64,000 bases of DNA, taken from assembly GCA_050331735.1 (NCBI GenBank), contig JBHJGN010000022.1, positions 64,001 to 128,000 of the forward strand. Reading direction: 5' to 3'. The notes under the pieces are model-generated. The model saw only the letters and a list, made by a program, of their open reading frames with translations. It did not search any database and was not told the origin of the DNA. Shown piece by piece: positions 1 through 64,000 of this stretch. Made by a program: the position numbers and the translations under genes. Position 1 is the stretch's first letter. Every line of letters begins with the position of its first letter. This stretch comes from Cyanophyceae cyanobacterium. Its GTDB lineage: Bacteria > Cyanobacteriota > Cyanobacteriia > Cyanobacteriales > JBHJGN01.

Positions 1-36
1 GAAGAAAGCGAAACCATGTCAAAAGCACAGACAAAA

Positions 37-74
37 CTCATACTCCCCGTCCTCAATAGAGCAGGAAGTATGAG
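37..74 (-). terminator. Probable intrinsic terminator of tkt
   Basis: CTCATACT...AGTATGAG stem followed by a T-run on the minus strand, just after the tkt stop. Confidence 0.55.
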
Positions 75-100
75 GTAGGATTTTAGACAGAAGCTAGTCG

Positions 101-2128
101 TTAGCCTAACAACTTTTGAGCTTGGGAGAGGATGTTATCCACCGTAAACCCAAATTGTTCCATGACGACGCTTTGCGGTGCAGAAGCCCCGAAGCGATCA
201 AGACCAATAATAGCACCTTCATCGCTCACGTAGCGACACCAGCCGATAGTAGTTCCGGCTTCAATAGCGATCCGCTTTTTGACTGCTTTAGGAAGGACAC
301 TTTCTTTGTACTCTTCGCCTTGGGCTTCAAAGAGTTCCCAACTAGGCATCGAAACCACCCGGACTTTTTTGCCCTGCGATCGCAGAATGTCGGCGGCTTC
401 CACACAAAGCTGCACTTCCGAGCCAGTACCGATGAGGATGAGCTCAATTTCTTCAGGAGCATTGCCGCAGGAGAGGACGTAGGCTCCTTTGGTGGCATTT
501 TCGATCGAACTGCCCGCTAAATTTGGTAGGTTCTGACGGCTCAGCGCGAGGAGAGTCGGAGCATGACGACGCTCGATGGCGACTTTGTAAGCCCCGGAGG
601 TTTCATTGCCATCGGCAGGACGAATCACAACCAGGTCGGGAATCGCTCTTAAAGTCAGGATTTGCTCGATGGGTTGGTGAGTCGGTCCATCTTCGCCAAC
701 GGCAATGGAATCGTGGGTCATAATCCAGATCACGCCTGCCTGGGAGAGGGCAGATAACCGAATCGGGTTGCGCATGTAGTCGGAGAAGATGAGGAAGGTC
801 GCACCGTAGGGAATAAGGCCAGAATTGTGTAAACTGAGGGCATTACAAATAGCTCCCATGCCGTGTTCGCGGACGCCAAAGCGGAGGTTGCGATTCTCGT
901 AGGCATCTTTTTGAAAGTCTCCAGAAGACTTCAGCAAAGTTTTATTGGACGGAGCTAAGTCGGCAGAACCGCCAATCAGTTCCGGCAACACGCCAGCAAG
1001 GGCATTGAGGACGATTCCAGAGTGGTTGCGGGTTGAATTGCCCTTTTCTTCCGGGGTGTAGCTGGGAAGCACCTTGTCCCACCCTTCCGGTAAGGTACCG
1101 CTGATCATACGCTCGAAGAGAGCCGCCGCTTCGGGATATTCTGACTGATAACGACGAAAGCGCTGGTTCCACTCCTGTTCTGCTTCAGCGCCGCGCTCAA
1201 CGGCTTGGCGGAAGCGAGCGAGCGCGTCTTCCGGAACGTGGAATTCTGGGTAAGACCAGCCCAGGTTCTCGCGAGTCGCTTGCCGTTCTTCATCTCCTAG
1301 CGGCGAACCGTGTACGCCGTGGGTGTTGGCTTTGTTGGGGGAACCGTACCCAATGGTTGTGGTTACTTTAATCAGTGACGGCTTATCGGTGACGGCTTTA
1401 GCAGCCGCAATGGCTTTGGCAATGGCCTCAACATCGGTGTTGCCGTTCTCGACATGCTGAACGTGCCAGCCGTAGGCTTCATAGCGTTTGCCGACATCTT
1501 CCGTAAAGGCGAGATCGGTCGAGCCATCGATGGAGATATGATTATCGTCGTAGAGAGCAATCAGCTTGCCTAACCCGAGGTGTCCGGCTAAAGAACAGGC
1601 TTCGCCGGAAATTCCCTCCATATTGCACCCATCGCCTAAAATCACATAGGTGTAATGGTCTACGAGGGTGACATCCGGTTTATTAAACATCGCGGCTAGG
1701 TGAGCTTCTGCCATTGCTAAACCGACACCGTTGGCAATGCCCTGTCCGAGGGGACCAGTGGTTACTTCAATGCCTTTTGTAATATGATTTTCGGGATGAC
1801 CGGGAGTTTGAGAGCCCCACTGGCGAAACTGCTTGAGGTCTTCGATGCCGACGCTCTCGTACCCGGTTAAATAGAGAAGGGCGTAGTGCAATAAGCAACC
1901 ATGTCCGGCAGACAGCACAAAGCGATCGCGGTTCGCCCACTGAGGATTTTTGGGATTGTACCGCATAAACTGATCCCAAAGCACAAACGCCATTGGAGCC
2001 GCCCCCATCGGCAGACCGGGATGACCAGAGTTAGATTTTTGGACGGCATCAATCGCGAGAAAGCGAATGGAATTGATGCACAATTCATCGATCGATTGAT
2101 TGGTAGTAACTGGGGTAGTAGTGACCAT
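101..2128 (-). CDS. tkt: Transketolase
   Basis: [27 protein letters not shown], ThDP motif [19 protein letters not shown] at 2128 (MVTTTP) preferred over the ORF-track start. Confidence 0.97.
1922..1929. repeat. HIP1 octamer GCGATCGC (representative copy; recurs throughout the window)
   Basis: Also at 2483-2490 and many other sites; hallmark of cyanobacterial genomes. Confidence 0.9.
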
Positions 2129-2559
2129 AGTTTGTGAGTTAATAAGTAATATTGAACACATGAAAGCTCAAAGCTTTCGGTAAATTTTTACTGAGAACTA
2201 AACCATCAATAAAAATCTTTAAGTAAGCGTTTTGTTGCAGGCAAAAATATCCCGGGTAGTTTTTGTACGATCAATTTTGGAAATCTTTCAGACTTCATTC
2301 TCAAAACAGCTTGAGCGAACAATAGGCCCAAATGGATTTCAGCTAGCTAACAGTTAAATTTATTCCAATTCTCTTTGTGAAAACGTTAAAGGCTGTCGTC
2401 AAAAATACTATTTAAGCCCTTGCAAAAGTCTAGTGGCAGTAGCAGCGCCTCAGAGGAACAATTAACAACAACCACAGTGCTAGCGATCGCTATTACATTA
2501 CCTCAACTCATTTTTACTTAGCCATGAAAGTTTGGGAATTTAAGGAAAATGAAAGTTAG

Positions 2560-4200
2560 TTAATCATGAAGTGAAGCTGTCCACTGCACAGCTAGCAGAG
2601 TCATATCGTCAAACTGTTCCGCTTGACCTGTATGAGTAAAAACGCTAGCCGCAATGCGCTCGAGTAAGGCAGCAGCAGAAGCTGTCGGCAGGTTGATTAC
2701 CCCTAGCAGACGCTCTCTGGTGTAGAATGCGCCATTGGCAGCGCGAGCTTCTGGAATGCCATCTGTATAGCCCACTAGGGTTTCTCCTGGCTGGAGAGAA
2801 GAGCTGCGAATTTCAAAAGCTTGACCCGCAAACATGCCCACAGCCGGTCCAGTAGAGTGGAGAGTTTCTCTAACTTGGCCCTGAGCACCCAGAATTGCAA
2901 GAGATTCGTGTCCCCCATTAATGTAGGTCACTGAACCAGTAGCCGGATCTAAGACCCCAAAAAAGAGCGTAGCGAACATGCCTAGGCTACCGTGATGTTC
3001 GGCGATGTAGTCATTCGTGAGAGCAACTGCCTGCAAAGCTCGGCACTGATGCTCTAGAGCGGGAGGAACCGCTACCTCTACGGTACTTCCTTGTTCAGGC
3101 TCCATCGCGTATATCCGAATCAGGCTGCGAAATAGAGCCATAAACAGGGCAGCGCCTACCCCTTTCCCACAAACATCGGCAATGACTAAACCAAGATATC
3201 CGTCTGGAAGCTCGAAAACGTCATAAAAATCTCCGGATACCTGACGAGCCGGTTTAAAGAAAGTAGCAATTTCCCAGCGCTGCTTGTCGAGCAACAGACA
3301 GTTAATCGCCTCAGCAGGAGGCAGAAAATTTTGCTGCATCTGTCTTCCTTCTTGAAGCTCAGCGTCGAGCTTTTCTGAATATTGTTGCAGTTGAGCTAAA
3401 CTTTCCTGAAGAGCCGATTCTGCCAATTTGCGCTTTTGAATAGCTTCTGTAATCCGCTCAAACATTTGCTCAAAGGCAACAATCACGTCTCCCAACTCAT
3501 CATTGCGCTTGAGGGTAGCCGAGCGAAACAGAGGCGGAGCACAGTCTTGGCTGACTGCGACTCCCGCTTTAATCAAGTCTCGTTTTAACTGTAGAACAGG
3601 TTGAATAACAATTGGTTCTAGCGCTAGCCTCAGCGTTAAAGTCGTAACAGCAGCAATAATAGTCACTAAACCAAGAATACGGAGGGCGTAGCTGTAAAGC
3701 TCGCTGTTAATTGATGAAGCATCGTGGCAAAGAACCAGCGTGTAGTCTCCGAGCTGCTGATTCTCTATTTCAATCGGTAGCTCCGAAACTTTCCACGCTT
3801 TGTCATAGCGAGACTCCTGATACAGTTGGCGCTGGTGAGCCCCCTCTAGCTGAGCTAGCAGACGTTCGGGCATCTCCCCAAATTCCCCTACTAATTTTCC
3901 GTCTGGAGTATAAATAGCTCCCCCTAAAATTTGAGGACTCACCTGTTGCAGTTGTTGGAATCGAGCGAGCAATTCTTCAGGAGTCGCCTGCTCCATATCT
4001 TGCAGTACCCAGGTTAATTTTCCTTCGGTCACGCTTCTGATCTGGGAAAGCAGCTCTTGTTTTTTTCGCCCCAGGGAAGGAATCAGCAAAATCCCTTCAA
4101 CGGCAAACAGGCTCATAAACAACAGCAGCACGATCTGCCGAGACAGACGCGATCGCCAAGAAAAGTTAAACGAATTAAAAACTCTGTTTCTGACGGACAT
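2560..4200 (-). CDS. Membrane-bound HAMP + PP2C/SpoIIE Ser/Thr phosphatase (RsbU/IcfG-like)
   Basis: Two TM segments, HAMP (RNDELGD), VSGDFYD, IADVCGKG, YTDGIPEA, FDDMTLL; ATG at 4200, the ORF-track extension is repeat-derived. Confidence 0.9.
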   Translation of the reverse strand: MSVRNRVFNSFNFSWRSRLSRQIVLLLFMSLFAVEGILLIPSLGRKKQELLSQIRSVTEGKLTWVLQDMEQATPEELLARFQQLQQVSPQILGGAIYTPDGKLVGEFGEMPERLLAQLEGAHQRQLYQESRYDKAWKVSELPIEIENQQLGDYTLVLCHDASSINSELYSYALRILGLVTIIAAVTTLTLRLALEPIVIQPVLQLKRDLIKAGVAVSQDCAPPLFRSATLKRNDELGDVIVAFEQMFERITEAIQKRKLAESALQESLAQLQQYSEKLDAELQEGRQMQQNFLPPAEAINCLLLDKQRWEIATFFKPARQVSGDFYDVFELPDGYLGLVIADVCGKGVGAALFMALFRSLIRIYAMEPEQGSTVEVAVPPALEHQCRALQAVALTNDYIAEHHGSLGMFATLFFGVLDPATGSVTYINGGHESLAILGAQGQVRETLHSTGPAVGMFAGQAFEIRSSSLQPGETLVGYTDGIPEARAANGAFYTRERLLGVINLPTASAAALLERIAASVFTHTGQAEQFDDMTLLAVQWTASLHD

Positions 4201-4240
4201 AGTTTTACTAGCCCTAGTATCTAAAGAAGGGAAAGCAACC

Positions 4241-4340
4241 CAGGCGCAGGGAAAAGGGCAAAGGGTAAGGGGGAAGCGCCAGACGCTAACGCGTTTACGC
4301 CGTTCTTCCGCAGGAAGCACGGCGCAGGGAAAAGGGGAAA
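4241..4340. repeat. Heptamer (GGGAAAA/GGGTAAA-type) tract with embedded hairpin element
   Basis: Purine heptamers flank a 32-bp unit also present at 20086-20117. Confidence 0.7.
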
Positions 4341-4381
4341 GGGTAAAGGTAAAAGGGAGAACTTAACAGTTATCAAATTAG

Positions 4382-4906
4382 CTAGTTAGCTTGATCGCTA
4401 ATCACTGTTTCCCCTTTCCCCGTCTCGCAGAGACAGTTTCCCCTTTCCCCGTCCCGTAGGGACAATTTTCCCTTTCCCCGTCCCGTAGGGACAATTTCCC
4501 CATCTCCTAGGGCTTTGACTAAAAGATTGCGGTTTCGCTGGCTGACTCGCTGATATTCCAACCGGTCGAGATTTTGAGTCGCTAAATAAATTCCCAAGCC
4601 GCCAATCGCGCGCTGTTCTAAGGGCTGATCCAGCGTATCTGGTACATACTGAGTCGGATCAAAAGGTGCGCCAGTATCTTCTAGAACAATGGTGAGAGTT
4701 TCTTCAGTCAAGAAGGCTTGGCAAGTAATATTTCCTGTAGCTCCTTGATAGCTGTGCATCACCACATTAGTCGCAATTTCATCGACGGCTAAACGCAGTT
4801 GATAAGCCTTTTTTGGCTCCAATCCAGCTTCTTGGGCCGCCGCTTTGACATACTGGGCGATCGCCCTTAAAGACTCCAGCGTACCACTGACGACCAAAGG
4901 ATTCAT
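4382..4906 (-). CDS. Anti-sigma factor / Ser kinase (RsbW-like HATPase)
   Basis: LAVDEIATNVVMHSY, LEDTGAPFDP, GGLGIYL; C-terminal ~40 aa encoded by repeats. Confidence 0.9.
   Translation of the reverse strand: MNPLVVSGTLESLRAIAQYVKAAAQEAGLEPKKAYQLRLAVDEIATNVVMHSYQGATGNITCQAFLTEETLTIVLEDTGAPFDPTQYVPDTLDQPLEQRAIGGLGIYLATQNLDRLEYQRVSQRNRNLLVKALGDGEIVPTGRGKGKLSLRDGERGNCLCETGKGETVISDQAN
4405..4505. repeat. Three tandem 29-bp units (pyrimidine tract + 5-bp stem/GNA loop hairpin)
   Basis: GTCTC-GCA-GAGAC at 4422; GTCCC-GTA-GGGAC at 4451 and 4480. Confidence 0.85.
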
Positions 4907-5223
4907 AGTACCGCCTCATTCTTGAGAACGATACTGTGATGAAAACCCGTTTGCTTGATCGTGTAGATCACCATTTCCGGCGCGTCCACAATGGTGAGCT
5001 CAACCTGGCTGCCCATTTTCTGCTTAGCGAAAATGAGGACTCGTAAACCAGCAGAAGCCATGTATTCCAAATCTCTCATGATCAAAACTAGGCGTTTTAA
5101 AGAATGGTGTGCCGCTTCCTCAATCTTTTGCTTGAATAGAGGAGCGCCAGCGGCATCGAGTTCTCCTGATAGAGTGATTTCAGCCGTATTGTCAGTGTGT
5201 TTGAGAGTTGCGTTGAAAGACAT
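4903..5223 (-). CDS. STAS-domain anti-sigma factor antagonist
   Basis: LSGELDAAGAP, LEYMASAGLRVL phospho-Ser motif. Confidence 0.9.
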   Translation of the reverse strand: MSFNATLKHTDNTAEITLSGELDAAGAPLFKQKIEEAAHHSLKRLVLIMRDLEYMASAGLRVLIFAKQKMGSQVELTIVDAPEMVIYTIKQTGFHHSIVLKNEAVL

Positions 5224-5272
5224 CGGTAGCTAGGTGTAAACTAACAGAAATTCAAAATTTAGGTCTTCTCCT

Positions 5273-7390
5273 TTAGCGACCAACCAGAATGATCGTCGAG
5301 CGATCGCCCACTAAGATGTTCTGTTGATCGGGCAGTTTTGGTTCGTGTCCCGGGGGCCAACTATCTTCCGGAGGCTGGCAGCCAGTATTGGCAGAGACGT
5401 GCCACTGCAACCCGATTGGCAACTGCGGCAGTTCAAAATTGAGGGCGTGAGCGTACATATTCATCGCCACGTAAATATAATTGTCAGCACTTCCTCCTTG
5501 AGCGTGTTTGCCGTCTAGAAGGAACGCTAAAGTCCGACTAGAGTGGGACCAATCAGCGATCCAGGCTCGGGTTCCATGCCAAGTAATATCGGCATAGCCG
5601 CTTTCGGCGGTATCTCGATTCTGGAAGTGCCAGCGGTTGCGGAGAACTGCATGAGCTTTACGAAAGGCAATGCGGTGCTTGACGAAGCGGAAAAAATCAG
5701 CGTTTTCTTCTAACAGGGTCCAGTCGAGCCAATTCAGTTCGTTGTCGTGGCAATAGGTGTTGTTATTTCCCTGCTGGGAGCGCCCTAGTTCATCGCCCAT
5801 CAGCAGCATCGGGACTCCTTGACTAACCATGAGGATGGCGATCGCATTGCGCCGCTGCCGATTCCGCAGGGCATTAATGTGAGGATCGGTTGTCTCTCCC
5901 TCTACGCCACAGTTCCAGCTATAGTTGTCGTTGGCTCCGTCGTTGTTGTTTTCGCCGTTGGCCTCGTTGTGCTTCTCGCTGTAGGCAAACAGATCGGCCA
6001 GAGTAAAGCCATCGTGGGCCGTGATAAAGTTGATTGAGGTAGCCGGAGGGCGATCAGCGTGGCGATAGAGATCGGGAGACCCCTGCAATCGCTGTGCCAT
6101 ATCTCCTACGTTGCCGTCGCCTTTGAGAAACTGCCGGATGCTGTCGCGGAATTTACCGTTCCATTCTGCCCACCGCCCGTAGCTCGGAAATGAGCCAACC
6201 TGATACAGTCCTCCGGCGTCCCAGGCTTCCGCGATTAGTCGGCACTTTCCTAAAATGGGGTCAAAAGCAAGGGTTTCTAGCAGCGGTGGATTAGCCAGCG
6301 GTGCGCCCCAGGGATCGCGTCCGAGAATAGCAGCAGCATCAAAGCGAAATCCATCGACGTGGTACTCGCTGACCCAGTAGCGCAGGCAGTCTAGCACCAC
6401 ACCGCGCACCACTGGATTATTGCAGTTGAGGGTATTACCACAGCCGCTGAAGTTGTAGTAGTACCCTTCTGGGGTCAGCATGTAGTAAGTGTTGTTGTCA
6501 ATGCCGCGAAAAGAGATGTAGGGACCGCGCTCGTCGCCTTCGGCGGTGTGATTAAACACCACATCCAAAATGACCTCGATGCCGTTTTTGTGCAGCTCTT
6601 TGACCAGAGTTTTGAGCTCATCCATCTGCATTCCCCACCTGCCTGTAGCCGCATAGCCTGCTTTAGGCGCAAAAAAGCCAACGGGGCTGTAGCCCCAGTA
6701 ATTCATAAGCTGTTCCCCGGTGAGGGGGTTGGGACGAGAATGTTCAAACTCGTCAAATTCAAAAATTGGCAGCAACTCTACCGCATTAACTCCCAATTCT
6801 TTGAGGTAGGAAATTTTCTCGCGAACCCCGTCAAAAGTTCCTGGATGTTTGACCTGGGAGGAAGGATGATGAGTGAAGCCCCGCACGTGCATTTCGTAAA
6901 TGATTTGTTCTTCGGGTGAAGTTTCAAGCGGACAATCCCCTTCCCAGTCAAAGTCGTCGATGGCGATTTGGGCCCGATACTGATAATTGTTGTCCCAGTC
7001 TGGAGTAATTCCCCAAATATCCCGACCGCTGATGAGGCGGGCATAGGGATCGAGCAGGATTTTGTCGGAGTCAAATCTCTGACCCTGCTGAGGATGGAAC
7101 AGTCCCTCAAAACGATAGCCGTACTCCAGGTTTTCGTAGTCCAAACCGAAGACAACCATACTGTAAACGTTCCCCATCCGAAACTCTTTGGGGAAAGGCA
7201 GTTCAGCCATCGGTTGAGCAGCGCCCTTCTCGAACAGCACTAAGGTGCAGGCAGTGGCACAGGCCGAAAAAATCGAGAAATTGATTCCATCCGGGACGAG
7301 GGTAGCACCGAATGGAAACGGCTTTCCGGGACGCACCTGAAAGTTACCAAGCTGATGAGTTGAATAAAGATCGATGCGCTCAATTAACAT
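5273..7390 (-). CDS. glgX: Glycogen debranching enzyme (isoamylase, GH13)
   Basis: IYEMHVRGFT, NYWGY, DVVFNHTAEG, DGFRFD, IAEAWD, NFITAHDGFTL. Confidence 0.96.
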   Translation of the reverse strand: MLIERIDLYSTHQLGNFQVRPGKPFPFGATLVPDGINFSIFSACATACTLVLFEKGAAQPMAELPFPKEFRMGNVYSMVVFGLDYENLEYGYRFEGLFHPQQGQRFDSDKILLDPYARLISGRDIWGITPDWDNNYQYRAQIAIDDFDWEGDCPLETSPEEQIIYEMHVRGFTHHPSSQVKHPGTFDGVREKISYLKELGVNAVELLPIFEFDEFEHSRPNPLTGEQLMNYWGYSPVGFFAPKAGYAATGRWGMQMDELKTLVKELHKNGIEVILDVVFNHTAEGDERGPYISFRGIDNNTYYMLTPEGYYYNFSGCGNTLNCNNPVVRGVVLDCLRYWVSEYHVDGFRFDAAAILGRDPWGAPLANPPLLETLAFDPILGKCRLIAEAWDAGGLYQVGSFPSYGRWAEWNGKFRDSIRQFLKGDGNVGDMAQRLQGSPDLYRHADRPPATSINFITAHDGFTLADLFAYSEKHNEANGENNNDGANDNYSWNCGVEGETTDPHINALRNRQRRNAIAILMVSQGVPMLLMGDELGRSQQGNNNTYCHDNELNWLDWTLLEENADFFRFVKHRIAFRKAHAVLRNRWHFQNRDTAESGYADITWHGTRAWIADWSHSSRTLAFLLDGKHAQGGSADNYIYVAMNMYAHALNFELPQLPIGLQWHVSANTGCQPPEDSWPPGHEPKLPDQQNILVGDRSTIILVGR

Positions 7391-7632
7391 AATTAGTTCA
7401 CTATATGGCTATATCAGTAGAAAATGGGGCAGTCGTCAGTCTTGAAAAGGCAGGAGGCAGGGGGCATGAGAAGGCAGGAGGTTGCTCCCTAAAGGGAAGC
7501 GATGAAGAGCAGAAGGCGGGTACAAATTTGAGCCGTTTCTTTTCCCTACTGATTAGCTCTTAGCTTCTTCTGCTCACAAAACACAGAGCCAGGAAAGATG
7601 GCGGCAGTCGCATTGGAGCGAACCTCTTGGCC

Positions 7633-7678
7633 CGTTCCCCGCGCCTGCGGCGCTTTCCCCTTACCCCTTTCCCTTCTC
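7633..7678. repeat. Mini-hairpin/heptamer repeat overlapping the STAS stop
   Basis: GCGCC-TGC-GGCGC at 7641-7653 within a TTCCCC tract. Confidence 0.7.
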
Positions 7679-8005
7679 TTCAAGTGCTGCCATCGCTACG
7701 TCTAGGGTTTCGTAGGTATTGAAGAAATCGAGAAAGCCAACGACCGCCATCGTATCTTGCAGCTCTGAGGAAAGTCCGACTAGAGCAAGATTGACATTGA
7801 GCTTAAGCGCCTGTCGGTGCAGCGAAAGCAGCAGGCGCAAGCCGGAACTAGACATATAATTAACACGGGTAAAATCAAGCATCAGGTTACGTTTGGCCTG
7901 AGTTAGAGGTCCAATTTCTGCTTGAATCTTTGGTGCTGTGTTCGCATCAATTTCTCCCTCTAATTTAACCACCGCAATTTCGGCTTCTTGCAGATAGGCG
8001 TTCAT
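7661..8005 (-). CDS. STAS-domain anti-sigma factor antagonist
   Basis: LEGEIDANTAP, VNYMSSSGLRLL. Confidence 0.9.
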   Translation of the reverse strand: MNAYLQEAEIAVVKLEGEIDANTAPKIQAEIGPLTQAKRNLMLDFTRVNYMSSSGLRLLLSLHRQALKLNVNLALVGLSSELQDTMAVVGFLDFFNTYETLDVAMAALEEKGKG

Positions 8006-8227
8006 TGTTCAAATACTCCGTTGATTTAAGACATCTGTGCGAAGAGACAAGCCTCGACGCGGCAATATTAAGGTTTGAGCCTCAATTAATAGCAATCAGG
8101 GTGAAATAAATGCCTTATGGTCCATCAAAAGCAAGCCCTAGGGTGCTCCAACAACGCAAGGACAAAAACCAAATTTGAGGTTTCGTGTGCATTCGCTCTG
8201 GTTAGCGTTGCTGTCTGGAGCCTGAAA

Positions 8228-8725
8228 CTATCTGTGTTTAGCCTGTTCTTTGCGCTGGGATAAATAATGGTCGTAAGCGACACAAATCCAAGCGCCGATG
8301 ATCATAAAGACGTTTTTATCCCAGTTGGCCTGGTTGTTCGGGAGTAAGCCATCGGGCGGCACTAACCCAAACGCCAAAATAAAGCTGAGCAGCATCAACA
8401 TGATTAGAATTCCGGCCCACTTAACCCAGCGGTTGATCACGAACAAGAACCCGGCAGCTAATTCAACGGGGATGAGCAGGTAGGCGTAAGGATAGGCTAG
8501 CAGAGGAGGCAGAGGGCCGATTCCTTCAAAACCGAATCCCCAAAGTCTTAACTTGCTGCCAGTAACGGTGGCTAGTAAACCGCCCTCCGTGTTGAAGTAC
8601 AGGTAGTTAGCAATCCCGGACAGGATAAAAAACAAGCCAAGAAGAATGCGCATGGTGGCGATCGCAATTCTGACCTGGTCCCACTCTTTTTTCAGACTGA
8701 CTTGATTTTGAGCATCCATCAGCAT
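8228..8725 (-). CDS. DoxX-family membrane protein
   Basis: RILLGLFFILSG, VELAAG, DKN motif, four hydrophobic helices; GGAGG RBS. Confidence 0.7.
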   Translation of the reverse strand: MLMDAQNQVSLKKEWDQVRIAIATMRILLGLFFILSGIANYLYFNTEGGLLATVTGSKLRLWGFGFEGIGPLPPLLAYPYAYLLIPVELAAGFLFVINRWVKWAGILIMLMLLSFILAFGLVPPDGLLPNNQANWDKNVFMIIGAWICVAYDHYLSQRKEQAKHR

Positions 8726-8912
8726 GGGTTAAACCTCCATTTACAGTAGTTAAAACAAGCTGTTAGCTGTTAGCTAAATTAAAAATAGACTTTGTCCATC
8801 TTCTAGTTGCTTTTAGCCGCTTTTAGAGATCAAAAGAGAGATTTTAGCCTCAAAAAGCGCTATGAGCTTGTACCGAAGAGCTGATTGCTAGAGCAATCTG
8901 CCTATCCATCTA

Positions 8913-10322
8913 TTACTCCTCCTCGACATCTTTGAGCTGAAGGAGAGTGGCCAGACCTGTTGCTTGCAGCATTTCATCAAAGGTATCTGGCTGTGCTAAC
9001 TTAAGCGCCAACAAGCCGGTACTCATTAACACCAGAATGGCAACTCCACTTCCAAGCCACTGTCCTACGGCTGTGTTTTTTTTGGCCGTTTGATGATGGT
9101 TGAAGAGTTCATCGGTTAACCACTGGGTTGTGGCTTTGAAGTTGTGTACCGAGTTAGGCAATAGCTCTAGATACGTCCCTTGACGAATCAGGTGACCGAC
9201 CTGACCAGAGACGATCAGGCGGTCAAACAAATTGGCGGCTCCTTCTCCAAGTCCGAGCTTCATTAAAGTTCCCCTCAGATGCACAGAGGCGGGCTTCAGG
9301 GGCTTTCCTTTGGCCAGGGCTGCCAGATTGTGAGCGATCGCCGCTCCCTGCTGATAGGCCACCTGGGCAGTGGCTGGCAGGTGGGCATCGCAATAGGCAC
9401 AGTCTCCTGCCGCGAAGACCTCGGGGAAGTCGGGAAGCTGCAAAGTTGGAGTAACCTGCAACCGTCCAGTGCGATCGCGGCGGTCTTGAGAAACGGGTAG
9501 TTCCTCAATCAGTGGATTGACGGTATTCCCGGCAGTCCAGATGGTGGTTGCACAGGGCAGTTGTTGGCGCTGGCCGTTTTGTTCGTAGGCTACCCACTCC
9601 GGTGAAACGGCTTTCACAGCGGCTTTGAACTCTAACTCTACAGCAACTGTGCGTCTTTGCATTGCTCTAACGGCTGTTTCCCGCAGATGAGAATTGATAT
9701 CTCCTTTGAGAATTTCTTGAGAGCGGTTAAGAATCACAATGCGAATTTCTTGGGCATTGCCGCCCAGTTTGGCGTACCACTGCGGGAGTAAATCGGCAAG
9801 CGTTAGGGCCATTTCTACTCCGGCTGGACCCGCCCCGACAACGGCTACCGTCAGCAAAGCACGTCGCTCGGATTCAGATTGAGTTTGACTAGCCCGCTGT
9901 AGGCAGTTTCGCAGGTGTTGCTTAAGCTGCTGAGCATCCTCACTGCTCCGAAAAGGCATGGAGTGCTCTGCGGCTCCTTCGGTATGGAAGTAGTTAGCAG
10001 TGCTGCCCAGGGCAAGGACCAAGTTGCTGTAGGAATAGCATAAGCCAGAAGCCAGTTTGACTTCATGTTTGGGCAGATCGATTTCTGTTACCCGATCCTG
10101 CACGTAAGCTATCCCGCTACAGGTCAACAGTTCTTCAAATCGGGGAGACACCTGATCCGTCGTCATCTCGACGCTCAGTAACTCGTACAGCAGTGGCTTG
10201 AAGACAAACCGCTCCGCTCGATCGATTAAGATCACGGGTCGAGGATAGCGCCTATGACACAGGTGCAAAGCGGTGAACAACCCAGCAAAGCCTGCTCCTA
10301 AAATCACTGTTGGTTTAGTCAT
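8913..10322 (-). CDS. Type II NAD(P)H dehydrogenase (NDH-2 family)
   Basis: GAGFAG, FKPLLYE, VVGAGPAGVEMA, IWTAG, FAAGD, PATAQVAYQQG; C-terminal TM helix. Confidence 0.88.
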   Translation of the reverse strand: MTKPTVILGAGFAGLFTALHLCHRRYPRPVILIDRAERFVFKPLLYELLSVEMTTDQVSPRFEELLTCSGIAYVQDRVTEIDLPKHEVKLASGLCYSYSNLVLALGSTANYFHTEGAAEHSMPFRSSEDAQQLKQHLRNCLQRASQTQSESERRALLTVAVVGAGPAGVEMALTLADLLPQWYAKLGGNAQEIRIVILNRSQEILKGDINSHLRETAVRAMQRRTVAVELEFKAAVKAVSPEWVAYEQNGQRQQLPCATTIWTAGNTVNPLIEELPVSQDRRDRTGRLQVTPTLQLPDFPEVFAAGDCAYCDAHLPATAQVAYQQGAAIAHNLAALAKGKPLKPASVHLRGTLMKLGLGEGAANLFDRLIVSGQVGHLIRQGTYLELLPNSVHNFKATTQWLTDELFNHHQTAKKNTAVGQWLGSGVAILVLMSTGLLALKLAQPDTFDEMLQATGLATLLQLKDVEEE

Positions 10323-11335
10323 AAAAACTTAGGATTTCTCCAGTATTCTGTATCAGAATCTATAACAAGGAAAATTATAGAAACAACTGATTCAGAGCAA
10401 AAAATAGTTTGACAGATAGGCAAACTAATAGTTGCCTATTAGTATGAGAACTGAAGACAGATTTGACTACCCTAAATTAGGAATTTAAGGATAAATTTAT
10501 GACCTGCTGTTAGCTTAAGCTGGCAAGCTTCCTGTTTTTAGGTATAGGTTTGGCACTCAATTTTTCTGACAAATATTGTGATATTCCAGCGATAGAGCCA
10601 GGAAAATCAAACAAATTAGCAGCCCCTCGAACCTTAGCGCTATCTTGCCGCTCTTAGCCAGATAAAATTTGTTGTTCTTGCCGTTTTGTGTTTTTTTTGC
10701 TTTTGGAAAGTATGACTTTTATTAAGAGAGGTGTAGCAAATAATTCCCCTGTAAACTACAATACCTTCAAGAAGCGTATTGATCGCATTGATACGTTTTC
10801 TCCCCTTGCTATTTTGTCAGCCGATGGATAACGATAGCCAAAAAGTTTAGAACAGTAAATCAGTCTGAAAGCTAGTTCGGCAAATCAATATACTTCCAAG
10901 TTCTAATGCTGCGGTCACAATTAAAGTCGCCCGAGCTTTTTGTGCTTGTCGAGTCTGAAGCTAGGTTGGCTTATCTCAGTTAAGAACGCTGAGAAGGAAC
11001 CTCTATCTAGCTGCTCTAGCACCTGCTGCGCCCAATTAGCTTGTTACTTTTACTTTATTTTACAAAATATTAAGCAGATTTCAAAAGTATTAGCTGTAGA
11101 TTTTAGAACAGTTTCAAAAAATAATCTTATTAAATATTTTCCTAATCTTTTCTGTACAAGTCAACCTGTTTTTAGATAGTCTCTCAAACAGTTACAAGTA
11201 TAAAAGCTAGATAGCAAAAAATATTTCTCTGCTGGCATTTTGTCCAGTCAATCTGTTTTGTCTGTGTCTACCAGTAAGGCGTGTTTTCAGAGAGATATGC
11301 CTAGTGATGAGTCTATCGCAATCAGGAGAAAAAGC

Positions 11336-11683
11336 ATGAAACGAATCATAGCTGCAGGATGTGGAGCTCTCAGTCTCGGTTTTTCTACAGCCGTGTTTGC
11401 TTTAGAAGCTCAGCGTTCTGACAGTGTTCTTGTCGCCCGTCAGAATTCAGAAGTAACTCCCTATAGTTTAGTAAGTAGCGGCTATCAAGGTTTTTTAAAA
11501 TCCCAGGGAATTCCCTCTGCCTCTACCTTTATTACCGGTATTAAAGCAAATAAAGTAACAGCTACTAGCTTAATTAATGCCGGAATTGCGATGGGAAGAC
11601 TATCTGAAAATAAACTCGATGATCGCACTTACGTTATTGCCGTTAGCCGTTTACTCGATAATTTAGCTAGTTCTTCCAACTAA
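11336..11683 (+). CDS. Small exported protein of unknown function
   Basis: AGGAG RBS before ATG 11336; signal peptide MKRIIAAGCGALSLGFSTAVFA. Confidence 0.7.
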   Translation: MKRIIAAGCGALSLGFSTAVFALEAQRSDSVLVARQNSEVTPYSLVSSGYQGFLKSQGIPSASTFITGIKANKVTATSLINAGIAMGRLSENKLDDRTYVIAVSRLLDNLASSSN

Positions 11684-11889
11684 TGCTTTTCCCAAAAATT
11701 TAAGCTTTGTTTTCAATGAGGGCCATCCGCGCGAGACGAGATTGGGGATGGAGGACTGCCAAAGCACGTTCCTAGCAATCAGCTCAAGCCTTTGCCAAGG
11801 GGAAGAAAACTGAAGTGGTCAATTTGCGTTGACCGATAGATTTTAGGTCAATGTTGCTCAACAGCTTGTTTTTAATTTAGGAGAGACTA

Positions 11890-14736
11890 ATGAGTCGCCT
11901 GCAAACATTACAAAATTACGGCCAGTCCGTCTGGCTAGACTATATTCGACGGAGTTCTATTGTCAGTCATGAAATAGAGCGATTAATCAGCGAAGATGGC
12001 TTAAAGGGGGTGACCTCAAATCCCGCTATCTTTGAAAAGGCCATTGGGGGCAGTACAGACTACGATACGGCTCTTTCTACTCTAGAAAAAGACCGCGATC
12101 GCGAGGCGATGGCGCTCTATGAGCAGTTAGCCATCGAAGACATTCAGGCAACGGCGGATATTCTTAAGCCCGTCTACGAAGAAACCAATCGTCGGGATGG
12201 GTACGTCAGCTTGGAAGTCTCGCCGTATTTGGCTAACGACACCGAACGCACTATTTTAGAGGCGCGTCGGCTGTGGGAAGCAGTCGGACGGGAAAACCTG
12301 ATGGTGAAAATCCCGGCAACCGATGCGGGGATTCCGGCGATTCGGCAAGCGATCAGCGAGGGGATTAACGTCAATGTAACTCTGCTATTTGACCGGGCAT
12401 ATTACGAGCGGGTTGCCGAGGCCTACATCGGCGGACTCGAAGCCTACGCTCAATCCGGTGGCGATGTGTCGCGGGTAGCGAGCGTAGCGAGTTTCTTCAT
12501 CAGCCGCATTGATAGCAGCGTAGATAGTTTAATCAACGACAAACTCAAGCAGACCACTGACCCCCAGGAAAAGGAGATTTTAGAAAGCCTGTTGGGGAAA
12601 GTGGCGATCGCCAACGCCAAGCTGACCTATCAGTATTCGCAACACCTCTATCAAAGCGATCGCTGGCAAAAGCTCGCCGCTCAAGGCGCTCAGCCGCAGC
12701 GGTTGCTGTGGGCCAGTACGGGAACCAAAAATCCTCAGTACAGCGATGTACTGTATGTCGAAGAACTAATCGGTTCTGACACCGTTAATACCGTTCCCCC
12801 GGCGACATTTTCGGCCTTCCGCGATCATGGCGAATCCCGCTCTAGCTTAGCGGAAAACGTGGCCGAGGCGGAGGAAGTGATTACTAACTTAGCCAAGGTC
12901 GGCATTTCTTTGAGCGAAGTGACCACAAGCCTGCTCAATAAAGCCGTACAGCTCTTTGCGGAAGCTTTTGATAAGCTCCTCAGCACCATCGAGAAGAAAC
13001 GCGAGGCGGTGTTAGCCGATGACCTCGATTGCTTAACCTATCAACTGCCCGAAGACCTGACCCAGAAAGTTCAGGACTCCTTAGTAGAGTGGCGCAAAGC
13101 GGGCAAAATTCGCCGTCTGTGGGACCGCGATGCCTCTTTGTGGACCAATGAAGACGAAAACCGCTGGTTAGGCTGGCTCTGTACCACCGAAGACCAGTTA
13201 GGACACATTGAGCGACTCCAGCAGCTCGCGGAAGAAAGCAAGCAGTTTAAGTACGTTCTCTTGCTCGGCATGGGCGGCTCTTCCCTTTGTCCAGAAGTGA
13301 TGAAGCTGACCTTTGGCCGAGTGTTAGGGGCTCCCGAACTGCTGATTCTTGACTCTACCGATCCGGCGCAGGTTAAGACGGTTGAAGCGCAGATTGAGCT
13401 CACCAAAACGTTATTTATCGTTTCCAGTAAGTCGGGCAGTACCCTAGAGCCCAACATCTTCAAGCAGTATTTCTTCGACCGCCTCAGTCAAATTGTCGGT
13501 GCCGAGGCGGCGGGTCAGCAGTTTATTGCCGTTACCGATCCGGGGTCCAAGCTTGAGAAAGTAGCAAAAGCAGATCACTTTCGCCATATCTTCTACGGCA
13601 TTCCCAGCATTGGCGGTCGCTACTCGGCCCTGTCTAACTTTGGCATGGTTCCGGCGGCAGCAATGGGCGTGGATGTGGCTAAGCTATTAGATCTCGCGGA
13701 GGAGATGGTGCATTCCTGTGCGCCTTCGGTTCCCGCAGAAGACAACGCTGGCGTGGTGCTCGGAACGATTCTTGGTGTCTTGGCTAATGAGGGACGCGAT
13801 AAAGTTACCCTAATTACGTCTCCCGGCATTGGCGATCTCGGAGCTTGGCTCGAGCAGCTCCTCGCTGAATCCACCGGTAAGCAAGGAAAAGGACTGATTC
13901 CGGTCGATCTCGAACCTCTGGGAGCACCGGAGCAATACGGCAGCGATCGCCTGTTTGTCTACGCGCGGCTAACGGCGGCTCCCGATCCTGAGCAGGATGC
14001 CGCTATCGAGAAACTCAAGCAAGCCGGACAGCCGGTGGTCAACATCTCCGTCAGAGATCGCTATCACATCGCTCAGGAATTCTTCCGCTGGGAAGTGGCA
14101 ACGGCAGTTGCCGGGTCGATTATTGGCATCAATGCCTTTAACCAACCCGATGTCGAAGCGAGTAAAATTGCCACGCGGGAACTCACCTCGGAGTACGAAC
14201 AAACTGGAACCTTGCCTCCTGAGTCTCCGATTTTCAGCGAGTCTGGCATCCAGCTATTTACAGATGATAACAACGCGGCCTTCTTAAACGAAACAGTCGG
14301 CAGCGAACCCAGTTTGTCTCAATACCTCCAGGCTCACCTCCAGCGACTCACCGCCGGAGACTACTTTGCGCTGCTGGCCTATATCGAAATGAACCAGCCG
14401 CATCAAGAGCAGCTACAGGCCATCCGTCAGTCAATCCGCGATCGCTTCAAGGTGGCCACCTGCTTGGGCTTCGGTCCTCGCTTTCTCCACTCCACCGGAC
14501 AGGCGTACAAAGGCGGACCCAACTCCGGAGTCTTCCTGCAAATCACCTGTGACGATGCCCTCGATCTCAGCGTACCCGGACAAAAATATAGCTTTGGAGT
14601 CGTCAAAGCCGCGCAAGCGCGAGGGGACTTCCAGGTATTAGGAGAGCGCCACCGCCGCGCTTTGCGAGTGCATCTTAGCAAGGATGTAGAAGCTGGACTG
14701 GCGACGTTGCAGCAGGCTATCGAGCAGGCGATCTAG
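11890..14736 (+). CDS. Bifunctional transaldolase / glucose-6-phosphate isomerase
   Basis: N-terminal GQSVWLD, GVTSNPAIF, MVKIPAT, LLWASTGTK; C-terminal GMGGSSL, SKSGSTLE, IGGRYSALS, EQLLAESTGK, FNQPDVEASK. Confidence 0.95.
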   Translation: MSRLQTLQNYGQSVWLDYIRRSSIVSHEIERLISEDGLKGVTSNPAIFEKAIGGSTDYDTALSTLEKDRDREAMALYEQLAIEDIQATADILKPVYEETNRRDGYVSLEVSPYLANDTERTILEARRLWEAVGRENLMVKIPATDAGIPAIRQAISEGINVNVTLLFDRAYYERVAEAYIGGLEAYAQSGGDVSRVASVASFFISRIDSSVDSLINDKLKQTTDPQEKEILESLLGKVAIANAKLTYQYSQHLYQSDRWQKLAAQGAQPQRLLWASTGTKNPQYSDVLYVEELIGSDTVNTVPPATFSAFRDHGESRSSLAENVAEAEEVITNLAKVGISLSEVTTSLLNKAVQLFAEAFDKLLSTIEKKREAVLADDLDCLTYQLPEDLTQKVQDSLVEWRKAGKIRRLWDRDASLWTNEDENRWLGWLCTTEDQLGHIERLQQLAEESKQFKYVLLLGMGGSSLCPEVMKLTFGRVLGAPELLILDSTDPAQVKTVEAQIELTKTLFIVSSKSGSTLEPNIFKQYFFDRLSQIVGAEAAGQQFIAVTDPGSKLEKVAKADHFRHIFYGIPSIGGRYSALSNFGMVPAAAMGVDVAKLLDLAEEMVHSCAPSVPAEDNAGVVLGTILGVLANEGRDKVTLITSPGIGDLGAWLEQLLAESTGKQGKGLIPVDLEPLGAPEQYGSDRLFVYARLTAAPDPEQDAAIEKLKQAGQPVVNISVRDRYHIAQEFFRWEVATAVAGSIIGINAFNQPDVEASKIATRELTSEYEQTGTLPPESPIFSESGIQLFTDDNNAAFLNETVGSEPSLSQYLQAHLQRLTAGDYFALLAYIEMNQPHQEQLQAIRQSIRDRFKVATCLGFGPRFLHSTGQAYKGGPNSGVFLQITCDDALDLSVPGQKYSFGVVKAAQARGDFQVLGERHRRALRVHLSKDVEAGLATLQQAIEQAI

Positions 14737-14980
14737 CGACTGGCGAACGGCATGGATGCAATGCTGGTTGCTCATTGTTGATGGTTCATCGACTACTGAG
14801 GGATGGACCATCACCAAGCAAAGCGATCGCCTTTCTTGGTGGGGTCGAGAGTTTTGACTGTTTTCCTGCTTCAAAGCTCGTTCAAGCTAATTTTTCTTTG
14901 ACCTCACCGCAGCCATTTTGTCCCCCGCATTGCCAGGTCTTTTTTGAAAATAACGCATACATACTAATTAGGAGAAAAAC

Positions 14981-15964
14981 ATGGAAATTGGTGTTTTCGG
15001 CTTAGGTCGGATGGGAGCTAATATTGTGCGTCGCTTGATGCGACAAGAGCATCGCTGCGTTGTCTTTAACCGCACTCCCGATAAAGTCAAGCAATTAGAA
15101 TCTGAAGGAGCATCTGGAGCTACGTCTCTAGAAGATTTGGTCAAACAACTCACGCCTCCTCGCGCTGTCTGGGTGATGGTTCCTGCCGGACAAGCCACCG
15201 AGCAAGCCGTTGTTCAGCTCGGCGAACTACTGGAAGCCGGAGATACCATTATTGACGGCGGGAATACCTACTTTAAAGATGACGTGCGCCGCGCTCAGTC
15301 TTTAAAAGAAAAAGGCATTCACTACGTCGATGTGGGAACAAGCGGCGGAGTCTGGGGCCTAGAGCGAGGCTACTGCATGATGATTGGTGGCGAAACCGAG
15401 GTCGTGCAGCATCTCGACCCGATTTTTAAAACTCTCGCTCCTGGAATCGGCGATATTCCCAGAACGCCGGGACGTGAGAGCCTCAACGGTGCTAGCGGCA
15501 CGTCCGAAGATGGCTATCTGCACTGCGGCCCTGTGGGTGCCGGTCACTTTGTGAAGATGGTGCACAATGGCGTCGAGTATGCATTGATGCAGGCTTACGC
15601 AGAAGGATTTGATATCTTCAAAAATGCCGCCTCGGAAGATCTGCCCGCAGAGTATCGCTATGACCTGAATATTGCTGACGTTGCTGAGGTGTGGCGACGC
15701 GGTAGCGTTGTCGGCTCCTGGCTGCTCGACCTCTCAGCGATGGCGCTGCTAGAAAATCCCACCCTGTCTGACTACACCGGGTTTGTGCAGGATTCTGGCG
15801 AAGGACGCTGGACCATCATGGCCGCCATCGAAGAAGCGGTTCCCGTAGACGTTCTATCGGCAGCTCTCTATACTCGCTTCCGTTCCCGCCAGGAGCATAC
15901 CTTCGCCGAAAAAGCCCTGTCAGCCATGCGCTTTAAGTTCGGCGGACACACGGAGAAGAAGTAG
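14981..15964 (+). CDS. gnd: 6-phosphogluconate dehydrogenase, decarboxylating (short YqeC-type)
   Basis: [50 protein letters not shown]. Confidence 0.95.
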
Positions 15965-16133
15965 TCGCGTTCGCGACGGGGAAGGGGGAAAGGGAAAAAT
16001 TGTCCCTTTCGGGACGGGTAAAGGGAAATCTGTCGCTCCGCGACGGTCAAAGAACACAGGACTAAGGAATAGGCTGAATCATTACTTCCTTTCCCCCGTC
16101 CCCTTTTCCCTTTCCCCTGCGCCTAGCGGCGCT
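15964..16133. repeat. Composite palindromic intergenic element
   Basis: Purine heptamers with hairpins, AAGAACACAG core, then complementary pyrimidine heptamers. Confidence 0.75.
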
Positions 16134-16158
16134 CTTATTGATTTATGGAAAGAAAATT

Positions 16159-17715
16159 ATGGTACTTATTGGAAATAGAGCAACGACCGAGCAGCAGTCG
16201 GTTCAGATTGCCGATCCGTGCATTATTGTAATCTTTGGGGCGACTGGAGATCTTACCAAGCGCAAGCTGATTCCGGCTCTCTATAATTTAGCAACGAATA
16301 ATCTGCTGCCGGAAGAATTTGCGGTGGTGGGCGTGGCTCGCAATGAGCTGAATACTGATGCGTTCCGGGATAGAATGAATCAGGATTTTCAGGAATTTGC
16401 TCCGGCTAATGCCGATCAAAAGCTATGGGATTGGTTGGAAGCTAAAATTCACTATCTGCAAGGGGATTTCAAGAGCCCGGAAACCTATACCCAGTTAGCG
16501 AGTCTTCTTGCTCAGCTCGACCAGCAATACGGCACTCAGGGTAACTATCTCTACTACCTAGCAACCGCTCCGAGCTTCTTTTGCAACATCGTTTCGCACC
16601 TTGGTAACGTGGGCTTGGCTCGGGAAGAGAACGGTCACTGGCGACGGGTGGTGATCGAAAAGCCGTTCGGGCAAGATTTGGCCTCGGCGCAGGCACTCAA
16701 TCAGCAAATTACCGGTGTCCTTAACGAGTGCCAGATTTACCGCATCGACCACTATCTCGGGAAAGAAACAGTTCAGAACATTCTAGTATTTCGGTTTGGC
16801 AACGGTTTGTTTGAGCCGATTTGGAACTATCGCTATATCGACCACGTACAAATTACCGTGGCGGAAACCGTTGGTGTCGGCAGTCGCGCCGATTACTATG
16901 AAGGATCGGGAGCCATGCGGGATATGGTGCAAAACCACCTGTTCCAACTGCTGGCGATGGTGGCGATGGAGCCGCCGATTTCCTTCGATGCGGATGCGGT
17001 ACGGGATGAAAAATCAAAAGTGCTGCGCTCCATTCTGCCTTTTAGCGAAGCCGACGTGCTCAACTACGCCGTTCGCGGTCAGTACGGTGAGGGCTTAGTC
17101 GGGGGCAAAAAGGTTCCCGGATATCGCTCTGAATCGCGGGTAGACCCCAACTCCAACACCGAAACCTTCGCCGCTATGAAGTTGTCTATCGACAACTGGC
17201 GCTGGGCGAATGTCCCCTTCTATCTGCGCACCGGCAAGAGAATGGCAGAGCGAGTCAGCGAAATTGCCATTCAGTTTAAGCAGGTGCCCTCTCTGCTGTT
17301 CCGACAAACTCCTATCGAGCAGCTTACTCCTAACTTCTTAGTGCTGCGGATTCAGCCCAATGAAGGAATTACCTTGCAGTTTGGGGCCAAGGTTCCCGGA
17401 CCAACGGTGCAGATGGGAACGGTGGGTATGGATTTCTGCTATGCCAATTACTTCCACAGCACCCCCACCACTGGTTACGAAACGCTGATCTACGACTGCA
17501 TGATTGGTGATGCTACTCTGTTCCAGCGTTCGGACAACGTTGAACTAGGCTGGAGCGTGGTTAAATCTACTCTAGATGTGTGGAATACTCTCCCCTACGG
17601 CAATTTCCCGAACTATGCCGCTGGTTCTTGGGGACCGGCTGAGGCCGAACAGCTACTCGCCCGCGATGGTCGTCAGTGGCGCACTATCAATCCGGCCTTC
17701 TGTAGCCTGAGCTAG
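16159..17715 (+). CDS. zwf: Glucose-6-phosphate 1-dehydrogenase
   Basis: [52 protein letters not shown]. Confidence 0.96.
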
Positions 17716-17871
17716 GTGGGTAGGTGTCGTTGAAGAGACACAGGGGCCATCGAGGTGACGGTCGGGAGTTGGGCTAAGGTTCAGCACAAGCAAAGTTAAT
17801 TCCTTTCCCCCTGACCCTTTCCCCTCACATCAAAAATTCACTTCCCACTATTAATTATTGGTTATCGAATC

Positions 17872-18882
17872 GTGAGCAAACAAGGAATAACGCTAAACCG
17901 CTATCTTTGGCAGCAGTACAAAGAAGCGAAGCTACCGCTCGATCTGTTGATGCTGCTAGAGCAGATGGCATTTGCGGGTAAAATTTTAGCCCGGGAAATC
18001 AGTCGCGCTGCGTTAGTTGGCAAACTGGGGCTGGTCGGCGAAAAGAACGCCACCGGCGATGCCCAGAAAAAACTAGATGTCTTCAGCAACCAGGTTGTTA
18101 TCGACACTTTTACAGAGCTAGGATTGGTATCGGCGATCGCCTCTGAAGAACTCGATCAGGTAGAGTTCATCGACTGCGGCCAAGATACGCCCTATATCCT
18201 CTGCACCGATCCCCTCGACGGCTCTTCTAATACCGACACGGCGGGGTCTCTGGGGACTATTTTTGGGATCTACCGTCGCCTCAGCCAAGGACCGTGCGGC
18301 ACTGAGGCCGATGCGCTCCGGCCAGGGACTGAGTTAGTGACAGCGGGCTATATCCTCTATAGCACCAGCACGATCTTGGTATTTACCTGCGCTAACTCTG
18401 TTCAGGGCTTTACCCTCGATCCAGACTTGGGGGAGTTTCTGCTGTCTCACCCCGATATGCGCTGTCCAGAAACCGGAAAAATCTACAGTGCCAACCTCAG
18501 CTACTCTCCGGAGTGGCATCCGCACCTCCAGCAGTACGTAGACTACTTAAGCGATCGCACCAACAAATCTCAGCCAACCTCGCTGCGCTACGCCGGGGCG
18601 TTAGTCGGCGATTTCCACCGCTGTTTGCTTCAGGGCGGGCTGTATTTCTATCCAGGAACCGCTCAGCAGCCAGACGGAAAGCTACGCCTGCTCTACGAGT
18701 GCGCTCCTCTAGCGTTGGTCGCAGAACTCGCAGGCGGCAAAGCCAGCACTGGCCAGCAGCGCATTTTAGATCTCAAACCCGAGTCGATTCATCAGCGTGC
18801 GCCTCTGGCCATTGGCAGTACCGCTGCCGTCACTTTCTACGAACAATTTCTCAACTCTGGTCGCAGTGCTGCTGCCGCCTAA
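17872..18882 (+). CDS. fbp: Class 1 fructose-1,6-bisphosphatase
   Basis: QKKLDV, ASEE, DPLDGSSN, RYAGALVGD, GKLRLLYECAP. Confidence 0.94.
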   Translation: MSKQGITLNRYLWQQYKEAKLPLDLLMLLEQMAFAGKILAREISRAALVGKLGLVGEKNATGDAQKKLDVFSNQVVIDTFTELGLVSAIASEELDQVEFIDCGQDTPYILCTDPLDGSSNTDTAGSLGTIFGIYRRLSQGPCGTEADALRPGTELVTAGYILYSTSTILVFTCANSVQGFTLDPDLGEFLLSHPDMRCPETGKIYSANLSYSPEWHPHLQQYVDYLSDRTNKSQPTSLRYAGALVGDFHRCLLQGGLYFYPGTAQQPDGKLRLLYECAPLALVAELAGGKASTGQQRILDLKPESIHQRAPLAIGSTAAVTFYEQFLNSGRSAAAA

Positions 18883-18928
18883 AGTCACAACCTACTTCAT
18901 TGTCGTCAAGTTTCATTAGGAGTTATTC

Positions 18929-19879
18929 ATGAACACTCAAACCGTCAATAATATTCTGAGCTGGTACGGGAGCGACAATCCCGGTACGCTCACCAACTTA
19001 GCTCGTCTACTCAACCAGGGTCGTCTAGCCGGAACGGGTAAAATGGTCATTCTGCCCGTAGACCAGGGCTTTGAACACGGACCTGCTCGCAGCTTCGCCA
19101 TGAACCCGGTCGCCTACGACCCCCGCTACCACTTTGAGCTGGCTATCGATGCTGGCTGTAGTGCTTACGCGGCTCCGCTTGGCTTCTTAGAAGCCGGTGC
19201 CAGAGAGTTTGCCGGAGAAATCCCGTTGATTCTCAAGGTCAACGACCACGACGTTCTCCTCAACGAGTCAGATCCCCATCAGGCGCTGACGGGCAGCATC
19301 AATGACGCGCTGCGCCTGGGCTGTGTGGGCATTGGCTTTACCATCTACCCCGGTTCTAGCCATCGCCTGGAGATGTACCAGCAAATCCGGGCCTACGCCG
19401 AAGAAGCGAAGCGCAACGGTTTAGTAGTGGTAATTTGGTCCTACCCGCGCGGTTCGGGCTTGAGTAAAGCGGGGGAAACAGCGATCGACATCACCTGCTA
19501 CGCCGCTCATATCGCGGCTCAACTGGGAGCGCACATCATTAAAGTGAAGCTACCCAGCAAACATATCGAGCAGGAAGCCGCCCAGAAGATCTACGAATCC
19601 TCCCACATTCCCATCAACAGCCTGAGCGATCGCGTCCGCCATGTAGTGCAGTGTACCTTCAACGGTCGGCGCGTCGTCATCTTTTCTGGAGGAGCTGCCA
19701 GTCACGATGAGATGGTGCTTGAGCAGATTCGCGCCATCTACGATGGCGGCGGCTTTGGCTCTATTGTCGGTCGCAACTCCTTCCAAAGATCTAAGTCAGA
19801 TGCCCTAGATCTGCTCAACAGAATGATGGATATCTACAGCGGACAGTTTGTTGCGTCTCCTTGTGCCTCTTTAGTGTAG
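18929..19879 (+). CDS. fbaB: Class I fructose-bisphosphate aldolase (DhnA/FbaB type)
   Basis: ILPVDQGFEHGP, WSYPRG, Schiff-base IIKVK, FSGG, GSIVGRNSFQR. Confidence 0.92.
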   Translation: MNTQTVNNILSWYGSDNPGTLTNLARLLNQGRLAGTGKMVILPVDQGFEHGPARSFAMNPVAYDPRYHFELAIDAGCSAYAAPLGFLEAGAREFAGEIPLILKVNDHDVLLNESDPHQALTGSINDALRLGCVGIGFTIYPGSSHRLEMYQQIRAYAEEAKRNGLVVVIWSYPRGSGLSKAGETAIDITCYAAHIAAQLGAHIIKVKLPSKHIEQEAAQKIYESSHIPINSLSDRVRHVVQCTFNGRRVVIFSGGAASHDEMVLEQIRAIYDGGGFGSIVGRNSFQRSKSDALDLLNRMMDIYSGQFVASPCASLV

Positions 19880-19882
19880 GAA

Positions 19883-20120
19883 GCGCTCCTAGGCGCGGGG
19901 AAAGGGAAGCCGCGTTCGCGGCGGGGAAAGGGAAAATAGTTCCTACGGAACGGGGAAAGGGAAAATTGTCGCTCCGCGACGGGAAAAGAACACAGGAGCG
20001 AGGAACTGGCTGAGTCCCTCCTTTCCCCTGCGCCAGTGGCGCTTCCCCTTTTTCCGTTGCGGAGCAACTCCCCCCTTCCCCGTCGCGTGCTTCCTGCGGA
20101 AGAACTTCGTAAACGCGACA
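19883..20120. repeat. Composite palindromic intergenic element with several mini-hairpins
   Basis: GTTCC-TAC-GGAAC, GTCGC-TCC-GCGAC, AAGAACACAG core, GTTGC-GGA-GCAAC, nested 32-bp unit. Confidence 0.8.
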
Positions 20121-20142
20121 ATTCACTCAACTATTTCAGACG

Positions 20143-21222
20143 ATGAACGGACTAAAGCAACTACAACTCGATCGCGGTCGGCTTGACATCTTGTCAGCAG
20201 ACAGGGCCCTTGTCAACCGACCGAGGCTGCTGTTAGCTGGGGATATCGGTGGGACGAAAACGATTTTGCGTTTAGTGGAGTTGTCAGCAGACTCGACCTT
20301 CAAAACGATCCATCAGGTTAAATACTCAAGCAGTAACTTTCCCGATCTCGTCCCGATGGTGCAGCAGTTTTTAGCAGCCATTGAGGGCTACTTCCCAGAG
20401 GTTGCCTGTTTTGCGATCGCCGGAGCAGTCATCGACAATACGTCTAAGCTCACAAACCTCAACTGGTTTTTAGACAGCCAGCGCTTAGAGGTCGAGCTCG
20501 GCATTCCCAAAGTCAGTCTGCTCAATGACTTTGCCGCTAACTGCTATGGCGTGTTGGGATTGAATCCTGCCGACTTACACACGCTCCAAGACGGAAAACC
20601 CTCAAAGACAGCGCCCATCGCGGTAATTGGTGCAGGAACGGGCCTCGGAGAAGGTTTTTTAGTTCCCCAGGGAGACCAGTATCAGATCTTTGCTTCAGAG
20701 GGAGGACACGCTGACTTTGCACCGCGCTCCGAGTTAGAACTGAAGCTAGGCTCTTACCTGCAAGAGAAGTACCAAACGAACCACATTTCCGTCGAGCGCT
20801 TAGTGTCTGGTCGAGGGATTGTTGATATTTATCAGGGTTTACGTCTGCACCGCGTCTTTCCTGAATCCCCGGAGATTGCTGAGGCGATGGCGAGCCAAAA
20901 AGTAGATGCGGCGGCGATCATTTCCCAAGCGGCGCTGGAGCGGAGCGATCGCCTGTGCGAAAAAACGATGGAAATCTTCATCGAAACCTACGCAGCGCAG
21001 GCAGGGAACCTCGCGCTCACTCTCCTTCCCTTTGGCGGTCTTTATATCAGTGGCGGCATTGCTGCTAAGATTTTGCCGCTGATACAAGAGGAACGCTTTT
21101 TGGCGGCGTTTAGGCGCAAAGGCAGAATGAGCGAAATCCTGCAACAGATCCCGCTGCACGTAGTTTTAAATCCGCAGGTAGGGCTGTTGGGGTCAATTTT
21201 GTATGGTTGTGCAACCTTTTAA
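20143..21222 (+). CDS. glk: Glucokinase
   Basis: LAGDIGGT, LLNDF, GAGTGLG, SEGGH, VERLVSGRG, GGLYISGGI. Confidence 0.95.
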   Translation: MNGLKQLQLDRGRLDILSADRALVNRPRLLLAGDIGGTKTILRLVELSADSTFKTIHQVKYSSSNFPDLVPMVQQFLAAIEGYFPEVACFAIAGAVIDNTSKLTNLNWFLDSQRLEVELGIPKVSLLNDFAANCYGVLGLNPADLHTLQDGKPSKTAPIAVIGAGTGLGEGFLVPQGDQYQIFASEGGHADFAPRSELELKLGSYLQEKYQTNHISVERLVSGRGIVDIYQGLRLHRVFPESPEIAEAMASQKVDAAAIISQAALERSDRLCEKTMEIFIETYAAQAGNLALTLLPFGGLYISGGIAAKILPLIQEERFLAAFRRKGRMSEILQQIPLHVVLNPQVGLLGSILYGCATF

Positions 21223-21234
21223 CCGAGAAGAACA

Positions 21235-21939
21235 ATGAATTCCAAAGCCTTAATTGCTGAATTTATCGGCACTTTTGCCCTCGTGTTTATTGGCATTAGT
21301 ACGATCGCAGCCAACGAGATCAGCGACAATGCTACTGGACTAGTGGGAGTCGCCCTCGGTCATGGTTTGACCATCGCCGTTATGGTCAGTGCAACGGCGG
21401 CGATCAGCGGCGGACATATTAATCCTGCTGTGACGTTTGGTGCTTGGCTAGCTCGTCAAATCGATTCTAAAAACGCCATCGGCTACCTTATTTCCCAGTG
21501 CTTAGCGGCTCTCCTGGCGGCGAGCTTAGTTAAGTTGACCGTTCCCACTGCGGTCCTCCAGGCGATCGCGATGGGAACCCCCGCTCCCGGTGCTGGCGTT
21601 CCGGCCTCGATGGCGTTCATGATGGAGGTGGTGCTCACGTTCTTTTTGGTGTTTGTGGTGTTTGGAACAGCCATTGATGGACGCGCCCCCAACGTGGGAG
21701 GACTATTTGTCGGCCTAACCGTCACTCTCGATATTCTTGCCGGGGGTCCGATCAGCGGCGCTGCCATGAATCCCGCTCGCTACCTAGGTCCGGCCCTCGT
21801 CAGCGGTAACCTACAGTATTTTTGGCTGTACTGGAGCGCTCCCTTGCTCGGTGGAGCGATCGCTGCGGCGCTGTATTACTTTGTTCTACAAGAATGTGCG
21901 CGGCTGTATCTTTTCACCGGCAGAGGCAGTAAGCAGTGA
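21235..21939 (+). CDS. MIP-family channel (aquaporin)
   Basis: AEFIGTF, SGGHINPAVT, AMNPAR (two NPA motifs). Confidence 0.95.
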   Translation: MNSKALIAEFIGTFALVFIGISTIAANEISDNATGLVGVALGHGLTIAVMVSATAAISGGHINPAVTFGAWLARQIDSKNAIGYLISQCLAALLAASLVKLTVPTAVLQAIAMGTPAPGAGVPASMAFMMEVVLTFFLVFVVFGTAIDGRAPNVGGLFVGLTVTLDILAGGPISGAAMNPARYLGPALVSGNLQYFWLYWSAPLLGGAIAAALYYFVLQECARLYLFTGRGSKQ

Positions 21940-22176
21940 CCAGTGACCAAACTGCCTAGCTGATTCGATCACTGGTCACTGATAATATGAAATTGCTTAA
22001 TATTTGCTACAGATGGTAGTCAAGAGGCAGAGGGCAGGAGGCAGGAGAGTGAGAAACAATGCTACAGATGCATTTTTTCTTCTATTTCATACAACTCTGT
22101 CCTCACCACATCGTCTTTACTGTTCGCTATTGCCCCTTTCCCCTTTCCCTTTCCCCATCGCGCAGCGACAGAGCCA

Positions 22177-23577
22177 ATGTTACCAATTAGCTATAGCTGG
22201 AAGGCAGCGCGTAAAGCGCTCGATAACTCGATCATCTACTATCGCGGGCAGCCAGTCGGAACGATCGCTGCTCTCGACTCCTCTTTGGGTGAGCTAAACT
22301 ACAGTCACTGCTTTGTGCGAGACTTTGCGGTTTCTGCCTTGGCGTTTCTAACCGAGGGAGAAACGGAGATTGTGCGCCACTTTCTCACGGAAGTTTTACA
22401 CTTGCAAAGCCGTCAAAAGCGCATGGATTGCTTTCAGGCTGGACGAGGAGTGATGCCAGCAAGCTTTAAGGTAGAGACGTTGCTTGGAACAGAAGAGTTA
22501 ACGGCGGACTTCGGCGAACACGCGATCGCCCGCGTGACTCCGGTAGATTCGGTATTTTGGTGGCTGCTGATCCTACGGGCCTACGTTAGAGCGACGGGGC
22601 ATCTCAGTTTTGCCCAGCAGCCCGAGGTTCAGCAGGGCATCCGGCTAATTTTAGATCTGTGCTTGACCACAAGGTTCGATCTGTTTCCGACGCTCTTTGT
22701 TCCTGATGGCTCATTCACCATCGATCGGCGGATGGGAGTTGACGGTCATCCGTTAGATATTCAGGTTTTGTTTGCAGTGGCCCTGCAAACGTCCCAGGAA
22801 TTCCTGTTGCCCACGCCAGAAAACGCCGTTTATCGGCAAGCGGTTCGTGATCGCCTGGGTCATCTAGTTTATCACCTGCGCCAGTATTATTGGCTCGATC
22901 GCCACCGACTGAACGAGATTTACCGCTATCGGGTGGAAGAGTTTGGCGAGACAGCCGTCAACAAGTTTAATATTTACCCTGAAACCATTCCCGACTGGCT
23001 CACCGACTGGCTGCGAGAGGGCAACGGTTATTTTGTGGGCAATCTTGGTTCAGGACGAATCGACTATCGCTTTTTTACTCAAGGCAACCTGCTGGCGGTG
23101 CTTACTGCTGTCGCCACCGAACAGCAGTCGGAAGCAATTATGAACACCATTGAGCATCACTGGTCAGAGCTGATCGCAGATATGCCGATGAAGCTCTGTT
23201 TTCCGGCCTTAGAAGCGCAAGAGTGGCAAATCGTGACGGGTTCAGATCCTAAAAATAGTCCCTGGTCTTACCATAATGGGGGAAGCTGGCCCTTTTTGCT
23301 GTGGCTCCTAGCAGCCGCCGCTCAAAAGACGGGCCGAGTTTCTCTAGCACAGCAGGCCCTCGCCATTGCTGAAACCCGTCTGCTAGAAGACCAGTGGCCC
23401 GAGTATTACGACGGCAAACACGGTAGTTTAATCGGCAAACAGGCTCGGCTCTTCCAAACCTGGACCATTGCCGGTGCGCTCGCTGCCCGCAACTTTCTAG
23501 ATAACCCAAACCACCTAGCCTTAATTAATCACGACCGGGCGATCGCCGTTTCTTCCTGTTCGCTCCCTGTCAAGTAG
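22177..23577 (+). CDS. Alkaline/neutral invertase (GH100)
   Basis: FVRDF, MPASFKV, ADFGEHAIARVTPVDS, SYHNGGSWP, WPEYYDG, QTWTIAG. Confidence 0.93.
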   Translation: MLPISYSWKAARKALDNSIIYYRGQPVGTIAALDSSLGELNYSHCFVRDFAVSALAFLTEGETEIVRHFLTEVLHLQSRQKRMDCFQAGRGVMPASFKVETLLGTEELTADFGEHAIARVTPVDSVFWWLLILRAYVRATGHLSFAQQPEVQQGIRLILDLCLTTRFDLFPTLFVPDGSFTIDRRMGVDGHPLDIQVLFAVALQTSQEFLLPTPENAVYRQAVRDRLGHLVYHLRQYYWLDRHRLNEIYRYRVEEFGETAVNKFNIYPETIPDWLTDWLREGNGYFVGNLGSGRIDYRFFTQGNLLAVLTAVATEQQSEAIMNTIEHHWSELIADMPMKLCFPALEAQEWQIVTGSDPKNSPWSYHNGGSWPFLLWLLAAAAQKTGRVSLAQQALAIAETRLLEDQWPEYYDGKHGSLIGKQARLFQTWTIAGALAARNFLDNPNHLALINHDRAIAVSSCSLPVK

Positions 23578-23703
23578 GGGGAAGGGGAAAATTGTCCCTC
23601 CGGAACGGGGAAAGAACACAGAGTTTAGGAACAAGCTGTGGAATTCATTCCTTTTCCTTTTCCCTTTTCCCTCGCCTCCGGCGCTTCCCGTCGCGAAGCG
23701 ACT
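23577..23703. repeat. Composite palindromic intergenic element between convergent genes
   Basis: Purine tract, AAGAACACAG core, pyrimidine tract, GTCGC-GAA-GCGAC. Confidence 0.7.
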
Positions 23704-23704
23704 T

Positions 23705-24751
23705 TTAGCTTCCTCTAAAACCATTCACCACTTCCATGTGCTTGGCCATAGAAAAGCGAGTTGAATTCATTTTGGTATCGGTATGATTCAGATTGCCAAC
23801 TAGAGTCAGGAGGATTCCGACTAAAATAACGCTTCCCCCTAGGTACTGAGCCATCGTCGGGACTTCCCCTAGAATAACGTATGCCATAGCGATCGCGGCG
23901 ATCGGATTAAACGAGGTGGCAATGGCCACTTCCATGCTGGTGGCATTTCTTAAACCAGCAAACCAGCAAACCTGACCAGCGACGACGATAATGCCACTAT
24001 ACACAATCATCCACAGCCACAGAAACGGCGAGAGCGCCCCTGCAAAATGCGCTAGACCGTAGATATAGTAGGCAAGCACAAAAAAGACAATTGTTCCGAG
24101 AAAAGTCCGATAAAGACTAAAGAACCCGACAGAAATCCGCTGCAAATGAGTTTTGCTGAGAACTGTCGCTACCGCTAAAGCCAGAGCGCCCGCCGCCGCC
24201 TGCAATTCCCCACGACCAATAGCGGTTCCTCCCATCATTGAATGAGCTGGCTGGACCATCTCTGCATTAGTTAGCAAGGCAGTTGTCGCCACGCCTGTAA
24301 ACGCCAGTCCTGACCCTACAGCCGTCCAAATGTTAACCCGCGTCTTCAGCAGTAAATAGCTGAGCACGAGAGTGAGCGGAGGCTCAACTCTGCCAATCAA
24401 CACCACATTTGTAACGGTTGTGTTATCTAAAGCCGCAAAAATCAATGCCGGACCAATCGCCCCAGATAGAATCCCAATCACCGTTAGGCCAAACCAGCGG
24501 CGCGCAGAAAGCTGTTTAAGAGACTGCCAATTCTCTTGACGGGAAAACAGCAGGCTCATCACGGCAAAAGCACAGATATTTCCAATGAACAAAACATTAC
24601 AAACAGAAATCGGATTTGTTCCATCTACAAAGTTCTGTTCGCCAATTTCCGTTAGCTTGCGGATAACGCTGGCAGAAGCGGCAAAAATAATATTTGCTAT
24701 CCATAGATAAGCCAAACTGGGAATTTCTACTGAAAGCTTGCCTAACATCAC
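23705..24751 (-). CDS. EamA/DMT-family transporter
   Basis: About 10 TM helices, two EamA-like repeats (ILGEVPT..QYLGG). Confidence 0.88.
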   Translation of the reverse strand: MMLGKLSVEIPSLAYLWIANIIFAASASVIRKLTEIGEQNFVDGTNPISVCNVLFIGNICAFAVMSLLFSRQENWQSLKQLSARRWFGLTVIGILSGAIGPALIFAALDNTTVTNVVLIGRVEPPLTLVLSYLLLKTRVNIWTAVGSGLAFTGVATTALLTNAEMVQPAHSMMGGTAIGRGELQAAAGALALAVATVLSKTHLQRISVGFFSLYRTFLGTIVFFVLAYYIYGLAHFAGALSPFLWLWMIVYSGIIVVAGQVCWFAGLRNATSMEVAIATSFNPIAAIAMAYVILGEVPTMAQYLGGSVILVGILLTLVGNLNHTDTKMNSTRFSMAKHMEVVNGFRGS

Positions 24752-25214
24752 TCGTTATTTGTATTAATAGTTGCCTGTGTTTTATTTTGCTATGTTCAGA
24801 CTTTAGAGTGGCACTATTTTAGATTTTTGACCAGGGAAGTTTAAGGCTTTAAACAAGCACCCATTAGCTTACTCTCTGCATCAGCCCCTAAAAATGCAGC
24901 AATTTTGTGATAATAAACTATCGTTGGCAATTTTCCTCTCAAGCTAATGCTATTTCTCAATATAGATACTACACCAATAGAGAATTCTGTGACCTTTACC
25001 CCTTCCCCCTTCCCCTTTTCCCTGACTACACATCTGTAGCTTGACTTGCCAGAAATGGCATAAAACCCACCAATAATTAACAATTAATCATCAGCAATTC
25101 TCCTAACTTCTTAGTTAAATTCCCAAATATAGCTAGCAAAGATTTAATAAATCGACATAATGAATCGCTAGGAACACCATCCTAATAGTAAGGGCAACTT
25201 AATCAGGAGAAGCC

Positions 25215-25727
25215 ATGAATCCCAGACAATTGTTTCGACCCGGTATTGCTTCCTCAGTCGTTGTTTTAGCGGCATTAGTCGGTGCTGCGGCTAGCTTTGA
25301 AAGCGTCTCTCAAGCTCAGCCTAACGAAACCGTTATCGAGCTTGCTCAGAGCGCTGCTGAAGAGATTATGGAGGGAACTTTTGTAGCAGCAGAAGCGCCA
25401 ACCACTGGCAATGTTAGCATCGTCAACGAAAACGGCACTCGCTATTTGGTCATTGATTCGGCTTTTAGCACGACCGATCAGGCCCCCGATCTGCATGTTT
25501 TGTTAGATACAGTAGAGCAACCACCACAACAGTATACAGAAGCTGAAGCGGGAAGATATATCAATCTCGGCGGACTTCAAAATACTATGGGCGAGCAGCG
25601 CTATCCCATTCCCAATGCGGTAGAGCTTTCTCAGATTAAATCTGTCGTTGTTTGGTGTCGCATGGCCAACGCCACTATGGGGTATGCCACTCTCAACGAG
25701 AGCGCGACAGCAAGCGTTCCTCAGTAA
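25215..25727 (+). CDS. Exported DM13-domain protein
   Basis: Signal peptide; APDLHVLL, GEQRYPIP, SVVVWC; AGGAG RBS. Confidence 0.85.
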   Translation: MNPRQLFRPGIASSVVVLAALVGAAASFESVSQAQPNETVIELAQSAAEEIMEGTFVAAEAPTTGNVSIVNENGTRYLVIDSAFSTTDQAPDLHVLLDTVEQPPQQYTEAEAGRYINLGGLQNTMGEQRYPIPNAVELSQIKSVVVWCRMANATMGYATLNESATASVPQ

Positions 25728-26028
25728 AGTTACTTCGTGACGGGGAAAGGGAAAACATTCCTGATGGAGTGATGACAGTCTAGGTTGAACCAATTTGGAA
25801 TTGACGCAGCCATCGAACAGCGCTCCGTCGTCTTACGGTGAGGTCTCTCTAACCGTTAACGACCCACGACTAACCTCTATTCACCCTATCCATAGTCAAG
25901 TCTCTACATAATCGGGGAGAGACAAAAATCAGTACTCAACCTTTCCCCTTTCCCCCTTACCCTTTTCCCGATTCTTTTCGCCTTCGGCTATTCCTTCACT
26001 GACAACATCATTAGCAGGTCTCAAAGAC

Positions 26029-26766
26029 ATGAAGAAATTTCTGGAAGTTTTACCAGACAAAGAAACCCTGATTCAGCGATCGCTCGAGGTCGTTGTACAG
26101 AAAATCCGCTTAGCCATTGAGGAGCGTTCTGTTTGTACCCTTTCCCTAGCCGGAGGCAGTACCCCAAAACCGCTCTATGAAGCTCTAGCCGAGCAAACCC
26201 TGCCCTGGGAGAAACTTCAGGTATTTTGGGGAGACGAGCGCTATGTTCCGGTGAGTAGTCCCCAAAGCAATCAGAGAATGGTGCGTCAGGCGTGGCTCGA
26301 TCGAGTATCCATCCCCGAAGCCAACGTTCATCCCATGCCGACAGGGGCAGGAGATCCGAGCGAGGATGCTGCTACCTACGAAGCGAAGCTGCGGCAAGTT
26401 TTTGGAACGACGGCCATTCCTACTTTCGACATTGTTCTCTTAGGAGTTGGGGACGATGGCCATACGGCCTCTCTGTTTCCCCATACCGATGCTTTAAAGG
26501 TCCGCGATCGCCTCGTCACGGTGGGCAAGAAGGATGGTGAACCGCGCCTCTCGTTTACGGTTCCCCTGATCAACAGCGCTCGCTGCGTCATTTTTCTAGC
26601 AGCAGGAGAGAATAAACAACAGGCCCTCGCTCAGATTCACGGAGCCGCCGCCGATGCCATGACCTACCCGGCTCGTTTGATTCAGCCTCAAGGAGAACTC
26701 TGGTGGCTACTCGATCGGGGGGCTGGAGCAGAATTTATTCAGAAGGCAGGAGCAGCCTACGTTTAA
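26029..26766 (+). CDS. pgl: 6-phosphogluconolactonase
   Basis: LAGGSTP, FWGDERYVP, LLGVGDDGHTASLFP. Confidence 0.95.
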   Translation: MKKFLEVLPDKETLIQRSLEVVVQKIRLAIEERSVCTLSLAGGSTPKPLYEALAEQTLPWEKLQVFWGDERYVPVSSPQSNQRMVRQAWLDRVSIPEANVHPMPTGAGDPSEDAATYEAKLRQVFGTTAIPTFDIVLLGVGDDGHTASLFPHTDALKVRDRLVTVGKKDGEPRLSFTVPLINSARCVIFLAAGENKQQALAQIHGAAADAMTYPARLIQPQGELWWLLDRGAGAEFIQKAGAAYV

Positions 26767-27023
26767 CAACGTGGGATTGACAGCTAAGATTGATGGTTGC
26801 GAGGTGAGCCTCGGACCACAAACCAGGAATCGCGGCAGTCACAAGTTACAGGTCTGTGAGGAAGATGATGCTCTTAACCACCAAAGTGAGAGGCTTCCGC
26901 TAATTTCTAATTTAAGTTCCTAAACACCGCTGGCAAAAGTTTTCAAAGAGCACATAATAGGTCATTAAATGAGTCATCAAATCAAATGGCTCGATACGGT
27001 AAGCACTGTGAGCTAATGGCAGT

Positions 27024-28079
27024 ATGCCACCTCTCTTGAAGACTTGTCGTCTAGACTGCCCTAAGCAAATTCAGAGGCGTTTTCTAGCCGCAGCTTCCAG
27101 CTATTCAACGACCCCCTGTCTGTCGGAGGAGGCTCTGCTCGTCTTGTTGAGCCAGCTCTATTTCAACCCCAAGTTAAGTAAGGTAGAAATCGTGGAATCA
27201 AGATCATTTACTGTCAAAGCTCCTTGTCGTCCTCAAAGTGGCGATCGCTTTGGGTCTTCTTACCCGAAGCAGCCGTTTATATCCTCTCCTACCCCAGAGT
27301 CGGCAATAGGTCAGGAGCTCAGTCAACTCGCCGAGATTGGAGCCAGAGCCGCCGCCCTCGTTCATGAAATGCGGAATCCGCTGACGACGATCTTGATGGG
27401 CCTTACGTCTCTTCAGAAAACCGAGCAGCCAGAACCAGTCGAGACGCGATTGAGTCTCGCCCTAGAAGAGGCAGAGCGACTTCAGCGCTTAATCGACGAA
27501 ATTTCGCTGTATGCAAAGCCCTTGGTCGTTCAGCGTCACGAGCTAGAGCTGAACAGTTTGAGTCAAGAAATGCTCGCGAGCCTCACACTTCCTGAGTCGC
27601 TGGAGCGCAAAATTAATTTTATCGGGACGAGCTGTGCTGTTTGGATCAAAGGCGATCGCGACAAGCTGAAGCAAGTCTTTATCAACTTATTGACCAATGC
27701 CTGTGAGGCTATTTCCTCCCGCGAAGTTGTTACCTTAACCCTGAATCCACAGCCAGCCAATAATTTAGTGTGGGTTCGTCTCCACAATGGCGGACGACCG
27801 ATTCGGCCAGAGGTGTTAGCTCAGCTCACGCAGCCGTTTTTTACCACCAAATCCAACGGAAACGGCCTTGGATTAGCGATTGTAAAGCACATTGTCGAGG
27901 CTCATGGCGGTCAATTGGTCATCAAGTCCTCCGGCGCTGGCACAACCGTCAGCGTTGGTTTCCCCATCACTCGGCTCATTCCCGAAGAAGACAGAAGCAG
28001 ACCGCTCCGCAGAAGACTCTATCGGCAAAATGTCACGGTACTTGATAAGTCCGCACAAAAGCTCCAGAAAAGTCTATAA
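27024..28079 (+). CDS. Histidine kinase (HisKA + HATPase_c), no recognisable sensor domain
   Basis: VHEMRNPLT H-box, QVFINLLTNACEA, PFFTTK, GNGLGL; true start uncertain. Confidence 0.85.
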   Translation: MPPLLKTCRLDCPKQIQRRFLAAASSYSTTPCLSEEALLVLLSQLYFNPKLSKVEIVESRSFTVKAPCRPQSGDRFGSSYPKQPFISSPTPESAIGQELSQLAEIGARAAALVHEMRNPLTTILMGLTSLQKTEQPEPVETRLSLALEEAERLQRLIDEISLYAKPLVVQRHELELNSLSQEMLASLTLPESLERKINFIGTSCAVWIKGDRDKLKQVFINLLTNACEAISSREVVTLTLNPQPANNLVWVRLHNGGRPIRPEVLAQLTQPFFTTKSNGNGLGLAIVKHIVEAHGGQLVIKSSGAGTTVSVGFPITRLIPEEDRSRPLRRRLYRQNVTVLDKSAQKLQKSL

Positions 28080-29190
28080 ATCTAAAGAAAATCTAACAAA
28101 GAGCGGTTTTGGGAAGAAACTGGGCCACAATAAATGTATTAATAAATACAAAACGGGGTCAGCCAGAATAAAGACCCTGAATATAGCTAAAACGAATACA
28201 TTTGCCAGAGCGCTAATTTCCTATTCAATAGGGGGTTAGCGCTTTTTGGCTAGCCAGTGAATTCCTGACTCTTGGCTAATTGTTACAAGAAATCAAAGTT
28301 TTGCTAACTTTCCGTAAAAACGGTGCTTTCTGGCTGAATAAAGGATAGAAATAGCCAAGTCAGACGAATTATGAAAAATTTAGCTGTGGCAGATATTTTC
28401 TATCTAGAGAAGCACCGCTGCCAACTTTCACAAGAAGCTTCACCAATATTTCCCAAAAAACTATTAGCAATCTCTAAAAGAATGTGTTCTTCCATACAAG
28501 TTGCTTCCCAATCGAGCCACTAATAGCGCAGTAGTAAAGCCTAAACAACACTCAATAAACCGCTGTCAAACAGGAGCGCAACCTGTTGTCAAGCGCTAGT
28601 GACCGCTAGCGAAACAACTAGCTAATTCAAGGAATAGACTGCGGTATTTATTCAAAAATAACAGGTTCAAACTTGTAGATTTAGCGATCAGCTCTAAAAC
28701 GAGCTTTCTGTCCTAAATTTATCAGTTGACAAAAAAAAACTACACATCTATCGTAAGGATGATAGCTAAAGTACTTAGTTCCCTTAGTCCTTGTTTAGGG
28801 CTTCTCCAATGATTCTGCCAAAGCCAGAATATCGCTGTCGGGCTACGTTAGCCTGGCAAAAGTTGCTCAAGCGTCAATCTGACTCTAGATGGGACGCTCA
28901 GAAAAATTTCAGACAAAAAAATATTCATCGAGAAACTAGCAATTTACTTCGTTGAAGCATTGCTATACGTCATCGGGGTGATGAACACCCCATGAGGAGG
29001 CTTGGCGTGTTTTCCACATCAAGGCTTCACCAACAGGCGATCGCAGTTCTCCCAAGGACTGGGAAAATGCCAACAAGCAGGGGGAATTTTCCTCAAAGAG
29101 TTTTTTTGTGATGGGGATGGATGAGGAGTTTGAGAGAGCAAATCGGTCATCCAGAGTACAAGCAAAACAAGATCAGGAGGCAATCGGATT

Positions 29191-32100
29191 GTGGCTAAAA
29201 GAAGGCGGCGAGGAGTAGTACTGACTCCTGAAGGACTAGACAAGTTTCAGTCTGCCAGACTGAAATCTGAATCAGAACACAACTACGGCGAACGCTACAC
29301 TTACGAGAAGTTGAGCGAAATTACCTATTTAGATATCCACACTATTAAAAGAGTCCTGGATTGTCAAGAAGGAGTAGACAAGCGGACCCTCGAACGACTG
29401 TATATTAGCTTTGAGCTAGAACTCACCGAAGACTGCTACACCCAACCCAACCCCCATCGGCGGAGAAGCTGGGGCGAAGCGATGTGCGTCGCTACTTTTT
29501 ACGGGCGGACTGGGGAGCTATCTATTTTAGAAGGGTGGCTCCTCAAAGACCGCTGCCGAATCGTCACGCTATTAGGCATGGGGGGAGTCGGCAAAACCTG
29601 TTTGTCGGTGAAGCTGGCGAGACAGGTTCAGGAACGGTACGATTTGGTGTACTGGTGTAGTTTGAGAGATGCTCCGCCGGTAGAAGAAGTGCTCATAAAT
29701 GCTGTCGAGTTTCTCTCCGATGAGAAAGAAACAGCCGCAGATTTACCAGATAGCCTCAAGGGCAAGATTTCGCGGCTGATCGAGTATCTGCGGGAATCGC
29801 GCTGTTTGCTGGTGCTAGACAATATGGAGTCGATGCTCTGTAGCGGCAAACGAGCCGGACAGTTTCGCGAGGGGTATGAAGGGTATGGAGAGCTACTGCG
29901 GCGTCTTGGTGAAACCGAGCACCAGAGTAACATTCTGCTGACCTCAAGAGAAAAACCGAAGCAGGTGGCCTTTCTAGAGGGAGAGGAACTGCCTGTGCGG
30001 ACTTTCCGGGTTGGCGGCTTAGCCGAGGAAGCCGGAGAGGAACTGCTCAAGCTCAAGGGATTGTCGGGAACTGAGCCAGAGTATAGAGCTTTGATCGAGC
30101 ACTACGGCGGCAATCCTCTCGCCTTGAAGGTGGTGGCGACGACGATTCGCGATCTGTTTGCCGGAGATATTGGTGACTTTTTAGCCCACGAAACGGCGGT
30201 TTTTGGAGATATCCGTGACCTGTTGGATCAGCAGTTCGAGCGGCTTTCGGATGTTGAGAAGGAGATTGTCTACTGGCTGGCCATTAATCGGGAGTCGTCG
30301 ACCATTGCCGATGTACAGGAAGATATGGTTTCGGCTGTTCCTAAACAGTCTTTGCTAGAGGGGTTGGAGTCGCTATCGCGGCGGTCTTTGGTAGAGCGGG
30401 ATGCCTCGCGGTTTACGCTGCAAAACGTGGTCATGGAGTACGTGATTAACTGTTTTGTGGAGCGGGTTTGCCAGGAGATTGTTTCTTTGCAGCTCAAGTT
30501 ATTTCGCTATCATGCGGTGATTAAAGCGACAGCGAAGGACTACGTGAGGGAAACCCAAACGCGGCTGGTGCTTCAGCCAATTCTGGATGGGTTAACGGTT
30601 TTTTTTAAGTGTAAGCAGAACGTAGAGGGGGGGCTGAATAAGGTTTTATCTCTGTTGCGAGAGGGTCCGCCCTTGGAGATGGGGTATGCCGGGGGGAATG
30701 TGTTGAATTTGCTATGCCATTTAGGGACAGATCTGACAGGCTATGATTTTTCTAATTTGGCCGTGTGGCAGGCGGATTTGCGGTGTGTTTGTTTGCATGA
30801 CGTGAATTTCCAGAATGCGGATTTATCTAAGTCAGCGTTTGCCGAGGCATTTGGTGGGATTTGGTCAGTGGCTTTTAGCCCTGATGGGACGATTTTGGCT
30901 GTGGGAGATACTAAAGGCGAGATTCTTTTACGACAAGTAGAAAACGGTCGGCCAATTTGTAGCTTCAAAGGACACAATGGTTGGGTAGTCTCCCTGGCTT
31001 TTAGTCCTAATAGTAATACTTTGGCAAGTAGTAGCTGTGACTGTACAGCCAAGCTATGGGATATTAACACTGGTCAATGCCTTCATACTTTAAAAGAACA
31101 TACACAAGAAGTCTGGTCTGTGCTCTTTAGTCCCGATAGTAAAACTTTAGTAAGTGGGTGTGATGATAACAAAGTAAGACTATGGGATGTATCTACAGGC
31201 AAATGTTTCAAGGTTTTCCAGGGACATACAGATTGTGTGCTTTCGGTAGTCTTTAATTTAGATGGACGAGAAATACTAAGCGGAAGCCACGATAATACAA
31301 TTAGGCTCTGGGATATTGAGAGTGGGAAGTGCAAAAAAACTTTTCATGGGCACGATGATGGAGTACGATCTCTTGCTGTTAGTTCAGACGGTCAAACTTT
31401 TGCCAGTAGTAGTAACGATTGCACGATTAGACTTTGGAATATACAAACGGGTGAATGCCTCAAAGTTTTTCAGGGGCACACTAATGTAGTATTATCTGTC
31501 GATCTTTGCTTGCAGAGCAGTCTTCTAGCTAGTAGCAGTATCGACCAAACAGTAAGACTGTGGGATGTTGGCACAGGGGAATGTCTAAAAGTTTTTCACG
31601 GGCACTCTAATTACGTTAACTCAGTCGATTTTAGCCCGCAGAACAATTTTTTAGCTAGTGGTAGTCACGATCAGACAGTGCGACTGTGGAATACTAAGAC
31701 TTATCAATGCTTTAAAACTTTTCAGGGACACAACAGTCAAGCTCTTTCAGTTGTTTTCAGTCCAGATGGTCAGATGCTAGCCAGTGGCGGACACGACCAA
31801 AAGGTAAGGCTGTGGGATATTGGTATTGATCGAGCTATTAAAACACTTCACGAACATACCAATTGGGTTTGGTCAGTAGCTTTTAGCCCTCAAGGTAATC
31901 TTTTAGTTAGTGGTAGTGGTGACAGAACTGTAAGATTGTGGAATGTCAGTACGGGAAAGGCCATCAAAATATTTCAGGGTCATCAGGCTGTAGTTCGCTC
32001 AGTTGCTTTTAGTTCTGACAATTGTACCCTAGCCAGTGGTAGCGAAGATAAAACAATTAGACTCTGGGATATTAATACTAGTCAGACTTTAGGAGTTTTG

Positions 32101-32727
32101 CAGGGACATCAAGCTGAAATCTGGTCAATAGCCTTCAGTCCCGATGGCCAAATGTTGGCAAGTAGTTCCTTAGACGGAACGGCAAAGCTATGGGATGTCC
32201 ATACTGGTAGCTGTCTTAAAACTTTGGAAGGACACACAGCTTGGGTTTGGTCAGTAGCTTTTTGTCCAGATAACAAAACTTTAGCAACTACTAGCCCAGA
32301 TCAAACTTTAAGACTTTGGGATGTTGGTACTGGTGAGTGCAAAACAATTTTGCATGAGGATATAGGGTATTCACAGTTAGTTGCTTTTAGTAAAGATGGC
32401 CGGATAATAGCTAGCTGCAACCACAATCACAACATTAGATTGTGGAAGGTTAATACTAAAGAATGCTTCAAGGTATTGCCGGGTCATAAAGCTTTGATCA
32501 ATTCGATTGCATTTTGTCCTGACAATTACACTCTGGTTAGTAGCAGTGAAGATGAAACAATCAAATTCTGGAATATCAGAAGTGGAGACTGTATTAAAAC
32601 TTTGAAGATTGAGAAACCTTACGAAGATATGAATCTTATGGGAGTTACTGGTTTAACTGAAGCAGCCATAGATTCGCTCAAAGAACTCGGAGCAATTAGC
32701 AGCTTGCCAGATATAAGTTCGAAATAG
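29191..32727 (+). CDS. STAND protein: N-terminal HTH-like domain, NB-ARC, C-terminal WD40 repeats
   Basis: FYGR, Walker A GMGGVGKT, Walker B LLVLDN, LLTSRE, GNPLALK, pentapeptide linker, then about 14 GH...WD repeats. Confidence 0.93.
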   Translation: MAKRRRRGVVLTPEGLDKFQSARLKSESEHNYGERYTYEKLSEITYLDIHTIKRVLDCQEGVDKRTLERLYISFELELTEDCYTQPNPHRRRSWGEAMCVATFYGRTGELSILEGWLLKDRCRIVTLLGMGGVGKTCLSVKLARQVQERYDLVYWCSLRDAPPVEEVLINAVEFLSDEKETAADLPDSLKGKISRLIEYLRESRCLLVLDNMESMLCSGKRAGQFREGYEGYGELLRRLGETEHQSNILLTSREKPKQVAFLEGEELPVRTFRVGGLAEEAGEELLKLKGLSGTEPEYRALIEHYGGNPLALKVVATTIRDLFAGDIGDFLAHETAVFGDIRDLLDQQFERLSDVEKEIVYWLAINRESSTIADVQEDMVSAVPKQSLLEGLESLSRRSLVERDASRFTLQNVVMEYVINCFVERVCQEIVSLQLKLFRYHAVIKATAKDYVRETQTRLVLQPILDGLTVFFKCKQNVEGGLNKVLSLLREGPPLEMGYAGGNVLNLLCHLGTDLTGYDFSNLAVWQADLRCVCLHDVNFQNADLSKSAFAEAFGGIWSVAFSPDGTILAVGDTKGEILLRQVENGRPICSFKGHNGWVVSLAFSPNSNTLASSSCDCTAKLWDINTGQCLHTLKEHTQEVWSVLFSPDSKTLVSGCDDNKVRLWDVSTGKCFKVFQGHTDCVLSVVFNLDGREILSGSHDNTIRLWDIESGKCKKTFHGHDDGVRSLAVSSDGQTFASSSNDCTIRLWNIQTGECLKVFQGHTNVVLSVDLCLQSSLLASSSIDQTVRLWDVGTGECLKVFHGHSNYVNSVDFSPQNNFLASGSHDQTVRLWNTKTYQCFKTFQGHNSQALSVVFSPDGQMLASGGHDQKVRLWDIGIDRAIKTLHEHTNWVWSVAFSPQGNLLVSGSGDRTVRLWNVSTGKAIKIFQGHQAVVRSVAFSSDNCTLASGSEDKTIRLWDINTSQTLGVLQGHQAEIWSIAFSPDGQMLASSSLDGTAKLWDVHTGSCLKTLEGHTAWVWSVAFCPDNKTLATTSPDQTLRLWDVGTGECKTILHEDIGYSQLVAFSKDGRIIASCNHNHNIRLWKVNTKECFKVLPGHKALINSIAFCPDNYTLVSSSEDETIKFWNIRSGDCIKTLKIEKPYEDMNLMGVTGLTEAAIDSLKELGAISSLPDISSK

Positions 32728-32764
32728 AGGTTGCAAATTAACAAGATAAGCAAATTACAATAGG

Positions 32765-32800
32765 ATTAAGAGCAGATTCTGTAATACCTGCTCTCAATTG
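32765..32800. terminator. Hairpin between convergent STAND gene and peptide gene
   Basis: GAGCAG...CTGCTC stem flanked by A/T-rich sequence. Confidence 0.45.
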
Positions 32801-32847
32801 TTTGGTTTTTATTACTACGTTACCTGGTTAAGTGTAGTCAAATCTAC

Positions 32848-32991
32848 TCAAAAATAGCAGACAATGTCACTGGTTAGGTCTTGTTTAAACTCCTCAATTA
32901 AGATATCTGCGAGTTCAATTTTAAGTTCTAACTCGTTTAAGACTTCAAAGCTGTTTTCAACGTGCTTGATTTCTGTAGCTGTAGTAATCAT
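32848..32991 (-). CDS. Unannotated 47-aa peptide MITTATEIKHVENSFEVLNELELKIELADILIEEFKQDLTSDIVCYF (candidate RiPP-like precursor)
   Basis: Translated by hand; AAAGGAG RBS about 9 nt upstream of ATG; same strand as and directly downstream of the HDO gene; below the ORF-track length cutoff. Confidence 0.7.
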   Translation of the reverse strand: MITTATEIKHVENSFEVLNELELKIELADILIEEFKQDLTSDIVCYF

Positions 32992-33108
32992 TGCAAAATT
33001 CTCCTTTGGGTTAATTCAGAAAGTAAATTTAAGATTGCTTGAGACCGAATATCTGTTTTATTCGGATGAGGGTGTAATCGCGTAATGCGCACAACGAGCG
33101 TACTTCGC

Positions 33109-34077
33109 CTACAGGCTTTTCTCTAAATTCAGCGGATTCAATCTCTGCTGAATTTCTTCATCTGAGATGTAGCTTTCAGTTGGCGGACTAAAACACAACA
33201 GTGCCGTTTCATAACAGGCTCGCGCTACACGATCGCGCTCTTTGGCAGAAAGCTCTGCTACCATTGCAACTGTCTCTTCTACGTGTTCTGCATCAGCACC
33301 AACACTACTGTGTACGCGCAGGCAGCGGGTAGTATGTACGTTAGCAGGTAGCAAATCCTCTACCTTTTGGATGTACTCCTCGCTAATGCCCATCGCTAGG
33401 CGTTCCATCGTATAGGAATAACCCACACTATCAATTGGGTCATCATCCTGTACGCTACGAGTAAAGTAGTCCATCAAAGCTACCGCAGCAGGAGGGACGA
33501 GTGCTTTCACTACTGCTTCGGCATCGTATCCCAGGGCTTGAATATCGCGGAGAGCAAGCAGATCGTGTCCGGCTTCCTCTTGAGCCTTTTCTCTGGCCCA
33601 CTGTGCCAGTGTAGAGCGACCAGTTAGCGCAAACCGTCGAGCCGCTTTTTGCAACGATGCTGGAACAGAGTGAGTTAAATGATAAGAACCAGCTAAGCGC
33701 CATACCCAGCGCGTTGCTGTCAACGCAGGGGGTCTCACATCTGAATTTACTGCATACTTAGCCGCCGCGATCGCCCCATCTAACAGTTGACGAGTAGTTG
33801 CTACACTTCCGGCCTTTTCCATTGGCTGAGACAGATACAGCAGAGAAGGACTTAGCGGCGGGGTGTTTGCATCTATCTGAAGCAGCCATGCTCGCTCAGC
33901 AGAGGCAACAACAACTTTGTTGGGTGCAATCTTCGCCCATTCTACATCAGGAGAATTAGCGTAATGGGTCGAGAAACCCTCTCTATCGAGTTGAGATGCA
34001 TTGGTTTTATCCAGAGTGAAGGAGACACTCGGATCTCTTTCCCGCTTGTGAGCAGGATGGTTCTGATTAAAGTTCAT
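33109..34077 (-). CDS. Heme-oxygenase-like diiron (HDO / iron-containing redox) enzyme
   Basis: EEAGH, YTMER and VHSSVGADAEH match the E-H-E-H-D-H ligand layout of CADD-like HDO proteins. Confidence 0.75.
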   Translation of the reverse strand: MNFNQNHPAHKRERDPSVSFTLDKTNASQLDREGFSTHYANSPDVEWAKIAPNKVVVASAERAWLLQIDANTPPLSPSLLYLSQPMEKAGSVATTRQLLDGAIAAAKYAVNSDVRPPALTATRWVWRLAGSYHLTHSVPASLQKAARRFALTGRSTLAQWAREKAQEEAGHDLLALRDIQALGYDAEAVVKALVPPAAVALMDYFTRSVQDDDPIDSVGYSYTMERLAMGISEEYIQKVEDLLPANVHTTRCLRVHSSVGADAEHVEETVAMVAELSAKERDRVARACYETALLCFSPPTESYISDEEIQQRLNPLNLEKSL

Positions 34078-34149
34078 AATTCACTTAGAAATTAAATACG
34101 CAGTGGAATTGAAATCGGCATGGCTAACCTTACTAGTGAGAACCTTCGC

Positions 34150-34169
34150 GTTTTGTTGGCAGACAAAAC
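34150..34169. promoter_or_regulatory. Palindromic operator GTTTTGT-TGGCAG-ACAAAAC, copy 1
   Basis: Exact 20-mer, 73 nt from the ATG at 34077. Confidence 0.8.
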
Positions 34170-34356
34170 GATTCCCCATCAGGAATAACCATTACCATTG
34201 ACTCTTTTGCAACCAGGCTTAATTATTTAAGACTGTCAAAAGAGTTTGGTAAACACTCTGCCCAAACGGGCATAGCTTTACCTAACGACCAACTAGCAGG
34301 CTAGCTGGCTTTGGCGATCGCGTTACACTGGCAGGCATAACGTTTTTCAACCAAAT

Positions 34357-35265
34357 CTACGAATTCAGCGTTTTGAGGATGAGCTGAATTTCAAAATCTG
34401 AGACAATATGCTGTCGAGAACGGTTAAAACACAACAGCGCCGTTTCATAGCAGGCTTTCGCCACACAGGTCCGTTCAGCAGCCGTCAGTCCTGCAACCAT
34501 CTCAACGGTTTCTTGAACATCTTCACAATCAATGCCCACGCTTCCGTGCAGCCACGGGCGACTAGCCGCAGCAGGATTGGGCGGCAGCAGTCCTTCGACA
34601 AGCTGGATATACTCTACACCAATTCCGGTGGCAATCCGCTCAATGGTATAAGAATAGCCCACACAGTCAATCGGATTACGGCTTTGGACCCCGAGAGCCA
34701 AATAATTGAGCAAATTATCGGCTTGAGCGGGATGCAATGCTGAGATAACGGCTTCGGCATCGTAGCCTAAGCACTGAATATCTCGTAAAGCCGCTCCATT
34801 GTAATCCTTTTCCCGACTCGCTTTCTGTCTGGCCCAGGTGGCTAAAGACGAGCGATGAGTACTTGCAAAGCGGTGCGCCGCTTCTGCCATTAATGTCGGT
34901 GTTAGGCACGTCAGATGGTAGTGTCCGGCTAGTCGCCAAATCCAGCGCGCCAGCGTTAAATCCGGCAGGATCACGTAAGAATATCGCTGGTAGGCAGCGG
35001 CGATCGCACCATCTAAAAGACTCTGCGTTGAAGCCACACTCCCACTCATGTCCGCCATCGGTTGAGCAAAACGGTCTGAATCGCTCGAACCGTGGGGATA
35101 GAGCCAAACACTACTGGCCGTTGCAACTACTAGAGTTTCTGGTGAAAGTCGTGCCCATTGAGTGTCAAGGGAATTAGCAAGACGCGCCCGAGGAGTCGCT
35201 GCTACCGGTGCAAAGAAGATCCGACTCGGGTCTTCTGGTCCGGCTCGATAGTCGTCATTGTTCAT
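34357..35265 (-). CDS. Paralogous HDO-fold protein with degenerate metal ligands
   Basis: Shares LLDGAIAAA, RWIWRLAGHYHLT, VGYSYTIER, ACYETALLCF with 33109-34077, but EEAGH is REKDY and DAEH is DCED. Confidence 0.75.
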   Translation of the reverse strand: MNNDDYRAGPEDPSRIFFAPVAATPRARLANSLDTQWARLSPETLVVATASSVWLYPHGSSDSDRFAQPMADMSGSVASTQSLLDGAIAAAYQRYSYVILPDLTLARWIWRLAGHYHLTCLTPTLMAEAAHRFASTHRSSLATWARQKASREKDYNGAALRDIQCLGYDAEAVISALHPAQADNLLNYLALGVQSRNPIDCVGYSYTIERIATGIGVEYIQLVEGLLPPNPAAASRPWLHGSVGIDCEDVQETVEMVAGLTAAERTCVAKACYETALLCFNRSRQHIVSDFEIQLILKTLNS

Positions 35266-35337
35266 CGTTATTGACCCAAGAATTCAATACGCTCTATGAG
35301 GAGATGCCAGGAACCGAAGCTAACTTAAAGTGGACTC

Positions 35338-35357
35338 GTTTTGTTGGCAGACAAAAC
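35338..35357. promoter_or_regulatory. Palindromic operator, copy 2
   Basis: Exact 20-mer, 73 nt from the ATG at 35265. Confidence 0.8.
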
Positions 35358-35360
35358 CGC

Positions 35361-35711
35361 TTAAGTTAACGACGTTTCTAGCTTGGCTTCTACCCATTCT
35401 TCGATGAGTTGAGAAAGCACCAACCGCATTGGCACTTGCTCTTGCGTACAGAGGACTTTAAGCTGGACCTTGAGAGACGGAGGCACGTAGGCACTAATCG
35501 TTTCTACGTTGGTCTCCAGGGAGGACTCAGCCTTCTTCAGGGCTGGTTTCTCAGCTTGAAGCCAGTTCCTCAGCAGTTGCTCTAGAATCACGCTCATATT
35601 TAATTCGTGTTGAGCGCAGAGAATCTTAAACTGAAGTTTAAGACGACTAGGAACAGTGGCTTTGACGACAACGCTTTTTTCTCTGTTGTGATACTTCACT
35701 GTTGGTGACAA
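35361..35711 (-). CDS. Tandem ribbon-helix-helix (ParG/CopG-like) DNA-binding protein
   Basis: Internal repeat VKATVPSRLKLQFKILCAQ..MSVILEQLLRNW / ISAYVPPSLKVQLKVLCTQ..MRLVLSQLIEEW. Confidence 0.7.
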   Translation of the reverse strand: MSPTVKYHNREKSVVVKATVPSRLKLQFKILCAQHELNMSVILEQLLRNWLQAEKPALKKAESSLETNVETISAYVPPSLKVQLKVLCTQEQVPMRLVLSQLIEEWVEAKLETSLT

Positions 35712-35967
35712 AAGAATAGAGTGTGAACGTTACTAATTACTATTCAGCACCTTCATCATTTTCACCAGGGAAGTTTTGGGAGATAACTAAAAAAGTTGAC
35801 GCGGGGTGCGGCTGGTGTGTTTGCTAATTTCAACAAGCCAACTGATATCGTTGACGCCACCCTGTTTTTCAGCTACACTAGAAAAAATTAAGTTCGTAAA
35901 AAACTTAAGAATTAAATACGCTTTGTGTCGGGGGCAAACGTCACCTTAGCAATCTCGGTTGAATCAA

Positions 35968-35987
35968 GTTTTGTTGGCAGACAAAAC
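35968..35987. promoter_or_regulatory. Palindromic operator, copy 3
   Basis: Exact 20-mer upstream of the RHH gene. Confidence 0.8.
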
Positions 35988-36526
35988 TTTTCTGAGTCTG
36001 TGCTGGCGGTTGTCTCCTTTTTTATGGGCGGGTACTGCCCAGAGGGGTAAATAACTGGCAGTAGCTGGTCGGTAACGGCAACTTTCAATCCCGGCAGAAG
36101 ACCGACGGGGATCGTGCAATTTGTTAGGTAGCAAAGTGATAAAGGGATAATCTACACTTACTACTTTTATTTGTTTTAGCCGTTTTAGGCCAGTGAAGTT
36201 AAGGAAGTTAAAAAACAGTGCTGCCGGATGAAGGGAAAAAGCAACTTGTTCAATCGCTCTCAAGGATTTATGAAAAGCCTTAGCAGAGCAGCAACGGTTT
36301 GACAAATAATCTTTAGCAAAGAAAGGTCTGTTCACCCTGATGGCAATCTTGGCTATAGATGGGCAATCGTACAGCCTTTCGTTTAAGCTATCTAGCTATG
36401 CTAGCACAAGCAAGAGCGGTTTGGCGTCTCTGTTTGGGTTTGTTACAGGATGAGGAAATTCTCGACCGCGATTAAGACGACGCACAGATAGGGTTAAGCA
36501 TGAAAGGTTTCAGTCCCGTTAGCCAT

Positions 36527-36943
36527 CTAGCTTTCCCCTGCCATTCTCCGAATAAATTCCAGCGGTAACCCATCGGTATCGGCGATAAAAGTCACTTCAT
36601 AAACGCGATCGCCAATGAGCTGCTGCGTTGGCTCTAGCAACACCTTCAGCGGCGCTTCGACTCGCGCCTGTAGCTGCTCTAACCACGTTAGCAAATCGTC
36701 TATCTGCTCCGTGACATCAAAAGAAAGATGATAGTATCCCACGTAATGCTCATCACCAAAGGCATCAGGAGCCGGGTGAGGTTCGGGAATTTGGATCAGC
36801 TCAAGGCGTCCCCCGAGCCCCTCTAGCCAGCAGGCCAGAGTATAACCGGCGGTGAAGCGTTCGCAGACCGTGAAACCCAACTGCTCGTAAAAGGCGATCG
36901 CTCGATGAATATCGGCGGTTCGGATCGAGACGTGGTGTAGCAT
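36527..36943 (-). CDS. VOC/glyoxalase-family protein
   Basis: MLHHVSIRT, FYEQLGF, YHLSF, FIADTDGLPLEF; ATG at 36943. Confidence 0.88.
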   Translation of the reverse strand: MLHHVSIRTADIHRAIAFYEQLGFTVCERFTAGYTLACWLEGLGGRLELIQIPEPHPAPDAFGDEHYVGYYHLSFDVTEQIDDLLTWLEQLQARVEAPLKVLLEPTQQLIGDRVYEVTFIADTDGLPLEFIRRMAGES

Positions 36944-36947
36944 TGCT

Positions 36948-37451
36948 CTACTCAAACATCCGGAAGTAGGGATAGCGAACCGGCACTCCTGGCTCTTTTT
37001 CAAGGTCAAAGTTAATCACTTCCCAGCAGGGTTCGTCGGCTGGCTCCGCGCTAAATTCCACCGGAAGACCGTAGAGACGCGGACCCTGCTCGGTCCCTCG
37101 CCAGGGTTTATTTCGGTCTAGATAATCGCCGACCAACTCGCGGTAGCGACTCGCAATAATCACTTTTGTGGCTTTATATCCTTGGGTATAGAGCCGGTCT
37201 AAGGCTTCGTGAATTTCAAAGCGAATTCCGTCTGGGTGCGTATGCTGTCGATACCAGCTCTCTTGCCAGCGTCGCCAGTGCCGCCCAGACTGCAAATGAA
37301 CGAGTTCTTCGGTTCTCGGATCGGCCTCAAAAGCACCGTGACGAGGACACAAATACGTATCGGTGAGTGTTAAAGCGGAAATAAGCTGGCGACAGTGGGG
37401 ACAGCGAATCTCGGGACCAAAGATCGGATAGTGTAAGCTGGGATTCATCAT
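36948..37451 (-). CDS. Conserved cyanobacterial protein (TIGR02652-like, CxxC-x14-CxxH)
   Basis: CPHC...CPRH near the N-terminus, about 170 aa. Confidence 0.8.
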   Translation of the reverse strand: MMNPSLHYPIFGPEIRCPHCRQLISALTLTDTYLCPRHGAFEADPRTEELVHLQSGRHWRRWQESWYRQHTHPDGIRFEIHEALDRLYTQGYKATKVIIASRYRELVGDYLDRNKPWRGTEQGPRLYGLPVEFSAEPADEPCWEVINFDLEKEPGVPVRYPYFRMFE

Positions 37452-37571
37452 GGAGAACCTGTCTCGACAAGAAAGGGCGTTCGCCAGTACCTGTGGCTCT
37501 ATTATAGAGGAGGAACCTCAGCTTCTAACGACCTGTAGGGTTATTTACGCTCTTTCAAACCTCGATTAGCC

Positions 37572-38114
37572 GTGAACGATATCCGCGCGTCTGCTGCCTA
37601 TTGGCCGTCTCCCGATCTCTCTCAAGCCGCCTTCGTTGCTCCTAATGCTACGGTCATGGGCGATGTCGCTCTGGCTAGTGGCTCGAGCGTTTGGTACAGT
37701 GCTGTCGTTCGGGGAGATGTCGAGCGCATTGAAATTGGTTGCTGTACCAATGTTCAGGATGGAGCCGTCCTCCACGGAGATCCGGGTCAACTCACCCTCC
37801 TCGAAGATCATGTCACGGTCGGTCATCGCGCCGTGATTCACGCAGCCACGATTGAGAGTGGCTGCTTAATTGGCATTGGCGCGGTGGTTCTCGATGGCGT
37901 CCGGGTGGGGACGGGCAGTATTATTGGCGCAGGCTGCATCGTCACGAAAGACGTCCCGCCCCGCTCTTTAATGGTTGGCGTTCCGGCAAGGCGAGTCCGC
38001 GAGATTTCTGAGTCTGAAGCTCAAGACTTGCTCGAACACGCTCGGCGCTACGAAAAACTCGCGCTAGTTCACGCCGGCAGAGGAACCGATCTTGGCTTTA
38101 CGGCTGTCCACTAG
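37572..38114 (+). CDS. Gamma-carbonic-anhydrase-like hexapeptide repeat protein
   Basis: VWYSAVVRGD, NVQDGAVLH, VTVGHRAVIH. Confidence 0.9.
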   Translation: MNDIRASAAYWPSPDLSQAAFVAPNATVMGDVALASGSSVWYSAVVRGDVERIEIGCCTNVQDGAVLHGDPGQLTLLEDHVTVGHRAVIHAATIESGCLIGIGAVVLDGVRVGTGSIIGAGCIVTKDVPPRSLMVGVPARRVREISESEAQDLLEHARRYEKLALVHAGRGTDLGFTAVH

Positions 38115-38228
38115 CATTGTTTTCTCCAAAACCAGGGGAGCAACTATGAAAAGTTTGTGAAATAGGATAAAATAGTGTTAGACATGAGAAAACTTCAAAA
38201 AACTTTAAGTGAAGGAGGAAACACAGGA

Positions 38229-38348
38229 ATGGACTGGCGGGTTATAGTAGTTCTTGCTCCTGTTATTGTGGCGGCAAGCTGGGCATTATTCAACATTGGC
38301 GCTGCTGCTCTCTCTCAAGCTCAGCAATTTTTTAACAAACAAAATTAA
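38229..38348 (+). CDS. psbY: Photosystem II protein Y
   Basis: Translated by hand: [44 protein letters not shown] upstream. Confidence 0.93.
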
Positions 38349-38373
38349 GAAAAAAGAATAAAATTAGCAACCC

Positions 38374-38407
38374 GGCTGCTTTCCTCATCCTGGAAGCAGC
38401 TCTTTTT
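38374..38407 (+). terminator. Intrinsic terminator after psbY
   Basis: GCTGCTT...AAGCAGC stem followed by a T-run. Confidence 0.6.
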
Positions 38408-38489
38408 GGTTGGGAAGTTCTACCAACGAAAACCTCTAGCCGTTAGCTAAAAGCTAATGGCTTTATAAGCATATAATTTTCTATTTCCA

Positions 38490-39653
38490 ATGGGCAATCC
38501 TGACTCAGTACTGGTAAAGGCGACGCTACTTGCAATTAGCACCCTCACCGTCATGGCAGGGGCGACAATTGCCCCCTCGCTGCCCGCTATGCAGGAGCAT
38601 TTTGAAGCGGTAGATAATGTAGAGTACTGGGTGAGGCTCGTACTCACGGTTCCTGCCCTCTGCATTGCCGTTGGCGCCCCGGTAGTCGGCGTTTTGATAG
38701 ATCGGTTTGGGCGTAAACCGCTCCTCACTGCTGCCCTGGTTGTGTATGGCTTAGCAGGGAGTTCAGGGTTATGGCTACCGACAATCGGCTCCATTCTGGT
38801 AGGGCGGGCGTTGTTGGGCTTGAGCGTTGCTGGCGTCATGATTGGGGCGACTGCACTGATTGCAGACTACTATCAAGGCTCGGCACGGGGTCAGTTTTTG
38901 GGGCTACAGGCAGCCTTTATGGCGCTAGGGGGCGTGTTATTTTTGACCGCTGGTGGCTTTTTAGCCGATTTAAATTGGCGCCTGCCCTTTGCAATTTATT
39001 TGGCGGCTTTACTGCTTTTGCCCGGGGTGCGGAGAATTTTACCGGAACCGGAACAGACTAGAGTCAAGCATCCGGTGCACTCGGAAGAAGAACCGACAAC
39101 GGTTGCTTTTGGGCTAATTATCCTCACCTACGGCATCGCCCTCGTGACTCAGATCGTGTTTTACCTGATTCCAGTGCAGTTGCCTTTCTATCTCAAGAGC
39201 TTGGTTAACGCTAGTGCCTCAAGGAGTGGACTCGCGATCGCCCTGACCACGCTCTTTTCAGCCCTAAGCTCTTGGCTGTACCAGCGCCTGAAATCTCGTC
39301 TCAGCTTCATCAGCATCTACGGTATTGCCTTTCTCAATATGGCGCTGGGCTACGGCTTAATCAGCCTAGCCACCGATTTTACCTTGGTACTGCCGGGGTT
39401 AGCGATCGCCGGAATCGGGCTTGGCCTGGTCATGCCCAATATGAATAACTGCCTCACTTATGTCACGCCGAGTGCTTCTAGAGGTCGCGTTTTAAGCGGC
39501 TTGACCACCTGCTTCTTTCTTGGACAGTTTCTCTCGCCGCTGGTGACTCAGCCTGTTAGTCAAATAGTCGGCTTTGGCGTTACCTACGCTTTCGCCGGGT
39601 TGCTGATGGCTATCCTGGCCGCGTTTGCTCTGATATTTTTACTCAGAAGCTAG
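38490..39653 (+). CDS. MFS transporter
   Basis: Motif A GVLIDRFGRKP, GRALLG, about 12 TM helices. Confidence 0.9.
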   Translation: MGNPDSVLVKATLLAISTLTVMAGATIAPSLPAMQEHFEAVDNVEYWVRLVLTVPALCIAVGAPVVGVLIDRFGRKPLLTAALVVYGLAGSSGLWLPTIGSILVGRALLGLSVAGVMIGATALIADYYQGSARGQFLGLQAAFMALGGVLFLTAGGFLADLNWRLPFAIYLAALLLLPGVRRILPEPEQTRVKHPVHSEEEPTTVAFGLIILTYGIALVTQIVFYLIPVQLPFYLKSLVNASASRSGLAIALTTLFSALSSWLYQRLKSRLSFISIYGIAFLNMALGYGLISLATDFTLVLPGLAIAGIGLGLVMPNMNNCLTYVTPSASRGRVLSGLTTCFFLGQFLSPLVTQPVSQIVGFGVTYAFAGLLMAILAAFALIFLLRS

Positions 39654-39793
39654 TCGCTCCGCAACGGGGGAAGAGGAAAACGGTGAACAGTAAGCCGTAA
39701 CCAGACTCATTAGTTCATTGAACCATCCCTGTTAAGTCCCTTGGCCCTTTTCCCTGCTATGGACCTAAAGGCCAACGACACAGTGAAATAGAT

Positions 39794-40579
39794 TTAAATC
39801 CAGCCGCGCAGCCGATAAACCACTATGCCGATGTATTCCTTAAGCGCTTTAGTCGTGTTGGCAAGTCGCTCTGCATCAGGAAGAAAGTTTAAAATGGCTT
39901 CTTGAGTGCTGCTGTCGTTGTTCGTAGCTGCTGTTACTAAAAAGTCGGTGGGGGCAGGAATGGCCTCGATTTGCTGCCGCTTAAAGATGAGAAGAGAGCG
40001 CGGCATGTGGAGAGCCGATGTTACCAGCAAAACGCGGTTAATGTCTCTCTCTTCAAGAATGTTTCTGACGTTGACGGCATTTTCGTAAGTATTTAAAGAA
40101 TCTGGCTCTTCAATAATGGCCTCAGCAGGCACTCCCATGAGCTTCAGTAACGCGGCCATATCTTCCGATTCTGGATCTCCACCTCCCAACCAGGGAATTC
40201 GTCCGCCGGAGACGACGACTAAAGGAGCTTTTTGCTCTCGATACAGTTGAGCTGCATAAAGAACGCGATCGCCCTGTTCACTGACATCAACCATCGGTCG
40301 CGGCTCCGTATCTGGCTTAATCCCACCGCCAAGGACGATGATCGCCTCGGCGGATGGAATCTCGGCAGGAAGATGCCGCCATTCCAAAGAACGCACCAAA
40401 GCAGTACTCGCCCAATCATTGCTGCCGAGTAACAGCACAGCCAAAGCTAAGGCGATCGCTCCTGGAGTCCAGGACGAACGATTCCAGGCCAGCACCAAGG
40501 CAACAACGAGCAGGACGCCAGCGAGTCCAAGAGGATAGAGAAACAGCGGGAGTAACTTGGAGAAGAACAGGAAATCCAT
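39794..40579 (-). CDS. YdcF/ElyC (DUF218) family protein
   Basis: IIVLGGG, VVSGG, SLNTYENA, LVTSALHMPRS, KEYIG. Confidence 0.88.
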   Translation of the reverse strand: MDFLFFSKLLPLFLYPLGLAGVLLVVALVLAWNRSSWTPGAIALALAVLLLGSNDWASTALVRSLEWRHLPAEIPSAEAIIVLGGGIKPDTEPRPMVDVSEQGDRVLYAAQLYREQKAPLVVVSGGRIPWLGGGDPESEDMAALLKLMGVPAEAIIEEPDSLNTYENAVNVRNILEERDINRVLLVTSALHMPRSLLIFKRQQIEAIPAPTDFLVTAATNNDSSTQEAILNFLPDAERLANTTKALKEYIGIVVYRLRGWI

Positions 40580-40598
40580 ATCGTTAGCAGAGAAATAG

Positions 40599-41870
40599 TT
40601 AACGTCGGGACTCACGAGCGGTAACGTGCCGCAAGAAATATCCTACTAGATAAAGAGACCCGCACAAGACCACTAAGTGCTCAGAGCTACTTTGATAGGC
40701 AAAATCTAAAGCCTCAAACAGTTCTGGGAACGGGCGGCAGAAGTCTAAATTAGGACAAATCTGGGGTGCTAAAGCGGCCAGCTCTTTTGGTTCAGCGGTG
40801 CTGTGGTCGGGAACCGGAACGAGATACAGGCGATCGCCTCCTCGCAGCAGGGCCGCAAAAATATCGGCATGATCTTTGGTGGATAACATCCCCATAACCC
40901 AGGAAACCGGACGGTCGAGAGTGTCTACATACTGTCGTAAAGCTTGAGCCGCCGCCGGATTATGAGCCCCATCTATTAATAAAGACTGTTTCTGCCAGGT
41001 AGTCCACTGCAAGCGCCCTGGCCAGCGGGCTTTAGCCATGCCCTGAGCAATTGCAGAGTCCGGAATCTTCCAGCCTTGCTGCTGGAGGAGGTTGAGCGTG
41101 GCGACGGCCAACGCTGAATTCATCAACTGCACCTCTCCCCAGAGCGGTAGCGGATACTCAAGGCCCTGGTAACTCGCCCACCGCGGCCCCTCGTTGGGGC
41201 GCGGCAGATTGCGGTTCTCCTGGGCTGGCGTCACCCACACTGCGGGACAGCCAAGCTGTTCAACGCGGGCGGCCACGACTGCTTTGGCTTCGGGAGGCAG
41301 GCTACCGATGATTGCTGGACAGCCGGGTTTCACAATCCCGGCTTTTTCCCGGGCAATATCTGCCAGCGTTGGCCCCAAGGTTTGCCAGTGTTCCCGGCTA
41401 ATCGAAGTAATCACGCTCGCCAGCGGCTGTGGGCAAACGTTCGTTGCATCCAAACGCCCTCCTAAGCCTACTTCCATAACGGCCAGATCGACCTCCTCTT
41501 GAGCAAAGTAGAGCCAAGCCGCCGCAGTTACGACTTCAAACAGGGTCGGACTCTCGTCAGCATCGACAACGGCCTGAATCTGCCTGAGTACCTTTTCTAA
41601 AGCTTGGGTGGAGATTGGAGCTTCGTTAAGACAGATGCGCTCCGTCCAATCGACTAGATGAGGCGAAGTATAGCGACCAACTCGGCAGCCTGCTTCAGTT
41701 AAAACAGCAGAGAGATAAGCACACACCGACCCTTTGCCGTTCGTTCCCGCGACATGAATCAGCGGCATTCGCAGGTGAGGATTGCCTAATGCTGCCAACA
41801 GTCGCTCGATTCGTGCTAATCCGAGATGAACCCCAAAGCGCTGAAAGGGTTTGAGCAAGTCGTCAATCAT
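40599..41870 (-). CDS. folC: Folylpolyglutamate synthase / dihydrofolate synthase
   Basis: HVAGTNGKGS, YTSPHL, EVGLGGRLDATN, WPGR, IDGAHN, CGSLYLVG. Confidence 0.95.
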   Translation of the reverse strand: MIDDLLKPFQRFGVHLGLARIERLLAALGNPHLRMPLIHVAGTNGKGSVCAYLSAVLTEAGCRVGRYTSPHLVDWTERICLNEAPISTQALEKVLRQIQAVVDADESPTLFEVVTAAAWLYFAQEEVDLAVMEVGLGGRLDATNVCPQPLASVITSISREHWQTLGPTLADIAREKAGIVKPGCPAIIGSLPPEAKAVVAARVEQLGCPAVWVTPAQENRNLPRPNEGPRWASYQGLEYPLPLWGEVQLMNSALAVATLNLLQQQGWKIPDSAIAQGMAKARWPGRLQWTTWQKQSLLIDGAHNPAAAQALRQYVDTLDRPVSWVMGMLSTKDHADIFAALLRGGDRLYLVPVPDHSTAEPKELAALAPQICPNLDFCRPFPELFEALDFAYQSSSEHLVVLCGSLYLVGYFLRHVTARESRR

Positions 41871-42689
41871 TCGTTCAGTCAGTGCCGGGAAGCCACCCTA
41901 CCTCTAGATTGTTTACAGATAGCAGTATCTGATCCTACGATACAATCTCCACCGAACCCGGTGCCTTGAACGGTGACTTTTTCTGTCCACAGGTCTACTC
42001 AAACTCCCCCAACCTCAGCGTTTGCGCACGATGGCTTGTAGATACGGCAGCAGCGAGGCGAACAGAATCAGAATGGCAATAATCTCTAGTTGCCCCCCAC
42101 CTTAAGTCAATTAAAATTGGCTTCCCTTGCCAAGGATTGGGACTAGTAATTTCGGTAGATCATCCTGACTTTCCTAATTTCCTGTACTGGAATCTGAACC
42201 ACAAGATCGAGCAAGAATAAGGGAGTTAATTGGTTCATCTTTTATCCAATTGAAATTTCCGGCCTTCAATACAGAATGAAGAATATCTTTACCAAGTAAC
42301 AAACATCTGCTCTTGGGGAGAGTTGCTTTTGTTAAATACGTAAAAACCCACGCTAGTGCTGTCCGTTCAGTAAAAAAACAGGCCAAAAAAATTTGTCTTC
42401 TCAGATTTGCGTCTAGAAAAGCGATAGAAAAATATTTTAATAACTACAATTTTTAGAAAAAGTAGGTTTCGCTTTAAAACTCAGTTATTGAATTAGTCAG
42501 CTTCTCCTGCGTTCTTTGCAAAATTACTCATCCAGCGTTCGCCCTCAAAATCTCTCGATCGCCAACCGTAACTTACAGCGATCGCTCTAGCTAACTACAA
42601 GCTTGATTGGGAAGATTGTTAGTCTCCCCTTACAATAAAAACGGAGAAGCACAAAGTACTGAAGTGGGCAGCTATAGTTGGTAATTAAT

Positions 42690-43724
42690 ATGTCTTTGCA
42701 GCTCGGTCAGCTAGTTTACACTAGCTTCCCCGATATTGGATTCAAGCTGATTGCGAGTCAACAGGTTCCTCAGCAGCTTCAGCAGGTCTTTATGCAGTTG
42801 GTGTATCAGCATTGGGATGCCTACAATCCCCCTAGCTTTGACTATCGAGCCGCCTATCTTTATCAGTTTTCTTCGGAACAGTGCCTGTTTGGCTGGCTTT
42901 ACAACAACGGGATGGACGACTTTGGACGCTCTCATATCCCTTATTTTCTTTGTTACTATTTAGCAGACCCCCTGCATGCAGACCACCTTAACAGTATCTT
43001 TACGTGTTTACAAAAGGGACCAGTCGCCATCATAGACAGGCAGCCCTCATCTTCCCCTTTAATGCTGTCAGTTTCCCCAGCTAATTATCAGCCTGCGCGT
43101 CCGGGAGTTGCCATTATTCCCCAGATTCAGCGGCAATGCCATCAATCTCTTGAGCAGAATGAATTGCTTAACCTATTTGTTCCGCTCGATACTGCTGCTA
43201 AAAGTGGAGAGACGCAAGAGCAGAGCGACGCTCGCAGGTCGCTGACACCGCCAAGCACTATCAAAAAGACTATGACTACAGGCAAAATAGACGAGATCAT
43301 CAAAGAACTTTCCGCTAAACCAATCGGCATTCAGGGAGCAGTTTTAGTGTCTGCTGAAGGACAGCCAGTAACGGTTCCGATCGGCATGGACGAAAACAGT
43401 GCGCTGGTGATGGCGGGGATGATGCTCTATCTAGCTAGCAGTACCTGTGAGGAGTTTAACTGGCAAAAAATCGACAATATTTCGATTCGAGGTCAGGAAG
43501 GGTATGTTATTTTGACCTGCTGTACTGAAGATGTTTTTCTGCTGGTCAAGACCGGTAAAGGATTAGTGGGACTATTAGAAGGAGAGATTAACCGAACGGT
43601 GAAAAAGCTTCAGGTGTACTTCAGCGATGACGGGGATGCTAGCCAAGAAGCGTTGAGACTCAATGCTGAGGTCATTGCTGACGAAACAGATTTCGGGCAT
43701 AGAGGACGGAGAAATAGCTTTTGA
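42690..43724 (+). CDS. Protein with unknown N-terminal domain and C-terminal roadblock/LC7 domain
   Basis: C-terminal GIQGAVLVSAEG...ISIRGQEGYVIL...GLLEGEI is roadblock-like. Confidence 0.7.
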   Translation: MSLQLGQLVYTSFPDIGFKLIASQQVPQQLQQVFMQLVYQHWDAYNPPSFDYRAAYLYQFSSEQCLFGWLYNNGMDDFGRSHIPYFLCYYLADPLHADHLNSIFTCLQKGPVAIIDRQPSSSPLMLSVSPANYQPARPGVAIIPQIQRQCHQSLEQNELLNLFVPLDTAAKSGETQEQSDARRSLTPPSTIKKTMTTGKIDEIIKELSAKPIGIQGAVLVSAEGQPVTVPIGMDENSALVMAGMMLYLASSTCEEFNWQKIDNISIRGQEGYVILTCCTEDVFLLVKTGKGLVGLLEGEINRTVKKLQVYFSDDGDASQEALRLNAEVIADETDFGHRGRRNSF

Positions 43725-43760
43725 GCGCCGCAGGCGCAGGGGCAAGGGGGAAAGGAAATC
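43725..43760. repeat. Mini-hairpin/heptamer repeat directly after a stop codon
   Basis: GCGCC-GCA-GGCGC followed by a purine tract. Confidence 0.7.
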
Positions 43761-43803
43761 ACTACATAGCAATTCTCACACTGATGAGGTAAGACCCTAA
43801 ATC

Positions 43804-44571
43804 CTAGTTTTTGTTGACGGCTGATTGGTGATTGTTCCCGCCATAGTTTCTAGCCCAGGAACCGAAGAGATTAATCGAGTAACAAAAGCGATCGCCCCGA
43901 GAAATGGTTTCCCCGTGAACAACGGGTTGATTGTTGACTGTGTAGGCCGTATGGCGATAAACGAGAAGCGAATGACCCAGCGGTACTTCGAGATATTCGC
44001 TCATTTCCCGGTCGGCATTGCGGCATTCAATCATTGCTTCAACTCGTTCAATGACAATGTTGTTTTGCTCCAGAGTAGGAAACGTCATTTGCTGCTTTAA
44101 CTCTTCTGCTAAGGCGGCGCCAATTTCTGGCAGGATATAGGTAATGTCAACGCCGCTGGGAATTTGCTCCATGAGCAAAAGTTTCTTCTGTAGATAAGCC
44201 GTTGGTTGGTGAGCAGGAAGCTGGAGAAGCTTGCACGTGGATTGGGGAGGAGTTACTAGCTCAAATGAGACGGTAGAGAGCGCAAACTGAATTCCCTGGT
44301 TCGCCAAATCGTCGGCCAAAAATAATCCCGGATTGGAGAGATTGTAAACAGCTTTGTGGCGATCGGTTACGTATACGCCTTTGCCCTGATAAGCAATGGC
44401 TAGCCCCTGATCGATCAGATTCGCGATCGCTCTTCTAATAGTGATCCGACTCACCCGAAATTCTGAGATGAGCTGTTTTTCACTCGGCAATTTGTCTCCC
44501 GGTAAGTAATCGCCGCTGGTAATGCGATCGCGGAGTTGTTCAGAAATGCCTAGGTGAAGCGGTAACTGCAC
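43804..44571 (-). CDS. GntR-family (HutC/UTRA) transcriptional regulator
   Basis: LPSEKQL, VSRITIRRAI, QGKGVYV; C-terminal UTRA-like domain. Confidence 0.92.
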   Translation of the reverse strand: MQLPLHLGISEQLRDRITSGDYLPGDKLPSEKQLISEFRVSRITIRRAIANLIDQGLAIAYQGKGVYVTDRHKAVYNLSNPGLFLADDLANQGIQFALSTVSFELVTPPQSTCKLLQLPAHQPTAYLQKKLLLMEQIPSGVDITYILPEIGAALAEELKQQMTFPTLEQNNIVIERVEAMIECRNADREMSEYLEVPLGHSLLVYRHTAYTVNNQPVVHGETISRGDRFCYSINLFGSWARNYGGNNHQSAVNKN

Positions 44572-44601
44572 TAGCTTGAGCTTTTTGTTAAATTAGTTAC
44601 C

Positions 44602-44657
44602 AACTTATTATAACGAGCTGCTAAAATCTGGTTAAAGCTAACTTGTTATAACAAGTT
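44602..44657. promoter_or_regulatory. Two candidate GntR operators
   Basis: Perfect palindrome AACTTGTTATAACAAGTT (44640-44657) and degenerate AACTTATTATAACGAGCT (44602-44619) in the divergent promoter. Confidence 0.7.
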
Positions 44658-44675
44658 TTCAGGAATCATTCAATT

Positions 44676-45599
44676 ATGGTTAGCTCAGTCACAACGGCAT
44701 CAACAGCACCGCAATCGAAGCAACCCTTAACAGGACAGCAGCTCAGCTCTTTGAATGCTCAATCTAACAGGTTGGGCTTGCTCCAGCTAGCGAGTCACCT
44801 CAGCGTTATGGGAGTGAGTGGCTATCTGTGGTTCACGGCAGACGGATGGCTGAAAATCGCTGCTTTAATCGTTTATGGTTTTAGTCTAGCGATCCTGTTT
44901 GCTCCTCTGCACGAATGCTCTCATCGAACTGCTTTTGCTAATAACCGTCTCAACAACGCAGTAGCCTGGCTAGCGGGAGTGCTATCGTTTTATAACAGCG
45001 CTTTCTACCGTCGCTTTCATAAGTGGCATCATCGCTATACCCAAGTTCCTGGCAAAGATCCTGAACTTGGAGAACTCAGACCCAGCAACATTTGGGAATA
45101 CCTGTTAGTCATCAGCGGCGTACTCTGGTGGAGAGACAAGTTCAAAGGACATTATCGCATTGCCGTCGGCAATCTCGAAAATTGTCCCTACATCCCAGAA
45201 GCGGCACGAGATGAAGTCGTCAAATCCACCCGTCTACAGCTTGCGCTCTACCTTGGCGTTATCATTGTTTCGACAGCCCTCGGTCATCCTGGGTTCATCG
45301 TTTACGCCTGGTTACTTCCTCTGGCTGTTGGCCAGCCGTTTCTACGCTATATTCTCATGGCTGAACACACGGGCTGCACGACAGACAACAACTATTTCAC
45401 CAACACCCGTACCACCCTGTCTCTGTTGCCGCTGCGGTTGATGGTGTGGAATATCCCTTTTCATGCTGAGCATCATCTCTATCCGTCAATTCCCTTTCAC
45501 AAGCTGCCGCAGGCGCATCAGCAGTTAAGCACACATTTTAGGCACGTCGACTCCGGATACCTCAAAGTGCATCGGGATATTGCCGCTGGGTGGAAATAA
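44676..45599 (+). CDS. Membrane fatty-acid-desaturase-superfamily enzyme (MocD-like)
   Basis: His boxes HECSH, HKWHH, HAEHH. Confidence 0.85.
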   Translation: MVSSVTTASTAPQSKQPLTGQQLSSLNAQSNRLGLLQLASHLSVMGVSGYLWFTADGWLKIAALIVYGFSLAILFAPLHECSHRTAFANNRLNNAVAWLAGVLSFYNSAFYRRFHKWHHRYTQVPGKDPELGELRPSNIWEYLLVISGVLWWRDKFKGHYRIAVGNLENCPYIPEAARDEVVKSTRLQLALYLGVIIVSTALGHPGFIVYAWLLPLAVGQPFLRYILMAEHTGCTTDNNYFTNTRTTLSLLPLRLMVWNIPFHAEHHLYPSIPFHKLPQAHQQLSTHFRHVDSGYLKVHRDIAAGWK

Positions 45600-45604
45600 A
45601 CTCG

Positions 45605-46621
45605 ATGACGCGATCGCCCCATCGTTTGACGCTCAAAAACTTTCCCCTTCAGTGCGGTGTCGCTTTAGCAGAGGTTCAGCTAGTTTATCAAACCTATGGG
45701 GAACTGAACGCCGACAAAAGCAACGTCATTCTCTATCCCACGTCCTACGGAGCCCAGCACCCAGACATAGACTGGCTGATCCGCCCCGATAGTATCCTCG
45801 ATCCGAGCCGTTGGTTTATTGTTATTCCTAATATGTTCGGCAATGGCCTATCGAGTTCTCCGAGCAACAGCCCAGCCTGTGAGTTGCGACCAGGATTTTG
45901 GTTTAGCCATGTAGACAATATCCGCGCTCAGGAACAGCTCTTACAAGAGCTGAGAATTGACACACTTGCCCTCGTTTACGGCTGGTCGATGGGAGCGCAG
46001 CAGGCGTATCATTGGGGGGTTTTGGCGGGCGATCGCGTTAAACGGATTGCTGCTCTCTGCGGCACGGCTCGAACGACCGACCACAATAAAGTATTTCTGG
46101 AAAGTCTGCGAACTGCTCTCACAGCCGACCCCGCCTGGAACGGAACTCGTTTTGAAGGAGTTCCCGAGCGTGGCTTTCGCGCTTTTGCCCGTATCTATGC
46201 AAGCTGGGCTGCTTCCCAAGCGTACTACCGCCAAGGCATCTATTATCAGTTAGGCTACGAGTCTTTAGAGCAATATTTGATCCAGGGTTGGGAAGCCAAC
46301 TATCGCCAGCGCGATCCCCATAATTTGCTGGCGATGATCGATACCTGGCTGCGTTGCGATGTCAGCAATAACCCGACGTATCAGGGAGACTATCACCGCG
46401 CCCTCCAGTCTATTAAGGCACAGACGTTAGTGATGCCAGCAACAACGGATCTGTACTTCACTCCCGAAGACTGTCAGGCAGAAGCCGATTTAATTCCCCA
46501 TGCTAAATATCGCCCGATTCCTTCGATTTGGGGTCATCGAGCCGGTAATCCTACCCAGAATCCCGAAGATGAAGCGTTTATCAAAGCAGCAGTCAGGGAA
46601 TTGCTGCATCGTGACGTTTGA
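45605..46621 (+). CDS. MetX-like alpha/beta hydrolase / acyltransferase
   Basis: YQTYGELN, NMFGNGLSSSPS, GWSMGA nucleophile, DLYF, WGH. Confidence 0.85.
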   Translation: MTRSPHRLTLKNFPLQCGVALAEVQLVYQTYGELNADKSNVILYPTSYGAQHPDIDWLIRPDSILDPSRWFIVIPNMFGNGLSSSPSNSPACELRPGFWFSHVDNIRAQEQLLQELRIDTLALVYGWSMGAQQAYHWGVLAGDRVKRIAALCGTARTTDHNKVFLESLRTALTADPAWNGTRFEGVPERGFRAFARIYASWAASQAYYRQGIYYQLGYESLEQYLIQGWEANYRQRDPHNLLAMIDTWLRCDVSNNPTYQGDYHRALQSIKAQTLVMPATTDLYFTPEDCQAEADLIPHAKYRPIPSIWGHRAGNPTQNPEDEAFIKAAVRELLHRDV

Positions 46622-46933
46622 CCCGATCTGGGCTATTTTTTTATCCTTAGTACTGTATAGATTAGCTTATGCGGCGAACATCGATTGAAAAGTTCTGAGT
46701 GCTGGGTTTAGCAAGCTAAAAGTCAATAAAGTGGGGTTGGTCGAAACAAAACGCCGCTGTGCAACTTCCCCCATTTTTCGAGTGACTAATGCAAACATTT
46801 GTTACTGCTTCATCAATACCAGAAGCAAGTTGAATTTTTGCTTGACAAGTCATTTGTCACTCCATTGACTGCAAGATTTAAGGGAGAGAAAAAAGCGATA
46901 GGCTTGGAATATAGCTCATTCACTGAGAGGAAA

Positions 46934-47119
46934 GTGCCAGTGGACAAAGACAAACAAGCCAAAATTGCGGAACACGCTTACACCATCGCGGCGATACTTT
47001 ACATTTCCCAAATTAAGCAAGAGAAACTTTTACAACAGCAAAAAGAAGGAGCTATTCAAAGAGCCAAGCGCGATCGCTCCTTAGCCGATGATTGGCTTGC
47101 TCTTGAGGAAGAAGCATAG
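46934..47119 (+). pseudogene. Short ORF resembling the N-terminus of a cyanobacterial transposase
   Basis: DKQAKIAEHAYTIAAILY recalls ISKra4-type N-termini (from memory); inverted repeat upstream. Confidence 0.3.
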
Positions 47120-47241
47120 CAGCAAAGCGTAAGTCTATAAACCTTGTTTGTAGAAAATAGCTACATCAATGCTGGCAAACTCCGATATTCAAACTAGCCG
47201 GGGTTTAGAATTAAATGGACTTTCCTAAGGAACTCTAGTTC

Positions 47242-47811
47242 ATGAGATTACCTGTTCAGCCAACTTCAGTGCCTACCCTAGAAGAATTTTTACAGCTACC
47301 AGAAATAAAGCCAGCCAGCGAATACTTTGATGGGTCTATTTTTCAAAAACCGATGCCCCACGGAAAACATAGCCGATTACAAACTTGTTTATCCACCGCC
47401 ATTAATCAAGCAGGAGAATCTCAAAAATTAGCACTAGCGTTGACTGAATTGCGCTGTACGTTTGCAGGTCAGTCTATAGTTCCAGATATAGCTGTATTTG
47501 AATGGCAAAGAATTCCTCTAGATGAAAGTGGTCAAATTGCTAATCGGTTCTTAATAGCGCCTGATTGGATAATTGAAATTCTCTCACCAGAACAATCTGC
47601 AAACAAGGTGATTCGCAAAATTACATTTTGTCTTAGAAATGGTGCAAAATTGGGCTATTTAATCGACTCTGATGATGAATCGATTACAGTTTTTCAACCC
47701 GACCGATTACCAGAGGTAAAAGACCAGCAGGATGCAGTACCCGTATTAGATGTGTTACCCAACTGGCAACCAACCGTTGATGATGTTTTCAAGTGGTTGA
47801 GCTTTGTTTAG
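47242..47811 (+). CDS. Uma2-family (PD-(D/E)XK) endonuclease-like protein
   Basis: KPMPHGKHSRLQ, ELRCTF, VPDIAVF, PDWIIEILSP. Confidence 0.9.
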   Translation: MRLPVQPTSVPTLEEFLQLPEIKPASEYFDGSIFQKPMPHGKHSRLQTCLSTAINQAGESQKLALALTELRCTFAGQSIVPDIAVFEWQRIPLDESGQIANRFLIAPDWIIEILSPEQSANKVIRKITFCLRNGAKLGYLIDSDDESITVFQPDRLPEVKDQQDAVPVLDVLPNWQPTVDDVFKWLSFV

Positions 47812-47975
47812 TTTTCTAGAGTGCTAGCTGATCTATATTGGAGGCAAATTGCTTTAATTGTGATTACTGCCATCGCCAGTAGATTTCTCTGCTAGTTTCT
47901 GCGCGGCGGCAGATCCTAGCCATTTTTTGTTCCTTGGTGATCGCACTATTATAGAAACTGTAAAATTGAATGGCT

Positions 47976-48884
47976 CTAAAGTCGATTGAGCCTCGTCATT
48001 TCTTCAGAGTTTAGCGTCATAGAAGCAGCAGCGATGTTTTCTTCGAGGTGAGAAATTGTTGTCGTTCCCGGAATTAACAGAATATTCGGCGCGGTGTGAA
48101 GCAACCAGGCGAGAGCAACCTGATTGGGTTTTACTCCTTGATTTCGAGCAATATCCGCCAGGATTCCTTCGGCATTGGCTAACGGTGCGCCACGCTTTAG
48201 AGGATGTGCGCCTAAAGAACCATAGGGAATGAAAGCAATGTGATTTTGGGCGCAGTAATCTAGGCTATCTTGATTGGTGCGATCGCTGAAGCTAAAGCGA
48301 TTTTGCACCGAAGCGATGTCTATAATCCCTCTCGCTTCTTCGATTTGTGCGACGGTGACGTTTGAAATTCCTACATAACGAATTTTTCCCTCTTGCTTGA
48401 GCTGTGCTAAGGTGTGAACCGATTCAGCGAAGGGGACTTTAGGATCGGGACGATGAAGCTGGTAGAGGTCGAGGCGATCGCGTTTTAACCGTTTTAGACT
48501 CGCTTCAACGCTACGTCTGAGACTTTCAGGACGACCATCGGCTTGAATGTTATCGGGGGTAGGTTTGTTGATGCCTCCTTTAGTGGCAATCACTAAATCT
48601 TCTGGGTACGGATGCAAAGCAGAGGCAATGATTTCTTCATTGAAACCCGGACCATAGGCTTCGGCAGTATCAATCAAATTAACGCCCAGTTCAACGGCGC
48701 GGCGCAACAGTCTTTCTCCTGCTTCCCAGTCGGAATAAGGACCAAAGTTACCCGGTTGTCCGGTGAGTCTCATTGCACCGTAACCCAGACGGTTGACAAC
48801 TAAATCTCCACCGATAGCAAAGGTTTGAGAAACTGATGGTGTACTATTCATGGCTGCTGTGGTAAATGCTGTCGTAAAGTTCAT
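47976..48884 (-). CDS. Aldo/keto reductase
   Basis: LGYGAMRL, IDTAEAYG, IATKGG, DLYQLHRPD, GISN, IPGT. Confidence 0.92.
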   Translation of the reverse strand: MNFTTAFTTAAMNSTPSVSQTFAIGGDLVVNRLGYGAMRLTGQPGNFGPYSDWEAGERLLRRAVELGVNLIDTAEAYGPGFNEEIIASALHPYPEDLVIATKGGINKPTPDNIQADGRPESLRRSVEASLKRLKRDRLDLYQLHRPDPKVPFAESVHTLAQLKQEGKIRYVGISNVTVAQIEEARGIIDIASVQNRFSFSDRTNQDSLDYCAQNHIAFIPYGSLGAHPLKRGAPLANAEGILADIARNQGVKPNQVALAWLLHTAPNILLIPGTTTISHLEENIAAASMTLNSEEMTRLNRL

Positions 48885-49035
48885 GTCCGAAATTCCTCAC
48901 TAGTTTTTTCTAATTTCCTCTTTGCCTGTTACGAGTAGACAACTTGACATCTCCTGATGAATGTTTCAAAATCTGGATTGTTCTATTTGCTTAACGTTAC
49001 GCCACGTAAACTAATTTAGCAATAACTCAACAAAT

Positions 49036-49653
49036 ATGTCAACTGCCAAAGCCAAAACAGCTAAAACCTCTGTTACATCGGGGCGGGGAAGACCGCGATC
49101 GCCCGAGACTCGGGAAAAAATCCTCAAAGCCGCCTATGAGCTTCTTAATGAAGTCGGATTTATGGACTTGACCATTGAAGGGGTAGCCGCACGAGCCTCT
49201 GTTGGCAAACCGACTATCTATCGTCGCTGGAAGAGTAAGGCTGCACTGGCGATGGACGCTTTTCTAGAAGCCGTCAATCCAGAACTAGCTTTTCCTGATA
49301 CAGGTGCGGTTAGGGAAGATTTTCGCTTACAGATGCAAAAGCTCGTTGAAGTCATGAACAGCCCCAGAGGAGAAGTTCTAGCCACCGTCATTGGAAGCGG
49401 ACAAGTGGATGATGAGTTGATGGCATCTTTTAGAGATAATTGGCTCACTCCGAGAAGAGAAGATGCGAAACAAACTTTGCAAAGAGGAATGAAGCGAGGG
49501 GAGTTAAAACCAGACGTAGATGTAGAAGTAGCAATCGATGCTTTGTATAGCCCACTGTTTTATCGTCTGTTGCTCAAACACGCCCCCTTAACCGAGCCGT
49601 TTATTGATGAGTTAGTTAATTTAGTGATGGAGGGGTTGACAGCAGCGAGCTAA
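49036..49653 (+). CDS. TetR-family transcriptional regulator
   Basis: GRPRS, TIEGVAARASVGKPTIYRRW; divergent from the AKR gene. Confidence 0.93.
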   Translation: MSTAKAKTAKTSVTSGRGRPRSPETREKILKAAYELLNEVGFMDLTIEGVAARASVGKPTIYRRWKSKAALAMDAFLEAVNPELAFPDTGAVREDFRLQMQKLVEVMNSPRGEVLATVIGSGQVDDELMASFRDNWLTPRREDAKQTLQRGMKRGELKPDVDVEVAIDALYSPLFYRLLLKHAPLTEPFIDELVNLVMEGLTAAS

Positions 49654-49715
49654 GTTGTGCCCGAGTCAATGCACCCGAGAATCTCGTCGTCTTAATGCAG
49701 AAATATTAAAGGGGG

Positions 49716-50285
49716 TTAAATCTTGTCCCGGTCTAAGCCGATAATCACCCTGGCAGCCTCAGCTAAATTAGCCACAACGTGGTGAGGTAAGCGCTGGCGC
49801 GACAGCACCCACTCTGTCTCATTACCATTGTCGAGCAAAACAGTTCGACAGCCAGCCAGACGACCCGCCTCAACGTCATTGAGAATATCGCCAATGAACC
49901 AGGACTGAGATAGCTCAAGCTGATGCTCGTCAGCCGCTTGCTGAATCAGTCCGGGCTGTGGCTTACGACAGTGACAGTTAACTGCATAGTTAGCAACGCT
50001 GCCGTCGGGATGGTGGGGGCAGTAATAAAAGCCGGATAGAGAGGCTCCAGCATCTACGAGCAGCTCGTGCAGACGCTGGCGAACAGCGGTGAGGGCGGCT
50101 TCTGGAAAATAGCCGCGAGCTACCCCTGATTGGTTGGTAATAACGATCAGTTGGTATCCAGCGCTAGAGAGCGATCGCACTGCCTCCATCGCCCCTGCAC
50201 CCAAACAAATTTTGCTAGGATCGACGTTGTAAGGAACATCCTTAACCAGCGTACCATCCTTATCTAGAAACACGGCCCGATTCAT
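49716..50285 (-). CDS. gmhB: HAD-IIIA phosphatase, heptose-1,7-bisphosphate phosphatase-like
   Basis: FLDKDGTL, TNQSGVARG, YCPHHP..CHCRKPQPG, IGDILNDVEAG. Confidence 0.8.
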   Translation of the reverse strand: MNRAVFLDKDGTLVKDVPYNVDPSKICLGAGAMEAVRSLSSAGYQLIVITNQSGVARGYFPEAALTAVRQRLHELLVDAGASLSGFYYCPHHPDGSVANYAVNCHCRKPQPGLIQQAADEHQLELSQSWFIGDILNDVEAGRLAGCRTVLLDNGNETEWVLSRQRLPHHVVANLAEAARVIIGLDRDKI

Positions 50286-50378
50286 CTTAACCCTCGGCGT
50301 ATTGTCAGCTTACTCAGTTTCCGGCGAAACTTTGAGGGACAACTAGCAAACAGACTAAAGTGTGTAGAAGACCTAAGC

Positions 50379-50936
50379 TCAGGGGGAGCGACGTCTGCCA
50401 GCGAATCTCCCTAGAGCAAGCGCGACGGCTAAACCTAAACCTGTCGTCGGTTCGGGAACGGAAGTGGCAATGGTACCGATGCTAACGCGACCAAGAGGAT
50501 CTGTAAAGGCTGCGTCAGTTGACAAAATTTGTAGACTCGCTCCGTTAGCATTTGTTCCGACAAAATCGAGCGCCGTTAGGGTAAAATCTGCGAAAGTCAC
50601 TCTCGGAAAGACTGGAAACACAATATCGTCCTCGGCGGTAAAGTGTTCTTCATCAACAGTCAAAGAAAAATCATTAAGGCCCGCGAGAGCCCCCGGTACT
50701 GGAAAGTTAATGTCCTCAACGAAAAAGCTGATTCCTGGAGACACGACTCCACTGCCGGTGCTGTCAAGAAACAATTCATCGGTAGCAACAGCACCCGTGA
50801 AAGCTTGACCAGCTAAAGGACCATCGAAAAACGCTGCTGTAAATAAAGTCGTCAGAGTTGCTGCTTGAGAAGAGCCAGTTGCCACGAATCCAGCTCCTGT
50901 TGAAGCTACTAGCGTTAAAGTCAATAATCTATTCAT
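50379..50936 (-). CDS. PEP-CTERM sorting-domain protein
   Basis: Signal peptide (SQAA); C-terminal VPEP + hydrophobic helix + RRR. Confidence 0.88.
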   Translation of the reverse strand: MNRLLTLTLVASTGAGFVATGSSQAATLTTLFTAAFFDGPLAGQAFTGAVATDELFLDSTGSGVVSPGISFFVEDINFPVPGALAGLNDFSLTVDEEHFTAEDDIVFPVFPRVTFADFTLTALDFVGTNANGASLQILSTDAAFTDPLGRVSIGTIATSVPEPTTGLGLAVALALGRFAGRRRSP

Positions 50937-50990
50937 AATAAGCCCGAACTGACCTTGGGGATGCTGAAGGAGTAAGATAATATATCCGAG

Positions 50991-51022
50991 GAAGCCTACG
51001 GCTGTCGAGCAGCCGTGGCTTC
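50991..51022 (-). terminator. Hairpin between the RTX and PEP-CTERM genes
   Basis: GAAGCC(T)ACGGCTG / CAGCCGTGGCTTC stem. Confidence 0.5.
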
Positions 51023-51068
51023 TAAACGTGAAAATGTAGCTCAGTTAGCTCTGAGCTTTTTCTTTGTC

Positions 51069-51683
51069 CTAAAAGAGGACTGTCGAATTCGTTCTGGTAA
51101 CAACGTTGAGGCTGTCAGTCGCATCTAGTCTGAAGGCGATCGCGTTCTCAAATTCATCAATAGATAGCAGAGTAGTCCCGCCAACGTTGCTAACGCTGAC
51201 ATCGGTACTGCCGACAATCACGATGGAGTCGCTGCCCAAGTCGAAATCAAGAAGAGTATCTGTCTCTCCCTCAACAAATTGACTAGCAAAGAACTCGTAA
51301 ACATCAGCCCCTTCGCCGCTGATTGCTAAATCCGAACCTTCATTGCCAACGACAACATCATCGCCTGTACCGCCACGAACGATATCATCTCCGAAGCCGC
51401 CGAACACGAAGTCAGTTCCTCCAGCGCCATTGAAATTGTCGTTGCCCGCTCCCGCCATGAGAATATCTATCTCATTGCCGCCAACAGCAACGTCGTTCCC
51501 GTCAGAAATCTCGTCGCTGAAAATCAAGATGTTCGTTCCCTCTTCTTGTCCGGCTGCATAGACGCCACCGCCTTCTTGAGGTTCGTCAAAGAATCTTGCT
51601 CCCGCAAAGAAACTTTCAAAAAGCGGAGTCGTGCTGTCTTCAGCAAGAAGTTCAGCAGAAGGGCTGCCTATAGTTAATGACAT
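51069..51683 (-). CDS. Hemolysin-type (RTX) Ca-binding protein
   Basis: GGxGxD nonapeptides (AGAGND, GAGGTD, GGFGDD, GGTGDD, GNEGSD); AGGAG RBS. Confidence 0.85.
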   Translation of the reverse strand: MSLTIGSPSAELLAEDSTTPLFESFFAGARFFDEPQEGGGVYAAGQEEGTNILIFSDEISDGNDVAVGGNEIDILMAGAGNDNFNGAGGTDFVFGGFGDDIVRGGTGDDVVVGNEGSDLAISGEGADVYEFFASQFVEGETDTLLDFDLGSDSIVIVGSTDVSVSNVGGTTLLSIDEFENAIAFRLDATDSLNVVTRTNSTVLF

Positions 51684-52060
51684 TTTTAGGTCTCCTTAAC
51701 TTAATTAGCTCGGCCTGTTTAAGCCACTGTTAATTTAAATCTTTATTGGCGAATAAAGATGAAAATAAAATTAGAAAAAGGAGACAAATAACGTAATATT
51801 GCTAATTCTAAAAATAGCCAATGGTAGACAGTTTGATTTCGTCCCAAAAGACAAACTATAGCTCTCAGGAAAATTTAATTATTGTTGTCTTTACTCAATT
51901 GTGTTCCAGTTAACAAATGAAATAGCCCCAGATTTCCAGCTTAGAATGTGTTATGGCGGACCTTGCTGAATAAAACTATAGAGATGGCCGTGCTGAGTAT
52001 CGAGAAAAACACAGAACAGAACATGCACTCTTAGAATAGCTAATTAAAAAAACAATAGTT

Positions 52061-52150
52061 TTTCTCCAAAATCTTCCCGGAGAAGCTTATCTTTGGACAG
52101 CAGTCGTCATTTTTGGTTCTTCAAGCGCAGTTACAAAACGTTTGATATAG
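52061..52150 (+). pseudogene. N-terminal remnant of an EamA/DMT transporter
   Basis: LPGEAYLWTAVVIFGSSSAVTKRLI* aligns with IPSLAYLWIANIIFAASASVIRKLT of 23705-24751. Confidence 0.6.
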
Positions 52151-52294
52151 CAATTTTTACTTTGATGAGGTACGGTCATAAATCCTCGTTTTTGCTGATG
52201 GTTGTTTGCTGATGGGGAACTAGCATCCTTCCTGGTATACCTCACAGATTTGAGCAACGCTATACAACGCCTAAGATACCGAAACCGTTGTTAA

Positions 52295-52689
52295 TCAAAC
52301 CGTTGAGGAGTTACTTAAGGTAATAGAGCGCCCGGAGCGAGTAATACGGCCCTTTTGCTCCAGGTGTTTTAAAGCGCGAGAGAGGGTTTCTGGCGTCAGT
52401 CCCAGTTCGGCAGCGATATCCTTAGGAGGAGTGCGAGAGTGACAACATTCTCGTTAGCTCCAGCGAGATACCGTAGGTACTGGTAAACTCGTTGGTGGGC
52501 CTTGCGAATATTTTGTAACTCTAGCCGCATCTTGAGAGCCTGGATTTTCAGAACGAGCCTGATCGTTAGATTTTCTGTTAGGTCTGGGTGTTTGCGGAGG
52601 GCAGAGAGGAAAGCTCGCCTCGGATAAACAATAATTTGCGAATCGCTCTCGGCGATCGCTGTACAGGGATGGACATCAGCAACCAGCGC
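52295..52689 (-). pseudogene. 5'-truncated, frameshifted Crp/Fnr-family regulator
   Basis: PCTAIAESDSQIIVYPRRAFL...RVYQYL, then in another frame KDIAAELGLTPETLSRALKHLEQKGRI (Crp HTH); frameshift near 52430. Confidence 0.75.
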
Positions 52690-52699
52690 TCAGGACTTA

Positions 52700-52918
52700 G
52701 CCGACCATGAAGAGTGGGCCGTTTCTACTATTCATGCGGGCTTAGGCATGAGCGTGATGCCGGTGTGGAACAACGTCGGCGGAATCGCCTACGTGCCGAT
52801 CGCTGGTCTTGATCTCCAGCGCACGGTAGGACTAAAATGGCGAGGGCAGGCCAAGATAGAGCTGATCGAGCAGTTGCGAGCCTTTGCTGCCAAGCTCGCG
52901 TTGTCCTATCAAGAATAA
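52700..52918 (+). pseudogene. C-terminal remnant of a LysR-family regulator
   Basis: ADHEEWAVSTIHAGLGMSVMP...LQRTVGLKWR...IEQLRAF*; no HTH and no start. Confidence 0.65.
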
Positions 52919-52924
52919 GGCGCC

Positions 52925-53647
52925 CTAGGGCCACGACGACTCCTTCAGCGGCAACACCATCATTTCTGCAATCACGGTTTCCTCTGGCTGCGTCAGCAGA
53001 TACACCACTGTTTTCGCCACATTTTGGGGGTCTTGCAGGGTACTGAGGTCAATATCGGGGAACCGCTCTAGGAGAAAGGGAGTGCGCATACCGCCCGCAA
53101 CGAGGGCCGTCACCTTAACATTGTGCGGTCGTCCTTCCACGTGCAGCGCGTGGGAAAACCCGAGCAGCCCCCACTTGCTGGCATGATAGGCCGACGCATT
53201 AGGCCACGCCCGTTTAGCGGCGGTAGAGGCAATATTGATGATGTGCCCGCCGCCCTGCTGCTTCATCTGCGTAAACACCGCCTTAGACATCAGGAAGGGA
53301 CCGTTCAGATTCACCGCAATGATGCGCTCCCACTCTTCTACAGGCATCTCTTCGATCGATATCGTCAGGTCGGTCCCCGCGTTATTAATCAGACCATTGA
53401 CCCGTCCGTACTTCTTGAGAACCTCCTCAACTACCGTACGGACCTGTTCCGGGTTACTGACATCAAGCTGCATCGCGATCGCTTCTCCGCCTGTAGCGGT
53501 GCATTTTTGAGCCACTTGCTCGGCCAACTCTAAACGCAGATCGGCAATAATCGGAATGGCTCCGGCCTCCGCTAAACTGTAGCAGATGGCTTCTCCTAGA
53601 CCTTGGGCGCCACCCGTGACGATCACAACTTTATCTCTTAATTCCAT
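52925..53647 (-). CDS. Short-chain dehydrogenase/reductase
   Basis: TGGAQGLG, NNAG, YHASK. Confidence 0.92.
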   Translation of the reverse strand: MELRDKVVIVTGGAQGLGEAICYSLAEAGAIPIIADLRLELAEQVAQKCTATGGEAIAMQLDVSNPEQVRTVVEEVLKKYGRVNGLINNAGTDLTISIEEMPVEEWERIIAVNLNGPFLMSKAVFTQMKQQGGGHIINIASTAAKRAWPNASAYHASKWGLLGFSHALHVEGRPHNVKVTALVAGGMRTPFLLERFPDIDLSTLQDPQNVAKTVVYLLTQPEETVIAEMMVLPLKESSWP

Positions 53648-53667
53648 CGTTATTCTCCTTGTGTTTT

Positions 53668-55557
53668 CTAGCGATAAGGAAGGGGGAAAGCTTGGGGAAG
53701 CAGCGCAGACGGAGGAACCCGGGCGGCACGGTCGTCATTGATACCAATGAGCTGCTCCTCCACCAGTTCGCACAGCAAATGCAGCACCAGTAGCTGGACT
53801 TCCTGAACGCGCTGCGGATCGGGAACCGGAATGCATACGGCGGTATCGGCTAATCCGCGCAGCTCGCCGCCCTGACCGCCTAGAAGAGCAATGGTAGCCA
53901 GGTTTTGCCCCCGCGCCACCTGAAAAGCGTTGATTAAGTTACGCGATCGCCCGCTGGTGCTAATGCCTACCAGCACGTCTCCCGACTGAGCGAAGGTTCT
54001 CACCTGACGAGCAAAAATATCTTCATAGCTAACATCGTTCGACCAGGCGGTGAGCAAAGCCGTATCGGCGGTGAGGGCGATCGCCGGGAGGCCAGAACGG
54101 TTCGGAAACCGAAACCGCCCGACCAGTTCAGCCGCAAAGTGCTGCGACTCTGCCGCGCTGCCGCCGTTCCCGCAGACGAGCACTTTGCCTCCTTGAGCAA
54201 AGCAGGCACTCAAACAGCGAGCGGCAGAGAGGATGGTGGGAGTCAGAGACGCTTTGGCAGCCTGAAACGCGGCGATGGCCGCCTCAAAACTGCTCTCGAT
54301 CAGCAGCAGTTCGCTCTCTTTAGCGCTGAGCTGTCCTCCGGCTAACACCTCCTCGTAGAGCGCGGCGATGGCGCTGACTACCTTGGACCAGGGAAAATTT
54401 TGCGTGGCGTGACGCAGGGCCTGCTGTCCGAGCAGATGCAGAACAGTGGGATGACGGTAGAGGTAGGCGAGGCGATCGCCCAGCATCTCTGGCTGATGGG
54501 GCGGAATTAAATATCCCGTTTCGCCATCTTTAACGGTAAACTTAATCCCGCCTACGTTGGAGCCAATCACGGGCGTACCGCAGGCCATTGCCTCCACCGG
54601 AGTAATGCCAAACGGTTCGTACCAGGGAGTGGTCACAAACACGTCAGCAGCACTGTAGAAGTACTTAAGAATTTCCCGCCCGCGACGACCGATAAACGTC
54701 ACGTGCTCCGCTACTCCAGCCGCAGCCGCCAGCTCCTGGAGGCGACCGATTTCATCGGCCTGATTGAGCGCAAGCTGAGATTCTCCCCCCACGATGAGCA
54801 GTTTGGCCTCGATGCGGTGCTGATAGAGCAGATGAGCAAACCCCAAAATCGCGTTATCCACGCCTTTGCGCGGAACCATCCGTCCGAGCTGGAGGATCAG
54901 GGGCTCGTCGGTCAATCCAAGCGTGGCTCTGGCCTGGGCTTTGTTGATTTTCCAAAACTCCGTCGGATCGAAGCCGCAGGGAATCACGCTAATTTTCTGC
55001 GGCTCAGCCCCGTAAAGCTCAATTAAATCTTCTCGATCTTGGGGACACTCGGCAATGAGGCGCTCGGCCTCGCGCACAATGCGATCTTCGATGGCAAAGC
55101 GCTCGTCGGGAAAGCGGTCAGCTTTGCCCTGGTGGAGACGACGAACTCGGCCCAAGGCGTGGAACGTCACTACGAAGGGGAGCTGCCGCTGTTGCTTGAC
55201 CTCCATTGCCACCAGCGCCGACATCCAAAAGTTCGCATGAATCAGGTCGTACGGACGCTTGTCAAGGCAGTCGAGGAGGTAAGCTGTAAACGCGCCCATG
55301 TAAGGCAGCAATTCCTCTTTGCACAGGTAAACAGCCGGACCTGCTGGCACGTGAATAATTCGGACACCGTTATGCCATTCCACCACTTCCGGCAGTGACG
55401 GGCGATCGCGCCGGGTGAATACGTCTACGCTGTAGCCAATGGCGGCTAAATGTTTGGCAACCTGCCCGACATAAACATTTTGACCGCCGCTATCAACTCC
55501 TCCAAAGATCCCAAGAGGACTGGCATGTTCGCTAATGAGGGCAATCTGTTTGGTCAT
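53668..55557 (-). CDS. GT4 (MshA-like) glycosyltransferase fused to GmhA-like phosphoheptose isomerase (SIS)
   Basis: DSGGQNVYV, YEPFGITPVEAMACG; CGNGGSAAESQHFAAEL, ISTSGRS, RVQE..LHLLCE. Confidence 0.9.
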   Translation of the reverse strand: MTKQIALISEHASPLGIFGGVDSGGQNVYVGQVAKHLAAIGYSVDVFTRRDRPSLPEVVEWHNGVRIIHVPAGPAVYLCKEELLPYMGAFTAYLLDCLDKRPYDLIHANFWMSALVAMEVKQQRQLPFVVTFHALGRVRRLHQGKADRFPDERFAIEDRIVREAERLIAECPQDREDLIELYGAEPQKISVIPCGFDPTEFWKINKAQARATLGLTDEPLILQLGRMVPRKGVDNAILGFAHLLYQHRIEAKLLIVGGESQLALNQADEIGRLQELAAAAGVAEHVTFIGRRGREILKYFYSAADVFVTTPWYEPFGITPVEAMACGTPVIGSNVGGIKFTVKDGETGYLIPPHQPEMLGDRLAYLYRHPTVLHLLGQQALRHATQNFPWSKVVSAIAALYEEVLAGGQLSAKESELLLIESSFEAAIAAFQAAKASLTPTILSAARCLSACFAQGGKVLVCGNGGSAAESQHFAAELVGRFRFPNRSGLPAIALTADTALLTAWSNDVSYEDIFARQVRTFAQSGDVLVGISTSGRSRNLINAFQVARGQNLATIALLGGQGGELRGLADTAVCIPVPDPQRVQEVQLLVLHLLCELVEEQLIGINDDRAARVPPSALLPQAFPLPYR

Positions 55558-55567
55558 TGTTGAGCCT

Positions 55568-56545
55568 TCAATCTTTGGGAGTCTGGAGTTTTACACTGGG
55601 GGAGCGAGCCACTGCCGCTGCGAATACTCGGTTCCAGTCGTCAATAAATCGTTGGATATTAAATCGCTGCTGCGCCTGCCGTTTCGCCCCGGCACTTAAA
55701 GACAAAGCCAGGGAGCGATCGCCAATCAGCTTATGCATATACTCGATTAAAGCATTCACGTCGGTACTCACGTAGCCAGATACGCCATTGTCCACCACCG
55801 TGACTAACTCAGTGGTTGCCAGCCCGACCAGCGGCAGGCCGACCAACATCGCTTCGCACACCGCTAGCCCCAGGCTAGTGTAGCGGACCGGATGAAAGAA
55901 GAAGCGGTAGCGAGACATCAAAGCTGGCAGATCTTGATGGGGCACTTCCCCCAGTCCGCCGAGAGATTCCGCATCCATCCCCACTAAATCCAAGGGAACT
56001 GCCGCGCGGACCTGCTCAAACACGTCTGCTCCGAGCCGTCGTCCGCGCGTCCGCAAGCCATTGACAACCACCAGTCCCCGCGCCAATTCACCGGTATAGT
56101 TGACTGGGGGAACGAGTACGCCGTGGTCGATAACGCAGGTGGGCGTGGCCCCATTATCCCACATCAACTCGTTGAAGTGAGTGACGTGGACCAGCAGCAC
56201 GTTCGGGTCGTTCACCGGATGCTTAGTGTTGGTTGGCTGTTCCTGGGGCGGATCGTGTTCGAGATAGAGACGCGGTAGCTGTCGCTGAGACTCCGCTAAA
56301 ATTTCGTACTGATCCTGGAGATAGTTGCGGCGGGACTGAAACAGAATACAGTCAAATTCTTGGTGCCGCACCTGCTCAGCCGGAATATCGCGCACGTTGT
56401 CTCCCCAGGGAAAGTTGGGCAACCGTCCGCCGTAGCCCTCTGGTGTGCCCGCCTTCACGGGCAAGTAGAACTCATGGGGAGTCTGAGTCAAGTAGTAGAG
56501 ATAGCTGCCGTGGACGTGCCAGGTCAAAATTTTCAATGGTCGCAT
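55568..56545 (-). CDS. GT4-family glycosyltransferase
   Basis: WHVHGSYL, RYTSLGLAVCEAM, DNGVSGY. Confidence 0.85.
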   Translation of the reverse strand: MRPLKILTWHVHGSYLYYLTQTPHEFYLPVKAGTPEGYGGRLPNFPWGDNVRDIPAEQVRHQEFDCILFQSRRNYLQDQYEILAESQRQLPRLYLEHDPPQEQPTNTKHPVNDPNVLLVHVTHFNELMWDNGATPTCVIDHGVLVPPVNYTGELARGLVVVNGLRTRGRRLGADVFEQVRAAVPLDLVGMDAESLGGLGEVPHQDLPALMSRYRFFFHPVRYTSLGLAVCEAMLVGLPLVGLATTELVTVVDNGVSGYVSTDVNALIEYMHKLIGDRSLALSLSAGAKRQAQQRFNIQRFIDDWNRVFAAAVARSPSVKLQTPKD

Positions 56546-57033
56546 AACGAAGGAAGAACCGCTAATACTAAGTCAAGATAGGGGTGATGGGGACTATCTT
56601 CCGGAGGAGAAATCGGGGTGGTGAGGACACCACCACCAAATTCCTGAGCAAGTCCGATGCGAATGGGCACTCCCGCCAGGTAGCAGAGGTAGGCCAAAGG
56701 ATAGGGAGACTGGTGACGGCAGGTCAAGATGATGGCTGCCTCTAGCTGCGCTGAGCGGAGCGTTTTAATTAGATGTCGCGTGGGTTGAGCATCATTCCAG
56801 ACTGGGTAGGTCCACACCCGCTCGACTAGCGGCAGCGGTACGGCCTCCGCCGCTAATACCACGATCACCGTTGCGGGCAAAGCGTTGCGCAGCCGCTCTA
56901 GAGCCAATTTGATGGCTGGCTCTGGCCGACCAACGCAGGCCACTAACAGGTGACGGACCTTAGTTAAGGGAGCCTGCGACGCGGCTAAACCCATACCCCC
57001 GTCTGCCTGCTGCCGGTCTTCTCGCTCACGCAT
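56533..57033 (-). CDS. Short GT9-like protein (N-terminal half only)
   Basis: QSPYPLAYLCYLAGVPIRIG..EFGGGVLT resembles a GT9 N-terminal domain. Confidence 0.6.
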   Translation of the reverse strand: MREREDRQQADGGMGLAASQAPLTKVRHLLVACVGRPEPAIKLALERLRNALPATVIVVLAAEAVPLPLVERVWTYPVWNDAQPTRHLIKTLRSAQLEAAIILTCRHQSPYPLAYLCYLAGVPIRIGLAQEFGGGVLTTPISPPEDSPHHPYLDLVLAVLPSLCDH

Positions 57034-58003
57034 AGACCTCCTCCAGCAGATGAGCAGCAGCCGTCAGCACCGCCTGGAGACTTGCCGCCTCTTTAAGAAT
57101 GACGCGATGGCGCTGACGGTTTAGCGGAGACCAGCGGCGCGGATCTGAATCAGAAAAGATGACCACGCTGTTGACCTCAAGAGCAGCCGCTAAATGAGAG
57201 ACTCCAGTATCGTTGCAAACTAAGAGGGCCGCTTGCTGGAGCAGCGCTGCTAACGCTCCTAAAGATGTACGACCGGCCAAATCGAGCGCGGAACACTGCA
57301 TCGCCTGCGCCACCGTCTGCGTCAACTCTCGCTCGGCAGCGGTTCCGGTCAACACAATCTGATAGCCCCTCCGAGCTAGCGCATCCGCTACGCTAGCAAA
57401 GCCCAAAGGCGACCAGCGACGCGCTGCAACGCTGGCTCCCGGATGAACGCAGACGTAGGGCTGTTGCGGTCGCTCCAAGGAGGCTAGCTCTTCCCAGTCC
57501 GCCTTCTTTAAGGGAAATTCCAGCTCTTCCCCCTGAAGAGGAACTCCTAAGAACTCCAGGAGTCTGAGATGCCGCCGCACTTCTGGCTCGGCTTCTGGGT
57601 ACGGTAAGAACCGTTGGCTGTCTGGGCAATACTGTCCGGGCAGAAAAAAACCAGCGTTTGCTTTAGCCCCGAGAAGAACCGTGAAGAGATTGCTAATGGC
57701 ACCGCTACCGTGCATTTGCATCGCCCAATCGAAGGGGACTTCCTGAACTTGGGCCAGAAACTGACTAACTCGATCCGGGGAAGACCATCCTTCAGGAATA
57801 CCAGGAAAGCCAGGAAACTCCAACCAGTCATCGATGTAGTGGCGAAAGCGCTCGACAAAACCGGCTGCCCAAGGCAGTCCAATCAGCGTAATACGTGCGG
57901 TTGGCTGAGCGTTTCGCAGCGCTCGTAAGGCGGGAACGACACAGAGGAGGTCTCCCAGCCCCGGCAAAGCTCGCACAATCGCAATTCGCGGTTCTGATTT
58001 CAA
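57026..58003 (-). CDS. GT9 (heptosyltransferase-like) glycosyltransferase
   Basis: GLGDLLC..PALRAL, HPGAS..RRW, NDTGVSHLAAA. Confidence 0.9.
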   Translation of the reverse strand: MKSEPRIAIVRALPGLGDLLCVVPALRALRNAQPTARITLIGLPWAAGFVERFRHYIDDWLEFPGFPGIPEGWSSPDRVSQFLAQVQEVPFDWAMQMHGSGAISNLFTVLLGAKANAGFFLPGQYCPDSQRFLPYPEAEPEVRRHLRLLEFLGVPLQGEELEFPLKKADWEELASLERPQQPYVCVHPGASVAARRWSPLGFASVADALARRGYQIVLTGTAAERELTQTVAQAMQCSALDLAGRTSLGALAALLQQAALLVCNDTGVSHLAAALEVNSVVIFSDSDPRRWSPLNRQRHRVILKEAASLQAVLTAAAHLLEEVYA

Positions 58004-58063
58004 GGGTTCTCACTTTGATTCGCTTGCGTCTCGCTATATTAGTATGTCTGTACCATTAATACA

Positions 58064-58122
58064 TCAGGCAAGTGCCCAAAGAGACGGGGCGTGATGTCGT
58101 TTTTAGTTGGGCAATTGCCCAA
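58064..58122. promoter_or_regulatory. Candidate operators upstream of the GT9 operon
   Basis: Perfect palindrome TTGGGCAATTGCCCAA (58107-58122) and related TCAGGCAAGTGCCCAA (58064-58079). Confidence 0.6.
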
Positions 58123-58508
58123 TCTTGACCCAGAAAAGGAAAGATTGGTGAGAGAAACTCCGCCGTTTCCCGATGGGTCTTTCTCTCACTGCATGAATCA
58201 AAGGCTGTTGGGAGCGCGATCGCGCTCCCGGAAGCTAGCAAGCTCTCGGTATCTTCACTTTTCTAAAGTAGTATCTCTTCAGATTGGCTTTAAAGCTGAA
58301 AAATCCTCTAAAATCTGGTCCAACAGACAGACTCCCAAGCGTCTACCGTTGGGAGTCTTTTCTTAAACGCTCAAGAATAAACCCCCAGATAGAGTATCTG
58401 AGGGGGAAAGTTGCTCTTTAGAGGCTGCGTTAATCAGGTTATCAGTTAGCCTGCGGTTAACGCTGCTATTTATAAGTTACAGGAACGATGTAAAAAATGA
58501 GGTAAGAT

Positions 58509-59636
58509 TTAGTCGCGGGGGCGCGGAACGAACAGTCGCGGTCTCTGCGGTTGAGAGACTACTGTTTGCCAAATCTGCTCGATCTGAGCGGCCATCTGTT
58601 GAGCCGTCAAAGACGCTGCCGCGATCACCCGACCGCGTTGCCCAAAGCGCTGGCGCAGTTCCGGGCTGTGCAGCCGACGCAGCGCCGCCACCAAGCCATC
58701 GACATCGTTTTTGTCGATTAAGATACCCGTTTCCCCATCTACCACCGCTTCCGCCATGCTGCCAACGCGGGTGGCAATCACCGGACGAGCCGCTAGCATC
58801 GCTTCGACAACGGTGAGGGGAAAGCCTTCAGAACGAGAAGGCTGCACAACCACATCAAACTGAGGCAAAACCTCCCGCGGAGTCTCCACCCAGCCCCGGA
58901 GCTCGACGCGATCGCTTACTCCCAGTTCGCAGGCTAGCTGCTCTAGCTTCTGGCGGTAGGCTCCCTCTCCCAAAATCACGGCCCGCACTTCCTGCATCTG
59001 AGCGATCGCCCGCAGCAAAACGTCATGGGCCTTCATCGGATCGAGTCTGCCAATGCTGCCGATCACAAGCTGGTCCCGATGACACGGCAGCGGCGCAGCG
59101 CCCAGATCCGGAACTCCGTTCGGCACCGACAGCACCGCACCGCGACCCAGAGCATAAAAATCCTCCATCAGCTTCGCGCTCGTCTGGCCCACCGAAACAT
59201 GAGCATCGACGCGGAGACAGAGCCAGCGAGTTGGCAGCCACGTCCGCAGCTCGGTGGTGCGCAGCGGTAGCTGATCGACCCGCACCACCCGAGAGTGAGG
59301 CAGCATCAGAGCCGCGGTTAACCCCGTCATCCCAGCCCAGGGCGCACAGAGATTGACATGCACCACGTCCGGTTTTAACGGGGATAGGGCCTGCCAGTGG
59401 GCGACTAAGCCCCCAAGACCCCGCTCTGGCAGCACGATCCTGTTCGCCTGGGGTCTGCGGGCGGCGATCGCCTCGACGACCTTCTCAGACGTACCGAGAA
59501 CCGTCAGTTCGATTTCCGGCGAGACGAATGCAACGAGGTGACCAAGGCTAATTTCGGCTCCCCCAATGCCGGCAGAGTCTGTGTAAACAACGACTTTTGT
59601 TAGGGGTGGATGGCTGATGGTCGATGGTCCCCTCAC
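58509..59636 (-). CDS. GT4-family glycosyltransferase
   Basis: GGAE, GRLDPMKAH, SEGFPLTVVEAM; probable GTG start overlapping the upstream TGA. Confidence 0.88.
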   Translation of the reverse strand: MRGPSTISHPPLTKVVVYTDSAGIGGAEISLGHLVAFVSPEIELTVLGTSEKVVEAIAARRPQANRIVLPERGLGGLVAHWQALSPLKPDVVHVNLCAPWAGMTGLTAALMLPHSRVVRVDQLPLRTTELRTWLPTRWLCLRVDAHVSVGQTSAKLMEDFYALGRGAVLSVPNGVPDLGAAPLPCHRDQLVIGSIGRLDPMKAHDVLLRAIAQMQEVRAVILGEGAYRQKLEQLACELGVSDRVELRGWVETPREVLPQFDVVVQPSRSEGFPLTVVEAMLAARPVIATRVGSMAEAVVDGETGILIDKNDVDGLVAALRRLHSPELRQRFGQRGRVIAAASLTAQQMAAQIEQIWQTVVSQPQRPRLFVPRPRD

Positions 59637-60862
59637 GATTGCTGCCCATTCGTCTCGATTGGCGGAGAGGCGCTCTCCTCGACTGCTTCCGTCAGAACGA
59701 GCGGCTCGGCAGTTTGAGCCCCGCACCGCAGCAGCAGAGCTAACCGCATTTGCACAGCATCATCGAAACAGCGCGGATTCAGTCCGGTAAGGGAAGCCAC
59801 TTTTTCAAGACGATAGGAGAGGGTATTACGATGCACAGACAGTCGTTTGGCAGTCGCTGACGGGCAGCAGTCTTGCTCAAAAAATACTGTCAAAGTCTCC
59901 AACAGCTCTGGCTCGCAGTCTAGAGGACTGAGAAGGTGAGTCGCCAGCTCAATTTTAGTCTGCTCGTCGCTTAAACAAACAAAGACGGCAATGCCAAGCT
60001 GATCTAAGCAGTAGACCTGATTGCGTCCGCTGAAGCGATGTCCTAAAGCAAGAGCGGCCCGAGCATCTTGGTAGGAGCGGGCTAAGCCCCGAATTCCAGG
60101 ATGATAGCGACCAATGCCAATGCTAATCGGGGTGGCAGTATCAGAGCGTAACCGCCGCAGCAGAGCATCAGCCGCTCTTTTTAACGCCGTTAAATTCGCC
60201 CAAGCAGACGGCGGTTCGGAAAAATCCTGCGCCCACTCGCCCAGGTTTTGGGTATTGCTGGCTTTTAAAACCGCCACTTGGCCGTTCTTTAAATCGGCAC
60301 AAATCGTATCGTCGGGGAGGTGAAAGAAGTTGACAATGGTGCCAATAATGAGCTGAGCTCGTCGGTGTCGGCGATCGCCTGCCTCTTCTTTGAGCAGATA
60401 GTCCGCCGCATCCACCAGAATCACCGCCCGAGGAGGCATCAGATTTAGATTGAGCAGTTTTGCTTGCCGAAAAACCTGCTCTTCGTCGGGGGAGTTGCCG
60501 TGAAGCAGATCGTAAATAAACTGCTCTTTAAGCGACTGACGATTGGGCAACCGTTCAAGCATGGTCGTTTGACTAATGACTAACTCGATCAAAACTCGCG
60601 CTAGCCGGGGAGAGATCACCTCCCCATTGGTCGGTTGACCCACAACGACTGTTCCCCACTGATTGCCAATTTGGAGCGGCACTTGCAGATACTGAGTCTG
60701 TCTGTTTCCGACTCGAAATGTCCCCCCAAGCTGTTTATCACTGCTGGCCACCACCATCCCCTGGTGATCGAGCGCAAACGCCCGAGCATGCAATAGCTCG
60801 GAAACTCGACCGACAATGGCATGAGCGGTTTTAGCCTCTTGAATACTAACAAGCGATCGCAT
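59633..60862 (-). CDS. CdaR/PucR-family transcriptional regulator
   Basis: N-terminal sugar-diacid-recognition-like region; C-terminal TAKRLSVHRNTLSYRL HTH. Confidence 0.9.
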   Translation of the reverse strand: MRSLVSIQEAKTAHAIVGRVSELLHARAFALDHQGMVVASSDKQLGGTFRVGNRQTQYLQVPLQIGNQWGTVVVGQPTNGEVISPRLARVLIELVISQTTMLERLPNRQSLKEQFIYDLLHGNSPDEEQVFRQAKLLNLNLMPPRAVILVDAADYLLKEEAGDRRHRRAQLIIGTIVNFFHLPDDTICADLKNGQVAVLKASNTQNLGEWAQDFSEPPSAWANLTALKRAADALLRRLRSDTATPISIGIGRYHPGIRGLARSYQDARAALALGHRFSGRNQVYCLDQLGIAVFVCLSDEQTKIELATHLLSPLDCEPELLETLTVFFEQDCCPSATAKRLSVHRNTLSYRLEKVASLTGLNPRCFDDAVQMRLALLLRCGAQTAEPLVLTEAVEESASPPIETNGQQS

Positions 60863-61080
60863 TCATCCAATTCCCGTTACTGCCGATATCTGCTCTACCA
60901 CTAGCAAAGAGCCTATCATAGCAAGCTTTAAGCCGTGTCTCGTCATCAGTTGCTCATCTTCTCTCTCTTTTAGAGTAAAAATACCCAGCACAGATTCGAC
61001 CTAAAGATAGAGAACAAGGCTAGCCACTTTCTGTAATGTAGTAAATGAAAGATGTCAAGCGATCGAAAAAAAAATTAACC

Positions 61081-61278
61081 ATGCAACAGACACCAGAAAC
61101 TCACTACGAACAGCAATCCGAGCGCAAGTACGGCGAATTCGCCACCAAATTCCAGTTTGGTTCCAACCCCAGCGCTGAAGTCTGGAACGGCAGACTAGCC
61201 ATGATCGGTTTTCTCGGTGCCCTCATCGTCGAGCTAACCACCGGACAGGGCTTCTTCCACTGGCTTGGCTTAATCTAA
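61081..61278 (+). CDS. High-light-inducible protein (Hli/Scp)
   Basis: [13 protein letters not shown] chlorophyll-binding motif. Confidence 0.93.
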
Positions 61279-61496
61279 GCTGTACTGGCTCTAGTAGATC
61301 CAGCCACGCCTTCAGAATCAGACTGGCAGCAAGCCTAAGACAACAACGAATCAGCAATCATTCTTTTGATACAGACGATCTTTAGCTTTAAGGCTAAAGG
61401 TCGTCTATTTTCATGTTTTTTCTATCCGACTCCAGAACGAGACGGGTTTCACGGTGAAAAGCTATCCTAGACAAAATGTGGAACTCAGTAATCGCC

Positions 61497-61727
61497 ATGT
61501 CTAACAACGCGGTCGAAGTGTGCCCCGTCTGCGGTGTCAAAATCGTCAAAATGCTTGGGGGAGATAAAGTTCTCTTTTCCGCTGGTCCTCCTGGCGATAG
61601 AGCCAAACTATGGACAAGAGTGTGCAGCTATGCTCAAAAACCGGGCTGCATCAACAAAGATTACGGCAACAACAGTTCTGCCACCGCACCTCCGCTAAGG
61701 TCATCCTTGTTTGGGAAAGCGCCGTAG
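61497..61727 (+). CDS. Small Cys-rich (putative metal-binding) protein
   Basis: CPVC...RVC...GCIN. Confidence 0.65.
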   Translation: MSNNAVEVCPVCGVKIVKMLGGDKVLFSAGPPGDRAKLWTRVCSYAQKPGCINKDYGNNSSATAPPLRSSLFGKAP

Positions 61728-61940
61728 GCGCGGGGGAACGGGGAAATAGTTCCTATCGGAACGGGGAAAGGGGAAGGGGGAAAGGGGAAAGGGAATAATT
61801 TATCTTCTTATCCTCACTACCAGAAAAAGACGGGCATTTTGCCCGCCTCGGCTGCTGATTCTAGCGAAAGCAGTCCCCCTTTCCCATTTTCCCGTTGCGG
61901 AGCAACTTTACCCTTTACCCTTTCCCCGTCGCACAGCGAC
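61719..61940. repeat. Inverted pair of heptamer/mini-hairpin tracts between convergent genes
   Basis: GCGCC-GTA-GGCGC, GTTCC-TATC-GGAAC, GTTGC-GGA-GCAAC, GTCGC-ACA-GCGAC. Confidence 0.75.
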
Positions 61941-63000
61941 TCAGCAGTACGCCGAACGGATACTGGTCATCCACCCAGCCATCAACCGTTTTTAGTCCCT
62001 TCGTCATTAGGTAATCCTGCATCTGCTGCCAGTTGAACTTGCGGGAAATTTCGGTGAGAATTGTTTCTCCGGCTTGAAATTCTACTATCAGGTTAAGCCC
62101 GTTCAGCCGAACCTGCTGGGCAGATTGACTGACGAGGTGCATTTCGATTCTGGAGCGAGACTCGTTATAAAAAGCGCCGTGTTCAAACAGATCGAGGTTG
62201 AAATTTCCGCTAAACCGCCAGTTAAGGTGACGCAGCATATTGAGGTTGAATGCTGCCGTTACGCCCTGGCTGTCGTTATAGGCCGCTTCTAAAACCTCTT
62301 TGGGCTTTTGTAGATCGATGCCGAGCAAGAAATAGTCTCCCCGATTGAGGGCGGCCTGAAGCTGGGAGAAAAAGCGATCGCACTCGGACTGGCTAAAGTT
62401 GCCGAGGGTACTGCCTAAAAACAGCACAGTTCGTTTACCCAGCGGAGACGGACCAAGCTGCTGAAGGGCCGTCTCGTAGGTACTTACTAAGCCATGAACC
62501 TGAAGCGTCGGGTAGTCTGCCAGCAATTGCTGAGCGCTCTCTTGCAAAATACTCGCGCTGACATCAATCGGCTTGTATCGCAAAGCCTGTCCCAACTGCC
62601 GATGAGCATCGAGCAGTAAGCGAGTTTTCGTTGAGCTACCGCTGCCGAGTTCGACTAGCTCACAGGCTCCTGTTTGTCGAGCAATCGTGGTGGCCTGCTG
62701 AGTTAAAATAGCAGCCTCGGTGCGAGTGGGATAGTATTCCGGTAGCTCGCAGATTTGCTCGAATAGCAAAGACCCTCGCTCGTCATAGAAGTAATGAGGC
62801 GGTAAAGATTTTTGGGGCTGAGTTAATCCCTCAATTACGTCTGCTCCTTCCCGCTTGTGGTTTTGGCCGCTCGAATATTGCCGAGTCAGTCGCTCGATGG
62901 ACAAGCGCTGTTGCTGCTGAGAACGATCGCCAGTCAAAGAAGTTGACACGCTAAACCTTGAAATCACCGCTGCAATTGTAGCGGATTTGACATAACCCAA
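61915..63000 (-). CDS. egtD: L-histidine N-alpha-methyltransferase (ergothioneine biosynthesis)
   Basis: YFYDERGS.LFEQICELPEYYPTRTE, ELGSGS, FLGSTLGNF, AYNDSQGVTAAFNLN, TEISRKF; start uncertain. Confidence 0.92.
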   Translation of the reverse strand: MGYVKSATIAAVISRFSVSTSLTGDRSQQQQRLSIERLTRQYSSGQNHKREGADVIEGLTQPQKSLPPHYFYDERGSLLFEQICELPEYYPTRTEAAILTQQATTIARQTGACELVELGSGSSTKTRLLLDAHRQLGQALRYKPIDVSASILQESAQQLLADYPTLQVHGLVSTYETALQQLGPSPLGKRTVLFLGSTLGNFSQSECDRFFSQLQAALNRGDYFLLGIDLQKPKEVLEAAYNDSQGVTAAFNLNMLRHLNWRFSGNFNLDLFEHGAFYNESRSRIEMHLVSQSAQQVRLNGLNLIVEFQAGETILTEISRKFNWQQMQDYLMTKGLKTVDGWVDDQYPFGVLLSRCATGKG

Positions 63001-63153
63001 CGAGCAAGATTTGCGATCGGTAATCGACTGTCAGAAATTAGAATGAATGATGAGAGCAAGCCCTCATCGTGGGGAGAGGAGCAGTCTTCGAGACTGAAAC
63101 ATTCAAGCTCACGGCGGCAAATCTTAATATTGCTTCTGCAAAAGGATTCAACT

Positions 63154-63945
63154 ATGGTGCAAGTGGACCAACCCCAGACGGCTGACTCCTGGTATTGGTA
63201 TCGCCAGGGCAAGCATCTTCAAGAACAAGAACAGTACCCCGAAGCGATCGCCTGTTACGATCGTTCTCTAGCAATCCAGAGCGACGACTATTGGACATGG
63301 TATAGCCGCGCTCAATGTTACCAAGCGTTAACAAAGTATGCAGAGGCGATCGCTTCCTTAGACCAGGCGCTAGCGGCCAGACCGAACGACTATTGGGCCT
63401 GGTACAGTCGGGGCGTGATCGCTCTTGAAAACCTAGATAGATTTGAGGACGCGCTCTTGAGCTTTCAACAAGCATTAGCGGCCAGAGCGAACGATTACTG
63501 GGCCTGGTATCGTCACGGAGATACCCTGCGTCATTTAGGTCAGCACCAAGAAGCCGTCGCCAGTTACGACCGCGCTTTAGCCCTGCGCTCCGACGATTAC
63601 TGGACCTGGCATCGGCGCGGAGATGCTCTGCGCCACTTAGGTCAGCACCAAGAAGCCGTCGCCAGCTACCAGCAGGCGCTAGCCCTCGATTCCGGTGCCT
63701 ACTGGAGCTGGTATCGCCAAGGAGATGCCCTCCGCTATCTAGCCAGGTATCCAGAAGCGATCGCCAGCTATGATCGCGCGATCGCCATCGATCCTCAAGA
63801 CGACTATGCCTGGTATAATCGAGCCTGCTGTGCTGCTAAAATTGGTCAAACAGAACTGGCCCTTGACTCTTTAAACCAGGCAATTATCCTCAACGAGCGT
63901 AATCGACAGCTCGCTCAACGAGACCCAGATCTCGCCCGGCTCTAA
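63154..63945 (+). CDS. Tetratricopeptide-repeat protein
   Basis: About seven 34-aa repeats (YW.WY.RG..L..L..Y.EA.ASYD.AL). Confidence 0.9.
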   Translation: MVQVDQPQTADSWYWYRQGKHLQEQEQYPEAIACYDRSLAIQSDDYWTWYSRAQCYQALTKYAEAIASLDQALAARPNDYWAWYSRGVIALENLDRFEDALLSFQQALAARANDYWAWYRHGDTLRHLGQHQEAVASYDRALALRSDDYWTWHRRGDALRHLGQHQEAVASYQQALALDSGAYWSWYRQGDALRYLARYPEAIASYDRAIAIDPQDDYAWYNRACCAAKIGQTELALDSLNQAIILNERNRQLAQRDPDLARL

Positions 63946-64000
63946 GCGCCGCAGGCGTAGGGAAAGAAGTTGCTCCGCAACGGGTAAAGGGAAAAGAAAT
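63946..64000. repeat. Mini-hairpin/heptamer repeat after the TPR stop (runs off the window)
   Basis: GCGCCGCAGGCG, GTTGC-TCC-GCAAC, GGGTAAAGGGAAAA. Confidence 0.7.

Follow-up and report, generated by a model that had tools for sequence, protein, structure and literature searches.

A conserved HDO–peptide–STAND cassette of cyanobacteria that resembles a self-made signal encoded with its own receptor

The locus raises the question of whether two oxidase-like genes, a very small open reading frame, a putative regulator and a large STAND gene form a functional unit, and what such a unit might do. The window, that is, the whole stretch of DNA analysed, comprises 64,000 nt of a Cyanophyceae cyanobacterium (contig JBHJGN010000022.1 of assembly GCA_050331735.1, positions 64,001–128,000, forward strand). 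A sequence-only reading had placed five genes, three of them sharing an identical operator, between positions 29191 and 35987 of this window; all five genes and three identical 20-bp palindromes were found there. The STAND gene lies on the plus strand and converges with the other four genes, all on the minus strand:

29191..32727, plus strand: STAND protein, 1178 aa, with an XRE-like HTH (about aa 1–85), an NB-ARC domain (aa 113–319), a helical linker and 14 WD40 repeats (about aa 555–1178).
29191..29445, plus strand: N-terminal domain of the STAND protein, a probable XRE-type HTH (alignment A3, AF2 model, Foldseek).
30853..32727, plus strand: WD40 sensor half of the STAND protein (WD40 tree, AU tests, domain identities, sliding-window breakpoints).
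32848..32991, minus strand: peptide gene, 47 aa, acidic, with a conserved leader-like helix and the C-terminal tail ...DLTSD-IVCYF (open reading frame list).
33109..34077, minus strand: HDO_A, 322 aa, a heme-oxygenase-like di-iron oxidase (HDO) with six inferred ligands intact and an N-terminal β-hairpin region.
34357..35265, minus strand: HDO_B, 302 aa, a paralogue of HDO_A with a degenerate metal site.
35361..35711, minus strand: tandem RHH protein, 116 aa, two RHH units in one chain, with orthologues in loci L006, L008 and L011.

Comparison with other genomes supports a conserved unit rather than a chance neighbourhood. Among 21 related loci, one of which was left out of the count because its sequence stops at the HDO gene, a peptide homologue lies directly downstream of HDO in 20 of 20; the peptide also follows HDO in L044 and L067, and in a divergent form in L068. 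The tail-to-tail STAND gene described for the window proved to be convergent and adjacent in 21 of the 24 loci with room for it, a figure that includes the window, one STAND gene disrupted by a transposase and one locus where a transposase intervenes. Because many of the Nostoc loci are closely related, the counts exaggerate how independent the cases are. Each of the three genomes lacking an adjacent STAND gene has an orthologue elsewhere. Of the unit first proposed, the HDO, peptide and STAND genes are conserved, whereas the RHH gene and HDO_B are optional parts: Nostocales loci carry a single HDO without an adjacent RHH gene. The genes flanking the module vary from locus to locus. The literature searched contains no published description of an HDO–peptide–STAND cassette, in line with the earlier reading, which recognised no described pathway in it.

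HDO_A matches PF14518 (36.8 bits against a cut-off of 28.9) and PDB entry 3dde (E 6.5e-12), and Foldseek searches with its AF2 model (pLDDT 81) return 3dde, UndA, HrmI and CADD. The inferred ligands are E168, H171, E225, H256, D262 and H265; the β-hairpin characteristic of the family occupies aa 46–67 of the model. HDO_B is 53% identical to HDO_A and has no Pfam match. In the ligand-column alignment it has Y at the position of H171 and D at that of H265, which bears out the pairing of a degenerate with an intact HDO, and both residues are likewise lost from the L006 and L008 orthologues. The pattern E-H-E-H-D/E-H is kept in all 16 A-type HDOs, and 4 of 4 degenerate copies lack two or three of the six ligands, mostly histidines. 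Having lost histidine ligands, HDO_B is probably a non-catalytic partner. From the established chemistry of the family, the fold and ligand set of HDO_A imply dependence on O2 and iron.

The peptide gene has a GGAG positioned 8 nt 5′ of its ATG. The product is one of an unnamed cyanobacterial family with 108 members in the database, in which the leader and a GLPSD-type motif are conserved while the last 5–6 residues vary; L27, I30, E34, L39 and D42 are invariant in alignment A2. The window peptide departs from the family motif, reading DLTSD in place of GLPSD. In L011 the peptide is present as four tandem copies. Multiple copies and a conserved leader with a variable tail are typical of a precursor rather than of a subunit, as judged from the sequences.

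Structure prediction of the peptide with HDO_A, as the sequence-only reading had suggested, predicts binding, with the C-terminal tail at the metal site. The complex reaches a score of 0.78, and the best of three controls 0.29; the mark behind the complex score is one that 116 of the 157 solved complexes attain, as do 2 of the 215 mismatched pairs. This calibration is only rough here, the model having been built with custom unpaired alignments and added iron. The runs share at least 60% of contacts, with a partner pLDDT of at least 56. In the model, peptide residues 37–47 contact HDO_A residues 168, 171, 223–232, 256, 262 and 265, among them all six inferred ligands; the invariant L27 and I30 rest on helix 100–107, which itself carries invariant residues, and the β-hairpin region is set against the leader. 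The peptide might instead be a subunit, inhibitor or lid of an HDO that oxidises a free amino acid or lipid, yielding a small-molecule ligand for the STAND protein. The characterised enzymes matched by the fold (UndA, HrmI, CADD, PolF) do use small molecules, the sole peptide substrate of an HDO in the literature searched is the ATP-grasp tripeptide of MboA (in the available part of PMC13185094), and a fusion of HDO and peptide into one open frame in genome G164 suits a permanent subunit as well as a substrate. Against this stand the precursor-like layout, the tandem copies and the modelled position of the tail at the metal ligands, and we regard the subunit reading as quite improbable.

The HDO and RHH genes are preceded by repeated promoter elements:

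34070..34101, minus strand: second conserved promoter block, GCGTATTTAAT..., extending into the HDO_A start codon (repeat family D2).
34150..34169, minus strand: operator copy 3, with 73 nt between its 3′ end and the start codon of HDO_A.
35338..35357, minus strand: operator copy 2, in the gap from the RHH stop codon to the HDO_B start, with 73 nt separating its 3′ end from the HDO_B ATG.
35890..35921, minus strand: upstream of the RHH gene, a vestigial copy of the HDO promoter block with its start codon, ATGAAC having become ACGAAC (repeat family D2 at 81%, alignment A4).
35968..35987, minus strand: operator copy 1, 257 nt 5′ of the RHH start.

The palindrome GTTTTGTCTGCCAACAAAAC (20 bp) occurs in exactly three copies, on the minus strand at 34150, 35338 and 35968, where shuffled sequences lead one to expect none, so the identical operator attributed to the RHH, HDO_B and HDO_A genes is present as described. 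No further copy with up to 2 mismatches exists in the whole 5.6-Mb genome. In an alignment of 12 promoter units from 4 organisms, which includes the second promoter block, the operator is invariant. The tandem RHH protein matches PF21432 in two stretches (35.7 bits against a cut-off of 27.2). Either this protein or the HTH of the STAND protein had been suggested to act at the palindromes. The palindrome is found in 3 of 3 other loci in which an RHH gene adjoins HDO. None of the 17 loci lacking an adjacent RHH gene contains it, even with up to 3 mismatches allowed, and 15 of these 17 have the STAND gene. Since the palindrome co-occurs only with the tandem RHH gene, the RHH protein, rather than the STAND HTH, is the likely binder and probably a repressor at the operator. 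A search for an operator of the STAND protein found none.

In the STAND protein, the NB-ARC domain (PF00931, E 7.4e-16) and the WD40 region, detected in 14 stretches, are as had been proposed, while the assignment of the HTH draws on sub-threshold matches only. Full-length orthologues are 51–71% identical, and 13 of them align over the N-terminus with a mean column identity of 64% (A3). The window HTH has no Pfam match; two orthologues match HTH_26 just under the cut-off (E 2e-4 and 2e-3). The AF2 model of this region (pLDDT 73.5) has helices at 13–29, 38–45, 49–57 and 64–73, and its top Foldseek matches are all XRE-type HTH proteins (HipB, a phage repressor, C.Esp1396I), with probability up to 0.94 and non-significant E values of 0.2–1. 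The modelled fold makes an XRE-type helix-turn-helix probable.

The two halves of the STAND protein have different histories. All 14 HDO-adjacent STAND proteins of Nostocales form one clade in the WD40 tree (100*). In AU tests, for which the groups were defined with the trees already in view, this clade is rejected by the N-half tree (p-AU 2e-37), as is the N-half grouping by the WD40 data (p-AU 1.5e-47). The STAND proteins of L013 and L055 are 92% identical in the HTH, 80% in NB-ARC and 54% in WD40; L017 and L026, conversely, are 86% identical in HDO, 78% in the peptide and 85% in WD40, against 61% in the STAND N-half. Sliding-window analysis places breakpoints near aa 350 and aa 570. The WD40 half is inherited with the HDO and peptide genes, and the N-half recombines freely. 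Such co-inheritance is expected if the WD40 half reads the HDO–peptide product; as the two are physically adjacent, tail to tail, it could also reflect linkage alone. Near-identical N-halves are found elsewhere with different WD40 regions beside a TPP/KASIII/GDSL operon, and close relatives adjoin other small biosynthetic operons, unrelated operons, or none, so that the receptor clade is not tied to the peptide; exclusivity of the clade to HDO and peptide is ruled out. The pattern matches a swappable cassette of signal synthase and sensor domain.

These observations bear on two other readings. The genes might constitute a RiPP-type natural-product cluster, in which the HDO-modified peptide is exported or secreted as a metal binder or antibiotic and the STAND protein, in the manner of MalT or AfsR, induces the operon on another cue. 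All the peptide–HDO evidence serves this explanation equally, relatives of the STAND protein adjoin other biosynthetic operons, and STAND transcription factors controlling biosynthesis are known (AfsR, MalT and GutR, in the available part of PMC13581612). However, if the STAND protein answered to some unrelated cue, it would have no need to exchange its sensor half along with the cargo, an exchange seen at least twice. The cluster also lacks an exporter or protease, as the sequence-only reading had noted and as the open reading frame list and Pfam search of the window bear out; neither the window nor the annotated neighbour loci contain a leader protease, exporter or signal sequence. We consider a natural-product cluster unlikely. 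Alternatively, the HDO might mark the peptide only when O2 and iron are present, the WD40 region reading the marked or unmarked state, a relay for which the prolyl-hydroxylase/VHL logic is an analogue. The O2 and iron dependence of the enzyme would suit it, and WD40 propellers commonly bind modified peptide motifs; but the same N-halves pair with the TPP/KASIII/GDSL operon, which has no evident O2-sensing logic, and such a relay is highly improbable.

The module is patchily distributed, with HDO in 4 of the 401 cyanobacterial genomes sampled and in 2 of the 61 relatives (the window's own genome included in both), and transposases adjoin several modules. This would suit an NLR-like conflict system (phage defence, kin recognition or programmed cell death), in which the STAND protein senses an invader or non-self and its neighbours are effector or guarded target. 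Immune receptors typically have recombining sensor domains, as here. Cyanobacterial Apaf-1-like WD40 STAND proteins are counted as defence-associated in the available part of PMC13581612. The N-terminus is nevertheless HTH-like and not a nuclease, protease or TIR effector, PADLOC gives solely a WD40-driven match, the neighbours in the window and related loci are housekeeping and not defence genes, and the alternative cargos are small biosynthetic operons. A conflict system is, in our view, improbable.

We tentatively prefer a mobile, conserved cyanobacterial cassette that encodes both a ribosomally made peptide signal and its sensor, and infer its chemistry, WD40 sensing and transcriptional output as follows. 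The small peptide would be a precursor whose conserved acidic leader docks on HDO_A, so placing its last 5–6 residues in the di-iron site, where O2-dependent oxidation would modify the tail; HDO_B would act as the non-catalytic partner. The peptide, most likely in modified form, would be what the WD40 propellers of the convergent STAND protein recognise, and its binding would lead to nucleotide exchange at NB-ARC and oligomerisation, whereupon the N-terminal HTH would alter transcription. In the lineage of the window, the tandem RHH protein may in addition act at the 20-bp palindrome to repress the RHH, HDO_B and HDO_A promoters.

Among known systems, MbnB/MbnC acting on MbnA, and other MNIO/DUF692 enzymes, share with the cassette an O2-activating multi-iron enzyme, an adjacent leader-bearing precursor and a second, non-catalytic protein, as far as the available parts of the sources describe them. 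MNIO/DUF692 enzymes are TIM barrels, whereas the cassette HDO has the heme-oxygenase-like helical fold; the place of the MbnC-type partner is taken by a degenerate HDO paralogue, and in Nostocales modules a partner is missing altogether. MboA, the HDO acetylenase of mangotoxin biosynthesis, is a weak sequence match to HDO_A (9ypi, E 1.4). Its substrate is a tripeptide made by ATP-grasp ligases (PMC13185094, in the part available), while the cassette peptide would be a ribosomal precursor with a leader; it has a redox partner, MboB, and no STAND protein, unlike the cassette. The proteins 3dde (Shewanella, function unknown), UndA, HrmI, CADD and PqqC share the seven-helix fold and the E/H/E/H/D/H ligands with HDO_A at 12–21% identity, the N-terminal β-hairpin region being extra in the HDO_A family.

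In the comQXP and agrBDC pherotype cassettes and the RRNPP receptors of peptide quorum sensing, the genes that make the signal co-vary as a block with the sensor portion of the receptor while the output part is conserved, and the activity of the signal resides in the C-terminus of a small precursor. The present cassette differs in its cytoplasmic NB-ARC/WD40 receptor, in a peptide without secretion signal and in having no exporter or protease nearby.

MalT, GutR and AfsR likewise combine a P-loop STAND NTPase, a repeat sensor and a DNA-binding domain, and some control biosynthetic clusters, according to the available part of PMC13581612; their sensors are TPR-like and their DNA-binding domains of LuxR or SARP type, in contrast with the N-terminal XRE-like HTH and two WD40 propellers of the cassette STAND protein. 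The cyanobacterial r4_2-NB-ARC-TPR sigma-like proteins are a further cousin (PMC11119718, in the part available). The Apaf-1-like WD40 STAND proteins share both architecture (NB-ARC and WD40) and phylum with the cassette protein (PMC13581612, same part); they carry N-terminal caspase-like or other killing domains, whereas the cassette protein has an HTH-like domain and adjoins biosynthetic genes.

The genes examined here form a real and conserved cassette that is undescribed as far as the literature was searched, and whose function is inferred. The sequence-only reading described four minus-strand genes in a row, a convergent STAND gene and three identical palindromes, and saw no protease or exporter in the cluster. 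That description is confirmed; no leader protease or exporter was found among the genes of the window, nor among 37 scanned neighbour ORFs from 8 related loci.

Genes of the cluster in the window
35361-35711, minus strand: tandem ribbon-helix-helix (RHH) gene, PF21432, two units
34357-35265, minus strand: HDO_B, the HDO paralogue with a degenerate metal site, 53% identity to HDO_A
33109-34077, minus strand: HDO_A, the HDO gene with all six inferred ligands, PF14518; best solved relative 3dde
32848-32991, minus strand: 47-aa peptide ORF, GGAG 8 nt before the ATG
29191-32727, plus strand: STAND gene (probable HTH, NB-ARC, WD40), 1178 aa, NB-ARC and 14 WD40 stretches, tail to tail with the peptide gene

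No Rfam match was obtained at E up to 1 across 27800-36700. A scan for promoters and terminators gave counts no better than in shuffles, and no promoter was therefore assigned. Among the sequencing runs listed, one DNA run contains this stretch and no RNA run does. The ~1.1 kb upstream of the STAND gene (28100-29190) contains no ORF over 54 aa, has a GC content of 0.38-0.42 and gives no Rfam match; the Nostoc loci have similarly long gaps at this position, and there a conserved inverted repeat (ATCACCT ... AGGTGAT) precedes the start codon by ~30-85 nt. The last codons of both HDO genes (33125-33155 and 34362-34403) contain the same 9-bp inverted repeat (AAATTCAGC ... GCTGAATTT), which could form an RNA hairpin or be a mere consequence of conserved amino acids.

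The expectation that HDO homologues across cyanobacteria would keep the peptide and STAND genes as neighbours was borne out. A scan of species-representative genomes gave 21 HDO-relative loci, from Pleurocapsales-type and Nostocales cyanobacteria. A same-strand small ORF directly follows HDO in 20 of the 20 loci with sequence beyond HDO, and a STAND gene is adjacent in 21 of the 24 loci with room for it, the window counted. In 15 loci the peptide is followed by a full-length convergent STAND orthologue (53-57% identity); the same convergent layout is seen in L044, L067 and L068, a DDE transposase has shortened the STAND of L007 to 420 aa, and a transposase lies between in L048. Three STAND-less loci, and two cut off by a contig end or transposase, belong to genomes that each carry an orthologue at another site, with 54-75% identity across the first 550 residues. 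The genes flanking the cassette vary from locus to locus. HDO itself (677 database hits for the family) is patchily distributed: it was found in 4 of the 401 cyanobacterial genomes sampled and in 2 of 61 relatives, and the window's genome is included in each count. The STAND clade is wider, with a match at E <=1e-120 in 55 of the 401 genomes; in four Nostocales genomes without HDO the STAND orthologues are ~55% identical.

HDO_A has the heme-oxygenase-like fold. It scores 36.8 bits on PF14518 (cut-off 28.9) and matches PDB 3dde at E 6.5e-12, and its AF2 model (pLDDT 81, pTM 0.81), which features a three-stranded sheet at the N-terminus (aa 46-67), matches 3dde, a TenA homologue, UndA, HrmI and CADD with a Foldseek probability of 1.00. 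The metal ligands, which we take to be E168, H171, E225, H256, D262 and H265, were placed through the 3dde alignment on the pattern ExxH...E...Hx(3-5)Dx2H. The set E-H-E-H-(D/E)-H is kept in 16 of 16 A-type HDO sequences of a 20-row alignment, whereas HDO_B, assigned to HDO only through its identity to HDO_A, lacks it: in HDO_B as well as its L006 and L008 orthologues H171 is replaced by Tyr and H265 by Asp, and in these two orthologues H256 is replaced by Tyr as well. Since the same losses recur in the L006 and L008 orthologues, HDO_B appears to be a conserved pseudo-enzyme and not a decaying gene. A separate degenerate HDO copy in L007 has lost other ligands. An O2/iron relay, which would draw on the Fe- and O2-dependent catalysis of HDO enzymes, is regarded as highly improbable.

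Two further observations concern the family. The lone HDO of L011 has an HDO_B-like N-half and an HDO_A-like C-half, as if the paralogues had recombined. In the ESM Atlas, a 457-member cluster of 'hypothetical proteins', whose phylum, if recorded, is mostly Pseudomonadota, shows similarity to HDO_A across residues 41-320 (TM 0.80/0.86).

The peptides share the pattern ...E-N-S-L-E-x-L-(7-9 residues)-L-E-x-I-M-x-x-E-F-x-x-G-L-P-S-D-(I/L), followed by 4-5 variable residues; the ends include PMADF, DGSDV, DSADF, SNAI and CNAV, and that of the window is VCYF. This layout of conserved leader and variable tail was seen in 23 and in 108 sequences, and a small gene of this kind beside an enzyme is the arrangement of precursors in RiPP systems. 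A profile of the peptide ORFs retrieved 108 database proteins, of which all those with a name are cyanobacterial and called 'hypothetical', with no Pfam domain in any of the 108; the peptide itself has no match in Pfam or NCBIfam. Relatives proposed by the ESM Atlas were set aside, as both the best score (0.84) and that of a lantibiotic cluster (0.77) are below the usable level. L011 has three peptide copies in tandem, of which two are identical, and one more at a distance of 3 kb (8963-9642; 12505-12651), with transposase genes between.

In the complete genome G164 (L030:1423-2571, contig C1; also L067), HDO and peptide form a single open frame of 382 codons that ends in ...GLPSDTEFSGW. In this genome the HDO enzyme and its presumed substrate are naturally fused. 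No longer fused form of the peptide was found among 7995 scored database candidates, which is weak evidence.

Binding of the peptide to HDO_A, which the sequence-only reading had offered for checking by structure prediction, is indeed predicted. The complex of HDO_A, peptide and two iron ions, modelled with author-built alignments, reached a score of 0.78, and the best of 3 controls 0.29. Of 157 solved complexes 116 attained that mark, as did 2 of 215 mismatched pairs; these counts are only approximate for runs with own alignments and a ligand. At least 60% of the contacts agree between runs, with a partner pLDDT of at least 56. In the model, the confident contacts join peptide residues 37-47 to HDO_A residues 168, 171, 223-232, 256, 262 and 265, all six inferred ligands included, with C45 and Y46 of the peptide nearest to 224 and 256. 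Of the leader, the invariant L27 and I30 are placed on the HDO_A helix 100-107, while its stretch 15-27 is set against the N-terminal hairpin (56-67). The modelled complex is as compatible with a tight subunit as with a leader-guided substrate. That the peptide is a subunit of HDO and not its substrate is nevertheless judged quite improbable for a family with a conserved leader and a variable tail.

The palindromic operator GTTTTGTCTGCCAACAAAAC has exactly three copies in the window, where none is expected by chance, and no further copy in the 5.57-Mb genome at up to 2 mismatches. One copy precedes each of the three larger minus-strand genes (RHH, HDO_B and HDO_A), and its 3' end lies 73 nt before the ATG at both HDO genes. 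The RHH gene scores 35.7 bits on PF21432 (cut-off 27.2, two units); an RHH fold with a palindrome at its own promoter is the arrangement of ribbon-helix-helix repressors, to which this protein would putatively belong. In the window, L006, L008 and L011, RHH is preceded by the operator. At <=3 mismatches it occurs in all three other loci in which RHH adjoins HDO, with 7 copies in L006, 4 in L008 (and a fifth with 4 mismatches) and 1 in L011 (and one with a one-base deletion), and is absent from 17 of 17 loci without an adjacent RHH gene, 15 of them with STAND. The palindrome thus tracks RHH, not STAND. It had been suggested that either the STAND HTH or the RHH protein acts at the palindromes; the co-occurrence supports the RHH half of this suggestion, while the operator-free loci with STAND speak against the HTH half. 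Near other RHH homologues no operator was found in L017, and L047 has only a 3-mismatch match inside a gene.

Twelve promoter units from four organisms could be aligned: the 20-mer is all but invariant while the spacer has drifted, and another conserved block extends into the HDO start codon. Units upstream of RHH genes retain a decayed HDO start (ATGAAC to ACGAAC, CATTAAC and similar forms), which suggests that a promoter-operator unit was copied in front of each gene. Between HDO_B and HDO_A, L006:4061-5163 and L008:7313-7913 hold several extra operator copies and short decayed HDO 5' ends, marking places where this unit was duplicated more than once. The contig of the window carries another tandem-RHH paralogue (45% identity) some 15 kb ahead of the window (G000:C22:49143-49451; L066:9114-9491). 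It adjoins a run of histidine-kinase and response-regulator genes and has no operator copy; considered as an exporter-linked locus, it was rejected, as no exporter lies beside it.

The STAND protein has the order of STAND/NLR-like NTPases, a P-loop module (NB-ARC, E 7.4e-16) followed by a repeat sensor (14 WD40 stretches). Its N-terminus is likely to be an HTH domain. Over the first ~100 residues mean column identity is 64% in thirteen orthologues, and the AF2 model (pLDDT 73.5) has four helices. XRE-type DNA binders, namely HipB, a phage repressor, C.Esp1396I and ClgR, make up all of its top fold matches, with probabilities up to 0.94 and an rmsd of 2-3 Å over ~65 columns at E values of only 0.2-1. 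Sequence profiles give LacI and HipB at E 0.3-1.3, and two orthologues score 21.8 and 18.8 bits on HTH_26, under the cut-off of 22. No operator for this HTH was found near the genes it might regulate. The motif ACAAGCTGTAA is present upstream of HDO in 8 Nostoc loci only; it was rejected as a STAND site, being absent from the window's cluster (one off-site match in the window is at chance level) and from TPP-operon promoters. The window's genome encodes 6 NB-ARC paralogues, with this N-terminus in the window copy only. An NLR-like conflict system would have the same NTPase-and-sensor order and is improbable: the assignment to anti-phage STANDs (Avs / bNACHT) was rejected, as PADLOC reports only HEAT-ARM_XIII, driven by the WD40 part, and the N-terminus is HTH-like with no killing effector domain.

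The STAND gene also faces other cargos. In the TPP-type loci L055-L059 (genomes G152, G234, G260 and G162, which are the four Nostocales genomes without HDO, and G372, L059 being a second locus of the HDO-bearing G372) it faces a TPP-dependent enzyme (~585 aa), a KASIII-like enzyme of ~380 aa, a GDSL hydrolase of ~322 aa and in some cases an SDR (e.g. L055:6029-10058). The TPP operon is flanked by the same HAD-hydrolase gene as HDO in L013; next to this gene the first ~200 nt can be aligned by eye, after which similarity ends. From its gene content the operon looks like a small-molecule pathway, of acyloin or butenolide type, in place of the peptide cassette. In L020 (7243-10185) and L026 (13468-16362), the cassette-linked STAND is immediately followed by a second STAND paralogue, which groups with the SDR/GMC-adjacent one of L060. 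At L047:7161-13384 (G433:C1), a STAND orthologue faces a tandem-RHH homologue, an HlyD-type protein, an ABC ATPase and two ABC-2 permeases; the HDO-peptide genes of G433 are on another contig, and this operon could supply the missing exporter in that genome.

The two halves of the STAND protein have different relatives, and the WD40 half is inherited together with the cargo.

Pairwise identities between loci
L013 (HDO) and L055 (TPP): HTH 92%, NB-ARC 80%, WD40 54%
L013 and L017 (both HDO): HTH 53%, NB-ARC 67%, WD40 76%
L026 and L017: HDO 86%, peptide 78%, WD40 85%, N-half (HTH and NB-ARC) 61%
L026 and L014: HDO 77%, peptide 62%, WD40 67%, N-half 86%

The comparisons with L026 make what appears to be a second exchange event visible. 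In a quick tree of the WD40 half (27 rows; two truncated copies and two long branches were dropped), all 14 Nostocales HDO-adjacent STANDs fall in one clade (support 100) and five TPP-adjacent and one SDR/GMC-adjacent STAND in another (99), while in the N-half tree, also a quick tree, the TPP-adjacent STANDs are nested with one HDO subgroup (100). AU tests on 26 rows (L022, with a mis-started N-terminus, also dropped) and on groups named after the trees had been seen rejected HDO monophyly for the N-half (p 2e-37) and the N-half grouping for the WD40 half (p 1.5e-47). Sliding-window breakpoints lie near aa 350 and aa 570. Taken together, identities, trees, tests and breakpoints point to an exchanged unit of promoter, cargo operon and STAND sensor half, the HTH/NTPase half probably staying with the chromosome.

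Physical adjacency alone could also yield this co-inheritance. Signal-receptor 'pherotype' loci present the same picture of co-varying signal and sensor, and here too the signal genes co-vary with the sensor part of the receptor, the output part being conserved. It is possible, if unlikely, that colonial and filamentous cyanobacteria use cytoplasmic NLR-like receptors (XRE-HTH, NB-ARC, WD40) with swappable cassettes of signal synthesis and WD40 as polymorphic pherotype loci for cell-cell communication or kin recognition; the signal would be a small molecule derived from TPP/KASIII or an HDO-oxidised ribosomal peptide, HDO then being a new class of RiPP enzyme. If true, this would be a previously unknown system on an architecture shared with animal and plant innate immunity. 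Against a peptide-signal cassette stand the lack of an exporter, protease or signal sequence in the window or scanned neighbour loci, where quorum-sensing loci have a secreted signal (by reading the sequence, the peptide N-terminus has no hydrophobic stretch), and the occurrence of the STAND clade beside other cargos or on its own. A RiPP cluster with a STAND regulator that responds to a different cue would accommodate the precursor-like peptide and the changing cargos; with the WD40 half following the cargo, we consider it unlikely.

The best-supported mechanism remains the peptide-signal cassette, held tentatively and at a little under even chances. The cassette would make a ribosomal peptide, the di-iron HDO would oxidise its tail, and the oxidised peptide would be presented to the WD40 sensor of an HTH-STAND switch with a transcriptional output; the RHH repressor would be an added layer in the window's lineage. 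If HDO modifies the peptide, it would be the first heme-oxygenase-like di-iron enzyme on a ribosomal precursor within the literature searched, opening a new RiPP class. If the WD40 half reads the product, bacterial STAND/NLR-type proteins would gain a defined, genetically encoded ligand, and sensor and signal would be seen to be exchanged jointly. Both points are directly testable with a 47-aa peptide and two soluble proteins, and at least 108 peptides and several hundred HDOs are now annotated only as 'hypothetical' or 'iron-containing redox enzyme'.

Full-text searches of the main text of non-subscription journals brought up neither an HDO with a ribosomal precursor as substrate nor an account of the cassette. 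Among STAND proteins, one source lists MalT, GutR and AfsR as non-immune members and places Apaf-1-like WD40 STANDs in cyanobacteria (PMC13581612), and sigma-r4-NB-ARC-TPR proteins are on record in another (PMC11119718). The nearest enzyme is MboA, an HDO whose substrate is an ATP-grasp tripeptide (PMC13185094), whereas the presumed substrate of HDO_A is a ribosomal peptide.

Follow-up and report, generated by a model that had tools for sequence, protein, structure and literature searches.

A conserved cyanobacterial small-protein gene tied to heme-oxygenase-like diiron oxidase genes encodes a candidate RiPP-like precursor peptide

In RRNPP quorum sensing, a small pro-peptide gene lies beside the gene of a receptor that combines an XRE-type HTH with a repeat sensor domain. 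The signal consists of the variable last 5–8 residues, the pro-peptides carry secretion signals, the receptors are TPR proteins without an NTPase, and no oxidase takes part. The MNIO (DUF692) RiPP systems, such as MbnBC, use non-heme iron, O2-dependent enzymes to modify leader-bearing precursors, frequently with the help of a non-catalytic partner protein, and Cys is their usual target. Among heme-oxygenase-like diiron oxidases (HDOs), UndA is described by the titles of its PDB entries as an enzyme whose carboxylate substrate is bound at the iron site and undergoes oxidative decarboxylation. As far as the available text of the mangotoxin report goes, MboA is the HDO acetylenase of that pathway, with a 3-His/3-carboxylate diiron site, and oxidises the C-terminal residue of a peptide (PMC13185094). 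The heme-oxygenase-like VarO, encoded in the thiovarsolin RiPP cluster, was suggested by the products of its deletion to play a dehydrogenase role; going by the accessible part of that report (PMC6511847), this accessory enzyme is the only HDO linked to ribosomal peptides in the literature searched. Finally, Kaur et al. (2020, PMC7159879) predicted FxSxx-COOH-type systems in actinobacteria, which the available text presents as peptide processing coupled to AP-ATPase-TPR proteins. The locus described here, from a cyanobacterial contig, has points of likeness to each of these systems and differs from all of them.

The analysis covered a stretch of 64,000 nucleotides, called the window below. On its minus strand, positions 32848–32991 (stop codon included) hold an ORF of 47 codons that begins with ATG and ends with TGA; its product is MITTATEIKHVENSFEVLNELELKIELADILIEEFKQDLTSDIVCYF. 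A Shine–Dalgarno-like AAAGGAG lies at 33001–33007 on the same strand, with the ATG 9 nt beyond the end of GGAG. The preliminary description of this DNA had proposed a 47-aa ORF with a strong AAAGGAG ribosome-binding site, and the ORF, the ATG and the AAAGGAG (read from 33007 to 33001) are all present; the sequence likewise agrees with its account of a Glu/Leu/Ile-rich region followed by the only Cys and Tyr at the extreme C-terminus. By inspection, Asp and Glu together account for 11 of its residues, as opposed to 3 Lys and 1 His, which makes the peptide strongly acidic. Residues 13–35 (minus strand, 32887–32955; residues 16–35 read EVLNELELKIELADILIEEF) form an acidic amphipathic region, the putative recognition or 'leader' segment, with the conserved residues L27, I30, L31 and E34. 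They are followed by residues 38–42, DLTSD (minus strand, 32866–32880), the window version of a family motif G-L-x-[S/N]-D that ends in the anchor residue Asp42, and by a variable C-terminal tail of residues 43–47, IVCYF (minus strand, 32851–32865), which is the putative core. The peptide thus ends in ...SDIVCYF, with Cys45 and Tyr46 as its sole Cys and Tyr.

Upstream on the same strand are two HDO-like genes, that of HDO1 (322 aa, minus strand, 33109–34077), the predicted partner of the peptide, and that of its 302-aa paralogue HDO2 (minus strand, 34357–35265). Further upstream lies a gene for a 116-aa protein with two ribbon-helix-helix (RHH) units (minus strand, 35361–35711; PF21432 at 8.1e-9). 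Convergent with the peptide gene, on the plus strand at 29191–32727, is the gene of a 1178-aa STAND protein with an XRE-like HTH N-terminus, an NB-ARC NTPase (match at 2.1e-16) and 14 WD40 repeats. A 13-bp stem-loop, a possible terminator, stands between the two convergent genes, 50 nt past the stop of the peptide (minus strand, 32765–32798). This region gives a z of -3.04 when the minus strand is folded, and a consensus terminator scan does not pick up the stem-loop. Over 32600–35900, a promoter and terminator scan returned counts equivalent to those from shuffled sequences (6 versus 3.2 ± 1.8 and 5 versus 3.1 ± 2.0), and the spacer between HDO1 and the peptide gene folds no better than shuffles (z -0.53).

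Comparative evidence shows the peptide ORF to be a genuine, widely conserved cyanobacterial small gene that is tied to HDO genes. A search of 5.8 billion proteins returned 10 homologues of 45–49 aa that are 59–74% identical to it (E 2e-11 to 2e-6). Among 1.84 billion representatives, the family profile matches no fewer than 143 clusters (formed at 50% identity) at E<=1e-3, and nearly all of these are 38–93 aa long. The window peptide itself scores E 1.2e-27 against the family HMM, whose alignment includes it. An HDO-based scan collected 79 cyanobacterial loci with a gene for a relative of HDO1. Of these, 73 have a family ORF that follows the HDO on the same strand at most 1.5 kb downstream, a count to be read with the non-independence of related species representatives in mind. 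As for the six other loci, two contigs stop 17 and 71 nt past the HDO, three loci have weaker matches (E 0.013–0.079) and one has none. The family is widespread, chiefly in Pleurocapsales and Nostocales, and carriers of the locus include Xenococcus sp. PCC 7305, Chlorogloeopsis fritschii PCC 6912 and Fischerella sp. PCC 9431.

The reading frame and its start are supported in the same loci. Of 92 distinct family ORFs, 78 have an in-frame ATG with a Shine–Dalgarno-like motif ahead of it, versus 5.8% of all ATG triplets. When the final 135 nt of 96 ORF cores are compared, neither of the two remaining sense frames is ever open (0 of 96 each), and the three antisense frames are open in 11, 24 and 0 of 96. 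A plus-strand ORF at 32864–33085 was considered as the true gene and rejected: since the antisense frames are seldom open in the family cores (at most 24 of 96), it is best regarded as a shadow of the peptide gene. Scans of 61 members found no Pfam or NCBIfam model that covers the family, only scattered matches shared by at most 3 members per model (best E 0.0012 for NCBIfam and 0.025 for Pfam). A peptide search of 61 genomes, the window's own and 60 relatives from the same order, run with this short and divergent query, had its only credible match in the window's own genome (E >= 0.065 elsewhere), and a contig scan with the narrow pattern [AM]TEIKHVE gave 22 pattern matches, 0 of them confirmed. 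In the literature searched, which excluded subscription papers and supplements, we found no account of this peptide family or its motifs, or of an HDO-centred leader-peptide system.

HDO1 matches Pfam PF14518 (Haem_oxygenas_2) with 36.8 bits, above the gathering cutoff of 28.9, and also gives a weak CADD-family match. Its putative ligands, assigned by motif, are E168, H171, E225, H256, D262 and H265, a full E-H-E-H-D-H set that fits the 3-His/3-carboxylate pattern given for MboA in the available text of PMC13185094. HDO2 is 54% identical to HDO1 but reads E-Y-E-H-D-D at these positions, with two His ligands missing, and has no Pfam match; it is possibly a non-catalytic partner. The E-H-E-H-[D/E]-H signature is found in 89 of 95 family frames, and each of the six exceptions, HDO2 included, is the upstream member of a tandem pair. 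In the AlphaFold2 model of HDO1 (mean pLDDT 69), most 10-residue blocks of the core score 70–96 and the N-terminal 90 residues are poorly modelled. Foldseek places the fold among heme-oxygenase-like proteins, namely 3dde (2e-4), UndA (9e-4), TenA, CADD, PolF, HrmI and PqqC. By sequence, 3dde, a protein of unknown function, is the sole significant match in the PDB, and the family profile does not match MboA there significantly (E 0.92). UndA and 3dde, the nearest solved folds, share the heme-oxygenase-like helical fold at 16–22% identity and TM-scores of 0.44–0.60; unlike them, the HDO1 family has an extra N-terminal extension of about 90–120 residues, which is predicted to touch the peptide.

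Binding of the peptide to HDO1 is supported by co-folding. The modelled pair scored 0.65 (0.66, 0.65 and 0.64 in separate runs) versus 0.00 for the best control, a mark that 116 of 157 solved complexes attained, along with 2 of 215 mismatched pairs, although this calibration is only approximate here because analysis-specific alignments were used, and the score is a measure of model confidence that does not separate a substrate from a subunit or an inhibitor. The runs had at least 47% of contacts in common, and the partner pLDDT was at least 59. The contacts with the lowest predicted error join Asp42 to Arg123, Trp126 and Arg127, all invariant in the HDO family alignment; further predicted contacts of Asp42 are with residues 116, 195, 197 and 303. 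Ser41 is placed against residues 294–297, and L27, I30 and L31 against residues 100–107 and 227/230. Peptide residues 37–47 all fall within the predicted interface, whose enzyme side comprises 164, 168, 223–232, 253 and 256–257. The interface thereby covers three of the putative metal ligands, E168, E225 and H256, with the tail residue that faces them left unspecified by the model. An independent check is provided by the anchor position, where one predicted contact covaries. An anchoring Asp goes with Arg123/Arg127 in 77 pairs and an anchoring Gly with Arg/Gln in 4, the enzymes of the four Gly-anchor peptides all having Gln at position 127. This Asp–Arg covariation, seen at the level of aligned sequences, fits the co-fold model, although the four Gly/Gln pairs may represent one clade or a single evolutionary event.

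The anatomy of the family was derived from 100 distinct sequences anchored on the conserved Asp as position 0. Conserved positions upstream of and at the anchor are L(-15) in 90, I(-12) in 83, E(-8) in 87, G(-4) in 92, L(-3) in 93 and D(0) in 93 sequences, and position -1 is Ser in 68 and Asn in 30. The window peptide is atypical at -4, where it is the only one of the 100 to have Asp. The tail that follows the Asp has 5 residues in 63 sequences and 6 in 37. It starts with an aliphatic-type residue at +1 (I59 L22 T11 V7), continues through variable positions +2 to +4 (entropy 2.4–2.9 bits) and ends in a hydrophobic residue (F28 V19 I18 L11 M7 W7 Y5). In the independent representative set, 121 of the 143 clusters could be anchored (D108 G8 E5), and their last residues include F35, L24, I16, V15 and W12. 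Tandem peptide arrays occur in ten loci and reach 4–6 peptide copies per enzyme gene. Within arrays, differences amount to 0.199 per site in the tail versus 0.119 in the preceding 30 residues; in the array pair of L046, all 5 tail positions differ versus 2 of 30 in the leader. The tails are identical within the arrays of L036 and within the minus-strand arrays of L052 and L072. Two other roles for the peptide were considered and rejected, that of a CADD-like self-sacrificing Tyr donor, since Tyr is found in only 6 of the 100 tails, and that of an MboB-like redox partner, since neither Cys nor His is conserved in the peptide.

The explanation that we favour, with a confidence only slightly on the positive side, is that the peptide is a dedicated RiPP-like precursor substrate of HDO1, with a probable coupling to the STAND protein. 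In this scheme, the acidic amphipathic helix, which spans about residues 17–35, would serve as the recognition leader, docking on the N-terminal extension of the HDO and on neighbouring helices. The G-L-x-[S/N]-D motif, DLTSD in the window, would seat Asp42 in a clamp of Arg123, Trp126 and Arg127 and so fix the register, and the IVCYF tail would then extend toward the diiron site, where an O2-dependent oxidation would take place. Two tail positions are candidate sites, the aliphatic residue that follows the Asp and the C-terminal hydrophobic residue with its carboxylate, because no other tail features are conserved family-wide. By analogy, UndA-type decarboxylation, MboA- or VarO-type desaturation, or hydroxylation would be precedents for the putative chemistry of HDO1. 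The processed peptide would then most likely act with the convergently encoded HTH-like/NB-ARC/WD40 STAND protein, as a signal or as a ligand.

The main rival to this substrate reading is that the peptide is a non-substrate subunit, a chaperone or a pseudo-substrate regulator, and that the HDO acts on another molecule. The tight gene pairing in 73 of 79 loci would be expected of such a component, and so would the extensive predicted interface; one genome even encodes a natural HDO–peptide fusion as a single 348-aa protein. The identical tails within some arrays and the absence of a conserved protease or exporter point the same way. On the other hand, fusions are rare, with 0 among the 143 representative clusters except for two weak, longer matches of 146 and 191 aa, and a subunit would hardly call for arrays with up to 4–6 peptide copies per enzyme gene. 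It would also be surprising for a subunit or regulator that its most variable segment should be the very part predicted to lie beside the metal-ligand helices, and that differences inside arrays should be focused on the tail. We consider this alternative unlikely.

The link of a precursor substrate to the STAND protein is suggested by gene neighbourhood. Neighbour clustering found a STAND-WD40 protein of about 1172 aa in 59 of 80 loci. Downstream sequence of 2.5 kb or more is available for 70 loci; 53 of these have a convergent orthologue no further than 3 kb away, 3 have it at another place in the locus and 14 lack it there. An N-terminal domain of about 90 residues is common to all 47 full-length orthologues, and five STAND paralogues of the window genome align only from residue 68–93 on, leaving that domain unmatched. 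It has no Pfam match; its model (pLDDT 77.6) has mainly XRE-type HTH proteins as top matches, including HipB, C.Esp1396I and phage repressors, and it resembles XRE/HTH_3 atlas clusters, so that an HTH assignment is indicated as a lead by weak matches (atlas 0.90–0.92, Foldseek E 0.4–1). Other neighbours are less constant. The RHH protein is found in 10 of 80 loci, and recurrent neighbours such as an AraC regulator, a radical SAM protein and MltA are lineage-specific; the radical SAM gene occurs in 10 of 80 loci and is absent from the window ORFs scanned. No conserved protease, exporter, immunity gene or further enzyme came out of the clustering of neighbours or of the Pfam scans run on the recurrent ones. 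Given that no processing or export genes are conserved and that an HTH-like/NB-ARC/WD40 protein is linked, the product is more likely a signal to the STAND protein than an exported antibiotic. A more specific version of this idea, which we put forward tentatively and with little confidence, is that the five or six variable residues at the C-terminus are tailored by the HDO, or released by it through oxidation, and that the product is the cognate WD40 ligand of an XRE-HTH/NB-ARC/WD40 STAND transcription factor.

Instead of a transcriptional signalling circuit, the trio of enzyme, peptide and STAND protein could form a STAND-based module of conflict or defence as conceived by Kaur et al. (2020), in which the processed peptide would act as a toxin or as an amplifying signal, with the STAND protein as sensor or executor. 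Peptide processing coupled to AP-ATPase (NB-ARC) repeat proteins is what the available text of that paper describes (PMC7159879), and the best NCBIfam match of the STAND NTPase region is indeed the FxSxx-COOH system TPR protein (FxSxx_TPR); two of the loci, L052 and L086, are plasmid-borne. The NCBIfam match, however, reaches 55.1 bits, far under its cutoff of 300. PADLOC reports nothing for HDO1, HDO2, the peptide or the RHH protein, and its match of the STAND protein is confined to residues 807–966, inside the WD40 region. Furthermore, the STAND N-terminus resembles, by the weak matches given above, a DNA-binding HTH and not a death or nuclease effector, and the terms TenA, PqqC, diiron and oxygenase do not occur in the text of PMC7159879 as available. 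A defence role for the trio thus appears decidedly improbable.

The preliminary description had gone further and inferred a leader-core layout typical of RiPP precursors, with the terminal Cys-Tyr-Phe as the likely site of oxidation, cross-linking or decarboxylation. The layout holds up insofar as a conserved recognition region is followed by a variable tail, peptides occur in multi-copy arrays in some genomes and binding to HDO1 is predicted; it does not extend to the reactive CYF site, and no conserved protease or exporter accompanies it. The window peptide does end in CYF, which holds its sole Cys and Tyr, and its tail is predicted to lie within the enzyme interface. Yet across the family, Cys occurs in 15 of 100 tails and Tyr in 6, the combination of Cys with an aromatic end is seen once, in the window peptide itself, and a Cys-aromatic-aromatic end in 0 of the 121 anchored representatives. 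The ending is thus restricted to the window peptide, and residues that are absent from nearly all members cannot underlie a family-wide enzyme reaction, which makes a precursor modified at CYF very improbable. As for a chance ORF or a non-coding spacer, the short length and the missing Pfam or NCBIfam family could be cited in its favour, but the comparative data contradict this reading: the family is conserved at the protein level, keeps its position, length and stop, has Shine–Dalgarno motifs and shows a peptide frame that alone is consistently open. A chance ORF or spacer can practically be dismissed.

If the peptide is an HDO substrate, the family would be a RiPP-like one defined as a class by its heme-oxygenase-like diiron oxidase, an enzyme with a leader-recognition surface of its own. 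As VarO is the sole HDO tied to ribosomal peptides in the searched literature, such a family would widen both HDO chemistry and RiPP enzymology. The link to the HTH-like/NB-ARC/WD40 protein offers a concrete candidate ligand–receptor pair for one bacterial STAND-WD40 family. If the tail does act as the STAND ligand, this would be a previously unrecognised cyanobacterial circuit of peptide signalling or self-recognition, RRNPP-like in its pherotype-like tails but built on an O2- and iron-dependent oxidase and a STAND receptor. The presence of the locus in cultured strains makes the system directly testable.

When set against the known systems, the locus shares some features with a generic RiPP cluster: a small ORF lies beside its candidate modifying enzyme, and a conserved recognition region is followed by a variable core. 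A conserved leader protease or exporter, common but not universal in RiPPs, is not found nearby, and no curated Pfam or NCBIfam model of the known RiPP leader families (NHLP, Nif11 and others) matched family-wide. The RRNPP systems share with it a small pro-peptide next to an XRE-type HTH with a repeat sensor and variable C-terminal residues. They differ in that the candidate receptor of the window is a non-TPR protein with NB-ARC and WD40 domains, and the N-terminus of the peptide is, by inspection, polar and acidic. In the MNIO systems, the enzyme and its non-catalytic partner parallel the HDO1/HDO2 pair, whereas their enzymes have another fold and belong to another family, and Cys is the usual target, as opposed to a family tail with no invariant residue.

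The FxSxx-COOH-type systems, as far as the available text of PMC7159879 describes them, resemble the locus in having a small, rapidly diverging protein whose C-terminal peptide is functional, a modifying enzyme and an NB-ARC repeat-sensor STAND protein. They differ in that a radical SAM/SPASM enzyme together with a metallopeptidase takes the place of the HDO, the repeats are TPR and not WD40, and the C-terminal motif is another; their hosts are actinobacteria, whereas the window family is cyanobacterial. Here the tail reads IVCYF, the motif is G-L-x-[S/N]-D and the STAND match stays at 55.1 bits against 300. MboA, by the available text of its report (PMC13185094), is alike as an HDO with the same ligand pattern that targets the C-terminal residue of a peptide; its substrate, however, is a non-ribosomal tripeptide made by a ligase, without a leader, and its reaction requires the reductase MboB. 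VarO is, by its description in the accessible part of PMC6511847, a heme-oxygenase-like enzyme that acts on a ribosomally made peptide, which is the likeness to HDO1, but it serves as an accessory enzyme in an actinobacterial YcaO-TfuA thioamide cluster whose precursor is of the repeat type. The window system departs from that of VarO in having no conserved enzyme other than the HDO, a peptide with its own recognition helix, and a linked STAND protein. Relative to known RiPP-like processing, the putative class-defining HDO enzyme and the STAND partner would be the new elements of this locus.

Loss of metal ligands is seen not only in HDO2 (34357-35265, minus strand; signature E-Y-E-H-D-D), one of the two heme-oxygenase-like diiron oxidases (HDOs) encoded upstream of the 47-residue peptide, but also in five more upstream members of tandem HDO pairs (at the cyanobacterial loci L022, L023, L024, L027 and L077). 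In every case, the downstream member of the pair has kept its ligands. Judged by these signatures, the ligand-poor upstream HDO therefore appears to be a recurrent non-catalytic paralogue, as the pattern suggests, and it may act as a partner of the active enzyme. Upstream of the HDO pair, the window encodes a 116-residue double ribbon-helix-helix protein (35361-35711, minus strand), which has homologues in 10 of 80 loci and may be a local regulator. Beyond it, a DUF2396 protein (36948-37451, minus strand; E = 9.9e-88) overlaps a glyoxalase-family ORF (36527-37009, minus strand) at the listed TTG start of the latter, whose real start probably lies downstream of this codon.

On the other side of the peptide gene, the convergent STAND gene (29191-32727, plus strand) has NB-ARC paralogues in five more places of the same genome, with 41-48% identity across the NTPase region; three of these five are found in open frames of just 456-562 residues. 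No similarity to the HTH-like N-terminal domain of the HDO-linked copy was found in any of the five paralogues. Within the STAND gene, two WD40 repeats (31453-31689) share 76% DNA identity. An ATG-initiated ORF of 73 codons, antisense to the peptide gene (32864-33085, plus strand), was rejected as a real gene: the frame is not conserved as open across the peptide family, and it is thus a shadow ORF.

The arrangement of HDO and peptide genes varies among the related loci. In genome G207, the two are joined in-frame in a natural fusion of 348 residues (L020:5670-6716, plus strand), with the family's motif and tail at its C-terminus. Among 143 representative clusters of the peptide family, HDO-peptide fusions were absent. 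At L052 and L072, two convergent HDO genes flank 3+3 peptide genes, and L036 contains multiple peptide gene copies, some of them truncated. Plasmid-borne loci include L052 (Scytonema sp. HK-05 plasmid1) and L086 (Chlorogloeopsis fritschii PCC 6912 plasmid p6912-2).

The peptides themselves also differ. In L019:5410-5619 (minus strand) and L081:6817-7026 (plus strand), the N-terminal segment is duplicated, with MKTTTATVIDQQ occurring twice. In the sub-family ending in G-L-P-S-D-T-E-F-x-x, the open frame continues on the 5' side into hydrophobic sequence that is conserved (M.FRILDFGFSILVSLGLG...; loci L085-L088, L090, L091, L093, L094, L096 and L099). This sequence may represent a signal or membrane segment, or just a conserved in-frame spacer. 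Another sub-family, found at L045, L039, L058 and L098, has the C-terminus G-L-P-N-G-I-x-N-x-hydrophobic, in which Gly replaces the anchor Asp (Asp42 of the window peptide, predicted to lie against Arg123 and Arg127 of HDO1). These Gly-anchor peptides adjoin a second HDO type with Gln at position 127 (HDO1 numbering), and at L045, L039 and L058 the Gly-anchor pair is convergent with a classical HDO-peptide pair.
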